Translations under genes and position numbers: made by a program
Shown here: positions 1 through 64,000 of the stretch, piece by piece
How the letters are laid out: every line of letters starts with the position of its first letter
Position numbering within the stretch: the first letter of the stretch is position 1
The notes under the pieces: model-generated
Databases searched by the model: none
Told to the model about the DNA's origin: nothing
The model's input: only the letters and a program-made list of their open reading frames with translations
Source: Nitrosopumilus sp.
Lineage (GTDB): Archaea > Thermoproteota > Nitrososphaeria > Nitrososphaerales > Nitrosopumilaceae
Direction: 5' to 3'
Length of the DNA: 64,000 nucleotides
Assembly: GCA_965207445.1 (NCBI GenBank)
Contig: CBDBLX010000002.1
Coordinates: forward strand, 1,719,849-1,783,848

Positions 1-100
1 AATTCTAGTGAATATTTTCTCAAAATATGAGTGTGCTGACATCGTTTTTGCACATGAACGTTAAATATACACGTCGTGAGATCTCATTGAGATAGAAAAA

Positions 101-1888
101 ATGAGACCAAAGAGTGTACAACAAAAGATTACTGATTATGAATTTAACCCTGATGGTGTTCAAGATTCAAATGATTTGGGACAAAAACGCCCAAAGTTAG
201 ATCGTCTTAAACGATTTAGAGGATGGTTTACACTAAAACATGACAGGACAGTAAGACTAGCAACATGGATGCAAAAACGTGTCTCATGGAGCAAGGGCGC
301 AGAAAAACGAGGCCAAAAAGCCATGCGTATACTGGAAAAACCAGAGAATATAACGTGCATTAAACCTGGTCATTATGCAGTCAAATCGCAGTCCCAACCA
401 GGTCTGTGGTATGATGTTATCCGGAAATCCACCGGAAGATATGAGTGTAACTGCTTTGATTACGAATACAGAAAAGCTAAATGTAAACACATTTTGGCGG
501 TGACGGCACATGTAGTGGACAATGAAGCAGAAAAAATTATGAAAAACGTATCGGAGACAGACAGTAAAGAGACAAACGTTACAAATCGTTGCACTACCAT
601 TACAGAATATTGTACCAAAAAATACGATGGCGGTGATCAATTACCACACACAGAATCAAAGCAAGAAAAAGATACAGACACACAAACAAAATCTGAATTA
701 TATGATGATAATGATGGTGAACAATTACCACACACAGAATCAAAGCAAGAAAAAGATACAGACACACAAACAAAATCTGAATTATATGATGATAATGGTG
801 GTGATAATGGTGGTGATAATGGTGGTGATAATGGTGGTGATAATGGTGGTGATAATGGTGATAATGAATTTACAGATTCAATTGAGCCTACACACATCTA
901 CCCCATAGATGAAAAACGCCCTCCAAAGTGTAAACACTGCAATAATACACACATAATCAAATATGGGACACAAGAATGGACTGTAAAAGAAACAGGCCAA
1001 AAAAAGAAAGAACAAAGATGGCAGTGTAGTAAAAAAGACGATTGTGGTGCAGTATTTGTATACAGAGCAGGCATGGAACGTATGCGTTGTAGCAAAAAAG
1101 ACGTAGCAGATATGTTAAATGATTATTTCAAAGGACACTCATCACCAGCAATTTCAGACACACTAAAATCCCAAGGACTAGAAAGACATCACACCAGCAT
1201 CCTCAGAACAATTGCAAAATACACCAAAATGATCAATACATACACAATGAACCTACCATTACCAAATCTTGGCGATAGATTTCATGTAGATGAAGTATAT
1301 GTAAAGATAGATAATAAAACGCATTATCTGTTTACTATAATTGACTACAAGACGCGGGTATTGCTTGCAATTGAACTGGGAGGTAAAAAGGATGAATTTA
1401 ATGCAACGAGCCTGTTTACAAATGCCGCAATACGTGCAAATAAGATACCCGTAGAGATTATCAGCGACGATCTTGACTCATACAAAGTTGCATTTAGAAT
1501 TGTATACGCACAACTTAGCCCACTTGATGATCACTGTGAGCACATTTCAGATCCTGATAAAATTACACAATTGCAACGACAAAAAAAGACACAATGTATA
1601 CACAAAGACAAAGCAGGAATAAGCAAAACTCATGACAAGGGAAACAACAATGTCATTGAAAGTTTTAACAATATACAGCGAATCTGTTACAATCCTCGAC
1701 GCGGAATCAAAAGCACAAAATCTACCATAGCCATGGGCTTTAGTGTGTGGTACAACTATGTACGTCCACATGGATCATTAGGAGGTACACCCGCAGAAGC
1801 AGCAGGAATAACAATACACGGCAATAACAAATGGATTACACTCATCGGCAATGCTGGCGTGGCAGCCATGGGAGGAGCAGTGGCCTGA
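101..1888 (+). CDS. IS6-like DDE transposase/integrase with N-terminal SWIM zinc finger and zinc ribbon
   Basis: SWIM motif YECNCFD..KCKH; CKHC..WQC..C ribbon; DDE motifs HVDEVYVK, IISDDL, NNVIESFN; C-terminal YNYVRPH..L.G.TPAEAAG. Confidence 0.8.
   Translation: MRPKSVQQKITDYEFNPDGVQDSNDLGQKRPKLDRLKRFRGWFTLKHDRTVRLATWMQKRVSWSKGAEKRGQKAMRILEKPENITCIKPGHYAVKSQSQPGLWYDVIRKSTGRYECNCFDYEYRKAKCKHILAVTAHVVDNEAEKIMKNVSETDSKETNVTNRCTTITEYCTKKYDGGDQLPHTESKQEKDTDTQTKSELYDDNDGEQLPHTESKQEKDTDTQTKSELYDDNGGDNGGDNGGDNGGDNGGDNGDNEFTDSIEPTHIYPIDEKRPPKCKHCNNTHIIKYGTQEWTVKETGQKKKEQRWQCSKKDDCGAVFVYRAGMERMRCSKKDVADMLNDYFKGHSSPAISDTLKSQGLERHHTSILRTIAKYTKMINTYTMNLPLPNLGDRFHVDEVYVKIDNKTHYLFTIIDYKTRVLLAIELGGKKDEFNATSLFTNAAIRANKIPVEIISDDLDSYKVAFRIVYAQLSPLDDHCEHISDPDKITQLQRQKKTQCIHKDKAGISKTHDKGNNNVIESFNNIQRICYNPRRGIKSTKSTIAMGFSVWYNYVRPHGSLGGTPAEAAGITIHGNNKWITLIGNAGVAAMGGAVA
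625..866 (+). repeat. In-frame tandem repeats inside the transposase: duplicated QLPHTESKQEKDTDTQTKSELYDD block plus a (GGTGGTGATAAT)n array
   Basis: Directly visible repeats encoding the duplicated peptide and (GGDN)n. Confidence 0.9.
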
Positions 1889-2138
1889 GTCTGTACAACC
1901 TTGCCATGTGAATCCAAGGGTCTTGAGCCAGTCATGCAACGACGGTGATATTACGGGACGCATCAATGTCGCACAAGCGACAATGGTAGCAACGTGCAAG
2001 TTACCAACGATTAACGCAGAAGACCCTTATCAACAAAATAACATACATTATATGAGTTTGATAAATCTAGAGTGCTGATTAGCAAAGGTAACACAAGCCA
2101 CAATAATTAAAATAAAAATAGTAAATGAGTTTGCACAT

Positions 2139-2426
2139 TCACTCTAACATTTTAAATGTCAAACGAGTCGGATCAGCGTCCATCAAGGGCCTACCTTGAG
2201 CAAATATAGCATCATGTTCAGGACTGTTATGCATTGCAATAAAAGTATCTTTACTTTCATGCATGAATACTATTCTGTACATATGATTGTTTTGATGCGA
2301 ACAAAAGAGATGTCGTGACTTGAATCCAGGCATCTTTGAGACTACCTCATTTGATGATTTGAACCATTTTTGAAAATCATCATCACATTCATCCTTGACG
2401 CGTATATCTGCCATTACAACAAACAT
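2139..2426 (-). CDS. Antibiotic biosynthesis monooxygenase (ABM)-family protein
   Basis: 95 aa; MFVVM..I.VK....DDF, MPGF...HL, WES-like HESKDTF..MHNSPEH pattern. Confidence 0.7.
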   Translation of the reverse strand: MFVVMADIRVKDECDDDFQKWFKSSNEVVSKMPGFKSRHLFCSHQNNHMYRIVFMHESKDTFIAMHNSPEHDAIFAQGRPLMDADPTRLTFKMLE

Positions 2427-2783
2427 GTTTGGCAGTCTTGTGCATCATTTATTGGTGTTATTATTGAAGATCATCTCAAGTGCTTGTAATTAATTGTCAG
2501 ATAGTTTATCATATATTTTTTAATATTTATTAATTGGTGTAATTGGTCATTATTTTCATGTAAATTAGTACCATGCAATACATTGTTCTAATTATACCAA
2601 TTCCAAATTGAGTAAAAATTCACACAATGATATTTGTCTTATTATATGCCAAGGATCCAAGTGTGCACAAGTATGGTTGAATTACACAAGTATGGTTGAA
2701 TCATACCACATTACCAATGCAGTACCAAACAAAACACAAAAGCAGTAGATACAACTTAATACGTACAAGGGAAATGAACTGTA

Positions 2784-3686
2784 TTGAGTGGAATCGTAAT
2801 TGATGGAATCAAGATAGCTGCTAGTGTAAAGAGTAAAATCAAAGAAAACGTACTTGAACTCCAAAAGAGAGGCATCAAGCCATGCTTGGCGACCATACTA
2901 GTAGGAGATGATGTAGCATCTGTTACATATGTTAAAAAAAAGCATGACGCATGCTTTAATGTTGGAATTTCAACACTAGACCACAGATTAAAAGATAACA
3001 CATCACAAAAAGATCTCAACAAGACAATAGAAGAACTTAACTTGAATCAAAACGTGCACGGAATACTATTGCAATTACCACTGCCAGAGCACCTGAATAG
3101 TACAGAGGCATTATCAAAAATGTCACCTGACAAAGACGTAGATGGTCTCACATCACACAGTATGGGTCTACTTGCAATCGGTGAGGCAAAACTCATACCA
3201 TGTACACCACTTGCCATAATGACCATATTAGAGTATCAAGACATAGACTTGGCAGGAAAAACCATAGTAGTGGTAAATAGAAGCAATCTAATTGGCAAAC
3301 CACTAGTGCACCTCTTATTGAAAAAAGATGCCACGGTTATAGTGTGTCACTCTAAGACAAAAAACATTGAAGAGTTTACACAAATTGCAGATGTTTTGAT
3401 AACTGGAGTAGGAGACAGAACAAGATTTGAGGTGAGACCAAATATGATAAAGGATAATTGTGTTGTGATTGATGTTGCAATATCAAGGTATAATGGCAAG
3501 CTAGTAGGTGATGTAGATTATAAAAAAGCAATCTCAAAGGTATCACATATAACACCAGTGCCAGGTGGAGTAGGTCCGATGACAGTAGCAATGTTATTAC
3601 AAAACACCATAATAGCAGCAGCGAGTATAAATAATGTTGAAATCAAAACCAATATCACAACAAAAGCAAAAACAACAACAAAATAA
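2784..3686 (+). CDS. folD: Bifunctional methylenetetrahydrofolate dehydrogenase/cyclohydrolase
   Basis: GILLQLPLP, KDVDG, PCTP and TPVPGGVGPMTVAMLL motifs. Confidence 0.97.
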   Translation: MSGIVIDGIKIAASVKSKIKENVLELQKRGIKPCLATILVGDDVASVTYVKKKHDACFNVGISTLDHRLKDNTSQKDLNKTIEELNLNQNVHGILLQLPLPEHLNSTEALSKMSPDKDVDGLTSHSMGLLAIGEAKLIPCTPLAIMTILEYQDIDLAGKTIVVVNRSNLIGKPLVHLLLKKDATVIVCHSKTKNIEEFTQIADVLITGVGDRTRFEVRPNMIKDNCVVIDVAISRYNGKLVGDVDYKKAISKVSHITPVPGGVGPMTVAMLLQNTIIAAASINNVEIKTNITTKAKTTTK

Positions 3687-4254
3687 AGAAAAAAAACAGA
3701 TTCGCAACCACATGCTTGAAAAACGAGAATGCACATCAGAGGACTATCTCAATATAGCAACTCGGCAAATATCAAATGCCATACTTGCAAGTAAAGAATT
3801 TACAAATGCAACAAGTATTGGCGCATACTACTCAATAGGAAGTGAGATTCCAACACAAATGCTAATAGTTGAAATGATGAAACGTGGCAAAAATGTATAC
3901 TTGCCAAGAGTAACAAATGAGACAAAGATGGAATTTGCCCTAGTTTTACCCACATCAAAGCTACGATCAAGTAAATTTTTTACAGAAATTATGGAGCCTG
4001 AACCCAAAGCACATGTCACAGATCACATGGACATGATACTAGTACCTGCAATAGCAGCATCATACAACGGATACAGACTAGGATATGGACATGGGTATTA
4101 TGACAGATACTTGACAGAGTATGACAAGATTAAAGACACAGTAATAATTGCATTATTACTTGAAAAACAACTAGTAAAAAAATTACCCGTAGACAAACAC
4201 GACATAAAGACAGATATGATAATAACAGAAAAGAGAACTATTTCGTGTAATTGA
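3634..4254 (+). CDS. 5-formyltetrahydrofolate cyclo-ligase
   Basis: EIPT, YLPRV, ILVPAIA, GYRLGYGHGYYDRYL, HD..D.IITE motifs; follows folD. Confidence 0.93.
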   Translation: MLKSKPISQQKQKQQQNKEKKQIRNHMLEKRECTSEDYLNIATRQISNAILASKEFTNATSIGAYYSIGSEIPTQMLIVEMMKRGKNVYLPRVTNETKMEFALVLPTSKLRSSKFFTEIMEPEPKAHVTDHMDMILVPAIAASYNGYRLGYGHGYYDRYLTEYDKIKDTVIIALLLEKQLVKKLPVDKHDIKTDMIITEKRTISCN

Positions 4255-4278
4255 TCAAAAATATATCCACGATAGTGA

Positions 4279-5769
4279 TTAGTGTGTTATGTTATCAAGG
4301 CTTGTAGCAGAACCAATATCAGAACGATACTCTAAATCACCCTTGACGTGTTTGTCAATGGCATTATTTATCATATCAGATGCATCACATATGGTATCAG
4401 AAGTTGCAGAGAACGCAACAATTCTGGATTTTTTAATTGTGCGATAACTATTCTTGCCAGTGCGTATACATGATGCATAATATGCAACCACACCCAACTT
4501 TTCAATCGCATCATCATCAACCTCAAAGTCAAGTGCATTTGGACTTGGTGATGGATACTCTTTTGCTACCAAATATTTGTTAACACTTGCCTTTTTTGCA
4601 AAAGATACAACGTCACTATACAATGTGCCATCCCACATGCGTACAAGTATCTCTGAGAGTCGAGTATTTAGAACAGATAGTATATTGAGACACTCTGGGT
4701 CGCCAAATCGACTATTAAACTCCATGAATTTGATACCATTTGAAGTTTTAAAGAAACCACCATTGATAACACCAGTAAAGCCAAGTGAGTGAGAGTGCAT
4801 GTCATCAAGTATGCGCTGCATTATGATACGACAGTCATCTAGATCTTTGTCTGACATGAATGGCAGTTTTGAATCTGCATCTGAAAAGCATCCCATACCT
4901 CCAGTTCCAGGGCCATTATCTCCTTGAAATCTATAAGGATAATCATACGTGGCAGGTGACATTACAAGATGTTTGCCATCTGTTAGTCCCATGATGGTAA
5001 ATTCAATACCATTTAGTTTTTCAACAAACAGTACACCGCGTTCATTGTCAGTATTGCTGTTGTAGTTATTGTGACTAGTGTTATGATCGTTGTTGCGGGT
5101 AGCATTATGATCAGTAGCATTATGATCAGTAGCATTATGATTATCAGTATCATGATCAGTAGTATCATGATCAATATCATCACTCAAATTATCATCATCA
5201 TCAAGTAGTTGTGCAGCATAAGATGCACAATCATCATACGTCAAAAGATGCTCTGGCATTACCTTTACACCTTTACCACCGGTCAGTCCTTGTGGTTTTA
5301 CGACCACATTCATGTTGTGAGATTTGAATTCAGATAGCGCAGCATCTATCTGACTTTTTTTATTCACAATGCGATAAAATGGAGTGTATTCTGGACAGAG
5401 TTTACTCATCATTTTGATAGCATATATCTTGTCCCACTCGATGCGTGTAGCTGCTTTTGTGCCCCCAATTGATTTTATTCCTGCAGATAAAAGTGCATCA
5501 ACGACACCATTTGCAAGAGGCTCATCTGCATTTACAAATGCATAATCAATCAAATTAGTACGAGCAAATTCTACAACAGTATCAGGATCACTTGAGTTGC
5601 CAACAAGATACGAGCCACAAGTTTGTTTAATGCATTTTATAATCAGAGGATTCTCATGCGGGATTACTGCATACACCACATGATGCTGTGACGGGTCATT
5701 TGCAAGATCAAGTGCAAATGATGCTTCTCGTCCACCACCACCTATGATGAGAAATCTTTTTTTGTTCAT
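4279..5769 (-). CDS. purD: Phosphoribosylamine-glycine ligase with an internal low-complexity insertion
   Basis: IIGGGGRE, KPQGLTGGKGV, GDNGPGTGGMG, EFNSRFGDPE motifs. Confidence 0.95.
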   Translation of the reverse strand: MNKKRFLIIGGGGREASFALDLANDPSQHHVVYAVIPHENPLIIKCIKQTCGSYLVGNSSDPDTVVEFARTNLIDYAFVNADEPLANGVVDALLSAGIKSIGGTKAATRIEWDKIYAIKMMSKLCPEYTPFYRIVNKKSQIDAALSEFKSHNMNVVVKPQGLTGGKGVKVMPEHLLTYDDCASYAAQLLDDDDNLSDDIDHDTTDHDTDNHNATDHNATDHNATRNNDHNTSHNNYNSNTDNERGVLFVEKLNGIEFTIMGLTDGKHLVMSPATYDYPYRFQGDNGPGTGGMGCFSDADSKLPFMSDKDLDDCRIIMQRILDDMHSHSLGFTGVINGGFFKTSNGIKFMEFNSRFGDPECLNILSVLNTRLSEILVRMWDGTLYSDVVSFAKKASVNKYLVAKEYPSPSPNALDFEVDDDAIEKLGVVAYYASCIRTGKNSYRTIKKSRIVAFSATSDTICDASDMINNAIDKHVKGDLEYRSDIGSATSLDNITH

Positions 5770-6159
5770 ATTTACACCTGCACAGATCAGATCATTTTAC
5801 AAAATTAAACTGGATTTTTCTAATAAAATATTTTGGCACAATTATATTCAAAAAGTTATGCAAGAGTACAACAATAGTATTCAACATGACAATCACTCCT
5901 CTAATTTTGAGTAAATACAATGATCAATTAAAAAACTCAATTTCAATATTAAAACTCCTAGCTCATTATTTATATTTATTATGTGAATTATTAATTAGTC
6001 ACATAATTAGAATCTAAAAATATAGTGTTGATCAGCAACACCAAAGATCTAATTGGTGTTGTTAATTTGTTGCAAGTTGGTGATTTTTGGAGCAGCCAGC
6101 AATACACAGAAGTATATGAAAATACTAACTTTATAATGCTACAAATCAGAAAAACAATC

Positions 6160-9100
6160 ATGAAATTTGCTCAGAAATATGATGCAAAAGAGATAGAGTC
6201 CCAAGTCAGGGCATACTTGCAAGGGCAAGATATGCATGAGCAGATACGTACTAGCAACAGAGAGAAAAAGGCAAGATTCATCGAAGGTCCACCTACTATG
6301 AACGGTTCGCCTCATGCAGGACATTTGCGAGGCAGGGTGATCAAAGACTTGTGGTACAGATTCAACACGCTACGTGGAATGCACATAGAATTTAATGGTG
6401 GGTGGGATACACAAGGACTACCAATCGAATTACAGGCAGAAAAAGATCTTGGTGTGACAGGAGGCAAGACACAGGCAATACAACAATTTGGAGTAGAACG
6501 TATAGTATCAGAGTGTAAAAAGATCGTATCAAAGTACACAAAGGAATGGATTATAGTAGATAGTCTTCTTGGAATATCACTTGATCATAGAAGCGCATAC
6601 AGGACATTTGATGACTCATTTATTGAACGAGAATGGAAGATTCTCAAGTCTGCAAAAGAGTTGCACGCAGTACGAGAAGATTATACAGTAATCGCATACT
6701 GCCCGAGTTGTCAGACATCCCTGAGTCATGCAGAGGTGGGACAAGGATACAAAGAGACTACTGACCCATCATTATACTATACAGTCAGATTAGAGATGGA
6801 TAGTGTAAAAGATAGCAAAGTTGGTGGTGGTGATGGTGGTGATGGTGGTAGTGATGGTGGTGATGGTGGTAGTGATGGTGGTGATGGTGGTAGTGATGAT
6901 AATGACAATAATCACAGCGATAATTATGGTGATAAACACGGCAGTCACAACAACAACAACAACAACAACAACAACACACACCTAATTGTATGGACTACAA
7001 TGCCATTTACACTCATCACAGATGCAATGGTAGGTGTTCATCCAGACGAAGAATACATGCACATAAAAATTGACAGTACAGACAAGATACTAGTAGTAGG
7101 AAAGACAAGATTAGAAGGATTCCTAGCAGAGATAAAAGCAGAATCATATGAGATCATAAAAAGTGAAAAAGGCTCAGAGATGGATGGTAGAAACTATAAC
7201 CACCCATTACGACACATGATACCAGGTCTTGATGCGGCACTAAAGAGAAATCTTGACACATATCACAAAGTTATAGCCGATGATTTTGTTGATGTGAATA
7301 CGGGAAGTGGTCTTGTGCATATTGCACCTGCAAATGGTGAAGAAGACATTAGGATAGCAAATGAGCGTAAAGTGGAGATATTCTCACCGATTGATGATGA
7401 AGTAAAATTTACACAAGATGCAGGTGACAGATACGCAGGAGTGTTTGTGAGGGATGCGGACCGCATGATAGTAGAGGATCTAAGAGAGCATGGATCACTG
7501 ATCAAGATAGGTAAGATAAAGCACAATTATCCCCATTGTTGGCGTTCTGGCCACGCACTTGTGTGGTTGGCTCGCAGAGGTTTCTTTTATGATACCAAAG
7601 TAATAGGCGAGAATACGACTATTGCTGCTCAAAATGTAGAATACTTTTTTGAGCAACCAAAAAACCGCTTTTTATCAATAATAAATGACAGACATCCATG
7701 GTGTATATCAAGGGAGCGTGTATGGGGATGCCCCCTACCAGTATGGAAATGCAATGACTGCTCAGAGGCCACATGGTTTTACTCACGCGATGAGATTGTG
7801 AGTAATTCAATATATCTGCCTGATGGCAAAGACTTTGAGCTTCACAAGCCATGGATCGATAACATAAAGGTACGATGCAAAGACTGTGGAGGTGTAAATA
7901 CTACAAGAGAAGATTATGTACTTGATACATGGCACAATAGTGGCTCTGCGCCATGGTCGTCACTAGATGACCAGCAATATCAAAGCGACATACCAGTGCC
8001 ATTTCTCACAGAAGGAATTGATCAGACAAGAGGATGGGCATACACATTGTTGCTTGAGAGTGTAATATTAAAAAAAGACGCCATAGCCCCATACAAGTCG
8101 TTTTTGTTTCAAGGACACGTACTAGATGAAAATGGGCAAAAGATGAGCAAGAGTAAAGGAAATGTACTAGACGGGATGGATATGCTAATAAAATATCCAG
8201 CAGATACAATACGACTATACTTTATGTGGAAGGCATCTCCAATAGAACCGCTGAGTTTTAGTACAAAAGAGATGATGTCAAGGCCCCACCAGATACAAAG
8301 TACATTGTATAACCTACATCTATACCATATGCAGAACAGTATATATGATGAGTTTGATAAAAATATACACACCATAAAATGGGCTAGAGAGAAAAATATG
8401 CTAAAAGAGCCAGACTTTTGGCTAGTCTCAAAACTTCAACATTTAATCAATACAGTCACGGACTTGAATACAAGATGTAGATTTCACGAAGCCGCAAGGG
8501 CACTTGACGATTATATTGTAAATGTGTTCAGTCAGATATACGTTAGAATGACAAGAAGTGAGATATGGAATGAAGATGAGCAAAACAGAGACAGAAGGCT
8601 TGCCATATATGCAGTCTTGTACCACACATTGCATTCACTTGATGTGATGATGCACCCATTGTGCCCCCATATTACAGAGTACTTGTGGCAGACAGTAATA
8701 TGTGAAACTGAAAAACAAAACAGCATACTACTTGAAGCATGGCCAACGTATGATCATAGCATGGTGAACTCAAAACTAGAGAGTTCATTTGATTTTATGA
8801 CCAAAATAATATCAGCGTGTAGCGCAGCACGTATGACAAAAAAACTAAAGGGTAGATGGCCACTAGATGAGGCAATCATATGTGTAGAATATGGCCAAAA
8901 ACAGAGAATAATACCACTAACAGATATGCTCAGAGAACAGATAAACGTTGAGAAAATATCCATAATAGAACTCAAAAATATGAATAAAAAGAATACAGCA
9001 CATGCAATAGAGCTCATAAATTCAAACATGCCAATTACAACAACAGCACAAATAAACGGAAAGAGTGCAGGTCCAAAGGCAAAGCAGCACATGTCAAAGA

Positions 9101-9711
9101 TGATGCAACTATTTCAAGGTATATCACCAAAAAATATAACACAAGAACTCTACAAGTCAGGCATATACAACATGAGAATATCAGATGATGTAATCATAAG
9201 TCTTGATGAGGATGATATTTTTGTAGGGTATGAGCCCACACAAGGGTTTGCAATGGCAGTGAAGAGGGACAATGCAACATCAAACAATCAGAGAGTTCGT
9301 GATGGTGAGGAGGGTGGTGGTAAACATGGCAATGAGGATAGAAAACGATATGATGCAGATGATCACAATAGCAACAATAATAGCAACAATAACAGCAACT
9401 ACACAGAAAGCGACTCATGTGTAGTATTTCTGAGCACATCACGAAACAGAGAGTTAACTGCCAGAGGACTCGTAAAAGACATTGCAAGAAGACTACAGTC
9501 CCTACGAAAGAGTAGAGGGTACAATCCAACTGACATACTAGACCAAGCATCCATACTAGATTTGACAGATGAGCAACAAAGTATGCTTGCAGACAAGGTA
9601 AGTGATCTGACATTTTTAGTTAGAGTAAAAAAGATAAGCTTTGAGCAAACTTGCACAAAATACGACAACGATGAGATCGACGAACAAAAGATAAGAATAT
9701 CTGTGGAATAG
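6160..9711 (+). CDS. ileS: Isoleucyl-tRNA synthetase (start at MKFAQKY likely; 6136 possible)
   Basis: GPPTMNGSPHAGH (HIGH-like), GWDTQGLPIE, WTTMPFTL, EGIDQTRGW, KMSKS. Confidence 0.96.
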   Translation: MKFAQKYDAKEIESQVRAYLQGQDMHEQIRTSNREKKARFIEGPPTMNGSPHAGHLRGRVIKDLWYRFNTLRGMHIEFNGGWDTQGLPIELQAEKDLGVTGGKTQAIQQFGVERIVSECKKIVSKYTKEWIIVDSLLGISLDHRSAYRTFDDSFIEREWKILKSAKELHAVREDYTVIAYCPSCQTSLSHAEVGQGYKETTDPSLYYTVRLEMDSVKDSKVGGGDGGDGGSDGGDGGSDGGDGGSDDNDNNHSDNYGDKHGSHNNNNNNNNNTHLIVWTTMPFTLITDAMVGVHPDEEYMHIKIDSTDKILVVGKTRLEGFLAEIKAESYEIIKSEKGSEMDGRNYNHPLRHMIPGLDAALKRNLDTYHKVIADDFVDVNTGSGLVHIAPANGEEDIRIANERKVEIFSPIDDEVKFTQDAGDRYAGVFVRDADRMIVEDLREHGSLIKIGKIKHNYPHCWRSGHALVWLARRGFFYDTKVIGENTTIAAQNVEYFFEQPKNRFLSIINDRHPWCISRERVWGCPLPVWKCNDCSEATWFYSRDEIVSNSIYLPDGKDFELHKPWIDNIKVRCKDCGGVNTTREDYVLDTWHNSGSAPWSSLDDQQYQSDIPVPFLTEGIDQTRGWAYTLLLESVILKKDAIAPYKSFLFQGHVLDENGQKMSKSKGNVLDGMDMLIKYPADTIRLYFMWKASPIEPLSFSTKEMMSRPHQIQSTLYNLHLYHMQNSIYDEFDKNIHTIKWAREKNMLKEPDFWLVSKLQHLINTVTDLNTRCRFHEAARALDDYIVNVFSQIYVRMTRSEIWNEDEQNRDRRLAIYAVLYHTLHSLDVMMHPLCPHITEYLWQTVICETEKQNSILLEAWPTYDHSMVNSKLESSFDFMTKIISACSAARMTKKLKGRWPLDEAIICVEYGQKQRIIPLTDMLREQINVEKISIIELKNMNKKNTAHAIELINSNMPITTTAQINGKSAGPKAKQHMSKMMQLFQGISPKNITQELYKSGIYNMRISDDVIISLDEDDIFVGYEPTQGFAMAVKRDNATSNNQRVRDGEEGGGKHGNEDRKRYDADDHNSNNNSNNNSNYTESDSCVVFLSTSRNRELTARGLVKDIARRLQSLRKSRGYNPTDILDQASILDLTDEQQSMLADKVSDLTFLVRVKKISFEQTCTKYDNDEIDEQKIRISVE

Positions 9712-9740
9712 CTTTTATTGGAACATTTCAGAAATCACAC

Positions 9741-10382
9741 ATGGCAAAAGCAAAATCAAGCAGTGCTTCAAAGTCAAAAAATACGAAAACTAAATCTTCA
9801 AAGCAAGATACACCAAATGTCATTGGCGTGACTGTGCTTGCCAAGAATGGTCTTGATGTAGAAAAACTGCTAAAAGAGCTGATAAAAAACGCCGCAGTAG
9901 AGTTCACAGCATACTATTACTTTACCAACTTGAGGGCTCACTGTACAGGAATGGAAGGAGAAGGACTAAAGGGCATAATAGAAGATGCAAGACTAGAGGA
10001 TCTCAGTCACTTTGAGTCATGCATTGAGCGCATATATCAACTCGGAGGTACATTGCCCAATGATGCAACAGAGTTCATAAGAATTTCGGGTTGTGACTTT
10101 TTAAAGCTGCCACCAAACCCAACTGATCACAAGTCCATACTTGAAAAATGCCTCAAAGCAGAACAAGGTGCAATAGTCAACTGGAATAACATATGTAATA
10201 TGACATTTGGCAAAGATCCTGCAACATATGACATTGCAAAGGATATACTAGCAGAAGAGATCGAGCACGAGTCATGGTTTCTAGAGTTGTTGTATGGCAG
10301 ACCATCAGGTCATATGAGACGCAAGTATTCAGGTGAGCGACCACATACTAGAAAACACTCACGTGCATTAGATATGGTTTAA
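9741..10382 (+). CDS. Dps-like (DPSL) ferritin-superfamily protein
   Basis: EFTAYYY, ARLEDLSHFE..RIYQLGG, EEIEHESWF..GRPSGH di-iron motifs. Confidence 0.9.
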   Translation: MAKAKSSSASKSKNTKTKSSKQDTPNVIGVTVLAKNGLDVEKLLKELIKNAAVEFTAYYYFTNLRAHCTGMEGEGLKGIIEDARLEDLSHFESCIERIYQLGGTLPNDATEFIRISGCDFLKLPPNPTDHKSILEKCLKAEQGAIVNWNNICNMTFGKDPATYDIAKDILAEEIEHESWFLELLYGRPSGHMRRKYSGERPHTRKHSRALDMV

Positions 10383-10679
10383 TGTACATATAATGTACAC
10401 TTTCTTTTTTATTAATTATAACGAGTAATATTTTATGTCTATAGATGCTCAAATTCTGGCATAGCAAGTAAAATAGAGAAAAGAAAGTAGGCAAGATTTA
10501 CTAGGATTAATAAGAGTCAAAGTGCACATATATGCCCTCAATATTTTACAGGTGTAAAGACGTCTGCCAAAAATTCTCTTGTTTTATTTTTTTTGTGGGT
10601 GTGGTAAAAATTATGAGTGGTGTTACAAGCAGCATACAAATCCGATCAGTGTTAAATAGAAAAAAAGACATGTATTCAC

Positions 10680-11081
10680 ATGGGAAAACAAGTCAACCTT
10701 GACACATGGCAGACACAACGCCTACAAGAACTGCTTCAGATGGGATCTGAGATTGTATCAAAGACTGACAGATCAATAATACTATACAGACAAACACTAG
10801 AAGAAGAAGACGGATGTTATGAGGAGATCGTCTGTACATTAACTACTGGATATATCATAGAGCAGATAGTGACATCAGGGGGCATGTTGGTTCCAAGTTT
10901 TCGATGTCAGGTTATATACAAAATACCTGATTATCCAAAAGTGCTTTTAGGACAGAGTAAAGACAGATTCAGAGAGGTTACAGTCAGATTAGAAGAGCAA
11001 CTAGGATTACATGATGATGATGATGATAAAAAAGGGGAGGAAAACGATGAAGAGAAAATCAATTTAAAAGTGACAAGATAG
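10680..11081 (+). CDS. Hypothetical protein (thaumarchaeal-type)
   Basis: 133-aa ORF with typical codon usage and an upstream TTAAATA box. Confidence 0.75.
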   Translation: MGKQVNLDTWQTQRLQELLQMGSEIVSKTDRSIILYRQTLEEEDGCYEEIVCTLTTGYIIEQIVTSGGMLVPSFRCQVIYKIPDYPKVLLGQSKDRFREVTVRLEEQLGLHDDDDDKKGEENDEEKINLKVTR

Positions 11082-11189
11082 TAAACATACAACATAAAAA
11101 CAGATAGCCGCGATCATAAAAACTAGCCAAACACCATAAAAAATTATTACGTCACAGTTATTAAATATCGCATTTAATTTGAAACGAAT

Positions 11190-12311
11190 ATGCGACTGTT
11201 AGAATTTCAGGCAAAAGAACTCTTCAGAGAATACGGCATCAATGTGCTCGATAGCAAGGCATCAAACAACATAGAGCAAGGCAGAAAACATGCACAAGAG
11301 TTAGGTTATCCATTTGTAATCAAGATCCAAGTACCCGTAGGTGGAAGAGGCAAGGCAGGAGGCGTACAGGTCTGTAATAATTCAGATGAGTTTGAGATTA
11401 GATATCCACAGATTAAAAATTTGGTGATCAAAGGTGAGAGTGCAAGGGCAATATTACTTGAAAAGATGGCAGATATTAAAAAAGAGTTGTATGTGTCGCT
11501 GTTCTTGAATCGCTCAAAGCGATGTTATACCATAATTGCATCATCAGAAGGTGGAGTTGAAATTGAATCAGTAAAGAATCAGACTATCAAAGAGATCGGC
11601 ATGGGTGATATATCAGAACATCTAGCACAAGAGGTAGCAGAACAGATAGGACTAAAAGACAAAGCAGCAAAAGGATTTGCAGACATTCTAGTCAAACTCT
11701 CAAAGCTTACTATACAAAAAGAAGCAGAGTTAGCAGAGATAAACCCTCTTGCAATAATGCAAGATGGTGAGACTGTAATTGCGCTAGATGGCAAGTTTGT
11801 AACTGATGACAATGCAAACTTTAGACATGCAGAGTTAGAGAAATATCAAGAAAAATCAGAGATAGAGGAGAGAGCAGAAAAGAGTGGATTCTCACTTGTA
11901 GAGCTTGACGGTAACATTGCAGTTGTCGGAAATGGTGCAGGACTAGTAATGTCAACATTTGACATGTTATCAGATAGTGGCGGCAAACCAGCATGTTTTT
12001 TAGATGTAGGTGGCGGGGCTACAACAGAGTCCGTATATGAGGCCCTCACACTGATCAGCAAGATCAAAGGTGTAAACAGCATACTAGTAAATTTGTACGG
12101 CGGTATTGTAAAGACTACCGTAGTAGCAGAGGCATTCTTAAGAGCATATCAGACAAAATTAATTGACATGCCAGTATACGCTAGACTAAAGGGAACAGAG
12201 TCAGAAAAGGCAAAAGAGATGTTGCAAAACTCTAGAATCAAGATGTTTGATTCAGTAGAGGATGCAATTAGTGCAGTAGTTTTAGAAGGAAAAAGCGAGC
12301 AAGGAGAATGA
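11190..12311 (+). CDS. sucC: Succinyl-CoA synthetase beta subunit
   Basis: MRLLEFQAKELF, GGRGKAGGV, EINPL, GNGAGLVMST, FLDVGGG. Confidence 0.97.
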   Translation: MRLLEFQAKELFREYGINVLDSKASNNIEQGRKHAQELGYPFVIKIQVPVGGRGKAGGVQVCNNSDEFEIRYPQIKNLVIKGESARAILLEKMADIKKELYVSLFLNRSKRCYTIIASSEGGVEIESVKNQTIKEIGMGDISEHLAQEVAEQIGLKDKAAKGFADILVKLSKLTIQKEAELAEINPLAIMQDGETVIALDGKFVTDDNANFRHAELEKYQEKSEIEERAEKSGFSLVELDGNIAVVGNGAGLVMSTFDMLSDSGGKPACFLDVGGGATTESVYEALTLISKIKGVNSILVNLYGGIVKTTVVAEAFLRAYQTKLIDMPVYARLKGTESEKAKEMLQNSRIKMFDSVEDAISAVVLEGKSEQGE

Positions 12312-12314
12312 TTA

Positions 12315-13280
12315 ATGATGACAAGTAATATAGACATATTCAAAATATTGCAAGGTTTGCCAGAGGACCAAGATTATAAAAAGAAAAAAGTCATTGTTCA
12401 GGGCATAACAGGGGCATATGGTTCACTACATGCAAGAAATATGATTTCATATGGTACCAATATCGTTGCAGGTGTTACACCGGGCAAGGGCGGTCAGATG
12501 TTTGATGAAAATATACCCATATATGATACAATGTCAGAGGCAGTAGATGCCACAGGTGCTGAGATATCAGTAGTGTTTGTTCCAGCAAAGTTCTTTTTGA
12601 GTGCAGCAAAAGATGCACTAGAGGCAGGTATAATACTATTAGTTGCAATACCAGAGCACATACCAATACGAGATACAATGCAGACTCTAAATTTGGCAGA
12701 GCAAAAGGGGGCAGTCATGATAGGTCCAAATACCCCAGGTATAATGATACCAGATGTAATCAAGATAGGAATAATGCCACCCTCTCCATTCAGATCAGGT
12801 CGAATAGCTGTTTTGTCAAAGAGTGGTACATTACTCTATGAGATATCAGATGCACTAAGTAGTACAGGCTTTGGACAAGCAATTACAATTGGGATTGGAG
12901 GGGATCCCATCAATGGTACCAGATTGGTAGATGCATTTGAGATGGTAAAAGATATCAAAGAGTTAGATGGACTAGTTATAGTAGGTGAGATTGGAGGTGA
13001 TTCAGAGGAGATATTGGCTCAGCGGATCATCGACTCAAAGTTTTCAAAGCCAACAGTTGCATATATTGCAGGTAGAGCAGCCCCCAAAGAGAAGAGAATG
13101 GGTCATGCAGGTGCAATTGTAATGGGAACGTATGGGTCAGCAGAGTCAAAGATAGCAATGTTCAACAAGGCAAACATACCAGTTGCAAAGAGGCCAATAG
13201 AGGTGCCGGTATTGCTTGCAGAAAAGATTGATGGGAATAGTAATACAATAAAAGATAATAATATTAGCAAGAATGATTAA
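12315..13280 (+). CDS. sucD: Succinyl-CoA synthetase alpha subunit
   Basis: VQGITG, GVTPGKGG, IGPNTPG, SKSGTL, MGHAGAI. Confidence 0.97.
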   Translation: MMTSNIDIFKILQGLPEDQDYKKKKVIVQGITGAYGSLHARNMISYGTNIVAGVTPGKGGQMFDENIPIYDTMSEAVDATGAEISVVFVPAKFFLSAAKDALEAGIILLVAIPEHIPIRDTMQTLNLAEQKGAVMIGPNTPGIMIPDVIKIGIMPPSPFRSGRIAVLSKSGTLLYEISDALSSTGFGQAITIGIGGDPINGTRLVDAFEMVKDIKELDGLVIVGEIGGDSEEILAQRIIDSKFSKPTVAYIAGRAAPKEKRMGHAGAIVMGTYGSAESKIAMFNKANIPVAKRPIEVPVLLAEKIDGNSNTIKDNNISKND

Positions 13281-13305
13281 TAAAAAGAGTAAAAGTGAAT
13301 AATAC

Positions 13306-13473
13306 ATGCCAATTACAGACCCTGAGAAGAAAAGAATTGCACAACAAGCACGTCTAGTAATGAAGATATGCTTTAGCTGTGGTGCACGTAATGACATCAA
13401 TGCTACAAGATGCCGCAAGTGCGGAAATCCATATCTGAGGCTTAAAAACCGTAACTTGGGCGCCAAAAAGTAA
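13306..13473 (+). CDS. rpl40e: 50S ribosomal protein L40e (absent from the ORF track)
   Basis: Manual translation MPITDPEKKRIAQQARLVMKICFSCGARNDINATRCRKCGNPYLRLKNRNLGAKK. Confidence 0.95.
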   Translation: MPITDPEKKRIAQQARLVMKICFSCGARNDINATRCRKCGNPYLRLKNRNLGAKK

Positions 13474-13562
13474 CATTTCAATGTGTAACAATCTAGGTGT
13501 TTTTATATGTAAATATAGAACATGTAAGACTAAAGTTAATGGCAAGTCAGCGTTGTCATTAC

Positions 13563-13637
13563 AATCATAGTTGTAATCATAGTTGTAATCATAGTTGTAA
13601 TCATAGTTGTAATCATAGTTGTAATCATAGTTGTAAT
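13563..13637. repeat. 12-bp tandem repeat (AATCATAGTTGT) x6
   Basis: Perfect head-to-tail intergenic array. Confidence 0.95.
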
Positions 13638-13889
13638 GACCATCATAAATAATAGTTTAAAAAGTACACTCAAACAAAAAACGTATTAATGAACGATTAC
13701 CCACATACAAGATTACAATTTTATAAAAAATTGTTTACGTATATATATATATGATTATATTAAACATTATAATCAGCACTGCACATCATCATACATTACA
13801 AAAAGCATTAATTGAATTGACAAGACCCACATTACTTGCATTACAATAACAGTCAAAAGACAAAAAAGTGGTTTTTTAGAACAAAAAAT

Positions 13890-13981
13890 GGACCGGTCGT
13901 CTAGCCTGGTTTGGATGACGCACTCACACTGCGTAAGGCAACAGCCCGCAAAGGTCGTGGGTCCGAATCCCACCCGGTCCA
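13890..13981 (+). tRNA. tRNA-Val(CAC) with a 17-nt intron at position 44/45 (13936-13952)
   Basis: Acceptor GGACCGG/CCGGTCC, anticodon arm ACGCA-CTCACAC-TGCGT, T arm GTGGG/CCCAC; intron bounded by a BHB motif. Confidence 0.9.
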
Positions 13982-14230
13982 TTTTTATTTACAGAACTTG
14001 ATGATCATATGAAGAGATAATACGACGCAAGTAATATTGTTTACCAAAAACGATAGAATAAATTAATCATATAATTAAATTACAATTCAGCATCATATTA
14101 CAAAATCGAATCATGGTAATTGGCACAAATCCTTGACTGAATACACCGCACATTCAATTATTAGTATATTTTAAACAAGTTAATTTAGAACATATATAAG
14201 TATACATTAAGATGTTCGATATAACTTGTA

Positions 14231-17200
14231 TTACACAATTCCTGTGATTTTCTGCCAGACTTTTTTACATTCGTTGCCAGTGATAACGTCTGAGGTAGGT
14301 CGCCACAAATCTTCAGGGGTTTTCTTAAGCCATGGCAGTATATCGTGCGCGCCAGATGCATGTAGATCTCCGTCCATATACTCTCTATATTTACTTCCAA
14401 TCTTTTTTGACACACTTCTTGGAACGCCATACATTCGCATCAAAACTGCCTCTTCTGAATCCACACCATAATATATCATAGCAGGCAACATCCGAACCAT
14501 TTTCCTCTGTTCATCATCTGCATATGATCCAAGGTCTGAGATCCGTTGAATGCCTGCCACGCCCCAAGTGGCAGCATTTGTAATGTTCCGATACAAACTA
14601 CGTACACATCTAGTTATGGCGATTCTATCGTCACCGCCAAAATACGAGTTGGCAATATTTGGAATACTCTCGCCAGACACCCATTTGGAAACAATTTTGC
14701 CTACATCACTATTTGTAAGCTCTCGGTTAGATATTTTGATTTTCAACTCTTCTTTCACCTCAGTTATGTTCTCTAACATTATATTCACAAGTGATGTCAT
14801 TTTATTTGATGCCGGAGCAAAAAAGTTTTTAGAGTTCCAATAGTCGGGGTTTTTATATTGATCATTTATTGCACCAAGTGTTTTTTCCACAGTTTCAGGT
14901 GCAAACCCAGTAATGTCAGACAATAATGCCAAGTGAGGTTTAGAGTCAAGTGACATGGCATATCTTTTGACAGCATTTATGAGAGCTGTCTGGTTGTTTG
15001 GTGGGAGTCGAGAGAATCCATATGTGCGCCCCAAGATCATCTCCAAATCTTCTACAAACTGCTCCAGACTTGCAGATTGTCTCTTCATGTGAGCCACATA
15101 CTGGAGAAAGATAGACCATTGTGATTTGTCATATTGGTGTGACAAATCAAGTTCATTACCAGTTTGGAGAGCCTCATTGACCATTCCAGTAAGCGTAGAC
15201 ACCAAATCTTCGGCGGCTTTCTGAACATATTTAGCATTGCTCAAATCATCAGTTCCATCTGATTTGGCTGCTAGTCCCACAATACCTACTGATGGTTGGT
15301 CGATTCGTCCCACGCGTCCTGCCAGATTCCAGAAATCCCGCGTGGGCATGGACTTGCCGTATGGATATGATGTCGAGGAGATCAGCACTCCTGAAACTGG
15401 AAAGTTCACACCTTGAGCAATGGTTGTAGTTGCGACCATCACTCTGAGAAGTCCTGCTTCCATAAGCCATTCCATGAGCATGCGGATCTCCTCAGGCAGT
15501 CCACTGTGATGTATTCCCACACCTTTCTTCAAGTATGACGCTAACGGGAATTTTGATCCCAACTCCAATTCTGCAAACTTGGCTACAAGTCTAACATCAT
15601 TGTTGTTCACTGTGTGATATTCATCAAAATTATCAGATATAATATCAGCCGTCTTCCATGCTACTGAAGGATCCCGCACAAGCACCAAAAAGCTTCTAGA
15701 TCTTGCCATCTGTGTTGCAAGTAGTGCACTTAGTTTGTACTTTGTATTTCGTATCTGGTTTGCAGTCAACGAAAATGCTTTGATATCTCCAATAGGTATC
15801 GTGTCGTCAAGTTCTATGGTTTTTGCACTTGTGATTAGTGGCTTAAACACAGTTGTGTAAGCGTCCCCGTCTGTTTTATCTAAGCTGTACGATCCGACCA
15901 CTGACTCGTTTGGACGCCATTCCAATCCTATCTCAATTGATTTTGAACTGCCAGGATCTAGCCAAGATGCAATCTCCTGACTGTTTGGGATGAATGGTGT
16001 AAGTAACAAAAAATTAGCCATGTCACAGTCGCTCTTTATTATGGAGATAAGCATCTCTAGCTTTAACCCTCTAGATTCGTCTGCAATGTTGTGAGCTTCG
16101 TCTATAATAGCAAGTACCAACGAATCTGCAAGTTTACCCTCGGGATGTCGTATCAACAGTTGCAATTTTTCAGGGGTAGTTACTAACACATGAAATGGCC
16201 ATTGTCCAGAAAGCATGTTTTCTTCAAATCCATCAATTTCCACGGCCCCACTCATTTTTTCTACTATTATGTTTAATTCACCCAAGTCATGTCTTAGACG
16301 CGCAGTGATCTGATTTGCAAGGGCCCTTGTAGGAACTACATACACCACACGTGCATCATTACCGAAGATACTGATCGCCTGAAGTATTTTAAACTCTGCC
16401 ATTAGTGTCTTACCACTAGATGTAGGTAGGTTTACTACTATTGCCTTGTTGGCCGGATCAAGTAGTCCTTTCTCAAGTATTGCCATCCTTTGTGGATAAA
16501 GGAGTTCAAACATGGGCTTGCCTGCTCTCGTTATCGTTTCAACAAACTGTACAGCACGTGGACCTGCACTTCTTGCTGCAATCCATATAGAGTTACGGGT
16601 CATCTTGACAAATGTTGCATAAAGTAGCTCCAGCATTATATCCAGTTCTATACTTTTAGCATTTCTGCTGTGATCTTTAGCTTTGCCGATATGATAACCT
16701 ATTTCTCCTTCAACATCAGATGGTTTGCCTGACATCATGAATATGGACACAATTTCAACGATCTTTGCAAGGTGATACATAGAAGCAAGCTCATGAGCAG
16801 CTCCTGCCTTGTAGCCTTCTTCTACAGAATCAAGGTACGCCTTTTCTGATGCGTGTTGGCGCTGACGGAGATCATCTATGATCTCAGATACCCTAGTCAT
16901 ATCCCTCCATGACTCTTTGCGTGTTAAGTGAAGTATTGCAGAATAGATCCCAAAAAATACGACGTGTATCCAGTCCTCGTTCATCCCTACATTCCAAACT
17001 TTCGGGTGTTCTTTGAGATGGCGCCTCATATCTGCTCCTCTCTCCCCCAAGTATGCATACGCAAGCATCTTGAGGACATGTACAAACATCTCAACAGGCC
17101 GTTCTGGAACGGGTAGTACACGCGTCAAAGAAAGGCATTCCGTACAGATCCTCCGAAATATTTCCTTTTTGTGTTCGTTCTTGGGATCTGGATCAAGTGC

Positions 17201-17395
17201 AAACATCCAATCATGTGCCGCAGCCAACTCGTAAGCTTCTATGACATCCTCCAAGTTTTCAAGGTCATGTATGGATTCCATGTTTTCTGGGTTGATTGCT
17301 TTTTTAACCATAAATTGGTTGACGTTAGTGCGCACTGAATCTATTATACGTTGATCTATAACGTCTATTATTGGGTGTTTTATCCGTAGTTCCAT
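14231..17395 (-). CDS. Ski2-like DEAH helicase, Hachiman HamB-like
   Basis: LPTSSGKT, VPTRALANQ, TTPEK, DEAH, GIHHSGL, TTTIAQGVNFP, NLAGRVGR; long helical N-terminal domain; translationally coupled to the upstream nuclease gene. Confidence 0.8.
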   Translation of the reverse strand: MELRIKHPIIDVIDQRIIDSVRTNVNQFMVKKAINPENMESIHDLENLEDVIEAYELAAAHDWMFALDPDPKNEHKKEIFRRICTECLSLTRVLPVPERPVEMFVHVLKMLAYAYLGERGADMRRHLKEHPKVWNVGMNEDWIHVVFFGIYSAILHLTRKESWRDMTRVSEIIDDLRQRQHASEKAYLDSVEEGYKAGAAHELASMYHLAKIVEIVSIFMMSGKPSDVEGEIGYHIGKAKDHSRNAKSIELDIMLELLYATFVKMTRNSIWIAARSAGPRAVQFVETITRAGKPMFELLYPQRMAILEKGLLDPANKAIVVNLPTSSGKTLMAEFKILQAISIFGNDARVVYVVPTRALANQITARLRHDLGELNIIVEKMSGAVEIDGFEENMLSGQWPFHVLVTTPEKLQLLIRHPEGKLADSLVLAIIDEAHNIADESRGLKLEMLISIIKSDCDMANFLLLTPFIPNSQEIASWLDPGSSKSIEIGLEWRPNESVVGSYSLDKTDGDAYTTVFKPLITSAKTIELDDTIPIGDIKAFSLTANQIRNTKYKLSALLATQMARSRSFLVLVRDPSVAWKTADIISDNFDEYHTVNNNDVRLVAKFAELELGSKFPLASYLKKGVGIHHSGLPEEIRMLMEWLMEAGLLRVMVATTTIAQGVNFPVSGVLISSTSYPYGKSMPTRDFWNLAGRVGRIDQPSVGIVGLAAKSDGTDDLSNAKYVQKAAEDLVSTLTGMVNEALQTGNELDLSHQYDKSQWSIFLQYVAHMKRQSASLEQFVEDLEMILGRTYGFSRLPPNNQTALINAVKRYAMSLDSKPHLALLSDITGFAPETVEKTLGAINDQYKNPDYWNSKNFFAPASNKMTSLVNIMLENITEVKEELKIKISNRELTNSDVGKIVSKWVSGESIPNIANSYFGGDDRIAITRCVRSLYRNITNAATWGVAGIQRISDLGSYADDEQRKMVRMLPAMIYYGVDSEEAVLMRMYGVPRSVSKKIGSKYREYMDGDLHASGAHDILPWLKKTPEDLWRPTSDVITGNECKKVWQKITGIV

Positions 17396-18156
17396 TATGT
17401 TGTAGCCACCATTCTGGTAAATGAGGTTAACGAAACTGGAATGTATAAAGCCAAGACATTCAACAACATGTTTGGTTTTGTTTCTATTTTGTCAAGTGTA
17501 GACTTGATATCACGTTTATCGGGTCTTGTAGAGCGTACGAGAACACCTATGGCTTTAAATTCATTGCTCTTATAATGCCGGAATGCAGCAAGCCAGTCAT
17601 TGTAGTCTGTATTTTTGATCTTTCTCAATAACCATCCGATCAACACACGTCGGTTTTTTTTAGATGATATGATTGCATTCATTTGGGCACATAAACCACC
17701 CTTGTTGGTGACTACACCCGGAGGATGGCGGTCTTCACTTGATGTCTTTATCTCGCCAAATAGAAACATCGTGTTATCACCAGTTGAGGAAAATCCAACA
17801 ATGTCTGCACCACTAGGCTCCGAACGTGGGTTCTTGGCGTCGCGTCGGTGCGGGTATGGGATTCGTGAGTTGTAATAGTCCTCAAGATAGCATTCGGTAA
17901 ATGTCTCACCTACAGATGAGGGTGTTAATTTGGGTTCGATTGCAAGCACTGCACGTAGTTCCTCTTTTGCAAAGCCGGTTGTGCCAATGCTCGAAAGTTC
18001 TGTTGCGAGTGTGTCCGTCATGGGTTCATCATAGTGTCGTTCGTGGACTCTAGTATTCATATAAGTCGTAAAATTTTCTTTTGTTATGCTAATACCTACT
18101 GCCATATGATGATCACGTTCAAAGGAATACACCTCTGTTTGATTTAACCTAGCCAA
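17395..18156 (-). CDS. PD-(D/E)xK nuclease, Hachiman HamA (DUF1837)-like
   Basis: GETFTECYL..., SGADIVGF..., FLFGEIKTS catalytic-type motifs; TAATG overlap with the helicase. Confidence 0.7.
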   Translation of the reverse strand: MARLNQTEVYSFERDHHMAVGISITKENFTTYMNTRVHERHYDEPMTDTLATELSSIGTTGFAKEELRAVLAIEPKLTPSSVGETFTECYLEDYYNSRIPYPHRRDAKNPRSEPSGADIVGFSSTGDNTMFLFGEIKTSSEDRHPPGVVTNKGGLCAQMNAIISSKKNRRVLIGWLLRKIKNTDYNDWLAAFRHYKSNEFKAIGVLVRSTRPDKRDIKSTLDKIETKPNMLLNVLALYIPVSLTSFTRMVATT

Positions 18157-18682
18157 ACGTTGTAAACCCCAAAATTGTCAACCATACTGACCATACATCC
18201 GTACTGTGAATAACTGTTTTCATTGTGGTGGCGTGTTGCATAACTCGTAAATTTATACCCCTCTGGGGCCGTGGCCATGTGGTCTGAGCCGCGCAACCTA
18301 CGTTACACGATTCGAAGCCACTCAAATGCTCTGTAAACTGGACAGGAAGACGGTCTGCCTCAAGCTACGATGCCAGCGGGTGTGTCAAGTCACGCCTACA
18401 ACAAGCCATACGCAGGCCGTGCTTCCAAGCCTACAAAGTGTACGCGCAAAACATGGCGTGGTAGACGCCTTGGTATTTTGTTAGTACATACACATATCTT
18501 CATATTTGTATTTAAGCTGTACAATGTGCCATTATACAGCAGTCCAGATGTGCAAATAGGTTAAATACGCATAATGTGAGATCCCATCGATCAACGAAAT
18601 GATGAGATCAAAACATCAGCAATGCAATATTGTAAAGGGTAAATTTAACACTGCTTGTGCCCCGAGCACGCAGACCAGAGGT

Positions 18683-18763
18683 GAGGTTGTATCATGAACA
18701 AAAGTGCAGAGAAGGTAGGCAAAACTACCAGGCAGGTAGACAAAAGTGGTGTGAACCAACCTC
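18683..18763. mobile_element. Possible 81-bp MITE with IS5-like ends
   Basis: Starts GAGGTTG and ends CAACCTC, like the ends at 25510 and 27200; no TSD seen. Confidence 0.4.
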
Positions 18764-18921
18764 CCTGACTGATGTATTCATTTAAAATTTGAATATGACT
18801 AAATAAAATAATTTAGATTTTTAGGTTTCACAATAATATTTTTTCTAATATTTAAATTAATCTATCTAAATCAATGGAAATAATAAATACACTTATATGA
18901 TCAAAGGTTTTTACCAATACT

Positions 18922-19314
18922 ATGAGTCAAAAAAGATCAAACAAAGCAGATGATGCATGTATTCAATTAAAAATAAAATATGAAAAGAAAATTCAGCAAC
19001 TTGAACAAAAAGTAGATAGTAAGGATGAAGAGCTGAATAAAAAAGATGAAGAGCTGAATAAAAAAGATGAAGAACTAAAGAAAAAAGATCATATCATAAA
19101 TACATTAAAGAGCCGTGTTAATACATTAGAAGAAGATAACTCAAACTTAAAAAAAGATAACTCAAACCTAGAAAAGAATAACACTGCTATAAAAAAACAA
19201 AGTCAAAAAAAAGATGCAACCATACAAAATTATGAGACAAAGTTCAACTATTATGAGAATGCCCATACACCATCATCAAAGCAAGGAGGTTTGTGGATTC
19301 AATTATCGGATTAA
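18922..19314 (+). pseudogene. N-terminal fragment of an IS66-type transposase
   Basis: Coiled coil with 21-bp repeats (KDEELNK), then YENAHTPSSK, then abrupt truncation. Confidence 0.6.
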
Positions 19315-19457
19315 TCAGAAGACTGCTGTGATGGGAATTAAAACGTGGTAGTTACTTGCCATTGTAAATATGTCGTACTGTATAATCAAAAATAAGATCA
19401 TTAAAATTGAGCACATTGCGAACTACTGACGTGCATTTTTGGACAAAGTCAATGACA

Positions 19458-19688
19458 CTATGGATAGTCTGACGGCCGTTTTTTCTTTGCCAGTAGTCGC
19501 CTGTACAGGAAGACGAATATGAGAAACGGGGCGACGCCGATGATTGCAATGGGTATTAGGAAGCCCAGAATAGGCATCATTACGGCCTCAAAATCTGAAA
19601 TTGCCGGAAATACAAAAGGGGCGACGGGCTCCAAATAGTAGTCCGGCTCCGACAATGTATGCGGAAGATATGCCGGCAGGAGCATCAA
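19458..19688 (-). CDS. Small membrane protein
   Basis: Hydrophobic segment followed by basic tail RRLLAKKKR. Confidence 0.5.
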   Translation of the reverse strand: MMLLPAYLPHTLSEPDYYLEPVAPFVFPAISDFEAVMMPILGFLIPIAIIGVAPFLIFVFLYRRLLAKKKRPSDYP

Positions 19689-19734
19689 AAATAATAAAAA
19701 AACAAAAGTTTCATGAAGTCTGCACCGAATATGT

Positions 19735-20096
19735 CTAGTTTAATGTTATGTTGCTAATCTTGGTGGTGGTCCACACATGATAGCCGGCATTAAAGAACGT
19801 TGTCAGGTTGTTTGCAGAGCAATCGCCTTTTTCGTCAAAGTTCGGATAGTACGTATTCTCGAATTGCGGGCCGGTGCCAAAGACGAAATGCTTTGCATTC
19901 CGCGTCGTATCCATTCTAAAGTCTACGCTGGAATGGTGTGTTGGCTTGTCCAGGCAAACGGAGCTGTGGAAGTCAACATCCCCGTTGTACAGGACGAATC
20001 CTTTTGGCGAGGTGGTGGTTCCCTGGTTCCATCCCCATGCTATCTCAATGCAGTAGAGGGATCTTAGATCAAGCAGTATGCATGGAAAAGCAACCC
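19735..20096 (-). pseudogene. 5'-truncated gene fragment (beta-rich, possibly secreted protein)
   Basis: Stop-free frame of ~120 codons (..YCIEIAWGWNQGTTTSPKGFVLYNGDVDF..) lacking a start, abutting a repeat element. Confidence 0.45.
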
Positions 20097-20215
20097 ATGC
20101 ATAATAATTTCATTAAAGATCCGATAGTTTTCTAATATTTTGTATTCATAATATGTGCTAACTTCGAGATGAATATCAATCAAAATATCGGATCTTTAAT
20201 CATATCAGTATGCAG
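20097..20215. mobile_element. ~120-bp MITE-like repeat, family B copy 1
   Basis: Internal IR ATTAAAGATCCGATA/TATCGGATCTTTAAT; near-identical inverted copy at 32306-32425. Confidence 0.75.
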
Positions 20216-20730
20216 GGGGGACTTCCAGACTGGACGGCTGCAAAGACGCAGGCCAACCTGCAGACCATACATGCAAACTCTGCTCTGTGGGGCGTATTTT
20301 CAGGACAATTGGTATCAGGATATCGCGGCAGTTGGAAGCCTCCACCATCAGATTCAATCACAATAATATACCCGTCGCCACCATCACAGCGACCGCGTCC
20401 GCGTGTCACCGAAAAATGTATCACGAAATCCTCTGATCCATTAATACAGGCACACGACCTCATCTGCATACCAAAATCACAAAATGCCAAGGTCGCAGCC
20501 GCATGACTTTTTAATATAATCATATTATTGTAAAACTTGCCCCATATTATGCCATTTTTGTACCATCCATACACTCCTCACCTTTGACACTACTAACACA
20601 ATACACAAACTGGCCGTGCCGCCACCATCCAATCCGATGTTTTTGCCTTGAACAACGTGACACTGCATGTTACCTGCATGACCACCATATCACATACCAT
20701 AACGCCTGTCCGATATCTGTCTAAGGTGGT

Positions 20731-20797
20731 AGGGTGAGGGGGTGAGAGTTGAAGGGAGGGTGAGGGGGTGAGAGTTGAAGGGAGGGTGAGGGGGTGA
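20731..20797. repeat. G-rich 26-bp tandem repeat (~2.5 copies)
   Basis: AGGGTGAGGGGGTGAGAGTTGAAGGG repeated. Confidence 0.85.
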
Positions 20798-20844
20798 ACG
20801 CTTGCCACAGAGGTCCACTCCACTATTTGTGACTTTAAGTATGA

Positions 20845-21750
20845 TCATAGACGTGAAAAACAGCACTTTTTGTATTTTTTGCCAGAGCCACAGGGGCACG
20901 GGGCATTTCGCCCTATGCGACGTTTTGGTGAATCTTGATGTGTGGTAAATCTCGAATATTCGTATGGATGTTCTGTAGATACGGATGTACTTGACCACTT
21001 TTTATCTCTCTTAGATGGAGTGAGATTTCGCATACTGGGTGGAATTATGTTCTTGTTATCGTGCAAAAAATACAATGGATCCTTTGATTGTATTGTGAAC
21101 CTCTCAAAATCAGAAATACCATTAAACATACCTTCCATATCAGATAGCTCATAACATTCAGATGTTGCAAATCCTGAGTCTACCAGATCATCTACATATT
21201 TGCGTATGTTAGAATTATTCAGATAGAGTAGGTGACCGAGTATGTCGTCTCTAATACTTATGTCCTGCTCGTTTGCTACACACTGTTTTATGGATGCTAT
21301 TATTGGTTGCATCATTTCAAGATTCTTGGAACCAATTATGAGTAGTGCCGTCTCGGCCCCTGTCCGTACGTGTGAGTTGATGTTGTCGTCACCCACGATT
21401 TTTACAAGTTGGTCCACAGCATCATGTCCCATATACGCCAATACACCTGGCGCATCACATAGTAGCCAATCATCCATGTATTCTGCATATTCGATGATGG
21501 CAGTGTTTATTGCAAGCAAGGCGCGATAATCTTTCATCTTTGCCAATATACTAATCGCACAAAATGGGGACCAGGGATGGACAGACAACGTATCCCAGTT
21601 TTCACGTGACGTTACAAATTGTGCAAGATGAAAAAACGATTCTTCCTTTCTCTCCAAGATGGCACTTATCAAATCATCATTTATCTTGGGACCTTGTTGC
21701 TTTAACTCATCAATCATCGATTCTATATCCAATACTAATTCACGGTACAT
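20845..21750 (-). CDS. Helical-repeat (DUF1186-like) protein with C-terminal SEC-C motif
   Basis: [19 protein letters not shown] at the C-terminus; HEAT-like helical body. Confidence 0.85.
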
Positions 21751-21799
21751 ACAAATTCATTAAGATTTTGATTAAAAGGTGAAGGCAGTAAACTCTACA

Positions 21800-21880
21800 G
21801 TAACCGTTCAACCCCTTCCCAAATTTAGGCACAAATTCACCGCTTAACGTCTGGCGCAGGTACGGGGGTTGAACGGTTAC
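21800..21880. mobile_element. 81-bp MITE family A, copy 1
   Basis: TIR GTAACCGTTCAACCCC / GGGGTTGAACGGTTAC. Confidence 0.9.
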
Positions 21881-22027
21881 GACCGGCGTGACAGTAATCA
21901 TGATATTGGGCGGTACAATGACATATGAAAAAGAGACTGTCGGTATGATGGGTGTGCACCACGCGTAAATACTTGTAGTGCGCAGACATAGGGGTGGGTG
22001 ATGCTGGCTGATACGGGTCAGATACAC

Positions 22028-22466
22028 TCAGGTTGTCTCAATACCAGGATACATCTCTTTAACTATGAGAGCAAGTTCCTCAGATACCTCAAGATCTGCT
22101 TCCGTGTAACCCATTATACCTGTATGTGATTCGTCTGGAGGTATAGGCATATGTTTTACTTGCAGAGAACATCCTGCGTTGTTTCCAGCAGATTTACATC
22201 CAATATGTTAAGTATGGCATTACATCCAATATGTTAAGTATGGCAAACTGTCCATTATGGTTGACGTCAATACGTATGACCTGTCGAACTCTTTCCACAC
22301 ACGCGGCAAAACTTGGGTCATTAAAATACTCGAGCCAGTTAACGGACAAGAACTCTTCATTTGCACGTAGTTCAAATGACGCTCCCGTGGGGTTGCCGTC
22401 TGCTAATATTTTTGGACGGCAATACCGTGCTACATGTTCATCGTCGGGTGGTGCTATGTTGCTCAT
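22028..22466 (-). pseudogene. Frameshifted small toxin-like (putative ART-fold) gene
   Basis: HVARYC..ASF..LSVNWLEYF; 26-bp tandem duplication at 22194-22245; C-terminal part (..HMPIPPDESHTGIMG..) continues in another frame. Confidence 0.55.
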
Positions 22467-23176
22467 GATTTTGATATTTTGTCCACAAATGGCTTAACAG
22501 CTCTTAGCATGTCACGTGGCCGCATAGTACCACTGCATCGTTCAGAACTACCGCCGTCTAGATTGTGCAAGATGGCAGTAAACCTCACTAAAGCGGATGG
22601 CAAGAACACCATGGCAAGAACTCCTTTTTCCCCAATTTTCCATCTCAGGTAAGTCAGTCCCTCGGCGCTTATGACAATTTGTGGACTAGTCCACTGTTGA
22701 TTTTCAATTATAAAGCGGGCGGCATTTTGTAATGATTTTACGTCCATAGGTTTTTCGTCCGTTTCTTTATCCGTCAATTCCTTGAGATATGTCAAGCGGT
22801 TTACAATTGCATCCAAACCTGTGCGCTTGAGTATGTCAATAACGTCATTTACACTCTCAGACTTTTCTATCAATGTTTTATAATAAAAGACATCGCCTGA
22901 TGATGGGCGATTGTCATCATCCGACGTACTCAAAAGAAGCTGCACGTCACCTTGCACAACTTCCACCGGTACACGTTTTCCAATGGTCCTGACGCGGTTC
23001 TTGCTTGATACACGTTTTTCTATAGTCGAGTTTTGTAGGAAGTTTCTGATTATGTGTTTCATTTCCGTTTGATGGGCTGGCGCGGATATTTTACTATTGT
23101 TATATATGTTGTACCGATACTCACGTCTTGAGGGTTTGTTGTAATATTTTGCAATTTGGTTTATCTTACTCATCAT
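22463..23176 (-). CDS. Hypothetical protein (possible antitoxin/immunity partner)
   Basis: 237 aa with ATGA overlaps on both sides; C-terminal SLQNAARF..PQIVISAEGLTYLRW domain. Confidence 0.7.
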   Translation of the reverse strand: MMSKINQIAKYYNKPSRREYRYNIYNNSKISAPAHQTEMKHIIRNFLQNSTIEKRVSSKNRVRTIGKRVPVEVVQGDVQLLLSTSDDDNRPSSGDVFYYKTLIEKSESVNDVIDILKRTGLDAIVNRLTYLKELTDKETDEKPMDVKSLQNAARFIIENQQWTSPQIVISAEGLTYLRWKIGEKGVLAMVFLPSALVRFTAILHNLDGGSSERCSGTMRPRDMLRAVKPFVDKISKS

Positions 23177-23805
23177 TTGTTACCTACTATTAAAAAATCT
23201 GGATGCTGTTTAGCGTTATACGTTTCTATGGTTTTTGCACTATTCTCATATATGTCTGTCAGGTCATTTATCATGATTTGAAGTTGTTCTATCGACATAT
23301 TGACGTGCTCAGAAATTTTCTTTTCATTGCCATCAAATGAGAACTCTAGCCTTATGACTGGTGTGTGACAAACGGTTTTTCTGTTGTAATCTTCAACCGC
23401 TTTGAGAAAAACATCATGGCGCATGAATTCCAGGGTGGATTCATTTATGGTGCTTGCATTGATAAAATACCTTATTTCAAACCCATTTTTTCCCACTTTG
23501 TTCAGTTTGGTAGTAAAATTGCTGATATTTGACTTAATATTTTTAGGCATTTTTGATTTGTTTAACATGGCGGTAAAGTTTTTGGGATATTTGTCTTTAT
23601 GATAGATCAATATAGCTAAGGTTTCAAGAACATTCTCTGCTTCGTTGGCCTTAATCCCTACAACCTTTACAAATTCATATATGTTCAAATGTGGGCCTCT
23701 GTCGTTGAAAAGTTTTATGGCATCATTTTGTGTGTTCAAATCTAGCTTAAAAAAGACATTTAGTGACTCTTTAAAATCATCGAAAGGATTCATCTCATTA
23801 GTCAT
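23173..23805 (-). CDS. COMMD-like protein (helical N-domain plus COMM-like C-domain); start at MTNEMNPF
   Basis: C-terminal TLEFMRHDVFL..TPVIRLEF..VNMSIEQLQIMINDLTDI pattern; the longer ORF start lies inside an IS-end repeat. Confidence 0.55.
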   Translation of the reverse strand: MTNEMNPFDDFKESLNVFFKLDLNTQNDAIKLFNDRGPHLNIYEFVKVVGIKANEAENVLETLAILIYHKDKYPKNFTAMLNKSKMPKNIKSNISNFTTKLNKVGKNGFEIRYFINASTINESTLEFMRHDVFLKAVEDYNRKTVCHTPVIRLEFSFDGNEKKISEHVNMSIEQLQIMINDLTDIYENSAKTIETYNAKQHPDFLIVGNK

Positions 23806-23849
23806 ATTGTATAGGGTAAACAGATCCATAAAAGTATATAGCGACGTGC

Positions 23850-24007
23850 GAGGTTGGTGCGTAATTGACATTAGGCCTGCCTGTGACCCGTCTGTGAACT
23901 TACTTGGTTTATTGCACATTCAATCTACAAAAGACTGAAATCTATCTATAGTGCGTTTCGTTTTTGAATATACATATGTGTTGTTTTGGCAGACATAGAT
24001 TATAGAG
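23850..24007 (-). mobile_element. Isolated right end of the IS5-like element (inverted copy of ~27044-27200)
   Basis: ~158 bp reverse-complement match beginning GAGGTTGGTGCGTAATT. Confidence 0.85.
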
Positions 24008-24088
24008 GTAAGCGTTCAGGTCTAATTATTAATGATCATAAATAGGCACGCCTGTTCTGACCATATAGCATGATATTAAATATACAGT
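24008..24088 (+). mobile_element. IS66-type left-end remnant
   Basis: GTAAGCGTTCAGGTCTAATTATT.. matches 33084 over ~80 bp and 61580 over ~46 bp. Confidence 0.8.
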
Positions 24089-24164
24089 TAATGTAAGAGT
24101 CTCCGAAAGGCACTCCAGATTTGGATAGACCTCCTTATATAACGTAGTGGTGCATAAGTATGCA

Positions 24165-24818
24165 ATGATTGACAAAGACACAATATCACTCTTGGGAACA
24201 ATTGCTCCAGGCCTCGCGTTCATTGGCTTAGTTCCTGCATTTGCAGACAGTTCTATGTCCACCGGTCCGTGGTCGGTTCTACAGGAAATTCCAAGCTATA
24301 CGAATTCGGACTGTAACTTCTCAGATGACAAATGCGCCGATGCCACTACCAGCGGGGAGAACTCGTTGGTGTCACATGGTGATAACTTCGTTTGGAATGT
24401 CGCCATATCTAGGAACAACATACAGAAAAGTCCAAACGACTAAGGCTCAACACCAGAACTCACCACATCTGCCAGTACAGTCAAGTACAAATACACAGTA
24501 AGCTACAGGGGCACACACGACATAGCCGCCGGACATACCGGCTGGTACTCGTATGGAGCCGATCTGATGAAAAAGTCGGGCAACATCTGGGTGAAGCAGG
24601 GCAGGTGCTACTTTGACGAATTCGGAGATGGTGACAAGTCAGGTTCACCTAGCCACACCTGTTCTCTGCGTAACGTTGGTAGCAACACCTATCAGATGGG
24701 CATACAGCACAGCACGACTGCACCTGCATACTTGTTTGGTAGTGACGATGTCTTGGACTACTACTCTGGCAGCAACCACGCAAGCACCGAAAGGTTGGAG
24801 ATATGCACGGGGTGTTGA
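24165..24818 (+). pseudogene. Secreted Cys-containing protein interrupted by one in-frame TAA (24441-24443)
   Basis: Signal peptide ending VPAFA; ORFs 24147 and 24567 share a frame and only one stop separates them. Confidence 0.7.
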
Positions 24819-24821
24819 GGG

Positions 24822-25352
24822 ATGGACAGGAAAACCATTAGCATCGTGGCAATAGGATCGATAGTTCTAGTTGCGGCCATAGTCGCCGGACTGTCTGTAC
24901 CTGAACCGGCCAAGGCCGGCGAACTACAGGAAGCCGAACCACACCGCGAGATACACTATTCGTCACACATGAGCCAAGACGTACTGGATGACAGCAGGAT
25001 GGTCACCGTCACACGAGGCGGAACCCTTCAGATTCCAGTGGACGTTTATGCGGAGCTGGACAAAACAACGGCCGTCAGTTTTGGCGTTACCTCTGACGGG
25101 CAGGAATCCATCCTGGCCATTATGGGCGAGTCCATACTGCCTGAGGGCATCCAGGTGACAACAGTCAAGTCGTCGTTTGCCTTTCCCGTGGAGGAGCAGA
25201 CTGGTATAGACAAGCGGGGATCGACCACCATAACAATAAGCGTCGGTACGAACGCAGTGCCCGGAGCGTATCCACTTTCACTGGTTCTTTACGAGATGCA
25301 GAGTAGCTATTCAAAAATGTCCATAGAATACTTTACGTTGATAGTAGAGTAA
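24822..25352 (+). CDS. Membrane-anchored Ig-like/beta-sandwich protein
   Basis: N-terminal hydrophobic helix; ITISVGTNAVPGAYPLSL..FTLIVE C-terminus. Confidence 0.7.
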   Translation: MDRKTISIVAIGSIVLVAAIVAGLSVPEPAKAGELQEAEPHREIHYSSHMSQDVLDDSRMVTVTRGGTLQIPVDVYAELDKTTAVSFGVTSDGQESILAIMGESILPEGIQVTTVKSSFAFPVEEQTGIDKRGSTTITISVGTNAVPGAYPLSLVLYEMQSSYSKMSIEYFTLIVE

Positions 25353-25509
25353 CAACCCCCCCTCCCCGTTTTTTATTGTAGTCGTGGTAGAGCGCGCCCA
25401 TTGTATCTTCTCAGTGGTTCGGATGCCCTCCTTCTGTTGTCGGCTAGTGTACTTGGAGCCTCAACCCACTTTTTGCAGAGTTCGAATCGAAAATAGATCG
25501 ATCTCAACT

Positions 25510-27200
25510 GAGGTTGTACATAATTCATCAAATCACCACCTGCATGGTACTTGCAAAGTCATCTGCAAATATTGTCAGAGTTTTATATGTATAAATTAAA
25601 TTAAATTACTTAATAAGCTCATATATAAAAGTATCTGCGCGTATACCAAAAGTTACTTGTAGGAGCATTCCAATTGAATAATTACACAATGACCAAAGGG
25701 GATGCTAAACAATATTGACTAGCCAATGTTGTCAACGTATCATTTGTGAAGTGTGGTGGAACGACGACATATGGTGGGTTGCCACAACATGCTATGCTAC
25801 ACAGAGAATGACGTCCATTACAATGTATGGTTTGTGATGAATGTGGTGACTGTTTATTGTTTATATAAATTTAGTGTGTGGGTTTCAAATAAGAATAAAT
25901 CAAGGAGGCAGACCGTACAGTGACAGAGCAGCACAAGCGACGCGAAGGTTATTGGCCGTATTACGAACAGGCACGCAAATCTGAGCAGGATTTTATGCGC
26001 AAGACCTTGCTGTCGGCGATACGAAAAAACCCACATCCGTGCAAGGAAAAGAAGACAAATAGAGGATGCAAGCCTGTACACTCGCGTGACAAGATGGATT
26101 TTTGTGTCTTTTAAAAGTTGCAAAAAATATTCCTTTTCGTGACGTGGTAAATGAGCTTGGACATGTACATGATAAGCAAGTTGATGAGCCGGAGCCTGAT
26201 TAGTTGTGTAACCGAACATATGCAAACAATTGATCTCGACTGGCTTGATTCTATTTTGGCATATACTGCCAGTATGTGTCTAAATGAACTTGGAAAATCT
26301 ATGACAGATCCGGTACCGATAAAAGGCAAAGAGTTCATACTTACGCACGGATATAAGGATTTTGAGGGCGGTAAACAAGACGTAAAAAAGAACCTACAGC
26401 TCCGATTAAAGTAAACAGTAGTGTGTGGTGTAGAGAGACTGACAGGTACGAAAAACAACAAAGACCTAATCATTTACTACAAGACTTAACTGACACGCGT
26501 CAAGACATATCTAAAATATCATATTACTCGATAAGCGGACACCAGATCACACTTGCATCATACACAACTCCAAGCAATGCAAGTGTTACGTCAATGCTTC
26601 CATATATGGTCAACTTTCTTGTAAAAAACTATACACAGATTGAAGAGTGCTTATTCAACGGAGACAATGGATGCGACTCGGATCAAAACTACGAGACAAT
26701 ATTTGATGCAAACATGAAACCGAACATAAAGCAGCGCAATCATACAGCAGGTCATACAAATCGTGGCAAACCACCAAGCAGAAAAATGGTAGCAGAAATC
26801 TTTGACAAAGATGCATACAAACAACGCGCACTTATCGAGGCAATATTTGGAGCAGTAGAAGATACAAAGAATCACAGGCTACACTGTCGTATGTGTCTGG
26901 CCAAAAACAGAAAATGATTTAGCAAATACTATCGATTGCATGGAATATTAACGTCCTGAACAGATTTATCTGCGCTCATAAAAAAGGGCAAAAGATTCCA
27001 TCATACAAATGATAGTGACGCTATCACACTTGCACGTTTCATGCTCTATAATCCATGTCTGCCAAAATAACACACATGTATATTCAAAAACGAAACGCAC
27101 TATAGATAGATTTCAGTCTTTATAGATTGAATGTGCAATAAATCGAGTAAGTTCACAAAAGGGTCACAGACAGGCCTAATGTCAATTACGCACCAACCTC
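25510..27200 (+). mobile_element. Degenerate IS5-like element with a multiply frameshifted transposase (~25920-27010)
   Basis: Ends GAGGTTGTACATAATT / AATTACGCACCAACCTC; fragments FNGDNGCDS and YKQRALIEAIFG. Confidence 0.7.
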
Positions 27201-27245
27201 GTGCTATCCACAAATCTTATAATTTAAAGGCATGACGTTACAGCA

Positions 27246-28064
27246 ATGGGCACAAAAGACAAGTTTGAAATATTTGACACGAATCTTCAGCAATTGAATT
27301 CGTTGATAGAAAAAAACTCCTTTGTAAACTGTTATAGAACATGCACCGACTTGACAAGATATTCTGCAATGTCAAACTATACAGATGGATTGATAATATC
27401 AGAAATTTTAGAGGAGGTTTTTTCGCAGATACACAGGGTATTTACTGAGCATTCGATCCCAGATGACGAAAAACACATTATTGAATCTGAATTAAAAAAT
27501 GGAATTGATAAAATAAAGGGTTCTTACAAGGACGAAGATAAGAACTCACTTTATGATGGACTTAAAAAGATAAGAAATGATGCAACTCATTTTCAATTGA
27601 AATGCGGAAATAACTTTCCACACAAACAAAAGATCAGGAGACAGATTGGCGACCTTGTAATGATCATTCCAAGTAAGATGTGGGAGGACGACAAGAAAAT
27701 AGAAGAAGATATGCAACATGCCATATTGATAAAACATTTGGAAAATACGGGGGTAAACGATCCTAGTATCCATCTAAACGATACCGACAAAATTATTCGC
27801 GCTTTGTTAGAATATGTTGCGCTATGGGAAGAAAAGCATGAGGAACTCGAAGAAAAATATGAGGAACTTAAAGATCGTTACAACCGCATGACGATACAAG
27901 ATATGGACAGACAGAGTAAGGAAGCCATACAAGATCTTGAAGATATCTTCGGAATCGATTTTGACGACATCTTTGGTCCATATGAGGTGGAAGGTATGTT
28001 GAGCGACTATTCTGATGATCAATCATCCATGGAGTGGGTACGTTCTGTCCGAAGCGGTACATGA
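27246..28064 (+). CDS. Hypothetical protein with an antitoxin-like C-terminus (possibly two fused genes)
   Basis: Ends SSMEWVRSVR directly before a PIN gene; internal Met at MIIPSKMWED. Confidence 0.65.
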   Translation: MGTKDKFEIFDTNLQQLNSLIEKNSFVNCYRTCTDLTRYSAMSNYTDGLIISEILEEVFSQIHRVFTEHSIPDDEKHIIESELKNGIDKIKGSYKDEDKNSLYDGLKKIRNDATHFQLKCGNNFPHKQKIRRQIGDLVMIIPSKMWEDDKKIEEDMQHAILIKHLENTGVNDPSIHLNDTDKIIRALLEYVALWEEKHEELEEKYEELKDRYNRMTIQDMDRQSKEAIQDLEDIFGIDFDDIFGPYEVEGMLSDYSDDQSSMEWVRSVRSGT

Positions 28065-28068
28065 AAAT

Positions 28069-28686
28069 TTGGTCTACTATGACACCAATGTGTGGGTGGC
28101 GTGGATGTTGTGTCCTGACGACAAATTCTATAAAAGCTCCAAAAAACTGATAGATGATGTTACAAGTGGCAAGAAAGTGGCAATAGTTTCCTACATAGTC
28201 ATACTAGAAACGATTCACGTCTTGCGAGAAAAGATGACAAAAGGCCACAAGTTTGAGACAGACTATGACACATATCATGCTCAAATTGAACACAGAATAA
28301 GAGAAGACACAAAAAAAATATGCGTCAAATTCACACTCTTGCTAGTCGAAGACAAGTAATCTTAGTAAAACCAAATATTGGTTTGGCTGAACATCACGTA
28401 CGAGTTTTGCGTGAACTGGTACGACGTTTTGGTCCCATCAAAACGTTCAGTCGATGTTCATCCTGTGGCGAGAAATTATCTTCTGAAAGTCTGATCAAAA
28501 TTTGCCCCAAATGCAAGGCGGGCATCATTCCGGCCAAATTAGAATATAGAGGGCTCGGCCATGCAGATCTGGAACATGCACTCCTTGCTAGACGCTACAA
28601 CGTGAAAACGTTCTACAGCAGTGATCGCGCATTTAAGCAGTTTAATGACGATAGGACTTTCAGAGGAATGTATTTTAAAACAATAT
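28069..28686 (+). pseudogene. PIN-domain (VapC-like) toxin with a zinc-ribbon insert; frameshift at A8 and 3' end cut by IS481
   Basis: LVYYDTNVW..VILETIHVL, then GLGHADLEHALLA..FYSSDRAF in the -1 frame; CSSC/CPKC insert; native tail YFKTIYSQ* resumes after 31472. Confidence 0.8.
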
Positions 28687-28854
28687 TAAGTTGTCTTGTA
28701 AGTAGTTCCGCCTTGAGTGTACGCCTAGATATGATCATAGGAATAATCGTCAATGTAAGTAGTTCCGCCTTGAGTGTACGCCTAGATATAATCATATTTA
28801 ATATGAAGCGTATGATGAGTTTAGCTTTTATGCCCACTTGGAGAGAAAAGAAAA

Positions 28855-29988
28855 TTGGCTACTAGTGGCGTAGATCCTCATATATCCGTGTGCGGAGTGG
28901 AAATGAAGGTGTGTGGGTCCAATCATGATCCTCGTACAAAGATCAAAACTAGGCTCAAAAATGGTAAAAAACTTCGTGTAATACATAAACTTGATGAGGA
29001 ACAGGTACGGTGGATAGTTCAGCAAAAGCACAATGATGAGATGAGTGACGCCCAGATTGCAAAATTAGTGGGTGTATCTGCACGATGGGTTAGAAAATTG
29101 TTCTTACGATATGGTCATTTACAGCCAAAAGATATCACATATCCTCCAAAGATGGGACGTCCTTCTAATGGATTACCAGGCCGTCGAGAACATTCTGCAG
29201 TGATATCTTGTTGCAAGCAGAACAGACGTATGGCAGTCAGACTCGAGACTATAATAGAAGAAGAAATCGGAATCCATATTTCTCACAATATCATATATAA
29301 GATATTGAAAGATGAGGAGTTAGTAGAAAACCAACCAAAAAAAGCAAAGCAGCGAAAGTGGGTTAGATATGAGAGAAGATTCTCAAATTCTTTATGGCAT
29401 ACGGATTTTAAGCAGATTTACGATGGTAGATGGTTTGTGTCCTATCAGGACGATGCATCTAGGATGATTATGGGCTTTGGAGTGTATAATGAACCTACAA
29501 GTGTTCATGCAATAAAGGTGCTTGAGGGCGCCATCAAGAAATACGGTAAACCTGCCCAAATACTAACGGATCATGGATCTCAGTTCTATGCAAATGAGAA
29601 AAAGAACTCTGAGCGCGGTGTAGCAGTATTTGAGAACAAGTTAGTCGAGCTTGGTATCAAACAAGTCATGGCACGTATAAAACACCCTCAAACCAATGGT
29701 AAATTAGAACGATTCCACTCTGAGATTGAACAACATCTAAAATCATTTGAAGAAGAGTCTGCATGTAATACAGTTCGTGGTTCCAAACCCGGCGACCATG
29801 TGGGGAATCCATTCCATACTAGGGGTATAACAGACCCAATAACAAGACTCGTCAACTGGTACAATAATCTCCCACATATGTCACTAAAAGACGGTAAAGA
29901 AACGCCTATAGAAGCCTATAAACGCAAACAAGCACCAAAAGACATAACAGCAAAAGAAATGGAGAGTCATGCATATGTCAAATCATAA
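28855..29988 (+). CDS. IS481-family DDE transposase (true start may be downstream)
   Basis: HTH, then RYER..NSLWHTDFK, QDDASR, ILTDHGSQF, HPQTNGKLERF, YNNLPH. Confidence 0.92.
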   Translation: MATSGVDPHISVCGVEMKVCGSNHDPRTKIKTRLKNGKKLRVIHKLDEEQVRWIVQQKHNDEMSDAQIAKLVGVSARWVRKLFLRYGHLQPKDITYPPKMGRPSNGLPGRREHSAVISCCKQNRRMAVRLETIIEEEIGIHISHNIIYKILKDEELVENQPKKAKQRKWVRYERRFSNSLWHTDFKQIYDGRWFVSYQDDASRMIMGFGVYNEPTSVHAIKVLEGAIKKYGKPAQILTDHGSQFYANEKKNSERGVAVFENKLVELGIKQVMARIKHPQTNGKLERFHSEIEQHLKSFEEESACNTVRGSKPGDHVGNPFHTRGITDPITRLVNWYNNLPHMSLKDGKETPIEAYKRKQAPKDITAKEMESHAYVKS

Positions 29989-30004
29989 GTGGAACTAACC
30001 ATAT

Positions 30005-31231
30005 GTGGCACGAAAAACACAACAGAGCAGAAATTCAGATGGTATAGATCGTGATTCGCACAAGCAAAATGCAAACAAACAGATTAGGGGTAGAAAAAAT
30101 GACCATATGGATAGTCATAGCGTAAGCAAGGTGAAAAAAACAACCACAAAAACATCGGTAAAATATGATAATGCTCAAAAATATTTTGTTGGTATTGATC
30201 TTCACAAAAAATTCATGCAAGTGGCAATTATGGATCCTAAAGGTAATGTTCTTCAAAATAAACGAATTGAGTGCAATCATATTGATATTGTAAAAGAATT
30301 TTCTGAGTTTCCGCCCAATGCAAAATACGTGTTGGAATCTTCTTCAGTATGGTATGGCATGTATAGATTTCTCACAGAAAAATTGCATTTGGATGTGATG
30401 TTATCAAATCCACTTGCAACAAAACGAATAGCTGAATCAAAAAAGAAGACAGATAAAGTAGATGCTCGTATATTGGCAGATCTGCTAAGGGGTGGATATA
30501 TTGCAGGATGTTATGTTCCAGAGGAAAAGGATGTGCATAATAGACAATTGGTCAGGTATAGAAGTACAGTAGTAAAGTCTAGAGTAAAGTCCAAAAATAG
30601 TGTTCATGCAATATTGTTACAAAGTGGAATCAAGATCAAAGGGATTCCATTTTCTGCTGAACATATACAAAATTTACGCAAGCTTAATGACTGGAGGATA
30701 GACAAACATATCAAAACAATTGCATTTTTAAATGATGATGTTCGTGATTGTGATGATAAAATATCCAATGCAGTATCAAAAAACGAACATGCTTCACTTT
30801 TGACTACAATGCCTGGAATCGGTCCTGTTACTGCGCTTACATTATCATCTGAAATTGGTGATATCTCAAGATTTCGTGATATGGGCAGTCTTGTTGCTTA
30901 TTTTGGACTAGCTCCATCTGTGAGGAATTCTGCCAGTACAGTTCACCATGGTGCCATAACGAAAATGGGAAATTCCATGGTTCGACAGTTGCTCACAGAA
31001 TGTGTGTTGTCTCATGTGCAGTTTGCAAAGAATAATAATCGACAGACTCCAATAAGTGTATTTTATGAAAGATTAAAGGAGAAAAGAGGCGTCTCAAAAG
31101 CACAGGTTGCCGCTGCTGCCAAGATGCTCAAAATTGTATTTTGGATGCTAACAAAGAATATAGATTTTTGGACATGTATAGAGATGGGTAAAAAGAGTAC
31201 ACATCGTAACCCCAAGAAAAAAAATGAATAG
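30005..31231 (+). CDS. IS110-family DEDD recombinase (start at 30107 is plausible)
   Basis: VGIDLHK, VLES, KTDKVDA (DEDD); MPGIG..EIGDISRF..YFGLAPSVRNS; KAQVAAAAKML. Confidence 0.95.
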   Translation: MARKTQQSRNSDGIDRDSHKQNANKQIRGRKNDHMDSHSVSKVKKTTTKTSVKYDNAQKYFVGIDLHKKFMQVAIMDPKGNVLQNKRIECNHIDIVKEFSEFPPNAKYVLESSSVWYGMYRFLTEKLHLDVMLSNPLATKRIAESKKKTDKVDARILADLLRGGYIAGCYVPEEKDVHNRQLVRYRSTVVKSRVKSKNSVHAILLQSGIKIKGIPFSAEHIQNLRKLNDWRIDKHIKTIAFLNDDVRDCDDKISNAVSKNEHASLLTTMPGIGPVTALTLSSEIGDISRFRDMGSLVAYFGLAPSVRNSASTVHHGAITKMGNSMVRQLLTECVLSHVQFAKNNNRQTPISVFYERLKEKRGVSKAQVAAAAKMLKIVFWMLTKNIDFWTCIEMGKKSTHRNPKKKNE

Positions 31232-31239
31232 ATGTGAAA

Positions 31240-31400
31240 AATTATGGTTAGGGATTTGTGCGTTGTAAGTGTGAGATTTAATGCTCGGGGAACTAACTGC
31301 ATGGTGCCCCTAACGAATGGATGAAGCATGGTATTGAGATTTAATGCTCGTATAGATACATATCCGAACCATCCTCCGGAAAAACACCACCCTAGCGTAT
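31240..31400 (+). ncRNA. Predicted bridge/seek RNA of the IS110 element (target-binding and donor-binding loops); boundaries approximate
   Basis: Stems 31247-53/31308-14 and 31319-23/31361-65 each enclose guide-hairpin-guide; guides match the target and donor junctions. Confidence 0.8.
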
Positions 31401-31689
31401 GCTGCGCACTTTAGTACGAAAAGTGAAGAATCGCTTATAAGGATCCCACATAGATACTTACAGGATAGCACAATTTTAAAACAATATATTCACAGTGACG
31501 CTTTATAGTACACGCTCAGACCGGCCCCAAATTTGTGTTCATGGTTATGTGCCGTTCATGTACTTTGTCTGTGACTTCAATTAACGCGAGTGTATAGAGA
31601 CCAGTCAGATATACTTTCTTGCAATAAGAAAGTGTGCAAGCGCACGTGAGTTCAATTCCCTTCTCACATCAAGAATATCATGTTAGTCC

Positions 31690-31770
31690 GTAACCGTTCA
31701 ATTTCCGTGCCTGCACCAGATGTTAGACGGTGAATCTATGCCTAAATTTGAGGAGGGGTTGAACGGTTAC
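31690..31770. mobile_element. 81-bp MITE family A, copy 2, with 9-bp TSD TGTTAGTCC
   Basis: TIRs plus direct repeats at 31681-31689 and 31771-31779. Confidence 0.92.
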
Positions 31771-32018
31771 TGTTAGTCCATGCACAACATATTTCATATG
31801 CAAAATGCTAGGTTTTCCTCATTTGTAATAAAAATGGATAAGGGATATTGTAAGTGCCCCGATTCGCTTTCTGCCGTCTAAAGGTATCCAGGCCCCCGCT
31901 TACAGCGCCACTACCATTGTCACCATCATCACTCTTCTTCCCGAACCGATCTGTCCCATATTTGAAATAAAACCTGCCAACAGACATGTTGCACCGCATG
32001 CATCACCATAATATGACG

Positions 32019-32237
32019 TTATAGAATCAACGTCTCGCTCTCTTTCTGCCGTAAGGGGATTCGTTCAAACAGAGGAGTCCGCCCGTCTGCCACCTTTGTC
32101 GCATCCCTGTAGACCGCTTCGAGTCTATCCCCTGCTGCAATAATCTCAGAGTCCAAGACTGCGATCCACTTGCCTGCATACTTCCCCTTGTTTTGCAAAA
32201 GTTTCAATACGAATTCTGATTCTTCACTGCTGCTCAT
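32019..32237 (-). CDS. DUF5678-like small protein
   Basis: KYAGKWIAVLDSEIIAAGD..P..ERIP..LIL pattern. Confidence 0.7.
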   Translation of the reverse strand: MSSSEESEFVLKLLQNKGKYAGKWIAVLDSEIIAAGDRLEAVYRDATKVADGRTPLFERIPLRQKESETLIL

Positions 32238-32305
32238 ATGTCACAATCTATCGTGACCATTATATCAATTTTTATGATCATGTAGATGGATTCCGTCATA
32301 ATATG

Positions 32306-32425
32306 CTGCATACTGATATGATTAAAGATCCGATATTTTGATTGATATTCATCTCGAAGTTGAGCATATATTATGAATACAAAATATTAGAAAAATATCG
32401 GATCTTTAATGAAACTATTATGCAT
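32306..32425. mobile_element. ~120-bp MITE-like repeat, family B copy 2
   Basis: Reverse complement of 20097-20215. Confidence 0.75.
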
Positions 32426-33083
32426 AGGATATATTCAAATGGTACAGAATCATTGTATATGGTAGGAGTCACAAATCACATTGGTATGCCAGATGATGAA
32501 ATAGAAGTCACTTATAATCAGATTCGTAATAATGATCTCCATCCGTTTTTTGGTAAATGGGTAAACGCACACAATATCGAATTTACAGATATATTGCATC
32601 CAATAAACCATGGAATAGATGAATTGTGTGAACCAATTTCCATGATTGGTATGATCATTCGAAAACAACTCCTAGCCAAATGTATCGCATGCACGATATT
32701 CGATATATAGATAGGAATATAACCAAATACAAGTATGTATTTCATTGTTGTGTCCAATGAGCTTGGTTCACACGATGAATGCAATATATCTGAACTGAAG
32801 AAGAACTATTCACAAGAATTTGTATTAAAGATAAATAATGATGGACGCATAACATATGTGTGAAACGATACAAAAATACGTTTGGGCCGCCCCACTTGAC
32901 AAATGAATGGATTACACTTGAACAAATTCTACACGGAATACCGTTAGGTGTATTCAAGTATGAAGATCTTCCAGACGTGATAAAAAATGACTTAGATGCA
33001 CATTTGGAAAAAATGAAAAATAAACAAAAAACAGTTGTGTAAAAGTATTCGAAAAAATAAGTTCAGAGTAATTTAATAAACAC

Positions 33084-33500
33084 GTAAGCGTTCAGGTCTA
33101 ATTATTAATAATCATAAATAGGCACGTCTGTTCCGACCACAGAGTATGATATTAAATATACAGATAACGGGCTTTTAAAGAGATATCGCTATTTGTCATT
33201 ATCTGACAAAAATGACAAATAGAAACATCAACAATGCAATATTGCACAATGGAATTTAACCATAACACATGCGATCAGATAGGAGATGCAAGTGTGATGC
33301 CTTTGGATATTGATCGCATACGCGCCGAAAGAGACGCGACATACTGCAAGATTGGTGAATTAAACGACAAGTTTGCAGTATTGTCCGATACGATTGGCCA
33401 TATGAAAGAGAAAGTAGTTGCATTAAATCAAAACAGGATTCTTTTGCGCAATGATAATGCAAAGTTAAATCAAGAAAAGACAGCAGTTGGGAATTTGTTC
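33084..33500 (+). mobile_element. Truncated IS66-type copy (left end plus transposase N-terminus)
   Basis: GTAAGCGTTCAGG end; ~33184-33500 matches the reverse complement of ~63680-64000 (MPLDIDRIRAERDA..). Confidence 0.88.
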
Positions 33501-33536
33501 GAGTACAATAGAGGTGACGGAGGAGGCCATGTCCAA

Positions 33537-33619
33537 GTAACCGTTCAACCCCCGGTTACCTGCACAAGAAGTTAGACTGTGAATCTGTGCCTAAACTTGA
33601 GAAGGGGTTGAACGGTTAC
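33537..33619. mobile_element. MITE family A, copy 3 (83 bp)
   Basis: Same TIRs; no TSD; joins unrelated gene fragments. Confidence 0.9.
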
Positions 33620-33883
33620 TACAATAACAATATCAACAACGTGCCGAACATTACAATTGTAGACTACTATCTAAACAAGCAAAGCATCAAGAACAAGCCT
33701 CCCTCCGAATACATGTCAGAATTCCATCGGACAAACAAAGATCTTGCAATCTCAATGAAGATGCATCTGATACATGATCTTGACGACTTTGGGATATGAA
33801 ATAACGACTTTAATAGATTTTTGAAATGGCACGCTAAAGTTGTAAGTAGAGAGATCAAAAGTCAGATGACAAAAAACGCCTAA
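33620..33883 (+). pseudogene. C-terminal remnant of a DUF262/GmrSD-type restriction protein
   Basis: NITIVDYYLNKQSIKNKPPSEYM..HLIHDLDDFGI*NNDFNRFL with an internal stop. Confidence 0.55.
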
Positions 33884-33918
33884 CAGTCAACTATCTTGTT
33901 ATTTTGCAGAGTTTGACT

Positions 33919-34571
33919 TTACATATGTTTTTCTAGTCCAGTCTTTTTTGGTTTCCAGTTTTTAGGTTCAAATTCTTCAGGTAGTTGGGAAACCAGCCGA
34001 TCGGATTCTGTACCCACGTATGCTAACCTCTCTATAATGACGCGCACTTCTTTACCGGGCACGTTCTGGAGCGGCCAGTTCTCAATCCCACTCTCCTTGT
34101 CTATTGTTTGGCCATAGCGGTCTACAAACCATTCCAATGGTGTCCTCCCATTCACACGATACTCACACACAGGCAGATCAGCATACACAGTCACATCATC
34201 AATTATCAGTACGTGTTGATTCTGACTACTTGTAATGTTCTCGATTATGTCTTTCTTCTGGCGCCCCCATCTAATCTTGCGCGGTGAATCAGGTATTGTA
34301 TTTACAGGCTTTCCTAGATCGTACCGCTTGCAGGTCTCGTATGATAAGTGTAGATCGGTCAACTTTTTGCCTGTCTTTGAGAATGCCCAAAAGTCAGGGG
34401 CCATTGGAATGTGTGGCAATTCACGTGAGAGGTTGTTTGCATATTTTTTACGGTAGGCAGAATGATGTAACAATCCATAAACGTAATAGAAAATATCTTC
34501 CTTAGAGATCGTGTTGTCATTATAGTGTACTTGGTATTCTTCCAGAGCGTAGTCTGTAATGTTGTCTACCA

Positions 34572-34575
<4 letters not shown>
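33919..34575 (-). CDS. Type ISP restriction-modification C-terminal (TRD) domain encoded as a separate ORF
   Basis: DNITD, IFYYVYGLLH..YR..YANNL.RELPHIP, YRVNGRTPLEW; ATGA overlap with the upstream ORF. Confidence 0.9.
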
Positions 34576-38801
<4,226 letters not shown>

Positions 38802-39156
38802 GTCTATTGTTGCACAAACAACAGTGTTTTTAACTCTTAATGAATGAATTTGCACGGAGTACAAGTCGTTTTGTATGTTATGATTAGATAGTTTTCCATT
38901 GGTTTATCCAGTTTGTGCATGTACACGTCCGTATACGCTTTGAGAAAAGCACCCACCATCATTATGCAATGAGTTTGGTTGCATATCTGGGCGTCTTGTG
39001 ATCTTGTGTTCATGTCAATACAAGATATGTGTGCGCCGCTCTGAAGGCATATATGACATACAAGAGACAAATGTCCATGATTAAAACGCGATATGGTAAA
39101 TATTGTAACCTGTACTACACGCGATGATGTTGGTGGTGTTGATTATGGTGGACCAG

Positions 39157-39666
39157 ATGAGAATTCCTAATATTGTGGTGCCAATAGTGTTGGTGTGCTT
39201 GGCCATTTTGTTTATGCCAATAGTTGCAGTCTCATACATACCACTACCATTCACCTCAGGGATAATTCCTACCTTTAGCATGTACCCAAATATCATCCCA
39301 GGTGACGTCCTCTATGTGGATAGGACAGTAGATTTTTCCAAAGTTGCGGTGGGCGACGTTATTTTGTTTTGGGGAACCGAAGGTCATCCAATAAGCCACC
39401 GTGTAATCGTACATGATGGTGTAGAGGTAATAACTCGAGGTGACTTTAATGACAGCAATGATCCGCCTGTAACAGCAGAGATGTATTTGGGCAAGGTGTC
39501 AGCAGTAATTCCTCTGCACGTGCTAGGGCCGCAATTCGGATCAATTGTGGGATTCTTTCTTACGTTTTCTGGCATCATGTTTGTATCAGCAGTCCTCTAT
39601 GTGTTAGTGCACATAAAATGGCTACGTAGCCAATTTGACGGTGTTAGACACATCAAAACTACATGA
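39157..39666 (+). CDS. Signal peptidase I (S26, SEC11-like)
   Basis: SMYPNIIPGD, ISHRV, ITRGDFN..DP, YLGKV. Confidence 0.85.
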   Translation: MRIPNIVVPIVLVCLAILFMPIVAVSYIPLPFTSGIIPTFSMYPNIIPGDVLYVDRTVDFSKVAVGDVILFWGTEGHPISHRVIVHDGVEVITRGDFNDSNDPPVTAEMYLGKVSAVIPLHVLGPQFGSIVGFFLTFSGIMFVSAVLYVLVHIKWLRSQFDGVRHIKTT

Positions 39667-39967
39667 TCATTGTTCGTTAAACTTAAAATGGAGCAAAAAT
39701 CTGTACGATTGTCAAAAGTAGATTTCGCATCGCTGTAACGAATCAGGGTAGAAGAGAAAAGTTGTGCATGTCAAGCTTTATGACTATACAATCATTCAAA
39801 ATAACTTTTAGGCAAATATATCGCATCCATGATATTTGATATACAGATAGGGATGTGACCAAATACAAGTATATGATTTAATTATTGCACTCAAAGATTG
39901 GTTTACACCAAAATTTTAACCAATCACAGAGCATCATGCAAATTATCTTGTTTTGCACACATACAAA

Positions 39968-41776
39968 CTATGATTTTTTGACAATTGTAGCATTATTAGG
40001 ATTCAAATCCTGCCATATCACATCATATCCCAAATGTGACAGTAAATCTGCATGAGATGAATCAGATATGTCAGCATCAGACATTATTTGACACGCATCT
40101 ACAAAACTAATATCAGAGTCAAACATTGCATGTACACTAGATACTTTTTTTGTAGAAATCATGTATGGTCCTGCTTTTATGTACAAATTCGGTGCATCAC
40201 GCTCAATCATTGCACGTATAGAGTTCTCAGGAACCATATATTTTACTGCCAAGTCGCGCAACAGTATTACATCATCTTGCAAATCATCATGTGTAATACT
40301 AGTAATATCTATAGCATTATTTGCAAGGATAGAATCAATCTTCTTTAGATGATCAAGTATTGGCTTAACTGATATGTGCTTGTCAAAGAAAAATACACCA
40401 GGCATGTTGCGAATTTCAGAGAATTGAGAGCACAAAAGAGCAGAGTCGATTCCAACTAGCATGTCAACTGTGGGAGGTGGTGGAGGATTTGATGCATCAT
40501 TCTTATTTTGGGTGTCATGCACATTATTAGAAAAACATCCCATATCACATAGTTTGGCGATTTTATGCTTTATGTAATCAGCAGTCCAAAAACCCACAAT
40601 CTCAAGATATACTTTGCATCCGAGCCTTTCAAATACAAAATCAGGTAGCATTGCCTTGTTTCCTGCAATCAATGGCTCCGGCTCCCTGCGCATGCGCCAC
40701 CCAAGACAGTCATTTTGTCCCAAGTGCTGATGCAATATTTGTGCAAACTTTTGCTCAACTGAACTATCATAAATTTGCTGAGAGTCGTTTTGATCATGTG
40801 TGTTGTTGATTGTTTGTCGCAGATACTTTTGTGTAGTTTTATTTGAGATCTCAAATCGATATAGTCGATCCACATCCCCGGTTTTTTTTGATATCGTAGC
40901 ATCAATATCCCAAACAGGTGTACGAGTTATTATCGGAAGTAGTTGTGCAAATGCAGTACCATATTTGTTAGTTAGTTTAAAGATGCTAAGTGGTCCATCG
41001 ATTATGCAACGCATTGAGTGGTCTTTTGGATTATGCTCAAGGACATACATCATGCCATGCATCTTTACAGCACGCAAGACATTCTTCCAATGCGCACCAT
41101 CATTGTCAATGTAAAAGTTCAATCGAGTGCATTTGAAGAGCAATGTTTGGGCAAGTGACATGTTGTACCACAAAAGCAAGTCATGTACAGATAGTGTATC
41201 AAATCGCTCCAATATGTGATTCTCATCAAGGTCAGCCCAAATCACATCATACACATCAGTATCTGAGATGTGACACAATTTTGCAGTCTTTTGTATAATC
41301 ATTTTTCGCTTGGCATCAGTAGTAGCAAGTCCGGCTTGTGAGGACTGTGTGAATAAAATCTGTCGTATAGTAGATGAGGATACATCAGGTGAGGACTGGG
41401 CAGTTTTAATTACAAATGAGGATCGTCGTTCTAGTAATGCACGAAATCCACGTACAAGTTTATAGTCATAATCAGGTTCAATGTCAGATAAAATATCATG
41501 TATCTCACCCTTTGTTCTGTGTAGTTTTTGTGACGTCTCAAATTCTGATATTAATTTAGATGCAAGTTCGTGCTCAACTGAAGCTTTGTCAGTAGTAGTG
41601 TTTGTTTTATGGCTACTGTTACTAGTGCCATTATTACTATTACTAGGATCAGTATTGCTACGGCGGCGACTATTATCATCATCATCATACAAATCAACAT
41701 TACAAAATTGAGGATATATCTTACCCTTACTTGTACGAGTGCGTAAAAGCTCAGATGATAACATATCAAACACCAC
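39968..41776 (-). CDS. DUF790-family endonuclease (Bax1-like)
   Basis: MLSSELLR, YNMSLAQTLLF, DGPLSIF..KYG, YDSSVE, REPEP..PDF..LEIVGFWT. Confidence 0.9.
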   Translation of the reverse strand: MVFDMLSSELLRTRTSKGKIYPQFCNVDLYDDDDNSRRRSNTDPSNSNNGTSNSSHKTNTTTDKASVEHELASKLISEFETSQKLHRTKGEIHDILSDIEPDYDYKLVRGFRALLERRSSFVIKTAQSSPDVSSSTIRQILFTQSSQAGLATTDAKRKMIIQKTAKLCHISDTDVYDVIWADLDENHILERFDTLSVHDLLLWYNMSLAQTLLFKCTRLNFYIDNDGAHWKNVLRAVKMHGMMYVLEHNPKDHSMRCIIDGPLSIFKLTNKYGTAFAQLLPIITRTPVWDIDATISKKTGDVDRLYRFEISNKTTQKYLRQTINNTHDQNDSQQIYDSSVEQKFAQILHQHLGQNDCLGWRMRREPEPLIAGNKAMLPDFVFERLGCKVYLEIVGFWTADYIKHKIAKLCDMGCFSNNVHDTQNKNDASNPPPPPTVDMLVGIDSALLCSQFSEIRNMPGVFFFDKHISVKPILDHLKKIDSILANNAIDITSITHDDLQDDVILLRDLAVKYMVPENSIRAMIERDAPNLYIKAGPYMISTKKVSSVHAMFDSDISFVDACQIMSDADISDSSHADLLSHLGYDVIWQDLNPNNATIVKKS

Positions 41777-43403
41777 CCTTATTTTGTGAAATTGATCTAT
41801 CTGTTACATTATGCGCGTCAGTCTTTTTATTTTTACTTCTGACAATACTGCGACGATGACGATGACGGGCACCTGCATTTTTACGTAATGCCGCAGAGCG
41901 CCTTGCACTACTACCCACTTCACGAGTAGCATCAGATATCATCTCAATGAGTAGTGCTCGGCTGCCATCTTTTTTAGGACGCAACAGTCTACCCAATCTT
42001 TGAACCATCTCTCTTCCACTTCCAGTACCACTCACAATGATGCCAAGTTCAGCATCAGGTACATCTACACCTTCATCCAAGACGCGAGACGTAACAACTG
42101 ACACGTACCTGCCCGTCCGAAATCCATCAAGTATCTCCTTGCGCTCAGACTTTGAGGTCTTGTGCGTAATTATGGGAATAAGAAAAGTATCAGATATCAA
42201 GTATGCCATCTTGTTGTTTTGTGTAAATATGATGGTTTTTTTTCTAGATGTGTGATCAGGCAACAGCGTATCATTGTCATATATCGTGTCATTGTCACCA
42301 ATACTGCCACCACAATTCTCAGCTAGTATTTTCCGCAGATGTGTAATTTTAGCAGATGTATTGAATGCAATCTCATTTGCTCTGTTTCGAGCAAGTAGTG
42401 CTTTTCGTGCATTTTGATTTCTATTTGACATTAGTATCAAACGTTTCAAATTGTACATGGATTCATTCTTCATGCCAAGTTTGTTTAACCCTACAAGAAA
42501 CTCTGATCTGCATTTGTCATATTCTGTCTTTTCTTCAATGCTTAGATTAACTCGTATCTTTTGTATTTCATATTTGGCAAGATGTTTCTTCTCTGCCAGC
42601 TCTCTAGTGCCACGACTATACACCACACCACCAACAAGTCTTGGAATTATCTTGTGCAGTCCGTCTTCGCGCTCAAGTGTTGCAGTTAATCCCAAACGAA
42701 AAGGAGCCATACATTGTTCTGCTATGAGTTTGTATCCAGGGGCAGGTAAATGATGCACCTCATCAAATATCAATAATCCAAATCGGTTTCCAATCTCAGG
42801 TGCCCTCAGATATGCCGAATCGTATGTGGCAACTGTTACTGCACAAATCTCATCTGAGCCGCCGCCAAGTTTGCCTATCTTTATCAAATTATTATCTGTC
42901 TGATCATTTATGATTGCACTCTTTTCAGTAAGATTATCATTTGCATATCCGACTATTCTCAGATGTGTTTGTAAAAAATCAGCCCACTGTTGTAGCAGAT
43001 CAATTGTAGGTACCACCACAAGTGCAGATGTATTTGCCTCACATATTGCAGACATTCCGATTGCTGTTTTACCCGAACCAGTCGGGAGTATGACACACCC
43101 CCTCATAGAGGCTTTTTTCCATCTTGTTATAGAGTCACGTTGATAGTCGCGTAAAACGACATCAGAGAAGAGTGCAGGCACAGATAAATAATTTGGAACC
43201 GAATCAGTATACAAAATCTCACTTTCAACAAGATACTCTACAATACTCGCATAGTACATGCCAAATGCTCGAAGTGTTTTACTGCGCTCATCATATTTAG
43301 TATTAGGTATCTCCAACATACTAGCATGTGTAATGTTAATGGTACCATGATCAAATGACATTTGTGGTTGTGACAGTTGCAATACAATGATATGCACGAT
43401 CAT
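41766..43403 (-). CDS. xpb: XPB/Rad25-family DNA repair helicase (start uncertain)
   Basis: LRDYQ, LPTGSGKT, DEVHH, LGLTATLER, VLDEGVDVP, QRLGRLLRP; adjacent to the Bax1-like gene. Confidence 0.88.
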   Translation of the reverse strand: MIVHIIVLQLSQPQMSFDHGTINITHASMLEIPNTKYDERSKTLRAFGMYYASIVEYLVESEILYTDSVPNYLSVPALFSDVVLRDYQRDSITRWKKASMRGCVILPTGSGKTAIGMSAICEANTSALVVVPTIDLLQQWADFLQTHLRIVGYANDNLTEKSAIINDQTDNNLIKIGKLGGGSDEICAVTVATYDSAYLRAPEIGNRFGLLIFDEVHHLPAPGYKLIAEQCMAPFRLGLTATLEREDGLHKIIPRLVGGVVYSRGTRELAEKKHLAKYEIQKIRVNLSIEEKTEYDKCRSEFLVGLNKLGMKNESMYNLKRLILMSNRNQNARKALLARNRANEIAFNTSAKITHLRKILAENCGGSIGDNDTIYDNDTLLPDHTSRKKTIIFTQNNKMAYLISDTFLIPIITHKTSKSERKEILDGFRTGRYVSVVTSRVLDEGVDVPDAELGIIVSGTGSGREMVQRLGRLLRPKKDGSRALLIEMISDATREVGSSARRSAALRKNAGARHRHRRSIVRSKNKKTDAHNVTDRSISQNKGGV

Positions 43404-43925
43404 GGATATAGATGTGATTGCATCAAGTGTTTGTGTACAATTGTGTAAAATTTGAGAAAAGCAAACAGATACCCATAGTAATTACCATATACAACACTAA
43501 ACAAATAGCTCACTTGCAAACTCAGTTTAGATGCAGTGATCTGGTCATATTATTAAATTTTGATAGAACAAGCAACACAACGCAGTAATTTTATTAATCG
43601 ACATATACGGCCATACTCACCACAAGCAGTGCAAGCAGACGTATGGTAATTAAAACAATGATCCAAAAGTTTTTGGTCTTTTATATTCATTTATTGTTCT
43701 TGATAGATAGATGTTGGTCGATGGAATTTTCGATTCTTTATTTGAAATACTACATACACATCCACACTCTGCATAGCCTCTATTGGTGTCACACTATACG
43801 TGCTGACATTTAGATAAATAAATAATCTTATAGTTCTGAATTAAATATGTGATTCCCTAAAATGTATACAAAAACTTTATATACTACTATTTGACAGTAT
43901 GATATATAGTTTTGGGTGTATAAAT

Positions 43926-44849
43926 ATGGTAAAATCACTAAAAGAAAAATGTCCTAGATGTGGACACGGCACAATGATAACTGATGGTAATACTGGTGAG
44001 AATTTTTGTGGTAGTTGTGGTTATGTGATATCAGAAAAAGTAGAAGAGTCAGGTCCAGAGTGGCGTTCGTTCTCAAATGAAGGTGAGAATAAGAGTAGAG
44101 CAGGTGTTCCAACATCACTTGCTATGCATGACATGGGACTAGCAACTATTATCAATCCTCAAAATAGAGATGCAACAGGTAAACCACTAACTGCATCAAT
44201 GAAGAGCACCATAGAGCGATTACGTACATGGGATAATCGTAGCCAAGTTCATGAGCCCGTAGACCGTAACTATAGACAAGCATTCAGTGAACTTGACAGA
44301 CTAAAAGATAAACTAGGAGTAGGAGATGCCGTAATTGAAAAAGCAGCTCACATATACAGAAAAGCCCTAGAAAAGGGGCTAGTTAGAGGAAGATCAATAT
44401 CTGCATTAATAGCATCTGCATTATATGCAGCATGTAGAGTGACAGAGACGCCACGTACACTCAAGGATATCGGACAAGCAAGCAACATAAAACGCAAGGA
44501 CATTGCACGATGTTATCGATTGCTTTTAAGAGAACTAGAGATTACAATGCCAGTAGTAGATCCGATAAAATGCGTCTCAAGAATTGCAAGTAAGGCAGAG
44601 TTAGCAGAGCGTACAAAACGATATGCCACAAAGATATTAGAACTTGCAGAAAAGCACAAGATATCAGCAGGAAAGGATCCAATGGGGCTAGCAGCAGCTG
44701 CACTTTATGTAGCATGTACTGAATGCAACGAGAACAAAACACAAAGAGATGTCGCAGAGGCAGCAGGGGTGACGGAAGTTACGATACGAAACAGATACAA
44801 GGGATTAAAAACCGAGCTAGATGCTTTGGACATTACGATATCTATATGA
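43926..44849 (+). CDS. tfb: Transcription initiation factor IIB
   Basis: Zn ribbon CPRC..CGSCG, GPEWRSF, HDMGL, GKDPMGLAAAALY, VTEVTIRNRYK. Confidence 0.97.
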   Translation: MVKSLKEKCPRCGHGTMITDGNTGENFCGSCGYVISEKVEESGPEWRSFSNEGENKSRAGVPTSLAMHDMGLATIINPQNRDATGKPLTASMKSTIERLRTWDNRSQVHEPVDRNYRQAFSELDRLKDKLGVGDAVIEKAAHIYRKALEKGLVRGRSISALIASALYAACRVTETPRTLKDIGQASNIKRKDIARCYRLLLRELEITMPVVDPIKCVSRIASKAELAERTKRYATKILELAEKHKISAGKDPMGLAAAALYVACTECNENKTQRDVAEAAGVTEVTIRNRYKGLKTELDALDITISI

Positions 44850-45863
44850 TATAATCATTGCAAGTATAGACATAATTCCACATGCAATTAGTATGATCTC
44901 AATTGAAGATATCATAGCATGAGAGAATGCATTCTCAATTGGAATCAGATGTGTTTGTGATATAAAATGTGCATGTGAGAATACAAAATAGTTAGCAGCC
45001 CAGTGTATGATTATGGCAGTAATGAATCCATATCGTATGTATGCCCATCCAATTATTATCCCACTTGCAGTAGCTTGGGCAAATTTCCCATCACTCCAAG
45101 GCTCACCTAATGCAATGTGTGAGAATCCAAACATAATAGCAACCATAACAATAATCAAAAGAGCTTTTTTAGAGTTGTATGAGATATCCAAATATGCAGC
45201 AGGGCGCCACAGAGATCTTGCAAAATATCCAAATGAGAATTTTGTAGCATAAAGCAAGAATATAGGAATTCCAACAAATAAGAGTCGAAATCCTGTTTCT
45301 TCTAACAATGGAGCAAGTGTAATATAAAAAAACTCGACAAGACGATTATCTGGCTCTGGGGGGATTGTGTGAATTCCAATTGAATCCTGAGTTATGGTTA
45401 TTATAATTGAGCATAGTACAAGTATAGAAAACCACATTATGGCACCGGACATGTAATTTGTAACATTTTTGTGGGGTGGTGGCGGTTGTTGTTGTTGTTG
45501 CATCTGTTGTGTCGGCTGCAAAAAGTGACGGCCCGTCACGATCTGATTAATGATCGTGCCAAATCCACGTACAGGTCCCAATGCTGCTAGAGTAAATATA
45601 ACCAAATAAAATACCCACAATACAACAAAGACATCACCGATCGTCACCTGTGATGCTGTCAGATACAGAGCAGTATTATCAAAGAGCGAAGTATGTGTTA
45701 TTGGAAGATTATAGTTTATCTCGTTGCCAAGATCAGTTGAGAAGACTACAAATATGCCCATTGGAAAAGAGGCCAAAAATAGACCAAACACTACAGACAA
45801 AACGGCCGCATGTGGCACACCAAATATTGATAAAAATCGTTTACGATTATGTGAGATGTGCAT
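44817..45863 (-). CDS. CPBP (CAAX/Abi) intramembrane metalloprotease
   Basis: APLLEETGFR, FGFSH, AIIIHWAANY; multiple TM helices. Confidence 0.88.
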   Translation of the reverse strand: MHISHNRKRFLSIFGVPHAAVLSVVFGLFLASFPMGIFVVFSTDLGNEINYNLPITHTSLFDNTALYLTASQVTIGDVFVVLWVFYLVIFTLAALGPVRGFGTIINQIVTGRHFLQPTQQMQQQQQPPPPHKNVTNYMSGAIMWFSILVLCSIIITITQDSIGIHTIPPEPDNRLVEFFYITLAPLLEETGFRLLFVGIPIFLLYATKFSFGYFARSLWRPAAYLDISYNSKKALLIIVMVAIMFGFSHIALGEPWSDGKFAQATASGIIIGWAYIRYGFITAIIIHWAANYFVFSHAHFISQTHLIPIENAFSHAMISSIEIILIACGIMSILAMIISYRYRNVQSI

Positions 45864-45864
45864 T

Positions 45865-46179
45865 TTAGTGCAGCTCGATACTCTCTTCTGCAAAGCCTAG
45901 TGAAACAAGAGTGTCTTTTATAGTGTCACGGTGATCACCTTGCAAGAATATGTATCCATCTTTTGCAGTACCGCCGCACGCGTACTTGTTTTTGAGATCC
46001 TTTGTTACAGTTTCAAGACTATTGAGTTTTGGATCAAGTCCTTCGATCATGGTTCCTTTCTTTTTAAATCGACGCGTCTCTAGTCGAATTATAATCTTGG
46101 TGCTGTCTTTGGCAAGCTCACCACATGCACAGAGGTCTTCAGGTAAGCCACATGTATTACAAATTACTGCCACGTTCAT
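45865..46179 (-). CDS. Translation initiation factor 1 (SUI1/aIF1)
   Basis: CNTCGLPEDLCAC, ACGGTAKDG..LQGDHR. Confidence 0.95.
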   Translation of the reverse strand: MNVAVICNTCGLPEDLCACGELAKDSTKIIIRLETRRFKKKGTMIEGLDPKLNSLETVTKDLKNKYACGGTAKDGYIFLQGDHRDTIKDTLVSLGFAEESIELH

Positions 46180-46702
46180 TATTTGTGCATAGTACACACT
46201 ATTAAGGTTTAAGATCAAAAAATGGGGAATTGTATACTGGATTCACAACCATCTAGAGGTTGTACCGAATTACGGCATTCGGTGGTGCTGTAACGGCACA
46301 GAACGGGTCTTTTTACCTCCCATTTCACGGCAGATCATACCCAAGCCCGACAATCTTGCATGGCACATACTTGCAGATACGTACGACAAGGTTTGTGATG
46401 AGGGGATTTCACCAATGAGCAATGCGGACGATCCGGTACGGGTAATGATTGACGATGCGACAGCCAAGGTACTTGGCGCAGAGCCGGAGGTTCTGACTAC
46501 GCGGGTGCCGCGGCCGGGGCGTCAGGGGTTCGGCACCGGCACCGGATTGAACGATCCCGGCATGCGTGTGGGCGCAAAGCCTACACGAGGATGCGAATTA
46601 TCGCACCGAGGGAGTATCACACCTCAAACTACTGGTGAATTTATTTAATTGTTGCAGGGTTTCATTGCTTTTATTGGTTTCAAGGTAGGATGTTGGAACG
46701 CG

Positions 46703-46900
46703 ATGAAGATTACAGAGGAGGAGTATGAGGACGGGGTGAGTGTGACGGACGCGGCCCCGCTTGACCTGTTCAGGCAGGGCATCAGGGCGGAGGCAACCCG
46801 CGCCTTTTGCACGCGTACTCTTGGACGCACGACATCACGCTGCTGTGCTACGAGCACACCGGCAGACCGTGCCACCTACACTTGCTCAAAAAGATCATAG
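46703..46900 (+). pseudogene. Possible N-terminal remnant of a thaumarchaeal integrase-like gene
   Basis: MKITEEEY..PLDLFRQGIRAEAT..TRTL, then frame decay; GC-rich islet. Confidence 0.4.
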
Positions 46901-47065
46901 AGGATCCCGCATTGTTGTGGTGGTGGGAGGGGGGGGGTCCTGACGGCGGCCAGTCCGCGAGTGGCTCAGGCTGGCGTGATCCGGTCGGGAGACAGGCAAA
47001 TGAACCCGGCTGATGTTGAAAAACGTCCAACTCCTGTTCTACATGCTGTACGTGTTGTTTATGGC

Positions 47066-47361
47066 TTATCCGCGCCCGTATACTTCCTTGTGGTCTCCTA
47101 TTGGCGACCAGAAGTATTTTGTGCCCCCTGTAGTTTATCGTGTACAACTGGCGTACCGATTTTGTGATGTTGATGCCATACGTGTTGCGGTACGGTGCGT
47201 GTTTCTTGTCCCCAAGCCGGGCAGGTTCAGAGGCCGTCCTGAGATCCTCTATGCGCGAGTTTACAGTATCCACCACATTTGTGACTTTGGCGTATTTTTT
47301 TGTACAATTTCCGAAAGATTGTATTGTCTTCAATGCTCCACAGATGAGCTGCATCACTCAT
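47066..47361 (-). pseudogene. RelE/ParE-like toxin with two frameshifts
   Basis: MSDAAHLWSIEDNTIFRKLYKK / ..LGDKK..YGINITKSVRQLY.. / IGDHKEVYGRG* lie in shifted frames. Confidence 0.65.
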
Positions 47362-48328
47362 GTTGTGCCGCCATTCTGACGGTGACAACTGGTTTGCAGT
47401 CGTACCGGTCCTGATGAAGTATGACATCCTCTATGTCCGGATGCAGCTTGCGGGTGTCTGTAACCGACTCAAACTTTCTGATATATCCAATGATGTCGCC
47501 GTCAAGTGCGCTCATGTGATCTTTGTAGTCTGTTATCCATTTCCCTACCTTGTCATTATAATATTCGTCATGGTGTCCTATGCGAGCAATTTCCCCGAAC
47601 CCATTCCATATCTCCTTGGACAGATTCAAGAGTACTCGAAGCATCTCCATGCGAATGCCATGATCCGCGTCGTCAGAGTGTAGGAACGCGTTTAGCATTT
47701 TTGAAAAATCCATAAAGATCATCTTGTGATCGACGAACTCCGGCAGGGTTGGGTATGCAAGTATCGCTTCATCCAGCAGGTCTTCAATATCCTCGTTGGT
47801 ATACCTGCTGTCGCGTTCCTCCAGGATGGACTTGCAGTATGACTCAAACTTGGCCATAAATTCAGACTTGTACGCCCTGTACCATGCATACGGCGCATGC
47901 TCGTAGATCTCTTCAACTGCCGCCTCTATGCTCAAGAACGCGTCAGTGGCGCGCCTGATCTCCACCTTGGCGGCATCCACATGCTCTGCAGGATCCGCGG
48001 CCTTTAGCGGTGCCATGGCATGTCTTGCTACAAGCGTGTATGTCTCATAGTTTGTGCTTTTTGTAATTATTCCGGATTCACTGAGCCTGTCTATGTTGGC
48101 ATACACAATTTCGGAGAACGGTCCGTCTCTGTACCAATAATACGCCAGCTTTTGCCTGACGGGATTGTCAGCAGACATTTGCGCTCTTGCGTTAAACAAG
48201 ACCTTTAGGATCTTTTTCTTGCTGATGCCCCCCTCCATGGGCCGCTTCTTTGAGAGTCCCTGCATGGCGGTGCATATCATCTCCTGTATGGTTGCGTCAT
48301 ACGAAAGGCCAAAATCAACCAGAACCAT
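47354..48328 (-). CDS. Panacea/SocA (DUF4065)-like antitoxin
   Basis: KKILKVLF..YYWYRDGPFSE motif; overlaps the toxin start. Confidence 0.65.
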   Translation of the reverse strand: MVLVDFGLSYDATIQEMICTAMQGLSKKRPMEGGISKKKILKVLFNARAQMSADNPVRQKLAYYWYRDGPFSEIVYANIDRLSESGIITKSTNYETYTLVARHAMAPLKAADPAEHVDAAKVEIRRATDAFLSIEAAVEEIYEHAPYAWYRAYKSEFMAKFESYCKSILEERDSRYTNEDIEDLLDEAILAYPTLPEFVDHKMIFMDFSKMLNAFLHSDDADHGIRMEMLRVLLNLSKEIWNGFGEIARIGHHDEYYNDKVGKWITDYKDHMSALDGDIIGYIRKFESVTDTRKLHPDIEDVILHQDRYDCKPVVTVRMAAQHE

Positions 48329-48706
48329 GGCAGACGATACGCAGACGAGCCATATAGATTTGGCGCTGTTAGATGCGTGCCTGATTCGTATGAGTCAGGG
48401 TCAAATCAGCGCCTGGCGTGCGGTAACGACCCGGCCACCGACGGTTTCCATTTCAGTAGTTTAAAAAGTAAAGCAGTGTTTGAGTCCGGATTCTGGTACA
48501 TTGTCACTATGTGTCGTTTGTAAGGTCAGTGACACGATTGCAAGGTAGAAAATACATGTATCGTACAGTTGATCAGGCGGGTTTGCAAGCCCGGTTCGGC
48601 GCGCCACAACATGGCGTGTGCAGGCGGGGCCCGGTTTTTATCTTCTTGTGATTTGGCATGTCGTATTTTGTATTGTGCTTGCAGTATTTTTGAGGCAGGA
48701 CATCAC

Positions 48707-49095
48707 CCGATGTCTTCCAAAAAGAACTGGCGCGAGGCGACGTTTCTGAGTATCATTTTCTTGCACGTGCCGTAGATTTTTTTAAGCATCCGGTATAGTG
48801 TCAGCGGAGGACACACATTAGAGCTGTCGGGAATCTCTTTGTGTATGAATCAGTTTGTCATGTTCCATGCGTTATATATGATCATAGTAAAGTAAAACAG
48901 TACCAGTCTGACAGACGGGTTTCTGCTACATGTGAGCGGCCTGCACTGCTTTGCGCACCTGTATCTAGTTTCTATTCCCCAGTGTTTTTTGTATATCTTT
49001 GGTATGTTTGCAAGTATGCTTTTGGCTCTGTGTCTATCTGCGTTGGTTACAAATACCAGATATTTTTTTCGCAGAGGAGTACTTACAACACTAGC
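48707..49095 (-). pseudogene. C-terminal remnant of an ISH3/IS4-type transposase
   Basis: VFVTN..YKKHWGIETRYR..TCSRNPSVRL..F..IIYNAW with an internal stop. Confidence 0.75.
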
Positions 49096-49221
49096 CAAAA
49101 TGCAACAAAAGTGTATTTTTAATCTAAAACCAAGTCGTAGCACATGTTTGTTAGTTTACATTAAATATATACATATAAAAGTAAAATGATAAGAGTTTTT
49201 TATACGTACAAAATACAGACA

Positions 49222-49614
49222 GTGTTGTCTGATGAACAAGATCGACTCAAACGTGCAGTAACAATGTTGCTAAATGGTGCCACACTACAAAGTCACCCGT
49301 GTCCATACTGCAAAGGTGTCAGAGTGATCAAAAACGGTAATGCATTTTGTGTTAATTGCAAACAGGAACCAGAAGAAAGACAGATACCGCAAGAGTACAA
49401 CAACACAATAAATGACACAATAAAGAATTCCAATTCAACCCAAATACAACAACAAAACAAAGATGCAAAAAGTAACATAATTGATACATTAGAGGATGAA
49501 CTTGTCACACTTGCAGAAGAGCTAAAAACAGAAACCAATAAACAAAAAAAGATAGAGACATTAGATGCAATAAACAAAATACTAGAAACACTAGACAAGG
49601 CAAAATATAATTAG
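49222..49614 (+). CDS. Autoantigen p27 (SSSCA1)-family zinc-ribbon protein
   Basis: AVTMLLNGATLQSHPCPYC..FCVNC. Confidence 0.85.
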   Translation: MLSDEQDRLKRAVTMLLNGATLQSHPCPYCKGVRVIKNGNAFCVNCKQEPEERQIPQEYNNTINDTIKNSNSTQIQQQNKDAKSNIIDTLEDELVTLAEELKTETNKQKKIETLDAINKILETLDKAKYN

Positions 49615-50268
49615 AATATAATTTACAGATAATACATACCAACATTTAGTAAAAATAATACAAACATTATAGCACCCAAAAATTATGTGTAGACATAAAT
49701 AACTCACCATAACCATACAAAAAGTACTAGTCACGCTACATGAGCAAGTAATGTCAAAGAATTATATGATTATGTTATATATGACTAATTTAATGCAAGT
49801 ACATCATTTGTCAGGTTTGTCAAATTAATTATCAAAGTACAGATTATGAGACTCTACTCCCTACAAGGTTTACATGGTTGTAAAAAGACATACTAGAGCA
49901 AATACACAAAATACTTTGATTTATTTACATTAAAAGAGCAGTAATATCACTACTGCAAAGTAGAGCAATATAGATTCAAAAACACAAATCAGATGCCAAA
50001 AAAAAGTACTAAAAATGATTTTCATATTGGAAATTATAATATGTGAGGCGTGTGTTTATACACGTTTGATTCAAAACAGCAGAAACCATACAAATAAGAT
50101 ACTCTAGTGTTTAACCAAATAATATGTGGCACGAGTTGTACATACAGCAATTAAAAGTAATTAACAAACAGTCAAAAATTGTTCATTTACAACATACAAA
50201 CATACACGATAAAAAGTGACAGGGAATTTGCACACCCACATCAAAAAAAAAAGAAAAATAGCAGAGAG

Positions 50269-50403
50269 TTAATGCTCAGCGTCGTGACATAGACTGGTAG
50301 TACAGTCACATGTTGCATCGCAAAAACATTCGTCTTGCATTTGACAGTCGCATTCACTGTCGTTTTCTGCTTGCGCGGCACAGCCGCATGCTGCATCAGA
50401 CAT
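50269..50403 (-). CDS. 44-aa Cys-rich metallothionein-like peptide (absent from the ORF track)
   Basis: MSDAACGCAAQAENDSECDCQMQDECFCDATCDCTTSLCHDAEH; TATA box ~25 bp upstream; T-rich tract downstream. Confidence 0.75.
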   Translation of the reverse strand: MSDAACGCAAQAENDSECDCQMQDECFCDATCDCTTSLCHDAEH

Positions 50404-50421
50404 ACATAAGAGTAAGTGACG

Positions 50422-50445
50422 CGTGATTTAAAAGTTTAGATCACG
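50422..50445. promoter_or_regulatory. Imperfect palindrome overlapping the TATA box of the Cys-rich peptide gene
   Basis: CGTGATTTAAA-AG-TTTAGATCACG (10/11 arm match). Confidence 0.5.
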
Positions 50446-50562
50446 TTTTTGTTTTAATCAGAAAAAACACGATATAAAAATCACATAAAATGATCATTAT
50501 TGTATTAAAAAATATTTCTAGTTGTAGTCATATATCTTACAAATGTATAAAATTTGTACTGG

Positions 50563-51738
50563 TCATCTATCAGATAACAACTCAAACAATGTACTGCATG
50601 ATGAATGTATAGTATCTATGTTTTTCAACAGTGTGGAATAGTCAATCTCAATATCAAAGGCCACTTTTAGAATATGATATAGTTCTGGGTGTCTATGGAG
50701 TGTGTTTGATACAGCAAGTAAGTTTTGTGTATTAATATATCCTAAATAAAAGTAACAATCAGATACAAGTGAATTGGATAGCAAAAAATGATATTCTTTA
50801 GATATCAGATCAGAATAAGGACAAACAACAGCAATTGACTCTGTAAAGATAGGTGAATTCACTACACTAGATGCATCATTTACATAATTATCAAATCCTA
50901 CAGTAGATGAGACCATGCGTGAGAGTAGTGTAGTAGTAGCCCTCTCAATTCCTATTGAATCTGTGACTGTTGAGACATGATTGTTCATTGAATTTTCAGG
51001 CAAGTTACGTAAAGTATCTAACATATGAGTCGGTTCAACACATTTCTCATTTAATGCACACAGCGCATCTGCCAAGTAAAATGCCGCGCACTTTTGCCAA
51101 CAAGAAGAAAACACACCAAGGTGTGCAGTATCATTATCAGTATCAACAATAGCACCATTAAGGAAATTGGGTTTATTTTCATCATGGTTAACGACAAGGT
51201 TATTGTCATTATCATTGTCAGTATCATTGTCAGTATCATTGTCAGTATCATTGTCAGTATTATGATCAGTGTTATTGTCAGTTGTATGGCCAGCATTATG
51301 GCCAGCATTATTACCACTATCAATACCACCAACAGCATCAAGTGCATCTTTGGCATTTTGGCAACAAAACATTGATTGTAATAATGAGTTTCGAGCATGA
51401 TCATGATACAAAGCTTTACGCTTTGCAGAGATCTTTTGAAGGAACATGTACAAGTTCCACGACGGATCACGCAATACTTGCATCATATCATATTGCAACA
51501 GTTTACCAGAGTCCGACTCGTGCAAAGAAGCATGATGCACTATAACAAAAGTACCATCACACTCCAATACAATATCATGACAAGAAGGATTTTCATCAAA
51601 TACAACCACATCATACACATAAGATTCAGACGTTTGTGCTCCCAAAGATCTACACCCAATCAACCCAATAGGATTATCAATGTCATCAAGTTTACCTAGA
51701 ATTTTGTGTATGTTCACAACTACAAGTAAATAGTACAT
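50563..51738 (-). CDS. Conserved thaumarchaeal-type hypothetical protein with a D/N/T repeat insertion
   Basis: Long ORF with a nucleotidyltransferase-like N-terminal pattern G.IGCR..YDVVVFD; (DNDT)n insert. Confidence 0.7.
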   Translation of the reverse strand: MYYLLVVVNIHKILGKLDDIDNPIGLIGCRSLGAQTSESYVYDVVVFDENPSCHDIVLECDGTFVIVHHASLHESDSGKLLQYDMMQVLRDPSWNLYMFLQKISAKRKALYHDHARNSLLQSMFCCQNAKDALDAVGGIDSGNNAGHNAGHTTDNNTDHNTDNDTDNDTDNDTDNDNDNNLVVNHDENKPNFLNGAIVDTDNDTAHLGVFSSCWQKCAAFYLADALCALNEKCVEPTHMLDTLRNLPENSMNNHVSTVTDSIGIERATTTLLSRMVSSTVGFDNYVNDASSVVNSPIFTESIAVVCPYSDLISKEYHFLLSNSLVSDCYFYLGYINTQNLLAVSNTLHRHPELYHILKVAFDIEIDYSTLLKNIDTIHSSCSTLFELLSDR

Positions 51739-52052
51739 ACTATAAAGAGATCATCGAAGGCAACACTCAACATAAAATACAGTTTATTGTCAAGATTAAA
51801 GTCAATTGACACCATTATAGAACAATACATTTGATTGTAATTCGGAGTTTGTATAACATCTGCGTAATTGAGAACATGCAGACAGGCACAAAGTGGATGA
51901 ATGTAAACATAAAAAAATTGATCATATGTTGGTCAAAAATAATTGATAATTAGAATTAATTGGATTGTGCCTATTTTGGGTAGGAATAGATACTATAACT
52001 TAAGATTAACAAATACATTTATTTAAATTAAAAGAGTTTAATTTTAAATCTA

Positions 52053-52130
52053 GCTCCCATAGTGTAGTCCGGTTAAGCATACTGCCCTCTCAAGGCAGTG
52101 ACTCGGGTTCAAATCCCGATGGGAGCACCA
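52053..52130 (+). tRNA. tRNA-Glu(CTC), CCA encoded
   Basis: GCTCCCA/TGGGAGC acceptor; CTGCC-CTCTCAA-GGCAG; TTCAAAT T loop. Confidence 0.97.
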
Positions 52131-52135
52131 TTCGA

Positions 52136-52190
52136 CATCATCATCATCATCATCGTCATCATCGTCGTCATCATCATCATCATCATCATC
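52136..52190. repeat. (CAT/CGT)n trinucleotide microsatellite
   Basis: About 18 units directly after tRNA-Glu. Confidence 0.9.
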
Positions 52191-52399
52191 ACAATAATGA
52201 GTATGATTTGACCATACCGTAATCACAACGAGCATCACACATAATCATTATCACAACAACAGTACAGCAAGCAATAGTACAAGCAATGGCACGAATATCA
52301 TCCGGGGCCATGACTGAATAAAATACCATTCATCACCACAACAACAATGGTACAAACAACTCAACAATATTTTAAATATCAATCACACACACAACAACT

Positions 52400-53056
52400 A
52401 TGACATCTCTAAAGGACATCAAGATTAAAGAAGAATATCATTCATATGAAGAAGACATCATAAACGGTTTTTTCATGCCATGTTTTAGCAAATGTATAGA
52501 ATATGATAGATGTGTAGAACACCTGTCAATTGATATGCTAAAGAGAGTGTTTAACAAATATGATAACTTTAGGAATGGGAAAGCAAAACTGCGGCTAGTC
52601 ACAGGACACAAGTTCAAATCAATTGATCTGGATTTGATCGTAATACTACTCTCAAGATCAAGAAACCCATTTGAGAAAAGAAAGATCAAAGATGACAGCA
52701 TTAAACTCATACGAAAGGCATATGAGAGAGGACAGATCGAGATCAAGATTGCCATGACAAATAATATGGTAGAAGAGGACACAATTACAGACAATTTTGG
52801 CATATTCAAAGACATGCACAAAAATAGCACAGTGTATATTAGCACATCAAGAAGTTCATTCACCACAAAAGGAAGATTATTTGAATCAATAGACGTATAC
52901 ACGTCATGGAAAGAAGCAACAAGAGTTCAAAATAAGATTGCATTGTTTGAAAAGTTGTGGTGTAACGAAATTCCATATGTAGATGTATATGAGTTTGAAT
53001 ACGCCGCAAAGAATGGATATCTAAAGTATTGGACAGAATGGGTTATGCATGAATAA
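52400..53056 (+). CDS. Hypothetical protein resembling the PLD-like N-domain of SF2 helicases
   Basis: EEYHSYEEDIINGFFMP..YDR, FGIFKD, FESIDVYTSW, FEKLW. Confidence 0.65.
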   Translation: MTSLKDIKIKEEYHSYEEDIINGFFMPCFSKCIEYDRCVEHLSIDMLKRVFNKYDNFRNGKAKLRLVTGHKFKSIDLDLIVILLSRSRNPFEKRKIKDDSIKLIRKAYERGQIEIKIAMTNNMVEEDTITDNFGIFKDMHKNSTVYISTSRSSFTTKGRLFESIDVYTSWKEATRVQNKIALFEKLWCNEIPYVDVYEFEYAAKNGYLKYWTEWVMHE

Positions 53057-53071
53057 CAAAAAATACATTGT

Positions 53072-53638
53072 TTACAATGCATCATAGCGTTTGTTCTCAC
53101 GTAGTTCAGTTATGTTGATTTTGTAGTAGATTATCTCACCGTGCCTATCGACAACTGCAACTATGGGTTCTTTTCCCATCTTCATTATCTCACGAATCTT
53201 TTTTTGTAACTTGCCCATCTTTTCTGGTTGTCCTTCTACAAGCCCAAACACCAAAAGTTTGGCACCCTTTTGCCCAAACTGTCCACGTTCATACACCCTA
53301 AAATCAACACCAAATCCAAATCCATCCTTTGCAACATAACCACGTGTGCGCAAATCACGATATATCAAAAAACGCGTAAGTATTTCTGGGTCAGATTTTT
53401 TACACAAACTCAAAAAAGAGTCAAATGTAAGCACTTGTTTACCACGTAAAAGAGTCAATCGTCGAGTGTGTAATAAGAACAGAGCTTCAAATGACTCTAA
53501 AAACAGACCATTGACAGCATCATCAGCATACCCAAATCCTTTTAGTGAGAGTTCGTGAATTGAATCAAGATCAGTTATACATGGACGTGATGACACCATT
53601 GTGCCGCAGAGGTCATTCAACTCATCATATTCAGTCAT
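53072..53638 (-). CDS. endA: tRNA-splicing endonuclease subunit
   Basis: LESFEALFL, FLIYRDLRTRGYVAKDGFGFGVDFRVY, VVDRHGEIIYY. Confidence 0.9.
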   Translation of the reverse strand: MTEYDELNDLCGTMVSSRPCITDLDSIHELSLKGFGYADDAVNGLFLESFEALFLLHTRRLTLLRGKQVLTFDSFLSLCKKSDPEILTRFLIYRDLRTRGYVAKDGFGFGVDFRVYERGQFGQKGAKLLVFGLVEGQPEKMGKLQKKIREIMKMGKEPIVAVVDRHGEIIYYKINITELRENKRYDAL

Positions 53639-54024
53639 TATAAAATAAAGTATACAGATTTAATATAAAGTCTATCTTTGTAAAAATAGTTACCCATAGA
53701 TTTACTTTATAATATAGTATTATTTTCGTATCAAAACACCCTTTTGCCAATAGAACAGAATTTGTCATAAATAATATCAAATGTCAAGTCACTCACATAC
53801 ACTAAAATCAACTCGTAGAAAATTCAGTAAAGCAAAAAATATCACAGGTATGTAATGGTTAGATGTTATTCATTCACACTCATATTCATACTCATGTTCA
53901 CACCCATATTCACACAAGTATTCTAAACCATAAAAAATCCACAATAACACCACGATTACCATGATCAGTCATTGCAGTACCCATCTGCCAACCGTTAAAA
54001 TATAGGACAGATGTTATAAAAAGT

Positions 54025-54534
54025 ATGCACGGGGCAAACTACCGTAATGGGACAGGACAACCATTTACACGTAAAGAGTACATAAAAGGCAAGCCACAGA
54101 TCAAAATTGCAAAATTTCAAGGTGGAAAGAGAGACACATACGAATACTGTGTACAATTATTACTAAATGAAAGTATGCAGATCAGACACATGGCAATAGA
54201 ATCTACTAGACTAGCAGCAAACAAGACACTTGAAAAAACTACGGGTGAATCTGGATACTATTCACGACTTAGGATATACCCACACAACCTGTTGCGCGAA
54301 AACAAGATGATTGCAGCAGCAGGTGCAGATAGACTACAAGAAGGGATGCGCAGAGCATGGGGAAAAGCAACTAGTCTAGGTGCAAGAGTAAAGCGAGGGC
54401 AATGCATAATGGAGTTGTATGTTAACGGTGACGAGCACAAGGAAGCTGCGAAAAAAGCGCTCAAGGGTGCATGTGTGAAACTTCCAGGCACACCCACCAT
54501 AAAGGTAATGTCATGGGATAAACCATCACCTTGA
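54025..54534 (+). CDS. rpl10e: 50S ribosomal protein L10e/uL16
   Basis: TRKEYI.GKP, LRIYPH.LLRENK..AGADRLQEGMRRAWGK. Confidence 0.97.
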   Translation: MHGANYRNGTGQPFTRKEYIKGKPQIKIAKFQGGKRDTYEYCVQLLLNESMQIRHMAIESTRLAANKTLEKTTGESGYYSRLRIYPHNLLRENKMIAAAGADRLQEGMRRAWGKATSLGARVKRGQCIMELYVNGDEHKEAAKKALKGACVKLPGTPTIKVMSWDKPSP

Positions 54535-54542
54535 CTTTAAAA

Positions 54543-54579
<37 letters not shown>

Positions 54580-54581
54580 CA

Positions 54582-54836
54582 TTATACATGTGTTATAGAC
54601 TTGTCTACAAATTTGAGAAATTCTTTGAATTCATCAGGCGTCGGGTCCCTGCCCAATATACGCCTAGTCTGATAATAAAAGGTATTATACAACCTACCAG
54701 CAATTATTCCACTTATAGCAGCAGTAGCGTGTTCAGCATTCTGATCAACGACACCAGCCAAAGCTTCGATCTCTGTTGCATGAGTATCAAATTCTTTAAG
54801 TTTTTCAGATAACTTTACAAAAACTCCAGTATTCAT
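54582..54836 (-). CDS. Small conserved thaumarchaeal-type hypothetical protein
   Basis: GIIAGRLYNTFYYQTRRILGRDPT..EFKEFL. Confidence 0.75.
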   Translation of the reverse strand: MNTGVFVKLSEKLKEFDTHATEIEALAGVVDQNAEHATAAISGIIAGRLYNTFYYQTRRILGRDPTPDEFKEFLKFVDKSITHV

Positions 54837-54952
54837 ACAAACAATAATCTACACATAGATTAAAAGATTAGTTTCGCTTGTGGTCCGCGTACGAGTGTAT
54901 GTTCTACAAGTTCCGCATCATATTATTGCGCGGCCCTAGGTACCAAAGTATC

Positions 54953-55033
54953 GTAACCGTTCAACCCCCTCTCAAATTTAGGCACAGATTCACCGTCTAA
55001 TTTCTGGTGCAGGTATGAGGGTTGAACGGTTAC
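54953..55033. mobile_element. 81-bp MITE family A, copy 4
   Basis: Same TIRs and internal sequence; no TSD. Confidence 0.9.
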
Positions 55034-55081
55034 ATGGACAATTCTCAAACTATAAATCACCTATACAGAACTAAAATACAC

Positions 55082-55402
55082 ATGAGTAAAGTATTAGAAA
55101 AGTCTTTAAAAGATGCACGTAAAGAAGACAAACTCATACTAGGTGCAAAACAAGTTCACAATTCTATAAAAGATTCAAAGTTAATAGTCATGTCACGATC
55201 AACACATAATAATAAAGTCTCAGACCAGATAAAAATCACTGCTAATGAAAATAATGTACCACTAGTGCATTTTGAAGGCACATCCGTTACACTAGGTAAG
55301 ATCTGTGGATTGCAGTTCCGTGTATCTACAGTATCGTTCAGTTCACTAGAAGACACCAGTATCAATGCAATAGTAAATGACGCAAAACAACAAGGTGAAT
55401 AA
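55082..55402 (+). CDS. rpl30e: 50S ribosomal protein L30e (L7Ae family)
   Basis: LILGAKQV, FEGTSVTLGKICG..FRVS; upstream of nusA. Confidence 0.9.
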   Translation: MSKVLEKSLKDARKEDKLILGAKQVHNSIKDSKLIVMSRSTHNNKVSDQIKITANENNVPLVHFEGTSVTLGKICGLQFRVSTVSFSSLEDTSINAIVNDAKQQGE

Positions 55403-55547
55403 AAATGACAGATCATATAACTAACATCCATACATATATCAATACTACCATTTTGGGCATATTGATGACCACAACAATGATAATGATAATAAACGATCAA
55501 GATTTAAATAGCAATAAAATTGCGGAGTTAAGACAGGTATTATCATA

Positions 55548-56012
55548 ATGGCACAATCAATAAAATTATCCACAGATCAGATGAGAATGATATCACTGTT
55601 TCAAAACGTCACAGGTGCCACTGCAAAAGATTGTATTGAGGATGAAAGCCAAGATCGCATAATGTTTATCGTAAGTCATGGCAAGATGGGACTAGCAATT
55701 GGAAAGGGCGGAATGCACATAAAATCACTGCAAAATATAGTAAAGAGAAATGTAGAGTTAATAGAGTTTAATGAGGATCCAACAAAATTTCTTGCAAATC
55801 TTTTAAACCCAAAACTAGTCATGGAAGTCAAACTAGCAGATCGAGCAGATGGAACAAAACAAGCAATAGTGACAGTAGATCCGAGCAAGAAAGGAATCGT
55901 GGTTGGTAGAGATGGAAAAAATGCACAAAAAGCACGTATGTTAGCAAAGCGATATTTTAACATTACTAATGTTCTGATAAATGGACCTGAAAAGGTAGTC
56001 ATGGAGTTTTAA
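55548..56012 (+). CDS. nusA: Archaeal NusA (KH domains)
   Basis: MGLAIGKGG, KGIVVGRDGKN. Confidence 0.95.
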   Translation: MAQSIKLSTDQMRMISLFQNVTGATAKDCIEDESQDRIMFIVSHGKMGLAIGKGGMHIKSLQNIVKRNVELIEFNEDPTKFLANLLNPKLVMEVKLADRADGTKQAIVTVDPSKKGIVVGRDGKNAQKARMLAKRYFNITNVLINGPEKVVMEF

Positions 56013-56015
56013 ATC

Positions 56016-56453
56016 ATGAGAAAATCACCGCTGGGATTATTTGCAGGAAGGGTACTGACTACCAAAAAGAAGAAACAGAGGTGGGCAATATCCACATACA
56101 AACGTCGTGAATTAGGAATCGACAAAAAGGCAGATCCTCTTGGTGGATCACCGCAAGCACGTGGAATTGTGCTTGAGAAAGTAGGTATTGCAGCAAAACA
56201 ACCAAACTCTGCAGTTAGAAAGTGCATCAGAGTACAACTGATAAAGAACGGAAAGACAGTCACAGCATTTTTGCCACGAGACGGTGCGATGAACTTTATT
56301 GATGAGCATGATGAGGTCCATATACACGGTATGGGTGCTACACAAGGCGGTGCTATGGGCGATATTCCAGGTGTCAGGTTCAAAGTATTCAAAGTTAATG
56401 GTACATCATTACACGAACTAGTAATTGGTAAAAAAGAAAAGCCGAGGAGATAA
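56016..56453 (+). CDS. rps12: 30S ribosomal protein S12
   Basis: [20 protein letters not shown]. Confidence 0.98.
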
Positions 56454-56456
56454 GTA

Positions 56457-57131
56457 ATGGTCGCATCTACAACACAGATAAAAAAGAAGACTAAAAGAAA
56501 AAAACGACTAAAGAACAATGACTACACATATGAGAGTAATATAGACAACCCGTTGCTCTTTCGTAAATGGGACATGTCAAATATTGGCATTGTAGATCCT
56601 GGACTGAAAACTGCCATATCACTCAGAAAACAAGTCATACCATACACACATGGTCGCTCGGCACTCAAACGATTCAACAAAGCAGAAGTCAATATAGTTG
56701 AACGATTAATGAACAAGACAATGCATTTTGGAAAAAAGTATGCAAAAAATACCGGAAGGATGGCAGGTAAAAAGACAAAGGTACTAAATACGGTAAAGAC
56801 GGCATTTGATATAATCAACATAAAGAGTGGAAAGAATCCAATTGAGGTACTAGTAAGGGCAGTTGAACATTCTGCACCAAATGAAGATACCACAAGAATA
56901 GTATATGGAGGTACCGTATATCACGTCTCAGTTGATGTAGCTCCCATACGACGTGTGGACTTGGCATTAAAGTTCATATCTGATGCAATAAAAGAGTCCA
57001 CGTTTTCAAATCCAAAACCTATCGAAGAACACATGGCAGAACAGTTATTGCTAGCAGCAGCAAACGATCCGAATGCACCATCAGTCAAGAAAAAGAACGA
57101 GCTGGAGCGTATCGCACAGGCATCAAGATAA
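56457..57131 (+). CDS. rps7: 30S ribosomal protein S7
   Basis: IVERL, NPIEVLVRA..APNEDTTRI.YGG, ERIAQASR. Confidence 0.97.
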   Translation: MVASTTQIKKKTKRKKRLKNNDYTYESNIDNPLLFRKWDMSNIGIVDPGLKTAISLRKQVIPYTHGRSALKRFNKAEVNIVERLMNKTMHFGKKYAKNTGRMAGKKTKVLNTVKTAFDIINIKSGKNPIEVLVRAVEHSAPNEDTTRIVYGGTVYHVSVDVAPIRRVDLALKFISDAIKESTFSNPKPIEEHMAEQLLLAAANDPNAPSVKKKNELERIAQASR

Positions 57132-57203
57132 TAATCATATAGTACAAAAGATAGCACGTCAAATAAGTGACTTTAATGTGCATGTAATACTTGAGTGCAT
57201 TAG

Positions 57204-57284
57204 GTAACCGTTCAATCCCCGTGACTGCGCCAAAAGTTAGATGATGAATCTGTGTCTAAACTTGGGAAGGGGTTGAACGGTTAC
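57204..57284. mobile_element. 81-bp MITE family A, copy 5
   Basis: Same TIRs; orientation opposite to copy 4; no TSD. Confidence 0.9.
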
Positions 57285-57373
57285 TCTAGTATCATGCACA
57301 CGATACATATGGCTAGTAGTTATTTTTGAATGATCATATTAATTATGAATCTTGACTCACACTTATTATACAA

Positions 57374-57479
57374 TAGCCCGAGGCAGATTCGAACTGCCGT
57401 CTCTGCCTATCCACTCTTGAGATCCAGAGGGCAGAATCCTTGATCCAAAATTTGTTTGACCGAACTAGACTATCGGGCT
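57374..57479 (-). tRNA. tRNA-Gln(CTG) with two introns (57440-57455 at 21/22; 57408-57422 at ~38/39)
   Basis: AGCCCGA/TCGGGCT acceptor; removing both BHB-bounded inserts yields a standard cloverleaf with loop CTCTGGA. Confidence 0.88.
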
Positions 57480-57714
57480 ACCACATAAACGAGAATACAA
57501 AGGCATATAATGTTTTTGAGATATCTCTGTACAAAAACCTAAAACTCACAAACAGATACACGTCATACAAGCAGTGTAGATGAGAAACAGTACACAACAC
57601 AATAAGATTGTAAACATGGTAAATATAAAATGATTATATTATAAACAATACATGTGTAAAATACAAGAGTAAAGGTAAGCAACCATTATAATATTATGAT
57701 ATGACATCATATGT

Positions 57715-58434
57715 ATGGATATTCAGCAACAACAACAGCAACGGCAACAAGAAGAAATTGAAAAATCATTAAATCTGTTAGAAAAAGATTGGAAGATAGA
57801 TCCCCTACTACGAGACTTTGTGCTTGGAAAGATAAAAAACGTCTCAGACCACATAGTCATTAGAGGAGATGTCACATTTCATATACCACAACTCAACGAT
57901 TCATCAAAGTACCTACTTTGGAAATGCTTGTGGCCTGATTGCCACAACTGCTGCGAGAGACAGGGCAGACTGCCGCTAACAAGTGACGACTTGATAACCA
58001 TAGGTGAGGGTCTAAAGTATACAAAGACATCAGAGTTTATCAAAAAAGAGACAGTGTTGGCCACATACAAACCAGAACAAGGCACTACAATGACTACCAT
58101 AAACCTCAAACGAAGAGAAGACGAGACAGAATTACAAGATGGAACACACATACCATGTAGGTTCTTAGGAGATGGAGATGGAGGGTGCAGTATACATCCC
58201 GCCAGACCCGGAGTATGCTACATTTACCCATTTTCTACATGGACTCAAAATGATAAAGGAGTTGCACGCATACACGCAGGATATCAATTAACAGGAGACT
58301 GTCCAGGATTTTATTTTGCAGATGACATTAATCAGATGCAACAAGAGTTTGAAGATTACTCTACAATAATACGAGATTACAACTTGGCATACGCAAGAAC
58401 AGATCGTGAAATGTGGAGTCATACGAGCATGTGA
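57715..58434 (+). CDS. YkgJ-family cysteine-cluster protein
   Basis: C..PDCHNCC, PCRFL..CSIHPARPGVCYIYPF, CPG. Confidence 0.9.
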   Translation: MDIQQQQQQRQQEEIEKSLNLLEKDWKIDPLLRDFVLGKIKNVSDHIVIRGDVTFHIPQLNDSSKYLLWKCLWPDCHNCCERQGRLPLTSDDLITIGEGLKYTKTSEFIKKETVLATYKPEQGTTMTTINLKRREDETELQDGTHIPCRFLGDGDGGCSIHPARPGVCYIYPFSTWTQNDKGVARIHAGYQLTGDCPGFYFADDINQMQQEFEDYSTIIRDYNLAYARTDREMWSHTSM

Positions 58435-59454
58435 TCAGGCTTTTGCCACTTTGATCAAGTCTGCTATACGTATATCCATACCAAATCGATCTTCGTGTTT
58501 CTTCATATATCGAAATATAGACAAAAAGTCAGGCAGTGATCTTAAAAAGCTAAAGTCATTTTGTATCTTTGCATGCACAAAATTAAACACTTTGCCGTAC
58601 ACCTTGTAATGCTCATCAACTGCCTTTTCATACATTGCAAAATCATCCATATGATCTAAAAATATATTCACACATTGCATTGAAGGAATTATACCTTCGC
58701 CCAACAAGGCATACACTGTTCCAATTGACTCGCCAACTCCAACCACCTTGCCACGGTAAAATGGCTTGCATTTGTTTGGTGTTGCAAGGCGAATAGGCCT
58801 ACCCTTTGTCTGGAGTATAGTACCACCATGCTTTTCAAAAAAAGATTTTGTTGCTTTGATGTGATTCTTGTTATAGTCTCCTGCACCTATGTGTGCCCAT
58901 TTTTCACCCAATGGAAAGTACCAAAAATAACCAGACATGCCTGGAAACGGCTCTATGTAAAAATCATCATATGGCACACCATTCTCATACTCCACTTTGT
59001 ATTCGAATGTTGGTAGGAAAAAATCTTTTTTGAGTTTTGGAAGGTATGCACGGTTAAACCCAGTACAATCAACGATTATATCATATTCTTCATCAAGTTG
59101 ATCAAATGAGGGAGGCTTGCCATATTGTACATCGGCATCTTTGATAAATTCTTTGATCAATCCCAATTTGTTATATGTGCATAATCCATGTAATCCAATA
59201 TCAAATTTTACATTGTTGTTCATCGTAACGTGCATATGTTTGCCATCATGTATCAAAAACTTATCAAAGTCAACTCCAACTTTTTGGCAAAAGTCAGCCA
59301 ATACAGATTTTATAGTTCCCCAAGCACAAATGGAGTCATGTCGATCCTTTGACATTAATTCATACCCAACTACATTATGCTCAGTGTGCGCTAGACGAGC
59401 CATTAGATAAGAGCCTGCAACACCCATTCCCATAATAGCAATATTTTTTTTCAA
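58435..59454 (-). CDS. FAD-dependent oxidoreductase (geranylgeranyl-reductase-like)
   Basis: IMGMGVAG, CAWG, GYFWYFP, VGESIGTV..GEGI. Confidence 0.85.
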   Translation of the reverse strand: MKKNIAIMGMGVAGSYLMARLAHTEHNVVGYELMSKDRHDSICAWGTIKSVLADFCQKVGVDFDKFLIHDGKHMHVTMNNNVKFDIGLHGLCTYNKLGLIKEFIKDADVQYGKPPSFDQLDEEYDIIVDCTGFNRAYLPKLKKDFFLPTFEYKVEYENGVPYDDFYIEPFPGMSGYFWYFPLGEKWAHIGAGDYNKNHIKATKSFFEKHGGTILQTKGRPIRLATPNKCKPFYRGKVVGVGESIGTVYALLGEGIIPSMQCVNIFLDHMDDFAMYEKAVDEHYKVYGKVFNFVHAKIQNDFSFLRSLPDFLSIFRYMKKHEDRFGMDIRIADLIKVAKA

Positions 59455-59697
59455 GATATTGTTATCATGTAAAATACCCAATAAATACAATTATGATAGA
59501 TATTGTGTTTAGAGTATGGTGTAGACAAATAATTTTTATTATAAATATTCATATACAAAATGTAATTTTAAAAATGAGTGCGAGGTACAAATCTAATACA
59601 GAAAAATAAGAAAGACTTTTTGAATGGTTTAGTGAATATTTAATTCAAAAATGATGAATTGTATTAATTAATTAAATTTAGATTCTCCAATCTGATG

Positions 59698-60405
59698 TTA
59701 GATTATTTTTTTGCGCGCCGCATCAACTCGCATAATTGCAATCTTGTTTTTAGGTCCACTAAGCCGTGCCTCAAATATCGGTACATACAACTCTTCAATA
59801 CGATCCAGATCAAACTGCTCACTCAGGTTTTCAATGTCATCTTCTAGTGGACTCTTCAAGTGCTCCTCCAAAATAGCAACAGCGTCTGCACGATCAATCT
59901 TTTGTTCTTTAACAGAAGTTGCATTGTCAAGTACCTCAGCAGGATTAATCTCAACAGTTTCAGATTTAATCTTGTATTTGGGAGCACTTGTTTGATTCCC
60001 ATCAATATCAAATGTCAAACTTAGAGATGTATTAGTGTGTACATGCTCTTTTAGGGTAATTGGAATGCTTACAGAGCCACGTCTTACTGAAAGCGCCCTT
60101 GCAATACGTGATTTTTTTTGGACATTAAAAGTAGTATTACCAATAATTATACTATGTACAGATTTATCTACCTTGAGTGCATGTGTAGCATTACGTAGAT
60201 AGTCCGCAGAGTACGAGCCAGATACGGTCCTCAAACACTCATATGACAACTCAATGTTTTGTATATGAACATTATCTTTAGGGTGAGAGAAAGAAGAACC
60301 AAATGCAGTATGTTTTTTTTGATCCACAAATTCGTGTGCAGATACAACATCAAGTGCACAACGCAATACTGCAATTTTTGTAGATGAGTCATAACCTTTT
60401 GTCAT
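59698..60405 (-). CDS. Hypothetical protein
   Basis: 235-aa ORF ending LYVPIFEARL..RVDA. Confidence 0.75.
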   Translation of the reverse strand: MTKGYDSSTKIAVLRCALDVVSAHEFVDQKKHTAFGSSFSHPKDNVHIQNIELSYECLRTVSGSYSADYLRNATHALKVDKSVHSIIIGNTTFNVQKKSRIARALSVRRGSVSIPITLKEHVHTNTSLSLTFDIDGNQTSAPKYKIKSETVEINPAEVLDNATSVKEQKIDRADAVAILEEHLKSPLEDDIENLSEQFDLDRIEELYVPIFEARLSGPKNKIAIMRVDAARKKII

Positions 60406-60445
60406 GATAGTACAGCAAGTATCTCAAATATATTTTATTATTTTG

Positions 60446-60526
60446 GTAACCGTTCAATTTCTTCTCAAATTTAAGCACAAATTCACCGCCTAACGTCTGG
60501 CGCAGGTACGGAGGTTGAATGGTTAC
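60446..60526. mobile_element. 81-bp MITE family A, copy 6, with 9-bp TSD ATTATTTTG
   Basis: Direct repeats at 60437-60445 and 60527-60535. Confidence 0.92.
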
Positions 60527-60770
60527 ATTATTTTGTTTTAAAAAAAATATATGCTAGTCAACAATATCAAAATTCGATCAGTGTTTGTAAAATTTTTACA
60601 ATAGCACATAATATGTGATACCACACTAATATTAGTGATAGATGTAAAATAGCACACCAACAAAGTGTAAAAACATTCAATGCAGATAAACAGGCGGCAT
60701 TTTAGACTCAGAATATTTACATATATCAAACATGGCAATTATTTTTAATATAGAGAATATAACAACAGTC

Positions 60771-61511
60771 ATGAATATGCATCAAGCTTTGAGAATACTT
60801 AATGTAGATAAAGCATCATCACAAGAAGAGATCAGGGCGGCATATCGTAAGATGGCACTTGAATTACATCCTGATAAGAACAGTAGTAATGGTGCAGAGT
60901 TTAAAAAAGTCACAGAGGCATACAATTATCTTAAATGCAATCAACATGAAATAAACAATACAGCAGAGAACACAGACAACAATTATGATAACAATTATGA
61001 TAACAATTATGATAACGCAAATAACAATAAAACAGAGAATAACAATTACGACGACACATTTTACGCAAATACAAAAAACAGAGCGCAGTGGGGTGCCGGG
61101 CCACAAGACGGCACAATCCCCGAACAGGATTGGGGTAAATTTACAAAGCATGTAGAAGACGAAGATCCAAACTTTTGGAAAGAGTATGAGAGAAAATTTT
61201 GGGAAGAATACAATGCAAGAGTCAACACAGACGGTAAAAATGGAGAATATGATAAAGCAGCAGAGCCAAATGACCAACCAAATCTCTTTGTAGATGTAGA
61301 CAAGAGTTTGTGTATTGGGTGCTGTAGTTGTGAGATAATAGCACCAGATGTCTTTGAGATTAACAAGGAGAGTATGATGAATCCAAAATCATCTGTGATT
61401 AATCAGATGGGTGCTGGCATAAACAAAATAATGAATGCTGCTGAAACATGCCCTACAAAAGCCATCAGAGTAGAGAATACAGATACAAAGGAGAGGCTAT
61501 TTCCGCATTAA
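60771..61511 (+). CDS. DnaJ-ferredoxin fusion (J-domain plus Fe-S ferredoxin)
   Basis: AYRKMALELHPDKN; CIGCCSC..APDVF..ETCPTKAI. Confidence 0.92.
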   Translation: MNMHQALRILNVDKASSQEEIRAAYRKMALELHPDKNSSNGAEFKKVTEAYNYLKCNQHEINNTAENTDNNYDNNYDNNYDNANNNKTENNNYDDTFYANTKNRAQWGAGPQDGTIPEQDWGKFTKHVEDEDPNFWKEYERKFWEEYNARVNTDGKNGEYDKAAEPNDQPNLFVDVDKSLCIGCCSCEIIAPDVFEINKESMMNPKSSVINQMGAGINKIMNAAETCPTKAIRVENTDTKERLFPH

Positions 61512-61579
61512 ACTGACAATCAAACATTAAAATCAATTTAATTAAAATATCACATATACAATTAAAATATCATATATAC

Positions 61580-64000
61580 GTAAGCGTTCAGGTCTAATTA
61601 TTGATGATCATAAGCAGGCACGCCTGCACGGGTCAATTAATGATATCACAGAGTATAATCCAGAATCGAGTGTGTCTAGATGAAAGGTGATGGGTGCGAT
61701 AATCCGAATTGTAAGTCATGTAAATTTTAGTAGTTGATATGATGTAAAATTTTAGGTGTTGTGATTAAATGATGCAGGTAAGTTGACCATGTAGATGAAT
61801 AAATTTTTGTTATTTAGTCATATTATGACATGTCGTGCGGCAACGTAGAGTCCGCATGAAACCGTGAAATTCCTTGCAATCATACTTTGATAGTTACGGA
61901 CGTATACTGTCTTCAGTAGATTGCTTTGTGTTTATCATTATCGGCGGAGGTATTCCAGAGGTAAAGATGTCCCAAGATTTATCTGCAGACATTTTAATGA
62001 TCGCGTCATATGCAGATGTTCCGTTTTTTCTACAAGTTCTAAAGAATGTCTGTAATCTGCCAAAGTTGCGTGCTGCAGTCCAGTTTGGAAATGGTCCTTT
62101 TCTTTTACTTTTGGACACAAGGACATCGCGTACATTATGCTCTGTATCATTGTTGTGTAGTGGGACTCCGGGGTATTTGATGCCTGTAAATACATGATCT
62201 CTTGCATTTTTCATTGTTGTAGCAGCCGTGTCCTCTATCATGTTTGATGCTTTGTCATATTTTGCCAAGAGTTGGGTTATTTTTTGTTGTACGGATTGAT
62301 CCAATCCTTTTTCTTTTATGATGTTTAGGTCACATGCACTCTGCATTGGGCCCCCGGCATATGCGGTGAATAATTTTGCGTTTGCTTTGGCATCTACAAA
62401 TATCTCACTGAGAAGTATGTGTCTGGTGCATTCTGGAGAATCAAACTCATTGTCCATTGCAGCATCTTCTACTTTGCGCGATATGTGTACTGTACATCGT
62501 TGAAAATCAAAGTTGTGCCAAGAGTATCCTTGGTATCCGTCACGAACATTTGGTCTGTTTGTGCCCCACTCTAGAAACATCTGCATCTCAGCTGTATACT
62601 TGTGTTCTACTGCCTTGTAATGCTCTGTTTTGTTTGTATTGGCAGTTAGCATCTGTATGTTGTCTTTTTTGACTTTGTGCGGTGACTCGTCACTTTTACT
62701 GTATGGCTGCATGGATGCCACTTCCATGATATGCACGTTTTTTGGTTGTGTGACAGATGATGTCCAGACTGTACTGTAACGAGTTTGTAGTGCCTCACTT
62801 TGGGCATACGTGTTCTCTCTAGTACGGTCATCTGCATCATAATCATCTAAAATGTCTGCACCCTTGCCCACTTTCCAACCGCCTGCAGGCTCAATAGGCA
62901 TCCGACATATACGCAAGTCATCTTCATCGATTACAAGTGGTTTTTCAATTGGCGAGTGTATAATTCGACTATCAACTAAATTTGCAGTTGCACTGACACA
63001 GTTTGACATGGCACCGATCGATATGTGCAGGTGTTCTCTATCTTTGATGTAACCTTGTGCAGTACGTACACTAGTGCCGCCGTTGTTGTACATGTTTATC
63101 AATGCACGCTCATTTACCAAAAATGCAGATCCGCTGATTGCATCTGTATCAGGTACGTATTCTTGACCGCATTGTGGGCATATTTCATGATACCACACGT
63201 ACATCAGAGTACGCCATACTCCATCGATATCTTGGCCAAACACTCTTTTGCGCACACACGAACCCTGAATCATGTCTGCTCTGCCACAACATGCACTCAA
63301 TCCAACTTTAAAAAGTATGGTCTTCTCGCACTTGCCCTCACGTGACTTGCCAACATGACCTGGCTGACCTCCGGGGTTTTTTGGCAGTTTTTGTAACAGA
63401 TCGCTATCCCCACTTGTCACATCCCCACTGTTCGTGTCACTGCTGCTCACAGACTCGTTGCGCTTTTTGGTCAGATGAGTTGCAAGTTCTTTTTGAAACT
63501 TTGCACGTTTGTCACCATATGGCTTGGATTTGGATGGACTGCCATTATATCCATACTCTATTGCAAATTTTTGTTGCAGTCCTGATAATTCTACCTTTAA
63601 TCGCTCTGCCAACTCGTCTTTGTTTTGATTTTTTGCTACAAGACCTAATATGGTCTCCACTGCCACCTCCATTGCACTCTTGAACAAATTCTCAATTGCT
63701 GTCTTTTCTTGATTTAACTTTGCATTATCATTGCGCAAAAGAACCATATCTTGATTTAATGCAACATCTCTCTCTTTCATATAGCCAATCATATCAAACA
63801 ATTCTACAATCTTGTCGTTTAATTCATCAATCGTGCAGTACGCCGCGTCTCTTTCGGCACGTATGCGATCAATCTCTAAAGGCATCACACTTGCACCTCC
63901 CATCTGATCGCATGTATCATGGTTAAATTCCCATTGTACAATATTGCATTGTTGATGTTTCTATTTGTCATTTTTGTCGGATAATGACAAATAGCGATAT
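61580..64000 (-). mobile_element. IS66-type single-ORF element; left end lies beyond the window
   Basis: Terminus GTAAGCGTTCAGGTCTAATTATT at 61580; transposase inside. Confidence 0.85.
61894..63903 (-). CDS. IS66-family transposase
   Basis: Coiled coil, SPSK, PGGQPGHVG, CPQCG, SDES, RDGY..Y..QRCTVHISR, HNNDTEHNVR. Confidence 0.88.
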   Translation of the reverse strand: MGGASVMPLEIDRIRAERDAAYCTIDELNDKIVELFDMIGYMKERDVALNQDMVLLRNDNAKLNQEKTAIENLFKSAMEVAVETILGLVAKNQNKDELAERLKVELSGLQQKFAIEYGYNGSPSKSKPYGDKRAKFQKELATHLTKKRNESVSSSDTNSGDVTSGDSDLLQKLPKNPGGQPGHVGKSREGKCEKTILFKVGLSACCGRADMIQGSCVRKRVFGQDIDGVWRTLMYVWYHEICPQCGQEYVPDTDAISGSAFLVNERALINMYNNGGTSVRTAQGYIKDREHLHISIGAMSNCVSATANLVDSRIIHSPIEKPLVIDEDDLRICRMPIEPAGGWKVGKGADILDDYDADDRTRENTYAQSEALQTRYSTVWTSSVTQPKNVHIMEVASMQPYSKSDESPHKVKKDNIQMLTANTNKTEHYKAVEHKYTAEMQMFLEWGTNRPNVRDGYQGYSWHNFDFQRCTVHISRKVEDAAMDNEFDSPECTRHILLSEIFVDAKANAKLFTAYAGGPMQSACDLNIIKEKGLDQSVQQKITQLLAKYDKASNMIEDTAATTMKNARDHVFTGIKYPGVPLHNNDTEHNVRDVLVSKSKRKGPFPNWTAARNFGRLQTFFRTCRKNGTSAYDAIIKMSADKSWDIFTSGIPPPIMINTKQSTEDSIRP

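Follow-up and report, generated by a model that had tools for sequence, protein, structure and literature searches.

In the window analysed here, a stretch of 64,000 nucleotides, one insertion sequence sits within a terminal inverted repeat of a second. From our analysis, the inner element is very probably an intact member of the IS1111 group (IS110 family) from an archaeon of Nitrosopumilaceae type, of the ammonia-oxidising kind, guided by its own two-loop RNA. The archaeal origin holds, as the archaeal SSU and LSU models give the rRNA operon its best scores. All coordinates are window positions, and stranded features lie on the plus strand unless stated otherwise.

The host element (28687–31472) is bounded by a 15-bp target-site duplication (ATTTTAAAACAATAT; left copy at 28672–28686, the same 15-mer repeated at 31473–31487), its ends align with those of three other copies, and it is interrupted in its right inverted repeat. 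It encodes a DDE transposase of 377 aa (28855–29988) with Pfam rve matches. The original prediction had called this host an IS481; NF033577 is the best NCBIfam match, and the rve domain and the 15-bp duplication are present, but the score of 152.5 bits falls short of the family cut-off of 224, and the name is 'IS481-like' at most. Two empty target sites lie on the minus strand of the host element itself, one in the left inverted repeat (TGTAAG-TA-GTTCC, 28697–28709, core at 28703–28704) and the other in a second, internal copy of the left end, 57 bp long (28754–28766, core at 28760–28761).

The inserted element occupies 29998–31456, which is 1,459 bp counting the right-hand TA. To its left lies the inner half of the split right inverted repeat (29989–29997, GTGGAACTA), comprising the left target GGAAC and the core TA (29996–29997); the element reads ACCATATGTGG from 29998 onward and closes with CCACATAGATA (31446–31456), which includes the right copy of the TA core (31455–31456). 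The outer 16 bp of the IS481-like repeat (31457–31472, CTTACAGGATAGCACA) form the right target. Removal of 29998–31456 in silico yields TGTGCTATCCTGTAAG-TA-GTTCCAC on the minus strand, which is identical, letter for letter, to the right ends of three other IS481-like copies of the same genome (C2:664337, 893567 and 1322195). Because these three copies carry the uninterrupted repeat, the empty site and the TA core are proven. A single TA is present in the empty site, whereas the inserted element is flanked by one on either side, as with a core dinucleotide without true target duplication. Both the position of the element and the restoration of the right inverted repeat around a TA core had been read from the sequence alone, and every coordinate of that reading proved exact. 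Separately, excision was considered as the cause of loose contig ends at 29994/29997 and was rejected, as these ends are intact IS481 copies.

Both intact copies in the genome (2/2) lie in IS481-like inverted repeats. The second copy is 99% identical to the window element, from which it differs over 1,459 bp by 14 substitutions and a single 1-base indel. It has entered a left IS481 repeat, using the same TA and facing the same way; the ORFs of both copies are intact and their guides identical. All three remnants keep the cognate half-site, two of them also with an inverted-repeat-like flank, and each of the 10 exact empty sites in the genome falls within IS481-like ends. The proposal that the element targets IS481 ends, for which a look at other genomic copies had been suggested, is thus borne out by the intact copies, the half-sites of the remnants and the empty sites alike. 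Since insertion is into IS481-like repeats, the landing sites multiply along with IS481.

The recombinase ORF (30005–31231) encodes 408 aa from a GTG or 374 aa from an ATG at 30107. Its product matches PF01548 and PF02371 (E 7.4e-24 and 9.4e-23, both over the curated cut-offs) and scores 241.1 bits against NF033542, for which the cut-off is 140. The residues D65, E111, D150, D153 and S309 are invariant in the six aligned homologues, and in the IS621 and ISCro4 chains they correspond to the GID, E, DxxD and SG positions. With these domain matches and the invariant DEDD and Ser residues, the protein is an IS110/IS1111 recombinase as originally proposed. The motif GLAPSVRNSA fits the IS1111 pattern GL-P----S(t)G except for the final G, S309 being followed by A. 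The sub-terminal inverted repeats anticipated from the letters are present, TATGTGG at 30002–30008, which holds the in-frame GTG at 30005–30007, and CCACATA at 31446–31452; they are 7 bp each and lie 4 and 2 bases inside the element ends (IS1111 range: 7–17 bp). A non-coding stretch of 225 nt follows the recombinase stop codon and holds the RNA region. The guide order, the downstream RNA and the 7-bp sub-terminal repeats fit the IS1111 group. A tblastn search of plasmids for named IS1111 references returned 3,157 records, annotated only as 'IS110 family transposase', and a metagenome scan with the protein gave one partial relative (L120, 73% identity) that ends before the RNA region.

A covariance model (R1) matches 31241–31410 with 135 bits and predicts a bridge/seekRNA with two loops. 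The target-binding loop (31247–31314) is closed by P1 (GTTAGGG 31247–31253/CCCTAAC 31308–31314) and contains P2 (31260–31262/31298–31300, set by hand for the window copy, as MAFFT and the model misalign it) and the hairpin P3 (31273–31286). The donor-binding loop (31319–31365) is closed by P4 (GGATG 31319–31323/TATCC 31361–31365) and contains the hairpin P5 (31335–31350). These stems and the guides within them were found where the sequence-only reading had placed them. Folded by itself, the right end reaches a minimum free energy no lower than that of shuffled sequences (z 0.07), and so the structure rests on comparative evidence and not on thermodynamics. From nine seed sequences, RNAalifold recovered the two-loop structure unprompted, with compensatory changes in 8 of 25 pairs. 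Run against 98 loci, the covariance model then gave 37 matches at E<1e-3 lying immediately 3' of the recombinase gene. In the alignment of these 37 homologues, 95.6% of cells pair and 15 of 25 pairs have changed on both sides; none of 500 shuffles was as good, and slid controls reached 34–45%. G.U pairs are conserved at three pairs (34, 33 and 36 of 37 rows), which points to an RNA of the sense strand. Of the fold and covariance model that had been proposed as a check, the single-sequence fold was therefore uninformative, and the two loops are backed by the compensatory changes among homologues. An Rfam scan of 28500–32000 with E up to 10 gave four chance-level matches and no bridge-RNA family.

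Each loop carries two guides that match the insertion site or the element ends. In the target loop, the right-target guide TTGTAAGTG (31263–31271; TTGTAAGT at 31263–31270) is antisense to the core A and CTTACAA of the right flank, with 8/8 matches to the flank of the second copy and 7/8 plus one G.U to that of the window copy. The left-target guide (31289–31297) reads GGAAC-TA (GGAACTA, 31289–31295) followed by AC, the first two bases of the element, and matches the left junction 9/9; its two-base extension resembles the handshake guides named in PMC13626964. With 31263–31271 antisense to the right flank and 31289–31297 in the sense of the left flank, the window RNA has the guide order of IS1111 seekRNAs, in which the top-strand match is described as lying 5' of the bottom-strand match (PMC11187229). 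In the donor loop, the right-donor guide GCATGGTAT (31326–31334) has the reverse complement ATA-CCAT, which pairs with ..A-TA-(A)CCAT of the left end with one base skipped; the pairing is discontiguous, and GCATGGT (31326–31332) matches at 5/7. The left-donor guide ATAGATA(C) (31352–31359) runs in the sense of the right end (ATAGA plus TA), and ATAGATA (31352–31358) matches its donor half 7/7. For the single element, chance was estimated from 5,000 mononucleotide shuffles of the right end: a 9-mer in common with the left junction was reached in 26, a 7-mer antisense to the right junction in 402, and both together in 2.

Across lineages, the guides change together with the flanks. The right flank matches its own guide at a mean of 5.64/7 (n=25) against 3.82 for cross-lineage pairs (n=559), and the left flank at 3.76/6 (n=25) against 2.27 (n=564); 13 of the 39 model matches, with poorly defined ends, duplicates or weak scores, were omitted from this test. 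When each of 11 lineages was represented once, no derangement out of 7,292 attained the observed sums of 61 and 45, the maxima being 49 and 36. By eye, the right-donor guide co-varies with the left end (CCAT, TCAT, CTAT, CCGT) and the left-donor guide with the right end, which reads ATAGA or ATGGA and, among distant relatives, has a GG core; the GG-core relatives from Methanomassiliicoccales follow the same guide logic. Near relatives have retargeted jointly with their flanks, as in L013 (CTGATAAC) versus L015 (CTGGTAAC) and in L003 versus L004. The agreement is not universal, because the two full copies of the sister element with 66% identity score low on the right flank (4/7 and 2/7 with a hand-fixed register, 5/7 and 4/7 with a sliding score) and the left-flank score is just 2/6 in four elements. 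The covariation that had been put forward as a check is nevertheless found, and the two guide loops are backed by both structure and guide-flank covariation. The suggestion that the element may be reprogrammable rests on such natural retargeting.

In the mechanism we propose, a DEDD/Ser recombinase would be guided by an RNA of ~170 nt made from the sense strand of the non-coding right end. The RNA would have two internal loops, of which loop 2 (donor) would read the joined element ends (ATAGA+TA and TA+(A)CCAT), with a predicted circle junction of CACATAGA-TA-ACCATATG. Recombination at the common TA would insert the element in a single orientation, 16 bp from the tip of the IS481-like inverted repeats. 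RNA production and binding, circle formation, catalysis and present activity are what we infer from the sequence; among the public runs listed for it, none is an RNA run.

The joined ends may also provide the promoter of the recombinase gene. A TATA-like box, TTATAA (31435–31440), points out of the right end, and only joining of the ends brings it to 29–30 nt upstream of the in-frame GTG, which is found at nt 8 on the left. Of 24 elements, 22 have a single TATA-like hexamer within their last 70 nt, and it begins 29 or 30 nt before the G of the GTG; the remaining two have TTTATTAA at the TATA position. This spacing matches that of the leaderless promoters of the genome itself, where TATA-like hexamers upstream of 975 long ORFs peak at -29/-28 from the ATG (83 and 74 versus a background of ~12). 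The recombinase frame is open from element nt 2 in 22/22 elements, and the other two frames have 0–8 stops. A codon-position test of the N-terminal extension showed no third-position excess, and hence the case for its translation is the open frame, together with indels that keep the frame and short conserved motifs. Because the BRE/TATA-like box is in the right end and the start codon in the left, a leaderless mRNA of the recombinase would come from joined ends only. Tentatively, and as something a little short of an even chance, we suggest that in this archaeal clade the gene is wired to the circle, with a full-length, leaderless, GUG-initiated mRNA made only after the ends join and the bridge RNA as its 3' part. 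In the ISEc11 and ISEc21 circles, end joining is described as uniting the -35 and -10 boxes (PMC11187229); in the window element, too, a right-end promoter element would face the recombinase gene after joining only, but it is an archaeal TATA box at -29/-30 from a GTG at nt 8, which suggests a leaderless mRNA. A search of the literature for junction promoters or leaderless arrangements in archaea brought up nothing relevant. If true, the split TATA box and start codon would be for archaea what the split -35/-10 junction promoter is for bacteria, giving circle-specific expression through archaeal transcription and leaderless translation.

The site could conceivably be picked by the protein alone, as by a classical site-specific recombinase, with the right-end structure serving mRNA 3' end formation or regulation. 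The thermodynamically unexceptional fold of the right end would agree with this, but loops that change with flanks and ends across 11 lineages, stems that keep pairing by compensatory changes, and the same logic with a GG core in the Methanomassiliicoccales relatives make the explanation highly improbable. We consider it unlikely that the bridge-RNA element, although correctly decoded, is no longer mobile and that its guide-target match is a fossil of past insertions. There are just two intact copies against 10 empty sites, with three decayed remnants; the contigs of the four runs examined (X1, X2, X3 and X5) contained no joint and no circle junction, and a contig end suggests that one copy in the sampled population is interrupted at 30673 by a small repeat. 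Against immobility, the two copies agree at 99% of positions, have intact ORFs and carry identical guides, all catalytic residues are kept, and ~99% identical pieces occur in run X5 of a second study.

The group assignment invites a further doubt, namely that the element works in the IS1111 manner without being part of the IS1111 group proper, its place being on an archaeal branch of its own within the IS110 family. The recombinase, at 374–408 aa, exceeds the 330–350 aa given for IS1111 transposases (PMC11187229); the donor loop is a simple internal one like that of IS621, many IS1111 orthologues being said to be multi-loop (PMC11208160); the nearest relatives of the recombinase are all archaeal, with bacterial ones at ~31% identity at most; and its similarity to the solved IS110-group proteins is weak (E 3e-8 and 5e-7). 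Four features nevertheless fit IS1111, namely sub-terminal repeats, an RNA downstream of the gene, the order of the guides and the GL-P----S motif, and we regard a separate branch as somewhat unlikely, membership of the IS1111 group being the reading we retain.

The novelty of an RNA-guided archaeal element was overstated in the original prediction. Bridge/seekRNAs of IS1111 elements, their right-end position and their reversed guide order are already published (PMC11208160, PMC11187229), archaeal IS110 recombinases have been catalogued (bioRxiv 10.1101/2024.06.21.599552), and the clade of the element may already be in the supplementary tables of bridge-RNA surveys. What the locus adds is a natural RNA-guided recombinase of a mesophilic archaeon, fully decoded, whose core is TA, whose guides are ~7–9 nt long and whose empty site is proven, together with naturally retargeted relatives in Nitrosopumilaceae, Methanomassiliicoccales and Archaeoglobi. 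These could supply further bridge recombinases for engineering and for the study of element behaviour in archaeal cells. It also presents an IS-rich genome in which one insertion sequence uses the ends of another as a self-renewing landing pad.

Some IS1111-group elements (IS4321/IS5075) target transposon inverted repeats, and the window element is like them in entering the terminal repeat of a different mobile element at a fixed site and in a fixed orientation, unlike them in that its host is IS481-like and in a different domain of life. ISEc21 of the IS110 group is likewise described as RNA-guided with another insertion sequence as its target, but it hits a conserved stretch in IS3-family transposase genes and not an inverted repeat, and its RNA lies upstream with a guide order opposite to that of the window element (PMC11187229). 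The bridge RNA of IS621, as presented by Durrant et al. (2024; PMC11208160), is alike in having two internal loops, for target and donor, and two guides per loop that address opposite strands and include the core, one donor guide being discontiguous. The window RNA, in contrast, is in the right end and not the left, the guide order within each loop is reversed, the core is TA and not CT, and the proteins are weakly similar (E 5.4e-7). A further likeness is with the IS1111-group elements with right-end seekRNAs, ISEc11, ISPa11 and ISKpn4, whose description (Siddiquee et al., 2024; PMC11187229) includes a DEDD transposase, sub-terminal repeats, a long downstream non-coding region, the same guide order, matches that overlap at the insertion point, and natural retargeting alongside changes in the RNA. 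The window element, known from its sequence, differs in being archaeal, in its longer ORF with a basic N-terminal extension and in its IS481-like target, and it is a clean new example of a known mechanism class and not a new principle.

The type A element is a 1,459-bp insert (29998-31456) that splits the right inverted repeat of an IS481-like insertion sequence (28687-31472). This host element lies between the two copies of a 15-bp duplication (28672 and 31473), and its transposase carries an rve domain and has IS481 as its best NCBIfam family, at 152.5 bits under a cut-off of 224. The boundaries given in the original prediction proved exact, and deleting 29998-31456 restores, as had been claimed, the repeat seen in all three uninterrupted IS481-like right ends of the genome (TGTGCTATCCTGTAAG-TA-GTTCCACTTATGA), so that the element sits at a single TA, which now stands on either side of it. 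The sequence TGTAAGTAGTTCC occurs 10 times in the genome, each time within IS481-like ends (three right ends, four outer left ends, and three copies of a 57-bp internal duplicate). IS1111 elements with transposon inverted repeats as their target are known. A tandem duplication of 57 bp in the left end of the host element (28687-28800) gives it an additional, internal target site and is present in three of the four full IS481 copies tabulated.

A genome search with the element as query returned eight places, namely the window copy, a second full copy (copy 2), three copies of a sister element (type B; two full, one partial), and three type A remnants. Copy 2 has 14 substitutions and one 1-base indel relative to the window copy; it occupies the same TA with the same orientation and interrupts a fifth IS481-like copy in its left repeat (flanks GGCGGAAC-TA and CTTACAAGACAACTTA). 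The remnants retain TGAAC-TA as their left flank or CTTACAGG / CTTACAAG as their right flank. These findings answer the question, raised with the prediction, of whether other copies share the target. The orientation of type A is always outward from IS481. Contig ends in the public sequencing runs X1 and X2 suggest that one type A copy in the sampled population is interrupted at 30673 by an 81-bp MITE-like repeat. Run X5, from a second study and labelled sponge metagenome, holds pieces of the element at ∼99% identity together with an intact IS481-like right end, and a 73%-identical relative on a metagenome contig (L120) has a different left flank (GTTACAAT-TA).

The flanks of the element are spelled in its predicted RNA. 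In the target-binding loop 1, the 5' side (31263-71) reads antisense to the right-junction sequence A+CTTACAA, matching copy 2 at 8/8 and the window copy at 7/8 with a G.U at the eighth position, and the 3' side (31289-97) repeats the left-junction sequence GGAAC+TA+AC at 9/9, as the predicted guide spelling had it. Both junction matches together were reached by 2 of 5000 right-end shuffles, for the window element alone. The claim for the donor-binding loop 2 held for its 3' side, where ATAGATA is the right end plus the core; its 5' side does pair with the left-end sequence TA(A)CCAT, but discontiguously, with one base skipped. A left-end motif, (T)CAGATGGTA, present at 30040-30052 and at the equivalent position in relatives, codes for the S-D-G residues of the N-terminal extension, resembles a second copy of the right-donor guide and varies with the first bases of the element (ACCAT/ATGGT, ATCAT/ATGAT, ACCGT/ACGGT).

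From nine homologous right ends of this genome and its relatives, RNAalifold, given no hint, produced two internal loops, both closed by a stem and topped by a small hairpin, with a compensatory change in 8 of 25 pairs. A covariance model built on this structure and searched over 98 loci (358 kb) gave 39 matches at E<=1, 37 of them below 1e-3, which include Methanomassiliicoccales and Archaeoglobi relatives and lie directly 3' of the recombinase gene, the sole exception being an extra copy at a locus edge (L044:4-178). In the 37-row alignment, which was fitted to the model and is biased towards the structure, pairing holds in 95.6% of cells and both-sided change is seen in 15 of 25 pairs; none of 500 shuffles matched the observed pairing, and a partner-sliding control gave 34-45%. 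The predicted two-loop fold is thereby upheld. Three pairs are G.U in 33-36 of the 37 rows, for which an RNA of this strand is the sole sensible reading. The single-sequence thermodynamic fold of the right end was in no way out of the ordinary, and a family matching this RNA was not found in Rfam.

Covariation of guides and flanks was scored in 26 elements with clear ends (13 of the 39 matches were omitted as having no clear end, as duplicate loci or as weak), using flank-only positions and granting real and control pairs an equal, small slack in register. Right guides matched their own flanks at 5.64 of 7 positions (n=25) versus 3.82 across lineages (n=559), and left guides at 3.76 of 6 (n=25) versus 2.27 (n=564). 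With one representative from each of 11 lineages, the observed sums were reached by none of 7,292 derangements, and the proposed check of whether guides co-vary with flanks came out positive. Between the closely related loci L013 and L015, and likewise between L003 and L004, a guide base and its flank base change together. Four elements have a left sliding score of 2 of 6, and the full type B copies match their right flanks at 4 and 2 of 7 in a hand-fixed register (5 and 4 of 7 by sliding score). Judged by eye, donor guides also track the element ends (right ATAGA or ATGGA; left CCAT, TCAT, CTAT or CCGT). The Methanomassiliicoccales relatives have a GG core in all guide segments; among them, the left guide of L066 fits its junction at 9/9 and the right guide of L064 at 9/10. 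The group L044-47/L087, L013 and L014 have TA at the left junction and TG (TT in two copies) at the right. In these elements the right-target guide also reads TG, a systematic core asymmetry. Conceivably, target and donor could have different cores, of which the version on one strand is inherited; such a reading would agree with a recent preprint that proposes top-strand-only insertion (bioRxiv 10.1101/2025.10.25.684509).

Type B is 66% identical to type A in DNA and 58% in protein, and it carries different guides. Its copies lie at G000:C2:1400917-1402257 (L003), 1188214-1189556 (L004) and 723486-723879 (L007) of this genome. The target predicted from its guides, GAAAT-TA-TATACTA, is similar to a repeat present at least 11 times (...CAATAATGAAATYATATACTTGTATTTGG...), in which none of the three type B copies was found, and their right flanks match the guide poorly. 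The MITE-like repeat of 81 bp has the inverted ends GTAACCGTTCAA...TTGAACGGTTAC and lies in the window at 31690-31770 (with a 9-bp flanking duplication, TGTTAGTCC), 21800-21880, 33537-33619, 54953-55033 and 57204-57284; its 13-nt end word occurs 183 times genome-wide.

The recombinase ORF (30005-31231) matches PF01548 and PF02371 and exceeds the cut-off of the NCBIfam model 'IS110 family RNA-guided transposase', which confirms the family assignment made beforehand. Residues D65, E111, D150, D153 and S309 (in GLAPSVRNSA) are invariant in the six aligned homologues and align with the equivalent positions of the solved IS621 (E 5.4e-7) and ISCro4 (E 3e-8) transposases, which are distant relatives. 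Residues 180-305 weakly match the NCBIfam TIGR-Tas RNA-guided endonuclease model (E 2.2e-9, 37.6 bits, under the cut-off of 100), in line with the published kinship of Nop-like domains. The closest homologues of the recombinase are in Nitrosopumilus and Cenarchaeum assemblies, and the surrounding genome (2.6 Mb, 39.6% G+C) has an rRNA operon that scores highest with archaeal SSU and LSU models. Three more, distant IS110-family genes (28-32% identity to this recombinase) lie in the same genome at G000:C2:2063382-2064410, 1275314-1276342 and 1166258-1167061.

On the model of IS621 and of the IS1111 seekRNA elements, the donor would be the joined element ends, CACATAGA-TA-ACCATATG, the RNA would bridge donor and target, and the recombinase would exchange strands at TA; insertion would detach the outermost 16 bp of the IS481 repeat from the remainder of the host element. 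Joining the ends may also create a promoter. All 16 right ends listed, including that of the 62% G+C relative L014, have a TATA-like box 20-21 nt ahead of the core. In 22 of 22 elements with the catalytic motif located (the pattern failed in 3 of 25), the recombinase frame is open from element nucleotide 2, has an in-frame GTG at nucleotide 8 and is closed just upstream by a TAA made of the core and the first base of the element. The other two frames have 0-8 stops, and 1-21% of shuffles are stop-free; an excess of changes at third codon positions was not found in the N-terminal extension. Joining the ends would place the start of the box at -29 or -30 relative to the GTG in 22 of 24 elements, the exceptions being two type B copies with TTTATTAA there instead. 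The TATA-like hexamers near the starts of 975 long ORFs of this genome show a sharp peak at -29/-28 relative to the ATG, which indicates that leaderless or near-leaderless transcripts are common. Taken with the open frame, the GTG and the box spacing, this peak suggests that a promoter split across the circle junction may start a leaderless recombinase mRNA. A limited literature search found no such arrangement in archaea.

For 93% of the IS1111 elements in ISfinder, Durrant et al. predicted a bridge RNA, which they located at the right end (PMC11208160), and Siddiquee et al. demonstrated seekRNAs by experiment and mentioned archaeal examples, among them ISHvo9 and ISHvo10 (PMC11187229). Vaysset et al. 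counted 662 archaeal IS110 recombinases (bioRxiv 10.1101/2024.06.21.599552), and 32,190 bridge-RNA loci were collected in a 2026 preprint by mining the sequences of bacteria and archaea (10.64898/2026.10.21.760802). In the literature on archaeal bridge recombinases and Nitrosopumilus IS110, a published description of this clade was not found. The discontiguous donor pairing has a likeness in IS621, for which discontiguous right-donor pairing is described (PMC11208160); the guide order is reversed relative to IS621 (PMC11208160) and is the one reported by Siddiquee et al. for IS1111-family seekRNAs (PMC11187229). In essence, the assignment to IS1111-type RNA-guided insertion sequences of an already known mechanism class is well supported, and since bridge/seekRNAs, archaeal IS110 and the targeting of transposon repeats by IS1111 are all on record, the example is new and the class is known.
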